Source of the DNA: a virus
Taxonomy: Duplodnaviria; Caudoviricetes
Reading direction: 5' to 3' (one strand)
IMG/VR virus record: IMGVR_UViG_3300005805_000324
Span: 1-29,939 of that record
DNA: 29,939 nt
Shown: positions 1 through 29,939 of the stretch, one piece after another
Position numbering within the stretch: position 1 is the first letter of the stretch
How the letters are laid out: every line of letters begins with the position of its first letter
The notes under the pieces: generated by a model
Databases searched by the model: none
What the model saw: only the letters and a program-made list of their open reading frames with translations
What the model was told of the DNA's origin: nothing
Position numbers and translations under genes: made by a program

Positions 1-265
1 CATCAATTCAATTCAGCGTATTATCGGCCATCGCCATCAGGATACAATTGATTTGGTGCTGAAAAACATTGATGAAAAAAGTATCGCCATTGATGATACG
101 ATGCGATCGCGGATCAAATCGGTGTACGTATCCAAAAATGTGGTCCCTGATATTAAATTCGAACGTGTATCATCAATGGCAATGCTTTTTTCATCAATGT
201 TTTTCAGCACCAAATCAATGGTATCCTGATGGCGATGGCCGATGATACGCTGAATTGAATTGATG
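1..265. repeat. Imperfect inverted repeat: 1-99 is the reverse complement of 167-265
   Basis: 95/99 identity; mismatches at 22, 46, 82 and 85 all fall in synonymous third codon positions of the tail gene. Confidence 0.95.
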
Positions 266-2031
266 CCATTTGATATGTTAATGCGCATGTTTTGGATGTA
301 GGTTTCGCCACCTCCAAAACATATTGCCGGCAATGCAATGACCATGCGCCCGCGCCTGGGTGATGGCAATGTTTTCACGCTAAATGTCGCCCATTCGTTG
401 GTATTGGTCCCGGAATACTGCATGTTGATACCTGGATTTGATACCCAATATCCGGATGTGTTTGGTTGCAATCCGGTGTATGTACTCCCGGCCGTGTCAC
501 TGATGTACAAATAAAACAGAAACGAATTGTTTCCAGTTTGCGATATGCTCGTTTTAACGTCAAAACTAAACTCAATCACATCGCCAATTTCAACGTCAAT
601 GTCATTTGAATAAATTGGCGCTACTGCATCAGTTGTATTTAATACCAATATACGTTGAACCTCTTGACCTGTGTTTTGTGCCGTTGCAACGCGGATGTAA
701 TATTCAACCAAAAATGGTGATGCTACCCCATAAATATACCAAAACGGCGCTTCGTATTCGTTAATGTCGCACAATACGCCATCAATGGTTGCCGTGTATG
801 TACGAATAAACGGCCCCAATATCGACAAATCACCGTTGGTGATGATATTGGCCACCTGTTTGTACTCCATGTTTTCCTGAACATATTTGTACGGCCGAAC
901 AATGGATTGAATCCAACCGGTTTGAATTTGGCCCGCATTGAATTGTGAATTGTATGTATCAAATGTAGTTGCACCTCCAATTGTATCAATCGCCGCCGGA
1001 TATTGGTAGCCATTGAATGACATGCCGTTGACATCGGCCCACCGCCACAATTCACCCCACCGGACAACCCACCATTGGCCTTCCGCTTGAAATAGTGTTG
1101 CTCTAAACCGTGTCATGATTTTATCCAAAATATCATAGCACGAATCCCATGTCGATTCGTTTTTGAATGACAACACATTCACATACGTATCATCAAACCA
1201 AATGCCGTTGGTGCCGGTTGTAGGGTATAAATTCCCCAATACATTGGTATGTATCAAATCCAAATTTGTGGCCAATATGCAATTCCTGAACAATTCACGG
1301 ATTGTCACATAACCACGCAATGGCATCCGGTAGTCATAATCTAAATTGCCCGCCACTGCAATCACCGTTGGCACCGTTTGTTCAACAACAATAAAATTTT
1401 GCGCAAATGGTGTGTTTGTCCATGTTTGGTCAACAACGGTCCACGTGCCATCCAACGCCGATGCAGTCAAACTGATGTCAAACGTTTGGCCGGTTGTCAT
1501 GATCAAATCCGGGCCGGTGAATGTGATGTAGTTTTTGCCGTTGCTGATGTAGGATGTAAAATTGCCGTAATAACTTTTTGGCATGGCTTCATCAATCACC
1601 GCCTGATCCAACCGGATTTCCTTTAATGTTGCCAGGTTATCGGTTGCGGTCAATTGTATTTCATGCGCAAAATCGACCTGTATTTCACTGCAATCATCCT
1701 GTAAAACATACCCGCAAAACAACAATTCATCTGTCAAATCATCCTCCAATGTCACATAAAATTCATTGTCGTTTTCGCTGTAAAAATCAGACAATTTCAC
1801 CTCCGTATAGTTCGGATCACCGTGATTGGCGATGATGTTTATTTTTAAGGTGCAACCACGAACCGGCGCAAATGGATCATCTTCTTGCCATTCCTGGACA
1901 ACCGGTGTGCCGGCCAGCAATAACGTGCCAACACTCGGCGGGCTTACCGTTGAATAAATGCGCAAAGTATAGTATTGAACCGTTGATTGGTTCGATTGGA
2001 ATTGCGCGGCGTATGTTTCAAAATATGGCAT
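100..2031 (-). CDS. Large tail tip/baseplate hub-like protein, N-terminal 644 aa (continues 29864 to 29514; 760 aa in total)
   Basis: Directly follows the tape measure gene; beta-rich, Thr/Tyr/Trp-rich; DTYTDLIRDRI is shared with the 29514-29900 ORF. The last 20 aa of the listed 664-aa ORF come from the inverted left end. Confidence 0.75.
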
Positions 2032-4073
2032 TATGCTGTGCGGTTATATGTTTGCTGATATTTTTTATTACTGAAATATATGTCCTGTCCACGCAATACG
2101 CCGTACACCTGTACGGACTCCATCGCGCCCATCATTCGTGATGTTTGTGTTGCTGGAACTACCTGTGATCCGCGCGGCAATCCAATCAGTTCTGGCCCAC
2201 GTTCACCGACCAGCGCCAAACCACCCGGTGCAAATGTGGTACCGGTTGCGAATGCTTGTTTTTTGCTTGCCAGCGATTTCAACACACTACCAATTGCAAT
2301 TAATGCAATACTACCGGCAACCGCCAACGCTGGATTTTTTAATATAAACTTTTTGACAACCTCAATTTGAATTGCCATTGCGATGAATTGTTTGCCCAAT
2401 GCAATCATTCCATCGCCAATCACGGCAAAAATACCCTTAAAGAAATCTCCGATATTTCCACCCATTGCCAACGCCGCAAAACCTTCGCCAACGGATACCG
2501 CCATGTTTTCAAATGTGTTTTCAATAATGCCGTTGATGATTTCGGCATTTGATTGCATCTGCTTTTCCAATCCCTTATTTTCCTTTGACAAAAACGCACT
2601 TGTTTGTTTGTATGCATTTGAAATGATTGGTGTGAAATTCTGCAAAAACTTATCATCCACGCCGACCGCCAACGTCAATTTTCGATTATTCAAAATATCC
2701 TGCAACCGCTGGAATTCAAGGTCATACAAAAAACGTTCAAAATCCGCGTAAACTTTCGTGACAATTCGGTTGTCTTTGCTGACATTAAAATCTTTGATCA
2801 TGTTCATTGCCGTGTCCAACGCGGTTTTGACACGATCATCCAACATCGACATACCAACCAATTGTTCCTGTCTGCCGATGTCCTGTATTGTATCCAAATA
2901 TTTTTTGTAACGATCGGTTAAGGTTTCAACATCCTTTGCGGATTTCTTTTTTGTTTTATTACCATCTTTTTCCTTTGTTCCTAATTCGCCGTAAAGTTTT
3001 GTTGATTCTAATGTCGCTTTATTTAATTCTAACTGCATTGATGTGATTTGCGATGTTGTTGTTTGCAAATCTTTATTTACAGTAGTTAATTCCTTTTTTA
3101 ATGCAATTTCCTTTTTTTGTGATGCAATATAATTGTATACTGATGTTGATGTACCACCGTATGATGTACGCGCTTTTCCTTGCGTAGCCGCCAACAAACG
3201 TGTTGATTCCGCGGCTTGATCTGTTATTTTTTTATTTAATGATATTGATTGATTTTGTAGATTATTTTTTTTAATTGTTAATTCAGCCGCGCGGTCTGTG
3301 TATTTTGTTGCAACGGCTTGCGCGACCAATGCACGCGTCATTGTGTTGATTTGTTCCGTTGTTTTTGCCGTGTTAATATTTACTAATGTCAATTTATCGC
3401 CATGCTCGCCCATGATTTCATTGGCCCGCTTTAACGCCTCATTTCGCTGATCAATGGATAATGTGTTGTCCTTTGCGATATTGACATATGCTTGTAATTG
3501 CATGCCGGTTGCCAATGCCGATGATTTTGCCTGATTCAATGAATCCGCGAAACTTTTTGCATCCTTTTCGGCTTCACTCATTTCATTTTTTGCCTTTCTG
3601 GCTTGCATACTGAAATACGTGATTGCAGATGTAACGGCCGCGAATGCCAAACTTATTCCAGCCGGACCAATCAACGATTGACCTAATGCCTTCAATGCAC
3701 CCCCGGTCGATCCTGTTTCACCTCTTAAACGCGCAAAATCATCAAACAGCGGTTGCAAGTTGTTCGATATGGCGATGAATCCAAATGGCGCATCCTGAAC
3801 GATTCGCGACATATTACCAACGGCTGTGCCGGCCTGATTGGCGCCAACCCTCACATTTGACAATGCCGTGTTCGCTGTGGCGGCGGCGGCTTGCAAACCT
3901 TGAATTTGTGATTTTACCGCGGAAACCTCCCTTTGTAGGTTTTTGGCAATGTCAACATCGCCGGTTTTCTTTAACTGCTTTTCAAGGTCCCGCAATTTAT
4001 TTTCAGCCAATTGCAGTTCAGCACTCAATTGCGATGCATCCGCGCCAACCGTTATGATTAAATTTTCCGCCAT
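2031..4073 (-). CDS. Tape measure protein (680 aa)
   Basis: Follows the chaperones; N-terminal LIITVGADAS, long helical Ala/Lys/Gln-rich body with hydrophobic segments, C-terminal FATG...ALVGERGPE motif typical of TMPs. Confidence 0.92.
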   Translation of the reverse strand: MAENLIITVGADASQLSAELQLAENKLRDLEKQLKKTGDVDIAKNLQREVSAVKSQIQGLQAAAATANTALSNVRVGANQAGTAVGNMSRIVQDAPFGFIAISNNLQPLFDDFARLRGETGSTGGALKALGQSLIGPAGISLAFAAVTSAITYFSMQARKAKNEMSEAEKDAKSFADSLNQAKSSALATGMQLQAYVNIAKDNTLSIDQRNEALKRANEIMGEHGDKLTLVNINTAKTTEQINTMTRALVAQAVATKYTDRAAELTIKKNNLQNQSISLNKKITDQAAESTRLLAATQGKARTSYGGTSTSVYNYIASQKKEIALKKELTTVNKDLQTTTSQITSMQLELNKATLESTKLYGELGTKEKDGNKTKKKSAKDVETLTDRYKKYLDTIQDIGRQEQLVGMSMLDDRVKTALDTAMNMIKDFNVSKDNRIVTKVYADFERFLYDLEFQRLQDILNNRKLTLAVGVDDKFLQNFTPIISNAYKQTSAFLSKENKGLEKQMQSNAEIINGIIENTFENMAVSVGEGFAALAMGGNIGDFFKGIFAVIGDGMIALGKQFIAMAIQIEVVKKFILKNPALAVAGSIALIAIGSVLKSLASKKQAFATGTTFAPGGLALVGERGPELIGLPRGSQVVPATQTSRMMGAMESVQVYGVLRGQDIYFSNKKYQQTYNRTA

Positions 4074-4398
4074 TACTTTGTTTTTATTTTATGCCTTTCA
4101 AATATCGCCTTTATTCGATCCGGTGTCATTTCCTTTGCCGGGTTCCGTACCTTGTCGCCATCCATTGGCCAAAACTTTTCAATCGGTCCGACCGCCTTAC
4201 TTCCGGCCATTGATTCGGAAATACGAAAGGCGGCAAATCTTAACAATTTGGCCGCCTTTTTTTCCTTGTTTAAATATCCTAAACATGCCGCATAAAATTC
4301 CATTGGTGTCGATGTATAATATTCATATGGTGTCCATCCTAATTCACCCAATGCGAACTGCAAATTTTCAAACGCCCATTCCTTTACACTTTTTTTTT
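4073..4398 (-). CDS. Tail assembly chaperone, -1 frame extension (lambda gpGT-like)
   Basis: The -1 frame is open from the A9 run (KSVKEWAFENLQFALGELGWTPYEYY...); ELGWTPYE is typical of T-type chaperones. Confidence 0.8.
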
Positions 4399-4719
4399 GC
4401 TTTCATCGGCTTCAATCAATTCCTGGCCATCTTTGACCAATGATTGCCAGGATTTTGATTCGTTCAATGTCGCGGCAACCAAATTCAAATTGTCCTGTTT
4501 ATTGTCCATTGTATCCACCCAATCGCACACATCTTCAAACGTGTAATCGGGTTCGTTTCTTTTTACGTAATCATTCCCACGCAAACCCGCGTAAACCATC
4601 GCATAAATAATCGCGCTGGTTGTTTGGTTGTCATTGTATTGGGCCATCAATTCAACGGCCAATTGGTTGAACTTCAAACCTCGCGTTTTGCCTCCAATTT
4701 CAATTTGTACGTAACTCAT
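4384..4719 (-). CDS. Tail assembly chaperone (gpG-like, 111 aa)
   Basis: Between tail tubes and TMP; IEIGGKTRGLKF start; ends in slippery AGC AAA AAA AAA GTG TAA. Confidence 0.85.
   Translation of the reverse strand: MSYVQIEIGGKTRGLKFNQLAVELMAQYNDNQTTSAIIYAMVYAGLRGNDYVKRNEPDYTFEDVCDWVDTMDNKQDNLNLVAATLNESKSWQSLVKDGQELIEADESKKKV
4390..4398 (-). other. Programmed -1 ribosomal frameshift site (A AAA AAA)
   Basis: Nine-A run just before the chaperone stop codon; a -1 slip joins the downstream 96-aa ORF in frame. Confidence 0.8.
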
Positions 4720-4740
4720 TTTTGTGTTTAGTTTAGTTTA

Positions 4741-5913
4741 TTAAAAATAGCGGATGTACAAACCTAAATTGTACGGACCGCCAACCTGGAACAATGATTT
4801 GTCGGCTGTAATCATTCCGGTGTTTTTCATCATGTATGCATTATCTGCATCAAATTCGGTTGATGTCCAACGGCCTGATACAAAGTTGATGCCCAATGAA
4901 GCATTGTTGTCGAAAATTTCTTGCATTTCATCCAATGCCGGCACAACCCAATCATTGTATCCGCCCGAATTGTATGCATATGCGAAATATGTATTGGCCC
5001 CGGCAACACCGGTTGATGCGGCATGAATTATTGCTGTGTTTGCAGTTCCATCGCCAATTGCCGTATCCGTTGCGCCTGTGGTTGCCTTTATGCCCCAACG
5101 TACCGATGTAAGATATCCTGTTGTACCTACAACAAATCCGCCACCAACGCCGTCTAAATACGCCACCTTGCCACCGGCGTATGTATCGCCAATCACCAAC
5201 GCGCGCACCTCTAAATTGAAAACAGCCGTTGCCGTTGCCGCCGCATCATCAGTGACCGTAATTGTGTACCCGGTGTTCCCGGTGTTTGTTGTCGCCGTTC
5301 CGTACACTTCGCCGGTTGATGTGTCAAATGACAATCCAGCCGGCAATGCCGGTGAAATGCTGTATGTATATGGCGCCGTTCCGCCCTGGCCTTCAACCGG
5401 ATAAAATGATGGCGATGTGCCATTAAACACGGTGTTATTCAATGATAGTACAACCGCTTGCAATCCAGCACCTGGGCCGCCACCACCTTCAATCAACAAT
5501 AATGGTTCACCATATGGCTGAATGGTACCGGTGAATGTGCCAACGGAATCAAACGCGTATTCACTCGACAATTCCGATAAATAACCGGTTCCGCTTTGAA
5601 TTTCATCGCCGGTGACCGGTGTTTCCGGTGCAATCATCCATCCGATTGTTTGTTCCGCCCTCAACAATGGCCGCAAATCGGTGCCGCTTATTTTGCCGGT
5701 GTCCGGATCCTGTAAATGTTGCCCCTCAAAACTGATGGAAATTTCAGCCGCGCCAGGTGATTTGTCCGGGCCGCATGCGCTGGATGCATCCACAACGGCA
5801 ACACTATCCGAAATGCCAACGGATGTCAAACACACAACAACACTGTAATCATCCCCACCATTGGGATCAATGAACAACAGCATGTCACCGCCCTGGACTT
5901 TATGTTCAGACAT
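4741..5913 (-). CDS. Tail tube protein paralog fused to a He_PIG-like Ig domain and a DUF1566/C-type-lectin-like domain (390 aa)
   Basis: First ~143 aa about 79% identical (hand count) to the upstream tube; GGGGPGAG linker; GGTAPYTYSISPALPAGLSFDTSTGEVYGT; IGDTYAGGKV...GYNDWVVPALDEM...WTSTE...YIRYF. Confidence 0.8.
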   Translation of the reverse strand: MSEHKVQGGDMLLFIDPNGGDDYSVVVCLTSVGISDSVAVVDASSACGPDKSPGAAEISISFEGQHLQDPDTGKISGTDLRPLLRAEQTIGWMIAPETPVTGDEIQSGTGYLSELSSEYAFDSVGTFTGTIQPYGEPLLLIEGGGGPGAGLQAVVLSLNNTVFNGTSPSFYPVEGQGGTAPYTYSISPALPAGLSFDTSTGEVYGTATTNTGNTGYTITVTDDAAATATAVFNLEVRALVIGDTYAGGKVAYLDGVGGGFVVGTTGYLTSVRWGIKATTGATDTAIGDGTANTAIIHAASTGVAGANTYFAYAYNSGGYNDWVVPALDEMQEIFDNNASLGINFVSGRWTSTEFDADNAYMMKNTGMITADKSLFQVGGPYNLGLYIRYF

Positions 5914-5925
5914 ATTTTTGTTTTA

Positions 5926-6357
5926 TTATGGTTCGATTGAAATAACAGGTTCGCCGTATGGCTGGATGGTTCCGGTAAATGTACCAACCGAATCAAATGC
6001 GTATTCGCTGGACAATTCCGAAAGATATCCGGTACCCTCTTCGATTTCATCACCTGTTACCGGTGTTTCGGGTGAAATTTTCCAACCGATAGTTGTTTTT
6101 GAACGCAACAATTGACGCAATGATGTGCCGCTGATTTTACCTGATACAGGATCCTGTAAATGCTGGCCCTCAAATGAATACGACAATTCCAATGTTCCAG
6201 GTGATTTGTCCGGACCGCATGCGCTTGATGCGTCAACAACGGAAATTGAATCGGATTTGCTTACTGATGTCAAACAAACTACCATATCGTAGTCGGTGCC
6301 ACCAGCGGGATCGATGAACAACAACATTGTACCGCCCGCGACTTTGTGTTCTGCCAT
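5926..6357 (-). CDS. Major tail tube protein (143 aa)
   Basis: Position after the tail terminator; HKVAGGTMLLFI...DASSAC...GTGYLSELS...TFTGTIQPYGEP resembles TP901-1-type tubes. Confidence 0.85.
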   Translation of the reverse strand: MAEHKVAGGTMLLFIDPAGGTDYDMVVCLTSVSKSDSISVVDASSACGPDKSPGTLELSYSFEGQHLQDPVSGKISGTSLRQLLRSKTTIGWKISPETPVTGDEIEEGTGYLSELSSEYAFDSVGTFTGTIQPYGEPVISIEP

Positions 6358-6380
6358 TTTATTTTATTTTATTGGTTTGA

Positions 6381-6806
6381 TTATGAAAGTACAAAAATAT
6401 CCTGTTTGAAGATAAGAAACCGGCTAATATAATTTTTTGCGGCCAATTCGCCGTAACGTTCGGTCCGGTCCGTGTCCAACGTCAAATTCATCATTTGCAA
6501 CCCATCGCCAGACAAATCTAAAACGGTGTTTGGTGTCGGCAAAATGGCCTGCAAAATGGCATCAACGGTATTGTTTAACCCGCTGGATGATGCGTATTTG
6601 TACGACCAGGAATGTACAGCCACCTGAATGGTTTTTTGCTGATCGAATGAATTTGATGTGGATGTATCATTACCAACCGGATCGGAAATGACCACATAGA
6701 TGCTGTGTTTGACATCATCGGGTTCCTCACCCTCATAACACGGAATATCCAACGCCGAAATGACGTCATAATATGCCTTAAACAACGAATTGTTGGTATC
6801 TCTCAT
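6381..6806 (-). CDS. Tail completion/terminator protein (SPP1 gp17/DUF3168-like)
   Basis: Size, position between the gp10-like gene and the tube, IPCYEGEEPDD...YVVI...IQVAVHS pattern. Confidence 0.7.
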   Translation of the reverse strand: MRDTNNSLFKAYYDVISALDIPCYEGEEPDDVKHSIYVVISDPVGNDTSTSNSFDQQKTIQVAVHSWSYKYASSSGLNNTVDAILQAILPTPNTVLDLSGDGLQMMNLTLDTDRTERYGELAAKNYISRFLIFKQDIFVLS

Positions 6807-7327
6807 TTCAATAAATTTTTAAGCCGTTGTATTAATAACGGTGTGTTTTTGTTTACCGCCGGATACAAAAAAGGCTGTGGCCGAACCCCATCCCGCAGTA
6901 TTTTGCGCATAATTGGGAATAATGCCTTTTGATCAATACCGCGATCCTTTACCCATTGCAACATTGATGCCCTGAACTGATCAAAATTGCCACCGCCACC
7001 ACCTTTTGCGCCGGATGCCATTTTCTGCCATTCATCCGGTAAACTGCCTACATATTGCGACGCAAATTTGCGGGTGCCAAATTCGACATATGCCGCATAA
7101 TTTGAATTGACCGCAACGGCCGCACTCCCATTGCCATAAATAGGCGCAACAGACCGCGCCAATGCGCCGGTGTTTGATGTTCTGCCTTGCAAATTCGATT
7201 TCGCATCACGCGCCACATCATCGGCCCATGCCTTCAATTCGGCATTGGCAATGTTTTGCACCTTGTCCGGATAATTTTTGAACTCAGCCAAAACGGCGTT
7301 CAACCCCTTCATTTCCAATGTTATCAT
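6803..7327 (-). CDS. HK97 gp10-family neck/tail completion protein
   Basis: TGALARS, YAAYVEFGTR and PQPFLYPAV motifs. Confidence 0.9.
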   Translation of the reverse strand: MITLEMKGLNAVLAEFKNYPDKVQNIANAELKAWADDVARDAKSNLQGRTSNTGALARSVAPIYGNGSAAVAVNSNYAAYVEFGTRKFASQYVGSLPDEWQKMASGAKGGGGGNFDQFRASMLQWVKDRGIDQKALFPIMRKILRDGVRPQPFLYPAVNKNTPLLIQRLKNLLK

Positions 7328-7764
7328 GGCGCGTAGTTGTAGACGCGGATTTCAATTGGCACATTGAACAAATCGCCATTTGCACCCGCTGTGATTCTTA
7401 TTGTTTGATTATCGATCCATTTTTGACCAAATGTTTCATTGTCGCCATTTGTGCCAATCATCACCCATGTTGAATCGGCATCGGTAAAACATGCCGTGTC
7501 CGCAACCAAATCATAATCGCCAACGCCGTTGTATGTTGTTGTGATTGTTGCCCCCAATGTATTTTCGAACTCATTAATCACCGGCGGCGCTGTGGCTGTT
7601 TGATTCAACAATGCAACGTAAATTTTGTATGGCTTCACATAATCGCGCACATCCACCATTGTGGCGGAACCCTCATTGACAGGATCGCGCAAAACAGGGA
7701 TAATATCCCCGGATTGCAACCCGCCTAAATTGGGCAAATATTCATATGGCACTTTGAACCCCAT
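7324..7764 (-). CDS. Putative virion neck appendage/structural protein (146 aa)
   Basis: Translationally coupled inside the neck operon; beta-rich; N-terminal LPNL..LQSGDIIPV resembles fibre anchor segments. Confidence 0.5.
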   Translation of the reverse strand: MGFKVPYEYLPNLGGLQSGDIIPVLRDPVNEGSATMVDVRDYVKPYKIYVALLNQTATAPPVINEFENTLGATITTTYNGVGDYDLVADTACFTDADSTWVMIGTNGDNETFGQKWIDNQTIRITAGANGDLFNVPIEIRVYNYAP

Positions 7765-8345
7765 TAATAGTACATTACGGTGATCACTTCGCCATTCTCG
7801 ATTGTGTATTCAAACTCAACAGATCCAGCCGCGGGATCAAACAATGCCTGTTTGCCTGTTGGTGTTCCGCTGTCAATTATCACGAATTGAACGCCATCTT
7901 TGAAGATGCCGAATGCATCCTTACCAATCAGCAATGACGCCGTGAATTGATTGTATTCGCCGGTACCAACATAGTTGTACACCTTTATTGTATCCGTATC
8001 CATTGGCGCATCATTGTTTATGTTTTCATCAATTTTAGTGCATCGGATGTATTCCCATGATTTGGCGCCCTCGTTGCGGATTTGTATGCTATTGATCCGC
8101 ATTGGCACATTCTCATAAAACAACACATCATTTGACCGCGTTTGCCTGGTTGGTTCATATCGCATTATGACCACATGGTCATACTGCCATTGGTCCTGAT
8201 CACTCGACCGGTTGACGTTCCCATCCCGATCGCGCACTTCCGCCCATTTTGTCCATGCACCGGTTTGCACGGCCACCAAACCACCTATTTCGTTTTGTGT
8301 GGCCTCATATCGGCGCACCGTTACCCGCCTGTTTAATTTATACAC
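7764..8345 (-). CDS. Head closure protein (SPP1 gp16-like) with a C-terminal extension
   Basis: LNRRVTV...NEIGG...W..WAEV...IVMRY-like pattern in the first ~110 aa; extra ~80-aa beta domain. Confidence 0.8.
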   Translation of the reverse strand: MYKLNRRVTVRRYEATQNEIGGLVAVQTGAWTKWAEVRDRDGNVNRSSDQDQWQYDHVVIMRYEPTRQTRSNDVLFYENVPMRINSIQIRNEGAKSWEYIRCTKIDENINNDAPMDTDTIKVYNYVGTGEYNQFTASLLIGKDAFGIFKDGVQFVIIDSGTPTGKQALFDPAAGSVEFEYTIENGEVITVMYY

Positions 8346-8862
8346 GCCTAAATGGTTTTAGTATCATTTTAGCAATTGGCCCAATTTCATCCACTTCAAT
8401 CGACCGGTTGTCGTATAGGTAATAAATTGCGTTCAGCAATCCCAACCGCAACACCTCCGGCAATTCGCCATATCCGGCAAAATATTCAATGGTGATGTTG
8501 TTTTCCGCTGGCCATTCCAACCGCACAAAATCATTTCCACGCAATTTGTACCCTGTGCCCGCCTCCAACACAACATCGTTGTCGTTTATCACCTCCACTA
8601 TTTCATACAATGGCCCATAAGGCAAATAAATATCGCCGTTCATGTTATTCAATACGGCCGTTATTTCATGCACCACAAATCCAACGCCGGTGTAGGCCTC
8701 GCACATTTGCCGAGCCGCCGTAATAATGCTTTCAATCAGCACATCATCATTCGATATGTCGATTTTACAAAAATCCTTCGCCTCCGATAATGTCACCGGT
8801 TCAACAATGGCATCATCATTGAATTGAATGTCCAAAATGCTGTTGTATTGTACTCCGTACAT
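8338..8862 (-). CDS. Head-tail connector (HK97 gp6/phiE125 gp8-like)
   Basis: EPVTLSEAKDFCKID..DDVLIESIITAARQMCEAYTG; YFAGYG; YLYDNR. Confidence 0.92.
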   Translation of the reverse strand: MYGVQYNSILDIQFNDDAIVEPVTLSEAKDFCKIDISNDDVLIESIITAARQMCEAYTGVGFVVHEITAVLNNMNGDIYLPYGPLYEIVEVINDNDVVLEAGTGYKLRGNDFVRLEWPAENNITIEYFAGYGELPEVLRLGLLNAIYYLYDNRSIEVDEIGPIAKMILKPFRRV

Positions 8863-8875
8863 GGTATCAATTTAA

Positions 8876-8907
8876 TAAGGCCCCACCGTTGTGGGTAGGG
8901 CCTTTTT
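8876..8907 (-). terminator. Stem-loop downstream of the major capsid gene (terminator/attenuator or stabiliser)
   Basis: AGGCCCTACC-CACAAC-GGTGGGGCCT; only a weak U tract on the minus strand. Confidence 0.6.
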
Positions 8908-8928
8908 ATTTACTAACAATTAAACCTA

Positions 8929-10134
8929 TTACGCTACGTTACCCAGGTCAGCAAAAATCGCGGATGTAGGCAACATCAGGTTGATATCCTCCAAACACTC
9001 GATCCGTGCTGTGATCAGGTTGCGTTGGAAATTGTCGCTGTCATCCATGCTGAATTCGATGGTGATGGCTTCAGTTTCTACTCTCTCTAGGTAATCGGCG
9101 TCAACGATCAGTATTTTATCATCGGTTGCCCATGATGCGGCGATGATTGGTGTACCGTTGATAGTGATAGCGCCGTTTGGCTGGCTAACAACACCACCGG
9201 ATCCCTGATAGTAACCATTTGTGTAAAGCAGTTTGTTCAAACGGGCCATTTGGCTTGGGTGAACGATTGCATATGATGCATTGAAATTGCTGCTTTGTGT
9301 GTTGGCAATCAAATCCAGGATGGCTTTGATATCATCAGTTTCCGCGGTTGTAGTTGAACCGGTTGCACCTGTTGATACAGCGCTATAAAAAGCGGCGTTT
9401 TCTGCCTTGTAGAAATCACGCAAAAGCAAACGTGGTAATGTGCTTTCCATGTATGGCAGTTGCTTTGCCATTTGCTTTGAGAAACGCGCGAAACCAGCGA
9501 TGTAAGATTCAACGATTTTTACTTCGGTGAAATCATAGTCGATCTGTGTTTTAGGGTTTCCTTCGGTCTGCTCGCTAATTGATCCTTCGCTACCTGTTTC
9601 ACGGTACTGAACATAAAGTCCGGTAGGTGATACGGCGGTTGGAATAAGATCACGCATGTTTACTTTCTGCGCTGGCAACAGGGCTTGATTGGCGGCGTAT
9701 GATGCAACACCATCACCGGTCAAGTTGTTTGATAATGTCATTGTTCCAACGGCTTTCAGTTCCATGCGGAACGGCTTGCCCTTCTTTACATTTTGGATGG
9801 CGTCAAAATTGGCCTCCAAACCTTCCGCAAATACTTGCGTGAATGATTTTTTTGCTTCCACGGTTGAATTTTTTTGTGTTTTTACTTTTGTTTGCAGTAC
9901 GTCAAAATCCTTTACCAGGACATTGTACTGCGATTTCATTTCGGCAAGTTCATCGGCCATTGCCTTTACTTGGTCGGCGTTGTTTTCGCCTTTCAGCGCC
10001 TCGATCTGTGTGGCCACGTTTTCGTTGATGGCTTTTACTTGATCGGCGATCGCTGTGTTTGTCTTTTCGGTCATGGATGCCTCCAATGCTGATTTCAGGC
10101 CTTCCAATTCCGTCATAAGTTCATTTTTTTCCAC
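8929..10134 (-). CDS. Major capsid protein, HK97 fold with N-terminal coiled-coil delta domain (401 aa)
   Basis: ~110-aa coiled coil; EQTEGNPKTQ, IVHPSQM, INGTPII, DNFQRNLITARIE motifs. Confidence 0.96.
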   Translation of the reverse strand: MEKNELMTELEGLKSALEASMTEKTNTAIADQVKAINENVATQIEALKGENNADQVKAMADELAEMKSQYNVLVKDFDVLQTKVKTQKNSTVEAKKSFTQVFAEGLEANFDAIQNVKKGKPFRMELKAVGTMTLSNNLTGDGVASYAANQALLPAQKVNMRDLIPTAVSPTGLYVQYRETGSEGSISEQTEGNPKTQIDYDFTEVKIVESYIAGFARFSKQMAKQLPYMESTLPRLLLRDFYKAENAAFYSAVSTGATGSTTTAETDDIKAILDLIANTQSSNFNASYAIVHPSQMARLNKLLYTNGYYQGSGGVVSQPNGAITINGTPIIAASWATDDKILIVDADYLERVETEAITIEFSMDDSDNFQRNLITARIECLEDINLMLPTSAIFADLGNVA

Positions 10135-10138
10135 GGCT

Positions 10139-10885
10139 TTACTTTTTTAGTTTATTTGTAAATTCACGAATCGCATCGGCAATTTCAACACCCGGTTGTG
10201 TGGCCTTAATATCCGGCACAATGGGATCCTGTTGCAAATCACAAATGAATTGTGCTAATTGCTTACTATGCAAAAGTAACATTTCCAACGTTTCATCGCT
10301 GGCATCACTATTTCGGCAAAACTTTTCAATCGCCTTTTGCCGGGCCGCAATCAAATCCACATTATCCGCTGATTTTAGCGATGTGATCGGTGTTAGTGGA
10401 TTGGCGCCCCATGCAGTCAGCGATGAGCCCTCAAATAATTTTACCTCACTTATTTCATAATGCCCCAATGCTGGGTTTTTTATGTAGTTTTCGTATGGTT
10501 GCACCTGGTTGCGTTTGATGATCCGAAATCCGATTGAATGTTCGGTAATCAATCCGCTGTCAACCATTTTCAGGAAATCGCGGCCCAATGTATGGGTTCC
10601 GATTTGGCTTTCATACTTTAACCCGGTTTGATCCTCATCCAACATCATCAGTTTGCCCAATGGTTGCGCCGGATCATGGTTCATCAGGTGTTTGATGCGC
10701 GGTTGCGCACTATTTGGCCCCTGTTCGCGGATTGTCTTTTTGAATGCGCCCGGCTTCATTATGTCGCCATCGGAATCAACATTGTTGAAACGGGAAAAAT
10801 ACCCGGTGACAATTCCCTGTTTGGTATCAACATCGGAAATCATTGCACCGATGCCATCATTTTTGTATTCTATTATTTTGCTCAC
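10139..10885 (-). CDS. HK97-family prohead protease
   Basis: GYFSRFNNVDSDGD...PGAF, LMNHD...PLG, SIGF, LFEGS...WGANP motifs. Confidence 0.95.
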   Translation of the reverse strand: MSKIIEYKNDGIGAMISDVDTKQGIVTGYFSRFNNVDSDGDIMKPGAFKKTIREQGPNSAQPRIKHLMNHDPAQPLGKLMMLDEDQTGLKYESQIGTHTLGRDFLKMVDSGLITEHSIGFRIIKRNQVQPYENYIKNPALGHYEISEVKLFEGSSLTAWGANPLTPITSLKSADNVDLIAARQKAIEKFCRNSDASDETLEMLLLHSKQLAQFICDLQQDPIVPDIKATQPGVEIADAIREFTNKLKK

Positions 10886-10908
10886 GGTTCAAATATATTT
10901 TTATTTTT

Positions 10909-11679
10909 TTACCTTGTCATGATCAATTGGCCGGTTGCATCGCGTTTGGCCTCAAATGCCACCACACACCGGCAATTTACCACCTCCGATGCCGGCGATG
11001 GCAATCCGTTTTCCTGTGTCCTAGCGCCTGGCTGTTGCATCAACACGGTACCGCCCGCCAATGGGAACGCCTCACCAATATCCAATTGTGTGCCATCAAT
11101 CGTTTTGTGATTGTGCCGTGTCCTTTTGTCCTTTACAGCAATCCATACCTTTGACATTTCAAAACCCGATTCACCAGCATACAACATCGCCGCCTGATTG
11201 GCGGATGTAACCGTTTCGGTCCGTGCAATACGCCGCGCCCGCATGGTTGACAATTCGCTGTTTGTACGTAGTTCGTACACAATCCGATCAGGCGACCAAC
11301 CCTCAATCGCGGCCTTGTCCAATACCTTTTGAATCACGGCCCTGGTATAGTCAGTAATACCCGCCGCATCATTCAGCAAATCAATGCCGTAATATTGCCG
11401 CATCAATTCAATGATACGTTCATTGAAACCCAGCCGACCATCGGCCTTTGTCATAGATTTGTACGTTTGCCGAACCCATGATGGGCCAACGGTCCGGTAC
11501 AAATCGTTGATAACCTCATAAATAGGAAAAATAGGCACAGCCATCAAATCCTGTGTCCGGATATATGCATCGACTTGCAATTGCAATGCCTTTGTAAATT
11601 TGGCCTCATACTTCTTTTCGTTCTTTTGCTGGAACCGGTGCCAATTGCGCCAATATTTATTTTGTTGCGCCTGTGTCAT
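10909..11679 (-). CDS. Minor head protein (Mu gpF/SPP1 gp7 family)
   Basis: RARRIARTET, KVWIAVKDKRTRHNH, EVVNCRC. Confidence 0.92.
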   Translation of the reverse strand: MTQAQQNKYWRNWHRFQQKNEKKYEAKFTKALQLQVDAYIRTQDLMAVPIFPIYEVINDLYRTVGPSWVRQTYKSMTKADGRLGFNERIIELMRQYYGIDLLNDAAGITDYTRAVIQKVLDKAAIEGWSPDRIVYELRTNSELSTMRARRIARTETVTSANQAAMLYAGESGFEMSKVWIAVKDKRTRHNHKTIDGTQLDIGEAFPLAGGTVLMQQPGARTQENGLPSPASEVVNCRCVVAFEAKRDATGQLIMTR

Positions 11680-11961
11680 TTATCCGCAAAGATTTGCAAT
11701 CAATAGGTTGATGATCAACGCCACGAACAGCATGGCATACGTTTGATTGATTTGTGGATAGTCAACATCTAAATTGCCGATGAACTTTGGCGAATACTTA
11801 AAACCCTCACGGCCGCAAAATATCCACACCCCGCAAATGGCGCTGACAATAGCCACAACAGCCAGCCACGGCGCATGTTCGTATCCATTCAATGCGGATG
11901 CCAACACAACCGGCAATCCGACCAAACAAAACAACCCGGCGAAAATCTTTATTATTCTCAT
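11680..11961 (-). CDS. Small membrane protein (~93 aa, 3 hydrophobic segments)
   Basis: ATGA overlap with the upstream stop supports the MRIIKIF start; hydrophobic helices. Confidence 0.7.
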   Translation of the reverse strand: MRIIKIFAGLFCLVGLPVVLASALNGYEHAPWLAVVAIVSAICGVWIFCGREGFKYSPKFIGNLDVDYPQINQTYAMLFVALIINLLIANLCG

Positions 11962-12191
11962 ATTAAATAGTTTACAAACATCGGTAATGCACCGGCGCAT
12001 GTGTACGCCCAATCCATTGCATCAAACCCATTTTCATATTGCCAATCATCCCACAATTCCTTCGTAAACCCGGCAATCATCACCACGGTAAATGCCACCG
12101 GAATGGGTAAAAAAATCATACTGAACGCCATGAACAAATAGCCAACAATGAAATGGTTGGCCTTATCAATCTGCTTTATTATCGGTTTCAT
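11958..12191 (-). CDS. Small membrane protein, DUF2279/VanZ-like (77 aa)
   Basis: DKANHF..G, AG..KELWD, GFD..D....AG pattern. Confidence 0.7.
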   Translation of the reverse strand: MKPIIKQIDKANHFIVGYLFMAFSMIFLPIPVAFTVVMIAGFTKELWDDWQYENGFDAMDWAYTCAGALPMFVNYLI

Positions 12192-12348
12192 TTAGTTTTT
12201 CATTTAGTATCCGGCGCACCTCCAACCTTTTCCATTCCGCTTTCATCTTTGCCCGCGGGCATGTAGGCATCGGCACCGCCTGGATGATTAACAATTCAAC
12301 GCGATTCTTTATTTGTTTCGCAATGGTTTCCGCGCTTTGTTCGGTCAT
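12166..12348 (-). CDS. Hypothetical protein (60 aa)
   Basis: ATGA-coupled to the portal stop; fills the gap. Confidence 0.6.
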   Translation of the reverse strand: MTEQSAETIAKQIKNRVELLIIQAVPMPTCPRAKMKAEWKRLEVRRILNEKLNETDNKAD

Positions 12349-13682
12349 ACATGTGGTGTCAGTTCGGGCATGTCAACATCCGGCACCGATCCATCCAAAT
12401 CACTTAACAACATTTTACCGCTGTCAATGATGATTTGATTGGCCACCGGATCGGGCAATTCTTCAAACATTTGGATTTCACGTTTTTCATTTGGTGTCAC
12501 CCACCACATGGCCGCCAATGCATCCGCCTGTGCTTTCATATCATCCTGTAATGCCGGTATGTCGGATATGTCAACCTCAATGGTCCGTTTGATGCCATCG
12601 GCAAACATCGGCAACACACTGTTTTTTATCGCATCACGGAACAAATAAACATTCGGCAAAATGCTGTTTGTGTATAGCATTTTCAATGCCGTGTTCATGT
12701 TGTTGTATGTGCTGGCATCATTGTTGTTCAGCACTATTTCCGGCACCTTGTACGCATTGCACAATTTGGTGAAATCAACGCCGGCCGCCTCTAATATCTG
12801 CAAATCAGCCAACGGCGCACCTATTTCCAAATACCCCATTTCACCCGCCGCAAAGTACGGCGCGCCCTTATTCGCCGATTGTCTTAAGTATTGGGCAAAA
12901 TCATTTTTGCGCTGGCCCAATGTTTCAATAGCATAGTCGGATTTTTCATACACAATACCCGGCACACCGCCGTTCTGCATCTGCGCCACACTTGCATCCA
13001 TTGATGAATTCAAACGTGTGATGCGCCGTGTTAACACTTGCAACGGCGACAACCCGCGCCATTGCTGGCCGGTTGTGATCGATGGGTTGAAATACTTTAT
13101 GTGAATCACTTCATCAGCCGAAAACGTACCATTGAAGCCAGCATCCCAATATTTGTACCCCACAACACGTTGCGGGAATGACTCGCTGATGATCACTTGT
13201 ACATTCTCGCTGTTAAGCACATGCAAATTGATTTTGCCGGCATTCGGTCCCATTTCCAATTGTTCCTTCCATAAAAACAATTCGCCGTTCATGAACAGCA
13301 AACTGAAATATCTGATTCGGTCCTGGTAACTGATGCCGGATAGGAATTCGTAAAACTTATCATCATCCGGCAAATCGACCATTGCTTTGCGCCGGTAATA
13401 CCTTCCGTGTATGCTGTTTGGTTCGAATCGCTTGTAACGCTTGTAGTTTTCATCCTCGACAATTGCATACCCATACATTGGCAATCGCGCCGCCGTTTCG
13501 GCCAGCAACGAAATGATGGAATACACATCATCGATTGTCAAATACGTATCCACATTGCGCAACGTCTGCCATGATGGGAATATCGCCGTGCTGGCATTGA
13601 TCGCCATTGTCATGTTTGGCATGCTTTGTTTCACCTGTGGTTTCGGCTTATTGCGACCGAATAGTTTGTCAATTATTCCCAT
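12345..13682 (-). CDS. Portal protein, HK97 family
   Basis: VYSIISLLAETAARLP, EVIHIKYFNP..GLSPL, LCNAYKVP, TYNN, TPNEKRE; likely start MGIIDKLF. Confidence 0.95.
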   Translation of the reverse strand: MGIIDKLFGRNKPKPQVKQSMPNMTMAINASTAIFPSWQTLRNVDTYLTIDDVYSIISLLAETAARLPMYGYAIVEDENYKRYKRFEPNSIHGRYYRRKAMVDLPDDDKFYEFLSGISYQDRIRYFSLLFMNGELFLWKEQLEMGPNAGKINLHVLNSENVQVIISESFPQRVVGYKYWDAGFNGTFSADEVIHIKYFNPSITTGQQWRGLSPLQVLTRRITRLNSSMDASVAQMQNGGVPGIVYEKSDYAIETLGQRKNDFAQYLRQSANKGAPYFAAGEMGYLEIGAPLADLQILEAAGVDFTKLCNAYKVPEIVLNNNDASTYNNMNTALKMLYTNSILPNVYLFRDAIKNSVLPMFADGIKRTIEVDISDIPALQDDMKAQADALAAMWWVTPNEKREIQMFEELPDPVANQIIIDSGKMLLSDLDGSVPDVDMPELTPHV

Positions 13683-15174
13683 ATGCAAAGATTGTTTTTG
13701 GTTTTAGTTCGAATACTTCCCGCATCATAAACATATCCAACAAATCCGGCGAATCACCGCCCAATTTTATTTTCATATCATCCTTTGATACAATCCGCAA
13801 TTTACCATCCTTATCGGACTTTGAACGCTGGATGGCCTTCCGTTCAAACATGAACCGTTGCCGGATAGTTTGGGCCTGGTCGTACATTTTAACCGCAACA
13901 TCCGGACTGATCCGCATTTCGCCACGTTGCACACGGTCACCGGTCCGGTAGTAACATTGCGTTTTCAGGTTCAAATAGTTTTCCTTTATCAGCCGCCCCG
14001 ATGCCGTATCGGTCACCGGATATGGCGCCGATCCGCCATTGAACGGCACCGCGCCACGGATGAACCCATCGATGTATGATCCAACGCCATCCGAATCATA
14101 GCAAATATGCCTATTCTCAACACCATGCTTTTGCGCCATTTTAGATATCAAATCAATCACCTGTTTGCCATCCGATTTGTCCATGATGGCAATGTCGGCC
14201 AATTCCATGCCATCCCAATACCCCACAACCAATTTGTTGGATCCTTTCATCGCAATATCCGCCGTGATGTATTTGTTGCCGCGTTGCACATCCTTCACAT
14301 TCTCAAACAGGCCAACAAACGCATCGTATTCGTAGATGTCATTTGGTGAATTGGATACCTTCCAGCGCCCCTCCAACAATTGCCGCCGTGTATCTTCATC
14401 CTGTGACAACAGGTTGCCCGGATACGATGGATCCGTTTTCAAACCCTCTTTGTTGTCGTATATGGAACCGGACACAAACGTGATTGACTTAATGAAATCC
14501 TTTGCACTCAATCCCGATTTTTCAATCATCGGTTTCAATATGTACTTTGCCGAATCCTTTACATCATCGTATGAATCGCCCCAAATGTATCCATCGCCGT
14601 ATTTTATGAAATACCGCAACACGCCACGCCGTTCCAATATCGGGAACCCTGTGTCCTTATCAATCCACCATTCAATCAGTTTGTACACCCATGATTCCGG
14701 ATCTGGGTTGCATGTGGCCCGGACATACGGTTTCACACCGCATGATGATCGATTACGTGATAACAAATAGAAAAACATTGATTCGCTGAAATGCGTTAAT
14801 TCATCAAATGCCAGGAATGGTATCTGCGAACCTTGCCAATCATATTTGTTTTTTTCGTACTCTAAATGCCGGAACGATAGTTTTGCGCCGGATGGGAACC
14901 GCCAATCCAATGATGATTCGCGCGGCTCGGCTTGCAACAATGGATACAATTTTGTTGATGTATCCCACAACCCGCCCTCATTCCTGATTTGCACCGATGT
15001 GCGCCGAAATATTACACCACCGAAATCCGGCACATGTACATGCCGCAATGGATCCATCAGCAACGCAAATGTTTTTCCAACAAACGCCGCCGCGCCACCA
15101 ATGACAATGTCCGCCGAACTACTTAGTGCAATTTGCTGATACCCCGGCTGTGGTTTAATGTAGTTTAGTTGCAT
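13669..15174 (-). CDS. terL: Terminase large subunit
   Basis: PQPGYQ, AAAFVGKT Walker A, FLAFDE Walker B, RATCNP, ITADIA and SPDLLD nuclease motifs. Confidence 0.96.
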   Translation of the reverse strand: MQLNYIKPQPGYQQIALSSSADIVIGGAAAFVGKTFALLMDPLRHVHVPDFGGVIFRRTSVQIRNEGGLWDTSTKLYPLLQAEPRESSLDWRFPSGAKLSFRHLEYEKNKYDWQGSQIPFLAFDELTHFSESMFFYLLSRNRSSCGVKPYVRATCNPDPESWVYKLIEWWIDKDTGFPILERRGVLRYFIKYGDGYIWGDSYDDVKDSAKYILKPMIEKSGLSAKDFIKSITFVSGSIYDNKEGLKTDPSYPGNLLSQDEDTRRQLLEGRWKVSNSPNDIYEYDAFVGLFENVKDVQRGNKYITADIAMKGSNKLVVGYWDGMELADIAIMDKSDGKQVIDLISKMAQKHGVENRHICYDSDGVGSYIDGFIRGAVPFNGGSAPYPVTDTASGRLIKENYLNLKTQCYYRTGDRVQRGEMRISPDVAVKMYDQAQTIRQRFMFERKAIQRSKSDKDGKLRIVSKDDMKIKLGGDSPDLLDMFMMREVFELKPKTIFAYGNN

Positions 15175-15490
15175 CGGGTTGTGTTTCGTTTACGATTTGC
15201 GCATCCTCAATCCTTGACATAGGACCGGGCAAATTCACCACTAAATTCGGATCACGGCCGTTGTCCGGCAATTGGATGATTTGGATTGTTTCAATTGTCT
15301 GCATCGCATCAATGGAAATCGATTCCTTTGGTTTGCCAATGGCATGCTCAAATACGAATTTCATTAGGGTGACTTCACCCGATTCCAGCAACGCAATCAA
15401 TCCCTGTTGCACCGATCCATATTTTTCCTCGATGGCGGCAATGCACAGGTTGCGCACTTTTATTTCCTCGATTAATGGTTTGCGGCCCAT
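15155..15490 (-). CDS. Putative terminase small subunit (111 aa)
   Basis: Immediately upstream of and overlapping terL; MGRKP start; IGKPKE; IIQLPDNGR C-terminal motif. Confidence 0.65.
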   Translation of the reverse strand: MGRKPLIEEIKVRNLCIAAIEEKYGSVQQGLIALLESGEVTLMKFVFEHAIGKPKESISIDAMQTIETIQIIQLPDNGRDPNLVVNLPGPMSRIEDAQIVNETQPDATKLH

Positions 15491-15496
15491 AGTTTA

Positions 15497-15552
15497 CAAT
15501 TTTACATGGCTTTGCCAATTTTACCAATTTTCGTTTTGGTAATTTTGGTAAA
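15497..15552 (-). promoter_or_regulatory. Candidate late promoter/dyad site upstream of terS
   Basis: 17-bp imperfect inverted repeat 15511-15527/15536-15552 (14/17); TAAAATTG -7-like box 6 nt before the ATG. Confidence 0.45.
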
Positions 15553-15583
15553 GTTCTATTTAACATAATAAAAATTATATCGG

Positions 15584-15612
15584 AAAAAGGCCAGACGTAG
15601 AAACGCCCGGCC
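15584..15612 (-). terminator. Intrinsic terminator ending the early/replication region
   Basis: GGCCGGGCGT-TTCT-ACGTCTGGCC followed by TTTTT. Confidence 0.85.
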
Positions 15613-15635
15613 TAAACCTCTCAACTAAACACAAT
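15584..15635 (-). ncRNA. Putative ~50-nt small RNA antisense to phage translation-initiation regions
   Basis: TACCTTTA -7-like box, then TTGTGTTTAGTTG (complementary to AACTAAACAC leaders), then a terminator. Confidence 0.4.
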
Positions 15636-15643
15636 TAAAGGTA

Positions 15644-16024
15644 TCATTTTTGTATTATTTTGAATCTTGCCATTTTCCGGATGGCATGCCGGCACCATTC
15701 AACCGGCTGTAACAAATTCTCAGCCATTTCCTTGACGTTTCGGTACTCAATGTGTAGGTGGGTATCAAAAATTATTTTTCGGCCTTTCTTCGGGCTGTAA
15801 TTCAATATTTCGATTTCTTGCCCATTGCAATACACCCTAATCGCTTTTGTTTGACCTGGGAACATGGCCAGGTATTCCGTTTTGACCTGTTCATACGTCA
15901 AATGGGTTGTCACGCAATTGTACCGGCCCCATGCGCTGTTAATGGGTTTAAACCGGTACCGGTAGATCAGTTTGCCAAACCATTTCGGTTGATCGGCGAT
16001 GTCGTTGTTTTGGTTGTCTAACAT
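15644..16024 (-). CDS. Hypothetical protein (126 aa), possibly DNA-binding
   Basis: Fills the gap between ori and terminator; C-terminal YRNVKEMAENL resembles a NUMOD1-like HTH start (weak). Confidence 0.6.
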   Translation of the reverse strand: MLDNQNNDIADQPKWFGKLIYRYRFKPINSAWGRYNCVTTHLTYEQVKTEYLAMFPGQTKAIRVYCNGQEIEILNYSPKKGRKIIFDTHLHIEYRNVKEMAENLLQPVEWCRHAIRKMARFKIIQK

Positions 16025-16027
16025 ATT

Positions 16028-16230
16028 ATGATTTATCGATATTATCGATATGACCGATTTTTCTCTTTCTCTTATAATAATAATAATTTACTAATAATAA
16101 TAAAAAAATTACTAAAAATCGGTTATATCGGTCATGGCGTTTGTAATTGGTTGATTTTCAAGGTCTATGACCTGTATCGATTTGTAAAAAAATCGGTTAT
16201 GGATCGGTTATATCGGTCATATTTTAGGCA
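16028..16230. other. Putative replication origin
   Basis: Non-coding region after the primase-helicase; exact 18-bp direct repeat ATCGGTTATATCGGTCAT (16118, 16203), further ATCGG/ATCGAT units in both orientations, very AT-rich TAA tract. Confidence 0.65.
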
Positions 16231-18585
16231 TCACATCTCTTTTTTAACTAATTTGAACTCCTTTACGTAGTTATTTTGGGCATTTTTATGATCGATATAA
16301 CCGATTTCGAAAATCTTACAACACGTATCGATACCCTTCCGAAACCGCTTTAATGAATAATCTTTCTTTTCCAATTCATTGCGGATTAGGTACCCTTTCC
16401 ATTCATCTGTCACCGATTTGTACCCAGTAAAAGGATCATCCATCAGCATGTCCCAATATTCCAGGAATTCATCCCCAAATTGCAGTTTAACCGCCTTGCG
16501 TTTCAATTTTTCGCTGTTGTCAACCTCTTTGATACCGGATTGTAGGTAAATAGACACGCAAAAAAACATCAGATTGTAAAACCGGTTCCATTCATCGGTA
16601 TCCCAATCCTTGAACATGGTTTCCTTGAAATGGTCAAATGGTGTGTATTTGCTACTGAAAAACGGCGCAAATTCAAACACCTTTTGCCGCCGTTTAGCAT
16701 GTTCGGCTGTTGAACTGATGGAATAGTTTGTTGTAAATGCGATTTTGGGTGAATCCTCATATTTCAAAAACAATTCATCTTTGTTTTTCTTTTCAACGGT
16801 CATGCCCTCTGTGATGGTCGGATAGTATTTCTCAAAATCCACGTTGCGCGGGCAATCTTCAATGACCACCAATTTGGTTCCCAAGCCAACGCGCTGGAAT
16901 GCGAATGTTTTGTCCGGCTTGAAATTTTTACCATCGATGCGCACGGTTGGAATCAGGTGACTGATGGCCTGGAAAAACAATCCTTTACCGGTACCGCCTC
17001 CCTTTGCCTCATCGTCCGTTTCCTCGGCCATGATTGGCGCATATGGTCGCGCTGGATCTTTGTAGCCATGTAAAATGTAGCCAATCAATGTCAATGCGTA
17101 TCCGATGCGGGCATCATCATTGTTGCAAATGCATTTCACGAATTGGTAAAACTTGCAAAGTTCCACATCGAATTCCTGATCGATGCTGATGTGGAAATCG
17201 ATGATTTGTGACTGCCAAATGGGTTTATCGATATTATTGTATGGTGTCAGTTGCACATTTTCATCGGTGATGGCCACCACGCCATTGGTAAATGGGAAAA
17301 ACGCGGTTTTTTGTGTGTCATGCAGTATTTCAATGTCGCGGCGTTCTAAAAACTCAAAAAATGACGCGCTGAACAATGAATCGGCGGATTTGTATATCGT
17401 TTCCAACAAATCGCCTTTGAACTCCGCATCCAAATCATCAGTCGTTTCGATGCGTTCTTTAATGAACTTTTTGATGTTTTCGGCGGACACCTCGCGGATG
17501 CGTTTGTTGTCCTCATGGATAATGCGAAAAATATTTGTTTTCACGTCATGGAAATACAGGCCGAACCCGTTGTTAAATAGGTATTTTTCCAATTTGTATT
17601 TGCTGATCACAATGTTGCCGCGTTTACCGATATCCCAAAACCAACCGGCATTGGTTCCGGCGCCTTGTCGGCGCTGTTCACCGTATCCGGAATCCGCCAA
17701 TTGCTTTGTTGCTTTACGGTAGTCGCCATTGCATTCCAGGATGGCATACACGGCAAAGTTGCTATATCCTTTTGGCTGGAATTGTGTGGATGTGCTGAAA
17801 ACGTAGAAAATGCGCTTTTGGATATGATAATTGGCGGATGTCACCGATGTGGTTTGACCAGGGCGGCGGAAATAAATGCGATCGGCGGTTCGGCCAACAA
17901 CGGCCCATCCGTGTTTTTCCAACAATGTGACCACATCGCCGCGCTGGTTGTAATCATCCCACACGGTGACGCCGGTGCCGGAATAGTCGGTTTTGGGTGT
18001 TTGCTGGTATTCATGCACCTGGTTAAATGACCGGCATATCGACAACAATTGGTCGCGTTCATCAATAGTGATGGCGTTAATTTGTTTACCGGATACATTT
18101 ACATATCCATCCGTTGGCGGTGCGACCACATAGCCACCCTCACCCCGCGTTTCGATCAATACAAATTCCTTTGCGTTTGGGTTGCTGAATAGTTCATCAT
18201 CCGTTGCGGGCCGGTTGGCTAACTTTTGGTTGCCCTCGATTACTTCGCACCGGTAGTACATGTGAAACCCGCCTGATTTGGTTTGGATGATTAACAGGCG
18301 GTCGTAAAGATCGCCGCATTCGGTTTTGATCTTGGTTTGTAGTGATTGGAAATCGATGCCGTATTTACAATCCACGTCAATGACCTCAAGGCCACCGGAT
18401 ACCGCGCCGCATATTACGGCGATGCCTTGCACTTTGTGATGTGCAAACAATTGTTGCAGTTGCTGTTCGGTTGGTGCGGTTTGTTGGTATTGTTTCCACG
18501 GAAAAACGGAACGTTTGTTGGCATCAGTCGAAATAATCGAAAGGCCATTTTTCAGGTAGTTTTGTGCTGATGTCAGTAATTGCAT
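16231..18585 (-). CDS. Bifunctional primase-polymerase (Prim-Pol) with C-terminal P-loop helicase-like domain (784 aa)
   Basis: VIDVD, TKSGGFHMYY, ETRGEGGYVVAPPT; GGGTGKG Walker A; VVIED; FTTNY. Confidence 0.9.
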   Translation of the reverse strand: MQLLTSAQNYLKNGLSIISTDANKRSVFPWKQYQQTAPTEQQLQQLFAHHKVQGIAVICGAVSGGLEVIDVDCKYGIDFQSLQTKIKTECGDLYDRLLIIQTKSGGFHMYYRCEVIEGNQKLANRPATDDELFSNPNAKEFVLIETRGEGGYVVAPPTDGYVNVSGKQINAITIDERDQLLSICRSFNQVHEYQQTPKTDYSGTGVTVWDDYNQRGDVVTLLEKHGWAVVGRTADRIYFRRPGQTTSVTSANYHIQKRIFYVFSTSTQFQPKGYSNFAVYAILECNGDYRKATKQLADSGYGEQRRQGAGTNAGWFWDIGKRGNIVISKYKLEKYLFNNGFGLYFHDVKTNIFRIIHEDNKRIREVSAENIKKFIKERIETTDDLDAEFKGDLLETIYKSADSLFSASFFEFLERRDIEILHDTQKTAFFPFTNGVVAITDENVQLTPYNNIDKPIWQSQIIDFHISIDQEFDVELCKFYQFVKCICNNDDARIGYALTLIGYILHGYKDPARPYAPIMAEETDDEAKGGGTGKGLFFQAISHLIPTVRIDGKNFKPDKTFAFQRVGLGTKLVVIEDCPRNVDFEKYYPTITEGMTVEKKNKDELFLKYEDSPKIAFTTNYSISSTAEHAKRRQKVFEFAPFFSSKYTPFDHFKETMFKDWDTDEWNRFYNLMFFCVSIYLQSGIKEVDNSEKLKRKAVKLQFGDEFLEYWDMLMDDPFTGYKSVTDEWKGYLIRNELEKKDYSLKRFRKGIDTCCKIFEIGYIDHKNAQNNYVKEFKLVKKEM

Positions 18586-18835
18586 GTGTTAGTTGGTTTA
18601 GGTTTGATATAACAAAACAATGGAAATTCATATCGGATAGTTGATGTAACCGATATTTTTGGAGGTCCGAAAGTACGCCATTTGGCCGTTTTACTTCAAT
18701 GAACATGGTAATGCCGTTTTTCAGGCATAAAAGGTCAGGAATGCCGTTTTTTGTAGTTTGTATTAGTTTGATAACGTACCACCCCTGAGTTTCGAGATAG
18801 GCGACAACATCCCTTTGTATGGTTTTTTCATACAT
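18524..18835 (-). CDS. VRR-NUC domain nuclease
   Basis: EKTIQ, GIPDL, FIEVKRP.G.LS.LQ motifs. Confidence 0.92.
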   Translation of the reverse strand: MYEKTIQRDVVAYLETQGWYVIKLIQTTKNGIPDLLCLKNGITMFIEVKRPNGVLSDLQKYRLHQLSDMNFHCFVISNLNQLTHAITDISTKLPEKWPFDYFD

Positions 18836-18860
18836 GGCAATTTTGTTTTATGGTTTGCGT

Positions 18861-19076
18861 TTATTGGTTCAGTTGCTTATTTTCCGGTATGAATCCGGTG
18901 CCGTTGCCGCCTACCTTGTTCAAAAAATCAACCTCGACCTTTGCCGAATTGATAATGGTTTGCGCTACATCGGAAACGGCTTTTGCCCGGTCAATGTCCA
19001 TTGGGTTTGTTTCATCCAGCAATGATTCAATTGTTGCAAACAGGTGATTGCGTAGATCATCGATTTTGTTTCGCAT
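18861..19076 (-). CDS. Conserved small phage protein usually paired with HNH genes (71 aa)
   Basis: DLRNHLF..IE.L...IDRAKAV..VA..IINSAKVEVDF pattern recalled from other phages. Confidence 0.8.
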   Translation of the reverse strand: MRNKIDDLRNHLFATIESLLDETNPMDIDRAKAVSDVAQTIINSAKVEVDFLNKVGGNGTGFIPENKQLNQ

Positions 19077-19668
19077 TTATATGGGTTTTTAGTTTACTAT
19101 TTTGCCGTATCGCATTGATCAATTCCTGTGGAAACCGGTTGATGTTATTGCGATGCATGTTTTCGCCTTTTGTGATCAATTGCAGGTTTTCAATCTTCAC
19201 GTTCATTTTGTCGCCATCAATGAATGTTACAATGCAACCGTGTGGTATGGCGCCGTGTATTGATTCCCACAAATAACGGTGTTTCAATTGGAATCCTTTG
19301 TTTGGCACCTTTATTTCTACGTAACCATCATTGGAAACGCGTTCCGAAAAATCGGGCCGGATGTTGTGTGGTACGTGTCCTTTGTCGAAAAACTTTAGTT
19401 TGGCTTTTGTTTCGGCCGGCATTTTTTTGCCTTTGTTGAATGGTGTGTGTCCAGGTGTGAACCGTGTGTGCGCCCCTAATTTAAGATTTTTAATGGTGCG
19501 TTTGTTAATCTTTGCCATGTATTCCGGTGATTTGCGGATGTTGCGTGATGATACAATTTTGTAAACGGTCACGGCTGGCATGTTAAACATGCGGCAAATT
19601 TCCTTTGTTTCCGTTGTTGGATACAATTGGCAAAGTTTGTCAATGGTTGATTGGCTGTACTTTCTCAT
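19057..19668 (-). CDS. HNH endonuclease (HNH_3-like) with N-terminal HTH-like region (~203 aa)
   Basis: RFTPGHTPFNKG, KHRYLWE..HG.IP, FIDGDKMN...ENL; likely start MRKYS overlapping the helicase end. Confidence 0.88.
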   Translation of the reverse strand: MRKYSQSTIDKLCQLYPTTETKEICRMFNMPAVTVYKIVSSRNIRKSPEYMAKINKRTIKNLKLGAHTRFTPGHTPFNKGKKMPAETKAKLKFFDKGHVPHNIRPDFSERVSNDGYVEIKVPNKGFQLKHRYLWESIHGAIPHGCIVTFIDGDKMNVKIENLQLITKGENMHRNNINRFPQELINAIRQNSKLKTHINAKQNR

Positions 19669-20896
19669 CTTTACGAAAATATGACAATGTATAATCTTTT
19701 TTGTCTGATACGGCTTTGTAAATGCGCGGCTCGATGCCTTTGTCGGCGAATATCCAATGGACAATGATTTCCTTTGTGCGGTCTTTTGACTGCATCCGCG
19801 CCCTGGCTTGCCAATATGATACGGCGCTGAAATCGATGTTGTACATGACCAAATCATCAGCGGCGGATAGGTTGATGCCCTCGCGGCCTGATTGTATTTG
19901 TGAGAAAAACCACATATCCGGATTGGCGGCAAATAGTTCCGGTGAATCGGTCACCTGTATGCCGGCGGCTTTCAATTCCTGTGCGATCAAATCCCGTTCC
20001 GCTTTGAACTTGTAAAAAATGGCGGTTTTGCCTGTGAACCGATGGATGATATATTTCATTTTAGACCGGTCAAAAATCAGCGGTTCGCCCTGTTCACGGA
20101 TCACGGTGCCGGAATATAGTTGATGTAATTTATTCATCAATTTTACTTCCGTGTCGGCCTCGACAAACCCGCCGGTGCGAAATGCGATGATGCGATCGCG
20201 GCGAATGCGTTTGGCCATTTCATGTGTCATTGGATCCATCGCAACGGTGTGTATTTGTTCCTGGACATATTGTTCAAATCCGGCCTGTTCCTGTGTGTAG
20301 GATATGAACAGGTGCGCCGTTTCGTTGTCAATTTTTGATTTGTCGGCGGTTGAATAGTCGTTGATTTCGCGGTTGTATAGGTACTTTTTTTTGACGTCAA
20401 CGTATTCCTTCGCCCAAATATAAAATGTTTTGTGTGTAAACGGCGTAAAGGTAGAAACCCACAATTGATGAAATAGTTGGCTGTATGATTCCGGTGTCGG
20501 TGTACCGGATAGGTAAATGATTGGCAAATTGTAGCACAATTCCTTCAAATCCTTTGTCCTGTTTGCCGGTGTAGGGTATTGGCCTAAGCAATGCGCTTCA
20601 TCCAGGATTACCAAATCAAAGGTGACGTTAATTGGCAGTTTGTGCAATGATTCATAGTTCACGCAATACATTGTGAATGCGTTTTGATAATTGGCCATGT
20701 AATCCGATTCAATGGATCCGATGGCCTTTTTTTTAGTCGCAAACAGCACGCATTTGGCACCGTATGTTTTTGCGGCCTCCATTGCTGTGATTGTTTTGCC
20801 GGTCCGTACTTGCATGGATAGGTACGCAATGCCGTATTTGTATAATTTGGCGGCGGTTTCAATGGCAATGTCGGTTTGGTATTGGCGTAGGTTCAT
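19640..20896 (-). CDS. Superfamily 2 (DEAH) helicase
   Basis: LRQYQ, RTGKT, ILDEAH, LSGTP, GREGINL, QARAR. Confidence 0.93.
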   Translation of the reverse strand: MNLRQYQTDIAIETAAKLYKYGIAYLSMQVRTGKTITAMEAAKTYGAKCVLFATKKKAIGSIESDYMANYQNAFTMYCVNYESLHKLPINVTFDLVILDEAHCLGQYPTPANRTKDLKELCYNLPIIYLSGTPTPESYSQLFHQLWVSTFTPFTHKTFYIWAKEYVDVKKKYLYNREINDYSTADKSKIDNETAHLFISYTQEQAGFEQYVQEQIHTVAMDPMTHEMAKRIRRDRIIAFRTGGFVEADTEVKLMNKLHQLYSGTVIREQGEPLIFDRSKMKYIIHRFTGKTAIFYKFKAERDLIAQELKAAGIQVTDSPELFAANPDMWFFSQIQSGREGINLSAADDLVMYNIDFSAVSYWQARARMQSKDRTKEIIVHWIFADKGIEPRIYKAVSDKKDYTLSYFRKDEKVQPINH

Positions 20897-20912
20897 GTTT
20901 AGTGTTTAGTTG

Positions 20913-21065
20913 TTAGTCAAAAATCAAAATGCATACAAGCCATAATGATAAAAAAACTAAAATTGTAAAAAATACAGCACTCATAAAATCAGGATAAATA
21001 CAACATAAAATTGTTGTGATAATGGACAGTATTAATAATAATGGGAATAATAATATTGGTTTCAT
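20913..21065 (-). CDS. Small two-TM membrane protein (50 aa)
   Basis: ATGA-coupled start MKPILL; almost entirely hydrophobic. Confidence 0.6.
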   Translation of the reverse strand: MKPILLFPLLLILSIITTILCCIYPDFMSAVFFTILVFLSLWLVCILIFD

Positions 21066-21337
21066 TGTTTCGGTTTTGTGATGAACGTAACGCCCGGCGT
21101 GAGTAATGCCAGTAAAATGAATGTTTTGCGGTCGCGTTCCGCCCACTCGCCCGGATAGTGTTGCCAATATAAAAATGCGAATATTGCCCATAATATCAGC
21201 AATGATGCCAATGTGTTGAAAATCATGCGTTTCATGTTGAATGGTGTTAATAAGTTGACCAGCATGGCAAAAAATGCGGATAGGTATGCCAATGTGCCGG
21301 CTGTAATTAGTATGAAATTGATAATTGTATTAGTCAT
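21062..21337 (-). CDS. Small three-TM membrane protein (91 aa)
   Basis: Start MTNTIINF 1 nt after the upstream stop; three hydrophobic segments. Confidence 0.65.
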   Translation of the reverse strand: MTNTIINFILITAGTLAYLSAFFAMLVNLLTPFNMKRMIFNTLASLLILWAIFAFLYWQHYPGEWAERDRKTFILLALLTPGVTFITKPKQ

Positions 21338-21338
21338 A

Positions 21339-21611
21339 TTAATATGAATATTTTTTTTGGTCGCGCAATGCCGTGTACATATCCCTGTACACCATAAAAT
21401 ACGCGCAGTCATTTATTGCGGAATAATCGGTGTAAAATTGGCCAATAACGCCGATGCAGTTTGAAATGCAATGTTTTGTGCCGATTTTGATGGAATAGGC
21501 GCCGGATCCGATCATGTAATCATCCATGATATTGATGGCCTCCATTGTTGTCAACACATACAAATATTCGTATTGCTCGGTGATATCATCCCAAATTGCC
21601 AACGCTTTCAT
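21339..21611 (-). CDS. Hypothetical protein (90 aa)
   Basis: Start MKALAIW with A-rich leader AAACAAATACAC. Confidence 0.65.
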   Translation of the reverse strand: MKALAIWDDITEQYEYLYVLTTMEAINIMDDYMIGSGAYSIKIGTKHCISNCIGVIGQFYTDYSAINDCAYFMVYRDMYTALRDQKKYSY

Positions 21612-21626
21612 GTGTATTTGTTTTAT

Positions 21627-21651
21627 AAAATAGGGCCGCCGAAACGGCCCC
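21627..21651 (-). terminator. Stem-loop/terminator after the SSB-like gene
   Basis: GGGCCG-TTTCGG-CGGCCC then TATTTT. Confidence 0.6.
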
Positions 21652-21661
21652 ATTTGGGTGA

Positions 21662-22207
21662 TTAAAATGGCATCACAGGGTTCAGGTGGTTTTTCGCCTG
21701 GATTTCAAGGAATTCCATCATTTTGGTATCATCCCATGTTTCAACGCCTTTTACTTTCAGTTTTTCCATTGGCGGCAATCCATTCGGGTTGTCCTTTGTG
21801 AACGCCCATTTGATGGGTTGCCCGTTTTGCCGCATAAATATCGAAACGCGTTTTTTTTCGCCCTCGACTTTCATGGATGGTTCGATTTCAACCGGCTGTG
21901 ACAGGTCAACATTGGGAAATGCTTTTAGGAATGTGCTGGCATACCCTGATGAATAGTTGAATTGCAGATTGGCAATTTGTTCGCCATCATCAATCACAAC
22001 AACCCACCGTTTGCCGTATTCGCCATCATTGACAAACACATCGGTGATTTTACCGGTCCATCCTTTGTAGAATTCTTCATGTACCAATTTACCCGCCTTG
22101 GTTACACGTTGTTTGGATGTCGGTGTTGCCTCCAAAAATTGGCGACAGATTTTCCCTTCGGCAATTGATAGGTAAATTTTGGCCGAATTGCTTTGTATAG
22201 CGCCCAT
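21662..22207 (-). CDS. Putative single-stranded DNA-binding/annealing protein (181 aa)
   Basis: Follows the exonuclease; beta-rich with GEYGK; C-terminal PF as in SSB tails; likely start MGAIQ. Confidence 0.55.
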   Translation of the reverse strand: MGAIQSNSAKIYLSIAEGKICRQFLEATPTSKQRVTKAGKLVHEEFYKGWTGKITDVFVNDGEYGKRWVVVIDDGEQIANLQFNYSSGYASTFLKAFPNVDLSQPVEIEPSMKVEGEKKRVSIFMRQNGQPIKWAFTKDNPNGLPPMEKLKVKGVETWDDTKMMEFLEIQAKNHLNPVMPF

Positions 22208-22236
22208 AATAAAAAATGGCAGTACCATGCCAGGGT

Positions 22237-22989
22237 TTAGCGTTTATGTGTAAGTTTATAAGTAGTTTGTTTCGGTTGCATGGCCACGTTTTGCGCGGTC
22301 CACAATTTATGTGTGGCCTCGAATAGTTCCCAATCTTTTGCCTCGGACCGGCTTTTGCCATGTACTTGCATTTGCCACCCATGCCCTTGTATGTCGCCGG
22401 CTTTGCCATTGGTCCGCGTTTTGGCGTTCAGCCACAAAATGGCACATTCATCAATTACGTGTTTGCCGTATGCGGCATTGATTAGCCGCTTGTATGCCAT
22501 CAGTTGCAACCAATACGAATCATAGATAGCATTTGATGTTTTGATGTCGATTAAGTATGTTTTGCCATCGATTTTGATCACGCGGTCAATGGTGCCGGCA
22601 AAACCTAATTCCGGGTTCACAAAGTTTGTTTCTGACAATACAACCTCCGGTTGGAACCGCTGTGAAAACTCGACATATCTTTCAAACATGGCCCATTCCG
22701 ACATTTTGAACTCGATGTGTCCATAATCATCCAGCAATGACACTTCTTCGCCGTTGTCGTACCGTTCGGTCAATGTATGAACAATGGATCCGCGGCGGCC
22801 GGCTTCATCGCGTATGGTGTCGGATTCTTCGCCTACCTCTTTAAGCCACTTAAAATATCCGTAATCCTTTGGGAACGCCTGTAAAATGGTTGTCACGGAT
22901 GGTATAAATTCCCCGGATTCGGTTTGATAAAACCGGTTGTCCAGGAATGTGATTTGTTTACCTTGTAGATTTAGAATGTAATTTTGCAT
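22237..22989 (-). CDS. PD-(D/E)xK exonuclease (Cas4/RecB-like recombination nuclease)
   Basis: PSVTTIL, RGSIVH, FAGTID, LIDIKTS, LQLMAY. Confidence 0.9.
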   Translation of the reverse strand: MQNYILNLQGKQITFLDNRFYQTESGEFIPSVTTILQAFPKDYGYFKWLKEVGEESDTIRDEAGRRGSIVHTLTERYDNGEEVSLLDDYGHIEFKMSEWAMFERYVEFSQRFQPEVVLSETNFVNPELGFAGTIDRVIKIDGKTYLIDIKTSNAIYDSYWLQLMAYKRLINAAYGKHVIDECAILWLNAKTRTNGKAGDIQGHGWQMQVHGKSRSEAKDWELFEATHKLWTAQNVAMQPKQTTYKLTHKR

Positions 22990-23107
22990 AAAAGTTGCGT
23001 TTAATTTTGATGGTTTTTTTGTTTTTCAGTTCACTTTTGATGATGTTGCCGTAAAATTTGTAGATGGCAAAAATGATGATGGTTTGAACAATGATAAATG
23101 GGATCAT
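22958..23107 (-). CDS. Small membrane-anchored basic protein (49 aa; not in ORF track)
   Basis: ATGA-coupled ORF MIPFIIVQTIIIFAIYKFYGNIIKSELKNKKTIKIKRNFYAKLHSKSTR. Confidence 0.55.
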   Translation of the reverse strand: MIPFIIVQTIIIFAIYKFYGNIIKSELKNKKTIKIKRNFYAKLHSKSTR

Positions 23108-23364
23108 AATGGTGTTTTAATGTATTCTAAAATGTCGGCGGACACCTGGCCAAAATAGCGGTTTTTGAAATATAGTGTTTTTGATTTCGATTCCGCATCG
23201 GTCAGTTTGCCGGCCTTTTTTAGGAATTGCATGAAATCGGACTGATCAAATATGATGCAATCATGTGTATCATCGATGCAGTATTCAACAATCATGCGGT
23301 CGCGTGGTCGCTGGTAGGCAATGATTGTGATGTCTTTTCCTGATAGTTTTTGATTATGTACCAT
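23104..23364 (-). CDS. Hypothetical protein (86 aa)
   Basis: ORF in the tightly packed early operon. Confidence 0.6.
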   Translation of the reverse strand: MVHNQKLSGKDITIIAYQRPRDRMIVEYCIDDTHDCIIFDQSDFMQFLKKAGKLTDAESKSKTLYFKNRYFGQVSADILEYIKTPL

Positions 23365-23492
23365 TGCAAATCGGATTTTAGTTTTTCCATGCCACCCAAT
23401 TCGGTGACATATTTTTCCTTAACGTAAATTGATATTTGTGTTTTCCGTTCCTTCGGTTGCATTGGCTTGCGCCCCAATTTGCTCGATGTCAT
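23292..23492 (-). CDS. Small putative DNA-binding protein (ribbon-helix-helix-like, 66 aa)
   Basis: GRKP...KERKTQISIYV alternating beta-ribbon pattern followed by helices. Confidence 0.5.
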   Translation of the reverse strand: MTSSKLGRKPMQPKERKTQISIYVKEKYVTELGGMEKLKSDLQWYIIKNYQEKTSQSLPTSDHATA

Positions 23493-23775
23493 GTTTTATT
23501 TTATTTAGTGATTCAAAAAATGTGTCCGGTTCGATTTTTTCCAACAATTGCATTTCGGATGCATCAAATGGATGGTACAAATTTTCGCTGTTTTCGAAAT
23601 CCTCCCAATGATAAAAATTAATGCACCTGAAATGACCTTCAATGATGCGGACAATCCGATCATCAAATAACCCCCATTTTTCCGATGAATATTTGCCCTT
23701 GCAGAAATACGGCAATTGGAATTCGTAGTTTACAGGGACTTTGCGGTTTTGCAATGTGGTGATTTTTCTTTTCAT
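23419..23775 (-). CDS. Hypothetical protein (118 aa)
   Basis: Strong AACTAAACACAC-ATG leader. Confidence 0.65.
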   Translation of the reverse strand: MKRKITTLQNRKVPVNYEFQLPYFCKGKYSSEKWGLFDDRIVRIIEGHFRCINFYHWEDFENSENLYHPFDASEMQLLEKIEPDTFFESLNKIKHDIEQIGAQANATEGTENTNINLR

Positions 23776-23795
23776 GTGTGTTTAGTTGTGATGGT

Positions 23796-23882
23796 TTATG
23801 ATATGATTGCATTTCCCAAAATACATGCAATCAGGATGGCAATGATGATGATGATGTCGGATGTTGATGTTTTATTTTGCAT
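23796..23882 (-). CDS. 28-aa single-TM peptide (not in ORF track)
   Basis: MQNKTSTSDIIIIIAILIACILGNAIIS; overlaps the upstream stop and fills the gap. Confidence 0.5.
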   Translation of the reverse strand: MQNKTSTSDIIIIIAILIACILGNAIIS

Positions 23883-24078
23883 TTTTGGCGGCATTTATAC
23901 GGTTTACATAATCGCGGATGGTTTCCACGGTTTCGCGCATTTCATCTTTTAATTGCTGGATGCAAACGGCATAACGCTGATCCTGTTCGGGAAAATCGGT
24001 GTTCATGACTGAATCAGCCATGCAACGGCTGATAAATTCTTCGCGGGTTTCGCCCGGTGTTGGTTGTGGGATTGGCAT
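23872..24078 (-). CDS. Conserved small phage protein (68 aa), first early gene
   Basis: MPIPQP..GE.REEFISRCM...FP..DQRYAVC pattern recalled from phage proteins; A-rich leader directly after the promoter. Confidence 0.75.
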   Translation of the reverse strand: MPIPQPTPGETREEFISRCMADSVMNTDFPEQDQRYAVCIQQLKDEMRETVETIRDYVNRINAAKNAK

Positions 24079-24104
24079 AATTGATTGGTTTTTGTTTTGT
24101 TCCA

Positions 24105-24140
24105 CAAATATACATATGTTTTTCATATTTTTTTCATATG
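24105..24140 (-). promoter_or_regulatory. Bacteroidota sigma70-type early promoter with overlapping operator-like repeats
   Basis: Perfect -7 box TATATTTG (24105-24112); CATAT(G) at 24113, 24124 and 24135, an 11-bp period. No clear TTTG -33 box. Confidence 0.75.
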
Positions 24141-24195
24141 CCGAAAGAAATTGAAAAAATCAAATAAAATCGGATATTATTGAATATTTACGAAT

Positions 24196-24223
24196 AAAAA
24201 AGGCCGATGTAGAAACATCAGCC
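24196..24223 (-). terminator. Intrinsic terminator
   Basis: GGCTGATGT-TTCT-ACATCGGCC then TTTTTT. Confidence 0.85.
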
Positions 24224-24246
24224 GGATAATCCTATTAACCTATGTT
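24196..24246 (-). ncRNA. Putative stand-alone ~50-nt small RNA
   Basis: Lies downstream of another terminator; TAATTTTA -7-like box; 5' CATAGGTTAATAGG anti-start sequence; own terminator. Confidence 0.45.
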
Positions 24247-24278
24247 GTAAAATTAAGTAATTACACGTAAAAAAACAT

Positions 24279-24310
24279 AAAAAATGCCCGCATCGGTGTG
24301 ACACGGGCAT
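24279..24310 (-). terminator. Intrinsic terminator after the endolysin
   Basis: ATGCCCG-N13-CGGGCAT then TTTTT. Confidence 0.75.
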
Positions 24311-24341
24311 CATTTACACATGAGAAAAACGCGATGCAATA

Positions 24342-24800
24342 TTAATCAATTTTCGTGAAATACAAATCGGCCTCCGTTTGGCGCCGGCGAATAAGGCCTT
24401 TTAATGGCACCAATTTCGCACCTTGTCGAACATTAATCCATTTCATGAACTCGTTGCGGATGGTCGAATCATTTGGGTTTGCCTTTACTTTTTTCCATAA
24501 TGTTGACCGCATCAGCGCGCCGATGCCTAAATTGTACGCAAAACTGATTAGCGCATCTTGTTGGTTTTGATTTAGTCCGGACACCGGCGGGATGGCCTTT
24601 GTTTTTTGCTCTATTTCCCATGCCAACAATTTTTCCGCCGTTTCAATGGTTATGGTTTCGCCTATTTTGACTTTGCGCCCATCCGGCCACATGATTGAAC
24701 CGTACCCGATGGTTGGCACCTTTGCCGGGCACAAATAGGCATTCAAATACAACCCCTCAAATTTTTTAATCAAATCAATCCCGCGCTTTGATGCTTTCAT
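24342..24800 (-). CDS. Endolysin, GH24 lysozyme
   Basis: FEG...AYLCPAKVPTIGYG (E-x8-C-x5-T), LNQNQQDALISFAYNLG, GLIRRRQTEADL. Confidence 0.96.
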   Translation of the reverse strand: MKASKRGIDLIKKFEGLYLNAYLCPAKVPTIGYGSIMWPDGRKVKIGETITIETAEKLLAWEIEQKTKAIPPVSGLNQNQQDALISFAYNLGIGALMRSTLWKKVKANPNDSTIRNEFMKWINVRQGAKLVPLKGLIRRRQTEADLYFTKID

Positions 24801-25312
24801 TTTCCCCGATATTTAGCAAAGTTAAAAATCAATGATACGGTCAATGCCACAAACAGCCACCAAACCCAATACAGGCGATTTTTGGCCTGATTTTCGGCCT
24901 TTATTTGTTCGGCCTGGCAATCCTTTATGTTTTGCGATAAAAGGTATATTTCAGCCGAATCCTTCACATATTTAGTCACCGTTTTGGTAATGGTTGGTGT
25001 TTTTACGTATTGCGTTTTGCCTGGCATGTATTTGATCGGTCCGGCCAAATACTGAACAGGCCCCGCCACATCAACATAAATGGTGTCGCCATCGATTGGG
25101 TTGTCCGGACACAATATTTCAATAAAATCATACGTTGTATCAACCCGCAAAATGGTGTCTTTGCCGATTATGCATGGAAATTTACCACGCGTAAAATCCG
25201 CCACGGCTTTTGGTTGTTTACGGTATGCCTTTGCCATTTTACGTTCCGCCTTTTCGGCCGTATAGCAACCGGCCAGCGCCAAAATCAGCGCACTAATCAT
25301 CAGTTTTTTCAT
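24797..25312 (-). CDS. Unimolecular spanin candidate (171 aa)
   Basis: Lipoprotein signal MKKLMISALILALAG-C plus C-terminal TM LYWVWWLFVALTVSLIFNF with basic tail; adjacent to the endolysin. Confidence 0.75.
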   Translation of the reverse strand: MKKLMISALILALAGCYTAEKAERKMAKAYRKQPKAVADFTRGKFPCIIGKDTILRVDTTYDFIEILCPDNPIDGDTIYVDVAGPVQYLAGPIKYMPGKTQYVKTPTITKTVTKYVKDSAEIYLLSQNIKDCQAEQIKAENQAKNRLYWVWWLFVALTVSLIFNFAKYRGK

Positions 25313-25559
25313 CGTCAAATATTTCATTGTAAAGGTCGTTCAAACATTCGGACATGATCCGTAAACTTTGCCGCCGCAACCGGTACACGCGCCGTTCATC
25401 GGATTTGTTCAATAATGCCGTGTCAATGTTGGCGGCCATGTCAAATGCATAGTACGCACATTGTATGTACTCCGATGCGGATGTGTACTCAATCACCGTT
25501 TCATCGGCGATTTCCTCCGTTTCTTTGTTTTCATCGCCAATCACCAAATTTTGTTCCAT
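25293..25559 (-). CDS. Hypothetical acidic protein (88 aa)
   Basis: Start MEQNL 1 nt after the phosphoesterase stop. Confidence 0.7.
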   Translation of the reverse strand: MEQNLVIGDENKETEEIADETVIEYTSASEYIQCAYYAFDMAANIDTALLNKSDERRVYRLRRQSLRIMSECLNDLYNEIFDDEKTDD

Positions 25560-25560
25560 A

Positions 25561-26556
25561 TTACAGGATTTTGCCGTTAATGATTTGATGGTTGAACACC
25601 CGAAAATCGCCATTTTTTTCAACCACGATATGGGCAAACCCATGCATCGCATTGGATACAATTGGCGAATAATTGGGTTTCAATTCGCACAAACAACCGG
25701 TTGACCATGCCGCCGTGATGTTGCCGTTTATGTCAACCTCTGGGTGATGTGATGGCCTGTGTAAATGGCCAACAATGATATTGTGTTTTGCCTTTAACCA
25801 TGCACCGCGGGCCGGATTTATTGGCCCGAATACACCTTTGAACACGAAATGGCCGTGTGTGATGTTTAGTTTGCCGGCACGCATCAATGTTGTATCATCA
25901 ATTAGCCGCACTTTCACATCGTTCAATTGTAACCGCTGTTCCAAATGAAAATAATCATCATCCCATATTTCGCGCACCTTCATCAACAGGAATTTTTCCC
26001 ACCTCACGCAATGGTTGCCTTTGATCCAATATATTTCAGCCGCTGGGAATGCCGCACGCAATGCAACCAAAAATTCCTTTGTGGCCGCAAATTCCTGTTT
26101 GACTGATCGTTTGCGCGGATCCGATTCGAACCGTGACACCATATGGTTGTCGATCAAATCGCCATTGATGATGATTGTGTTGATGTTTTTTTCTTTACCA
26201 TAGTCCAGCGCGCACGTGATTGCGTCAATGTCATGATACGGTATGTGTAGGTCCGATATCAAAAGGATGTTGTTACATCCGACCGGTAGTTGCAACACCT
26301 CGTTTTTCTCGACATAGGATTCCGGCAAATTGTACGGATTTCGTGTCCGTTCTTTGTCCAATTTGAATTCGTTGTCAATTGGGTTTTTGCTGGAACTTTT
26401 GCCGCTTTTGCCCTCTAATTTTCTTAATGATGTCCGGATTGATTCAACATTATTGAAAACGATGCTGTTTTCCTTGTAGATTACCCGCGCCAATTTCAAA
26501 GTTGGCATATCGGGATATTTACGCCGATAATCGCGTAAAATGTCTGTTTTTATCAT
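25561..26556 (-). CDS. Calcineurin-like metallophosphoesterase (331 aa)
   Basis: SDLH, NGDLID, GNH, HGH, GHLH motifs. Confidence 0.92.
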   Translation of the reverse strand: MIKTDILRDYRRKYPDMPTLKLARVIYKENSIVFNNVESIRTSLRKLEGKSGKSSSKNPIDNEFKLDKERTRNPYNLPESYVEKNEVLQLPVGCNNILLISDLHIPYHDIDAITCALDYGKEKNINTIIINGDLIDNHMVSRFESDPRKRSVKQEFAATKEFLVALRAAFPAAEIYWIKGNHCVRWEKFLLMKVREIWDDDYFHLEQRLQLNDVKVRLIDDTTLMRAGKLNITHGHFVFKGVFGPINPARGAWLKAKHNIIVGHLHRPSHHPEVDINGNITAAWSTGCLCELKPNYSPIVSNAMHGFAHIVVEKNGDFRVFNHQIINGKIL

Positions 26557-26567
26557 AAAAAGGCCAA

Positions 26568-26864
26568 TCAGGCCGTTTGCTTACGTTGGATCTTTTCATC
26601 GGCTTGTATGCGCCCGATAATGGCTAAAACCGAACCCGCCGCCGACATGATTTGACCAATCACCACCCAAAAATCGCCATCGCTGTTTTTGATGTTTTCC
26701 GCGTATACTTTCAACGCATTTGCATCATTCGGATCAGGTATTTGTATGTAGTCGGCCTGAATGCTGTTTGATATAAAAAAACCAACGGATGCCAGGATCA
26801 CCCCCCAAATGGTTTTTGAATGATACCAATATTTAGGCCCTCTTTTTTTTCGATTTTGTGGCAT
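26568..26864 (-). CDS. Holin-like two-TM protein (98 aa)
   Basis: KYWYHSKTIWG and LAIIGRIQA patterns; two hydrophobic segments; lysis region. Confidence 0.6.
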   Translation of the reverse strand: MPQNRKKRGPKYWYHSKTIWGVILASVGFFISNSIQADYIQIPDPNDANALKVYAENIKNSDGDFWVVIGQIMSAAGSVLAIIGRIQADEKIQRKQTA

Positions 26865-27036
26865 AGTAGTAATAACGTATCGCAAAGATACCCGAAATGC
26901 ATGCAATAATAGACGCGGCCAATGTCACGCCCGCCTGTACCTGTTGAATGGTCAACAATGAAAATGATGCGCTAAAAATTGATAATGCCGTATTGAAAAC
27001 CGCGGGCATCTCGCCGCCCACATTCACGTTGTCCAT
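26833..27036 (-). CDS. Holin-like small membrane protein (67 aa)
   Basis: Two hydrophobic segments with basic tail KSKKKRA; first gene of the lysis region. Confidence 0.6.
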   Translation of the reverse strand: MDNVNVGGEMPAVFNTALSIFSASFSLLTIQQVQAGVTLAASIIACISGIFAIRYYYYATKSKKKRA

Positions 27037-27059
27037 TTAGGTATTTTTTACGAATTTAA

Positions 27060-27254
27060 TTAGTTGTTTTCACTTATGTATTGCAAATATTGGCAATCGG
27101 CCGGTATGGCGTCATTGCTGATTTCAAATATTTCCGGATGTTCCAAAATGGCCGGATGCTGGGCCAATGGTTCGGTCCAATTGTCGGTGATTACAACGGT
27201 GTACGTTGTCGATTCCTTACCATCAATGGTTAGTTTTTGTCTGATGTGTTCCAT
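27060..27254 (-). CDS. Small protein coupled to the fibre gene (possible fibre chaperone, 64 aa)
   Basis: TAATG stop/start overlap with the fibre gene; function inferred from position only. Confidence 0.55.
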   Translation of the reverse strand: MEHIRQKLTIDGKESTTYTVVITDNWTEPLAQHPAILEHPEIFEISNDAIPADCQYLQYISENN

Positions 27255-29080
27255 TAGTTTACAAAGTATTGAACGGTGATATTTACAAATCGATAGGCGC
27301 CTGAACTCGTAGATACGAAAACCTCATATCCTGTGTCCGCACCATTTACACGCAATGCGGTTCTGTTCAGGTTTGAATTACTCGCGTTTGTTGCGGTTGT
27401 CATTTGACCGGTTGCGAAATACAAAATGTCATTTGCCGCGCCCAATCCTGATTGCTCTTTTGGTGCTGGGCAATCGGCTGGCAATGCCATATTTACGGCT
27501 GTCAACGCACTTCCGGCGGTTCCGTAATTCAATGTAATATTCAATGTCACCTGATTGCCAACCCGTGTCCAATTGTATGAATGATTGGTTGTGCCTGATG
27601 GCGCCGTTGTGCCGGTCCACGTGATGGTTCCGGTGTATGTTTGAACACCTGGATCGCGGAACACCTGATCGGTTGAGTTTGCCGCCGCGTTTGTGTTGTT
27701 GGCCTTGAATGTATAGGCCGCCACATTTTTACGCTGAAATACGCTTGTATCGGATGGCTTAATGTAATTTGATCCGATTGCGTTTTGTATGCTTACTGCA
27801 TGCCACAATGAATCAACGCGGCTATATTGAAGCAATGTCGAATCGTTTGGATATAACGGTATTGCAACATCAGACAATTCATCCATCTGCCAACCGTTTT
27901 CAATCTTTATTTCGATGGTTCCGAATGTAGGATGCGCCCGCGTAACCGTTCCAATTTTTACAATATGATTCGGCGCCAACACGGTTGATTTGTCACGGGT
28001 TATGCCACCCGCTGTTGTTGCGCTTAAAAATATGACATCGCCATCGGTGAAATTGGCGGTTGGCAAATTTAGATTTGTGATATTGCCGGCCTGTATTATT
28101 ACGCCGCTATTGTTGTTCAATATGTCGTTTTCAACCAATGCAAAGGTCGCATAGCTGTTTTCTTCGCTGTTTGCCTGGGCCAATGCTATTGTTGGCAAAT
28201 TGCTGGAATGGCGGCCGTTGATGTACACAACGGATCCCTTTGTGATTGTCACCCCGCTGTTATTGTAAACGGTTGTCACCAATCGTGTTGCCGATCCGGC
28301 GACTGATGATCGCAATGTGTAGGATGTTTGGTTGCCGCCTTTGTAGAATGTCAATGTGCTGTCATTTGGCTGGCTTACCGATGAAATAAATGCGTTTGTG
28401 GTGTCAATATCACGCAAATACGGCGCCAACATTGTGGCCGTGTCGCTGTATTTTACCCGCTGATCAATGCGATTTGATAAACTTGTCGTATCTGTTCCGC
28501 TGTTTCTAACATCGGTTAATGTTGCCAATGTATCGGAAACACCATCAGCGATTGGCAAATAATGATCATCTGCATTAATTAGATCATAATCGGTTATTTT
28601 ACCTATGCTATATTGAGAATAAACACCTCCCAAACTCTCTATTTTATATCCTGTCAAATCAATAGTTGATATTGCGCCCCCAATAGGGTTTATTCTAATT
28701 TGTGGGAATCCGCTGTTATCCTCTAAAAATATGCTACCAAATGGTTTTTGGACTTCAATGGTATTTGTGGTTGTGCTACCAATATCGGTGACCTGTTGCA
28801 ATGACTGACTGCCACCACCACCGCCCGCAATTTCGGACCATCCGTTTGCGTTTGTGTATTTGTACAATTTGTTGTTACACGTATCCATCGCCAATGCGCC
28901 GTTTTTCAATTGGCTGTTGCGTAGTGTGGGAACCCCGCAAAACGATGGGATGTGCAATGTGCTGTCAATGGACACGCGTTTCATTTGGTACCCAAATGCG
29001 GTCATGGGTGTGTATTGGGCAAATGCCGTTGTGGATACAAATGCCAATAAAAATGCAAAAATGTGTTTATACGTCACCAT
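27254..29080 (-). CDS. Tail fibre/receptor-binding-like protein with N-terminal Sec signal peptide (608 aa)
   Basis: Last large tail gene; SLQQVTDIGSTT, NNSGVTITKGSVVYING and WTRVGNQVTL...LP fibre-like motifs; MVTYKHIFAFLLAFVSTTAFA-Q signal. Confidence 0.7.
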   Translation of the reverse strand: MVTYKHIFAFLLAFVSTTAFAQYTPMTAFGYQMKRVSIDSTLHIPSFCGVPTLRNSQLKNGALAMDTCNNKLYKYTNANGWSEIAGGGGGSQSLQQVTDIGSTTTNTIEVQKPFGSIFLEDNSGFPQIRINPIGGAISTIDLTGYKIESLGGVYSQYSIGKITDYDLINADDHYLPIADGVSDTLATLTDVRNSGTDTTSLSNRIDQRVKYSDTATMLAPYLRDIDTTNAFISSVSQPNDSTLTFYKGGNQTSYTLRSSVAGSATRLVTTVYNNSGVTITKGSVVYINGRHSSNLPTIALAQANSEENSYATFALVENDILNNNSGVIIQAGNITNLNLPTANFTDGDVIFLSATTAGGITRDKSTVLAPNHIVKIGTVTRAHPTFGTIEIKIENGWQMDELSDVAIPLYPNDSTLLQYSRVDSLWHAVSIQNAIGSNYIKPSDTSVFQRKNVAAYTFKANNTNAAANSTDQVFRDPGVQTYTGTITWTGTTAPSGTTNHSYNWTRVGNQVTLNITLNYGTAGSALTAVNMALPADCPAPKEQSGLGAANDILYFATGQMTTATNASNSNLNRTALRVNGADTGYEVFVSTSSGAYRFVNITVQYFVN

Positions 29081-29510
29081 ATGTTATTGTTGGTAGGCCA
29101 ACCCCTTTGAATGTTGCGGAAAATGTTGATATGTTGTCGAAACTCGCTGTTTCGGTTATGCTTTCAAAATAGGCGCCGACCTCCTTTTCCAAAAAATACG
29201 CGCCATCGATATCGGTTTCGTAGTATTTGATGTTTACGTATGTGCCGGCAATCAGTAAGTCATACATACGGCCCAAATCAAAATTGGTTGTGATATCCTT
29301 TTGAATAAACACCAAACCATCAATGGTGCCGCTACATTCGCCCGGACCAGGTATGAATGTTTTGAAAACACCAGAATTCGTGATGGAAGTTTCAATCATT
29401 TCACGGCTGATGTCAAACGTGATGCCCCGCGCACATGCAAATGGCACGAAATCATCAACGCCGGCATCGAAAATGCTCAAAACAACATCATCGCCTCTAA
29501 CTTTGCCCAT
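29067..29510 (-). CDS. Third tail-tube-fold protein (147 aa)
   Basis: KVRGDDVVL...FACA..ITFDI..EMIETS...KTFIPG...SGTIDGL...TFSATFKGVGLP matches the TP901-1-type tube pattern. Confidence 0.75.
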   Translation of the reverse strand: MGKVRGDDVVLSIFDAGVDDFVPFACARGITFDISREMIETSITNSGVFKTFIPGPGECSGTIDGLVFIQKDITTNFDLGRMYDLLIAGTYVNIKYYETDIDGAYFLEKEVGAYFESITETASFDNISTFSATFKGVGLPTITYGDV

Positions 29511-29513
29511 TTT

Positions 29514-29864
29514 TTAGTTGTTTTCGTAAAGATAAATAAATGTGTATGTGTCGTCACCAAAATCGCTGATATTTTCATCCAGCGCACAAATTTCGTACAA
29601 TGTGCCATCGGATGTGTGCGCTTTGTAATCAACCGTTAATGATCCAAACACAAACCGCATGTTTTCCATATTGCTGGCATCATATAACAATTTAATACAT
29701 GTCAACGGACTGATTCCTTTGCCGCTGTTAAAATCATACGCTTTGATCAATGTGCCGCTGTATTTTGACCGCGGTTTACGGCGCCAAAACTGAATTTCCT
29801 GTGTCGTAATGCGCCCCAATTGCGTTTCCAATATTTGCGTTCCGGTGTCAAAATTCCACGTTTG
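29514..29864 (-). CDS. C-terminal 116 aa of the large tail protein (joined across the circular junction)
   Basis: In frame with 2031 to 100 through the terminal overlap. Confidence 0.85.
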   Translation of the reverse strand, partial: QTWNFDTGTQILETQLGRITTQEIQFWRRKPRSKYSGTLIKAYDFNSGKGISPLTCIKLLYDASNMENMRFVFGSLTVDYKAHTSDGTLYEICALDENISDFGDDTYTFIYLYENN

Positions 29865-29939
29865 GATGCGATCGCGGATCAAATCGGTGTACGTATCCAA
29901 AAATGTGGTCCCTGATATTAAATTCGACCGCGTATCATC
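29865..29939 (+). repeat. Terminal direct repeat of 100-174 (circularisation overlap)
   Basis: 73/75 identical to 100-174; the differences at 29928 and 29931 are synonymous (ACG CGG vs ACA CGT). Confidence 0.95.

Follow-up and report, generated by a model that had tools for sequence, protein, structure and literature searches.

A U/G-Rich Tract at the Predicted 3′ End of a Phage Early Unit Is Complementary to the Start Region of an Upstream Early Gene: A Candidate Anti-Start 3′UTR

The analysis of the window, that is, the whole 29.9-kb record of a freshwater phage in which every long ORF lies on the minus strand, revealed a U/G-rich tract of 31 nt with only two C residues (15613-15643, minus strand), an "anti-leader" located between the stop codon TGA of one gene and a terminator hairpin. 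Its best complement is the start region of a 118-aa early gene located 8.1 kb upstream (about -23 to +6; 23770-23798, minus strand), and this complementarity is not chance. We read the element as the 3′UTR and Rho-independent terminator that would close the early (replication) unit. Our favored interpretation, held tentatively and at slightly under an even chance, is that of a regulatory anti-start 3′UTR, in which the tract would pair with the start region of the 118-aa gene and block ribosome loading.

Family scans (Pfam and PHROG) of 45 ORFs resulted in a siphovirus-like gene map, with tape measure, tail, connector, capsid protease, and portal genes on the minus strand, which is also the strand of all the genes that follow. 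The large terminase (13669-15174) is preceded in the direction of transcription by a small-terminase-like 111-aa gene in the small-terminase position (15155-15490, start at 15490). On the replication side, the scans detected a primase-polymerase (16231-18585), a helicase (19640-20896), an exonuclease, a VRR-NUC nuclease, and small early genes, in addition to an HNH endonuclease ORF (19057-19932) and, beyond the module, an endolysin (24342-24800). As listed, with TTG as the start codon, the HNH endonuclease ORF shares about 290 nt with the helicase gene; its true start is probably located further downstream. The replication module extends from ~24200 to 15644 with terminators at both borders; an 84-aa gene comes first, the 118-aa gene (ATG at 23775-23773) is the second of the block, and a 126-aa gene without functional assignment (15644-16024, stop TGA at 15646-15644) is the last. 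As the small and large terminase genes come next, the location at an early/late boundary put forward in the initial annotation of this DNA was borne out. No Pfam or PHROG family was found for the 126-aa protein, whose relatives exhibit 93%, 76%, and 75% identity; the database search returned two relatives only, and a metagenome scan added no contig beyond one already known. For the 118-aa protein, the pattern scan yielded no relative, and there was neither a family nor an Atlas lead. A megablast search of 13000-19000 against phage records produced no match. Large-terminase relatives at 53% identity were found in two Chryseobacterium genomes (L268 and L269), which makes Bacteroidota the likely host phylum and suggests the existence of prophage relatives in Flavobacteriales.

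Several other features of the record were observed. The region between the primase-polymerase and 126-aa genes (16025-16230) contains 18-nt ACCGAT/ATCGGT repeats in both orientations flanking an A+T-rich run, an arrangement that looks like a replication origin with iterons; positions 16072-16113 of this region were also touched by contigs of other organisms in lake runs. The 96-nt spacer preceding the 118-aa gene harbors a palindrome, TTGCAT-N12-ATGCAA (23807-23830), which looks like an operator and of which a related contig (L146) retained the left half and differed by one letter in the right half. Finally, a 99-nt inverted repeat with 96% identity at the record start (1-99 vs 167-265) may be an assembly artefact.

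The order of elements along the minus strand, namely the TGA at 15646-15644, the 31-nt tract, the hairpin, and TTTTT, was as initially described. The hairpin (15612-15589) comprises a 9-bp G+C-rich stem and a 6-nt UUUCUA loop and is followed by TTTTT at 15588-15584. The predicted fold of 15580-15650 reached -25.8 kcal/mol (z = -3.7), with none of 200 shuffles folding as well, and two of the stem pairs are G-U pairs that form on the minus strand only, rendering the hairpin specific to that strand. We further aligned six hairpins, namely those of the window, L001, L024, and L025, the second endolysin-side terminator of the window, and its L146 counterpart. In this alignment, 92.6% of the cells were paired and changes on both sides were observed in four of the nine pairs, a result that none of 500 shuffles matched; in L001, for instance, the loop-closing G-C pair is replaced by A-U. 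Natural variation exhibited the same trend, given that the hairpin variants in lake contigs among the matches listed (15597G>A together with 15604C>T, and 15609G>A) preserved pairing in all cases, the change at 15609, which reads C-to-U on the minus strand, leaving a G-U pair. The terminator consensus scan omitted 15584-15612 because the first T was counted into the stem, which leaves only 4 T in the 8-nt window at that position. From these sequence features, it is close to certain that 15584-15612 constitutes a Rho-independent terminator, at which transcripts would be expected to end.

On the other border of the module, two tandem minus-strand terminators are located after the endolysin gene (24311-24283 and 24223-24202), the second of which bears the same UUUCUA loop as 15584-15612 and a stem that co-varies in L146. 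Between these and position 15612, no strong minus-strand terminator was detected. Since no strong terminator lies inside the module and the packaging and structural genes start just after it, the replication module looks like one early unit with its end at 15584-15612. The spacer that separates this end from the small-terminase-like gene (15491-15583, minus strand) contains a 44-49-nt insertion at about 15506-15550 with CCAAAATT-type repeats. Among the matches listed, this insertion was present in the window only and was missing from L001 and from lake contigs of two studies; it has a 20-nt inverted match with 90% identity at 17141-17160.

The core of the tract (15623-15632) is the complement of AACTAAACAC, a motif recurrent in the leaders of this phage. 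The initial annotation had treated this part of the element as unpaired, and here the prediction differed: a weak stem-loop was found at 15642-15616 on the minus strand, with a free UGUU loop at 15631-15628 (-6.3 kcal/mol, z = -2.0; 6 of 200 shuffles were equally good). According to this model, the hairpin would have to open before any pairing in trans. The homologous terminators in L024 and L025 lack such a stem-loop. The element was also searched for signs of independent transcription. No sigma-70-like site was detected on the minus strand within 15650-15720. The Bacteroidota promoter consensus is TAnnTTTG, and this motif was absent from the minus strand between 14589 and 20415; it occurred 33 times against 31 expected, with none of the occurrences positioned to drive the tract. 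The scan of the whole window with the Rfam 15 covariance models (FopS included) resulted in no match at the gathering threshold, the best sub-threshold match scoring 20.4 bits against a gathering score of 100 and involving generic sRNA models. Hence, the earlier proposal of a discrete, separately transcribed sRNA of ~50 nt was not sustained, with the element lying directly after a stop codon and no promoter-like site upstream. On the plus strand, the tract reads as a complete leader with no ATG, GTG, or TTG after it, in line with the initial remark that it resembles a leader not followed by ATG; readings from ATC or ATT stop after six to seven codons.

The pairing between the tract and the 118-aa start region carries the main weight of our interpretation. 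When the reverse complement of the tract was aligned with 23798-23770, 25 of 29 columns matched, with two mismatches and two one-letter gaps, and the alignment spanned the start codon, the tract copy having ATT at the position where the 118-aa leader has ATG. Within this region, 12 nt are exactly complementary (23777-23788). The alignment score of 19 was reached by none of 2000 dinucleotide shuffles and by none of 4259 other minus-strand 31-mers, the maximum being 17 in both sets. The predicted duplex amounts to -24.2 kcal/mol, with a net gain in the cofold of -17.3 kcal/mol after the tract hairpin opens, and the 118-aa leader by itself was predicted to be unstructured. With regard to the mean of the three best leader duplexes, 0 of 500 composition-preserving shuffles of the tract reached its value. 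Raw duplex energy should be read with care, as 85 of 1870 windows (4.5%) equaled the best duplex and 224 of 1870 the top-three mean; among windows matched for G+C, the corresponding numbers were 2 and 3 of 620. Plain duplex energy is therefore uninformative unless matched, because G+C content dominates it. Considering the leaders as a set, the tract exhibited no preference for them over 702 internal mRNA windows (one-sided Mann-Whitney p = 0.09). Long-range inverted matches with an 11-nt seed are common in the genome (141 pairs), and the tract/118-aa pair takes 23rd place when these are ordered by ungapped length.

The other leader matches were as first reported, with exact complements of 12 nt for the 118-aa gene, of 11 nt in the helicase leader (20902-20912, minus strand), and of 12 nt in the leader of a 111-aa gene preceding the tape-measure gene (4722-4733, minus strand; a tail chaperone by position only), as well as a gapped match in the primase-polymerase leader (18585-18607, minus strand). 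Their conservation was uneven: the helicase complement is cut to 8 nt (AACTAAAC) in L146, the complement at 4722-4733 retained its core in G001, and the primase leader, which forms a predicted duplex of -17.1 to -17.9 kcal/mol with the tract, has changed pairing letters in both L146 and G001, even though the G001 tract is identical. The start region of the next gene (small-terminase-like) pairs poorly with the tract (-7.6 kcal/mol), and sequestration of that gene was consequently rejected at this locus. The helicase, primase, and tail-chaperone matches mostly go back to the A/C-rich motif common to these leaders, and the 118-aa gene is the only credible specific partner of the tract, since the helicase and primase matches weaken in relatives. 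Of the multiple targets originally proposed, then, the 118-aa gene held over about 29 nt, whereas the helicase and primase sites shrank in relatives and the set as a whole was not favored (p = 0.09). As to the accompanying caveat that low-complexity leaders could match by chance, the match to the 118-aa gene was equaled by none of 2000 shuffles.

This leader motif was itself strongly associated with translation starts. Four exact copies of AACTAAACAC occur in the window, three on the coding (minus) strand and one on the plus strand at 15623-15632, and the three coding-strand copies each end 2-6 nt before a start codon, in agreement with the expected enrichment of the matches at starts (three of four copies). 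Allowing up to one mismatch, we found nine matches vs 2.0 +/- 1.5 expected, a number that none of 100 shuffles reached. The shorter ACTAAA was found 21 times on the coding strand and 5 times on the other, and 13 of the 21 coding-strand occurrences were up to 30 nt upstream of one of the 45 starts, most commonly ending 12 nt before the start. According to a study on Flavobacterium johnsoniae, initiation in this bacterium does not rely on Shine-Dalgarno pairing and is modulated by the structure of the mRNA, with an adenine-rich motif at -14 to -11 (PMC6847099). The position of ACTAAA agrees with that motif, and the same source is likewise in accordance with the initial statement that Bacteroidota initiate without Shine-Dalgarno pairing using A-rich leaders (PMC6847099). 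Among 80 large-terminase relatives, ACTAAA leaders were rare; strong use of the motif is hence confined to a narrow lineage, with G005, a complete relative, sharing it in part. A scan of viral contigs for the bipartite leader pattern resulted in 52 matches, mostly unrelated and at about chance level, one of which was L146; 21 of the 52 have an ATG within 12 nt, with many duplicates among them.

The comparison with relatives, which are few, enabled us to follow both sides of the pairing. In the 18.8-kb L001/G001, the tract is identical at 31 of 31 positions, with the 126-aa protein being 75% identical, and the 4.4-kb L002 preserves the same gene end, tract, and hairpin with an unrelated gene straight after the T run. 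Contigs of four lake runs from four studies exhibited, among the matches listed, no variant in 15613-15652, compared with three variants in the hairpin, all of which preserve pairing, and nine positions that vary in 15653-15686; these contigs branch on both sides of the element. The invariance of the tract fits either constraint or a recombination boundary near 15653. Such a boundary can explain the invariance in L001 because the block downstream of ~15653 has about 96% protein identity in this comparison anyway. The target side could be inspected in L146 (7.5 kb, 82-89% nucleotide identity to 26003-18410), in which the two pairing blocks of the 118-aa start region are fully conserved, the spacer that does not pair measures 3 nt instead of 4, and the 32 nt ahead of the pairing region contain 8 differences. 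No covariation between tract and target was seen among relatives and lake variants, because both are invariant in the sequences examined. Covariance in related phages, as suggested by the initial annotation, was thus present in the hairpin (0 of 500 shuffles) and did not extend to the tract and its target. The homologous terminators of L024 and L025 have a diverged version of the tract only, and G005, which also has ACTAA-type leaders, lacks such a tract at the homologous position. Gene orientation is the same in all relatives. A search of viral contigs for the 16-nt tract core resulted in five loci, of which two are true relatives; L005, L008, and L009 were rejected as chance matches to the core in unrelated contexts.

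Terminators with a G-UUUCUA-C loop form a class that is widespread in viral contigs, from which 121 loci (L147-L267) were fetched out of an estimated 270 stretches. Stems of at least 7 pairs were found in 70 of 84 distinct matches, and 59 of 69 hairpins are located 9-80 nt (mostly 17-60) past the end of a same-strand ORF. The notion that these hairpins precede opposite-strand genes was rejected, as only 4 of 69 adjoin an opposite-strand start. The 25 nt before the hairpins are U-rich and C-poor (A 0.26, C 0.10, G 0.18, T 0.46) in comparison with the upstream coding sequence (A 0.34, C 0.16, G 0.22, T 0.28). We compared the pairing of each 25-nt tract with the start region of its own next gene against its pairing with the start regions of other loci. 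In 28 non-redundant loci, own start regions were favored with P = 0.0012 (energy) and 0.0004 (longest run), against 0.19 and 0.12 for reversed tracts and 0.32 and 0.07 for reverse-complemented tracts. In the 21 loci whose hairpin and gene are separated by 50 nt or more, the observed energy was reached in none of 10000 permutations and the longest run gave P = 0.0002, with control tracts taken from upstream coding sequence producing 0.50 and 0.58. This own-locus complementarity raises the prior that such tracts are selected.

When seven terminators of the window and G005 were compared with the start regions of their own genomes, three, among them the one at 15584-15612, yielded P <= 0.02 and the other four P = 0.57-0.98. 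One of the matches involves the capsid-gene terminator tract of the window (8903-8928) and the helicase start region (score 15, P = 0.02); comparison of the window with G001 shows this tract to have diverged just as fast as the sequence on either side of it. Another is found in G005 (L091/L092), where the tract of the terminator with its hairpin at 6290 matches the start region at 25213 (score 18, P = 0.004), and the first codons of the gene at 25213 equal those of the gene in the tail-chaperone position of the window. The element at 15584-15643 departs from the class, in that its tract forms a poor duplex with the gene that follows and its partner is located 8.1 kb upstream.

In the mechanism that we favor, early transcripts would end at the 15584-15612 terminator, and the terminated mRNA, or a decay-resistant 3′ fragment shielded by the terminator hairpin, would carry the tract. 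The tract would open its weak hairpin and anneal over about -23 to +6 of the unstructured A/C-rich start region of the 118-aa gene, thereby blocking initiation in a host that, lacking Shine-Dalgarno pairing, would be sensitive to start-site structure. As a consequence, the 118-aa gene would be shut off once transcription of the early unit is complete, as a negative feedback or timer, and weaker pairing to other AACTAAAC-bearing leaders (helicase, primase, and tail chaperone) may add minor effects. The broader proposition is that Bacteroidota phages, whose hosts recruit ribosomes to unstructured A-rich leaders without Shine-Dalgarno pairing, carry programmable "anti-start" boxes, which would be U/G-rich, precede UUUCUA-loop terminators directly, and be complementary to selected start regions of the same phage. 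In the present phage, the early-operon 3′ end would silence the 118-aa gene, acting as an RNA-only timer of transcription completion. This proposition seems to us unlikely on balance.

The main competing explanation, to which we attribute a substantial probability that is nevertheless clearly below even, is that the tract comprises a functionless inverted copy of a leader beside an ordinary terminator, being a relic either of recombination at a module junction or of an older arrangement with a gene of that leader type behind it, and maintained solely by the young age of the block. A decayed leader would be expected to look much like the plus strand, in which ATT stands in place of ATG, and the junction seems recombinogenic, considering that L002 swaps the downstream gene after the T run, L001 has a diverged upstream gene, and the lake contigs branch on both sides of the element. 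The fact that tract and target do not co-vary, the presence of this bipartite leader type ahead of starts in unrelated viral contigs (21 of 52, many of them duplicates), the flank-like divergence of the capsid-terminator tract in G001, and the 141 seeded inverted repeats of the genome are also consistent with an inert copy. However, such a copy would not be expected to be the best antisense match of the genome to any start region (0 of 4259 windows and 0 of 2000 shuffles), and its exact placement between stop codon and terminator is unexpected for a neutral relic. The complementarity to own over other loci in the terminator class argues for selection as well, and the tract has no variants vs three in the adjoining hairpin.

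The remaining explanations were given far lower probabilities. A stand-alone sRNA of ~50-60 nt, transcribed from a dedicated promoter and targeting numerous phage or host start regions in trans so as to shut down replication genes, would be consistent with the seed-plus-terminator shape known from FopS, with the exact 11-12-nt complements to three leaders, and with the weak sub-threshold Rfam matches to generic sRNA models (best 20.4 bits vs 100). It would require transcription to start within 3 nt of the stop codon, and neither a sigma-70-like site (minus strand, 15650-15720) nor TAnnTTTG (minus strand, 14589-20415) was found; because no promoter-like site precedes the element, a separate sRNA gene is improbable, all the more so as the complementarity to the helicase and primase leaders is not preserved in L146 or G001 and the leaders as a set are not favored over internal windows (p = 0.09). 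Very improbable, in our assessment, is a role at the DNA level, with 15613-15643 and 23770-23798 as inverted-repeat arms for a recombinase, for inversion of the module, or for a DNA-binding protein: the arms do bracket the replication module except for its first, 84-aa gene, but no recombinase family was detected among the 45 ORFs scanned, every relative has its genes in the same orientation, and an alignment of 25 matches over 29 columns with two gaps is short for recombination. Moreover, the strand bias of the motif and its fixed distance from starts point to RNA. Hardly credible is also a small unrecognized plus-strand gene, of which the plus strand at the tract would be the real leader; complete as this leader reads, no ATG, GTG, or TTG is available, the ATC/ATT reading stops after six to seven codons, and transcription of the entire genome uses the opposite strand.

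If the favored regulatory reading is true, the element would represent a simple switch made of RNA only and suited to hosts without Shine-Dalgarno pairing. It is little understood how Bacteroidota phages time their genes or how translation is regulated in the absence of Shine-Dalgarno pairing, and in our literature search no paper was found to describe such anti-start tracts ahead of terminators for phages of Bacteroidota; a paper on 5′UTR-derived sRNAs of a Pseudomonas phage was set aside as irrelevant. The class signal leads to a prediction for uncultured phages, namely that terminator-proximal tracts should match the starts of their own locus and not those of others. If the tract is inert, it would serve as a warning that inverted leader copies beside terminators easily pass for sRNAs.

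The proposed arrangement shares features with several known systems. In enterobacterial 3′UTR-derived sRNAs of the CpxQ, SroC, and DapZ type, the final few tens of nucleotides of the mRNA, next to the terminator, contain the seed, and the sRNAs are released by termination plus processing, depending on Hfq and RNase E. The tract would similarly sit just before the terminator at the mRNA end. The c4 antisense RNA of phages P1/P7 is complementary to ribosome-binding regions of the phage's own genes and is excised from a longer RNA of the operon it belongs to, and the tract would resemble it in both respects; unlike the tract, c4 is located upstream of the sites it pairs with and is part of an immunity system. 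No family of Rfam 15, with C4 (RF01695) among them if it belongs to that release, matched the element. The icaR 3′UTR offers another parallel, since it contains a motif that pairs with the ribosome-binding region of its own transcription unit and blocks initiation, as is predicted here. Nonetheless, icaR is monocistronic and its motif pairs with the Shine-Dalgarno sequence, whereas the two sites of this phage would be 8.1 kb apart on a polycistronic mRNA or would act between molecules. In T4, the start regions of genes e, soc, 49, and I-TevI are described as sequestered by an upstream complement in read-through transcripts (PMC3014915). The class-level signal between tracts and next genes fits this scheme, but the next gene after the terminator at 15584-15612 is not the partner (-7.6 kcal/mol), and a simple read-through hairpin of the T4 type is inapplicable to this element because its partner lies upstream. 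The FopS/GibS sRNAs of Bacteroides thetaiotaomicron are described as consisting of a single-stranded seed followed by a terminator hairpin and as pairing, in polycistronic mRNAs, with the start region of the leading gene, one FopS member being derived from a 3′UTR (PMC11697453). The element analyzed here differs from these sRNAs in that it is phage-borne, lacks its own promoter, and would target an early gene of the phage itself, with a longer pairing (about 24 bp) that spans the start codon and no match in sequence or structure; what they have in common is the seed-plus-terminator shape and a start-region target in a phylum without Shine-Dalgarno pairing.
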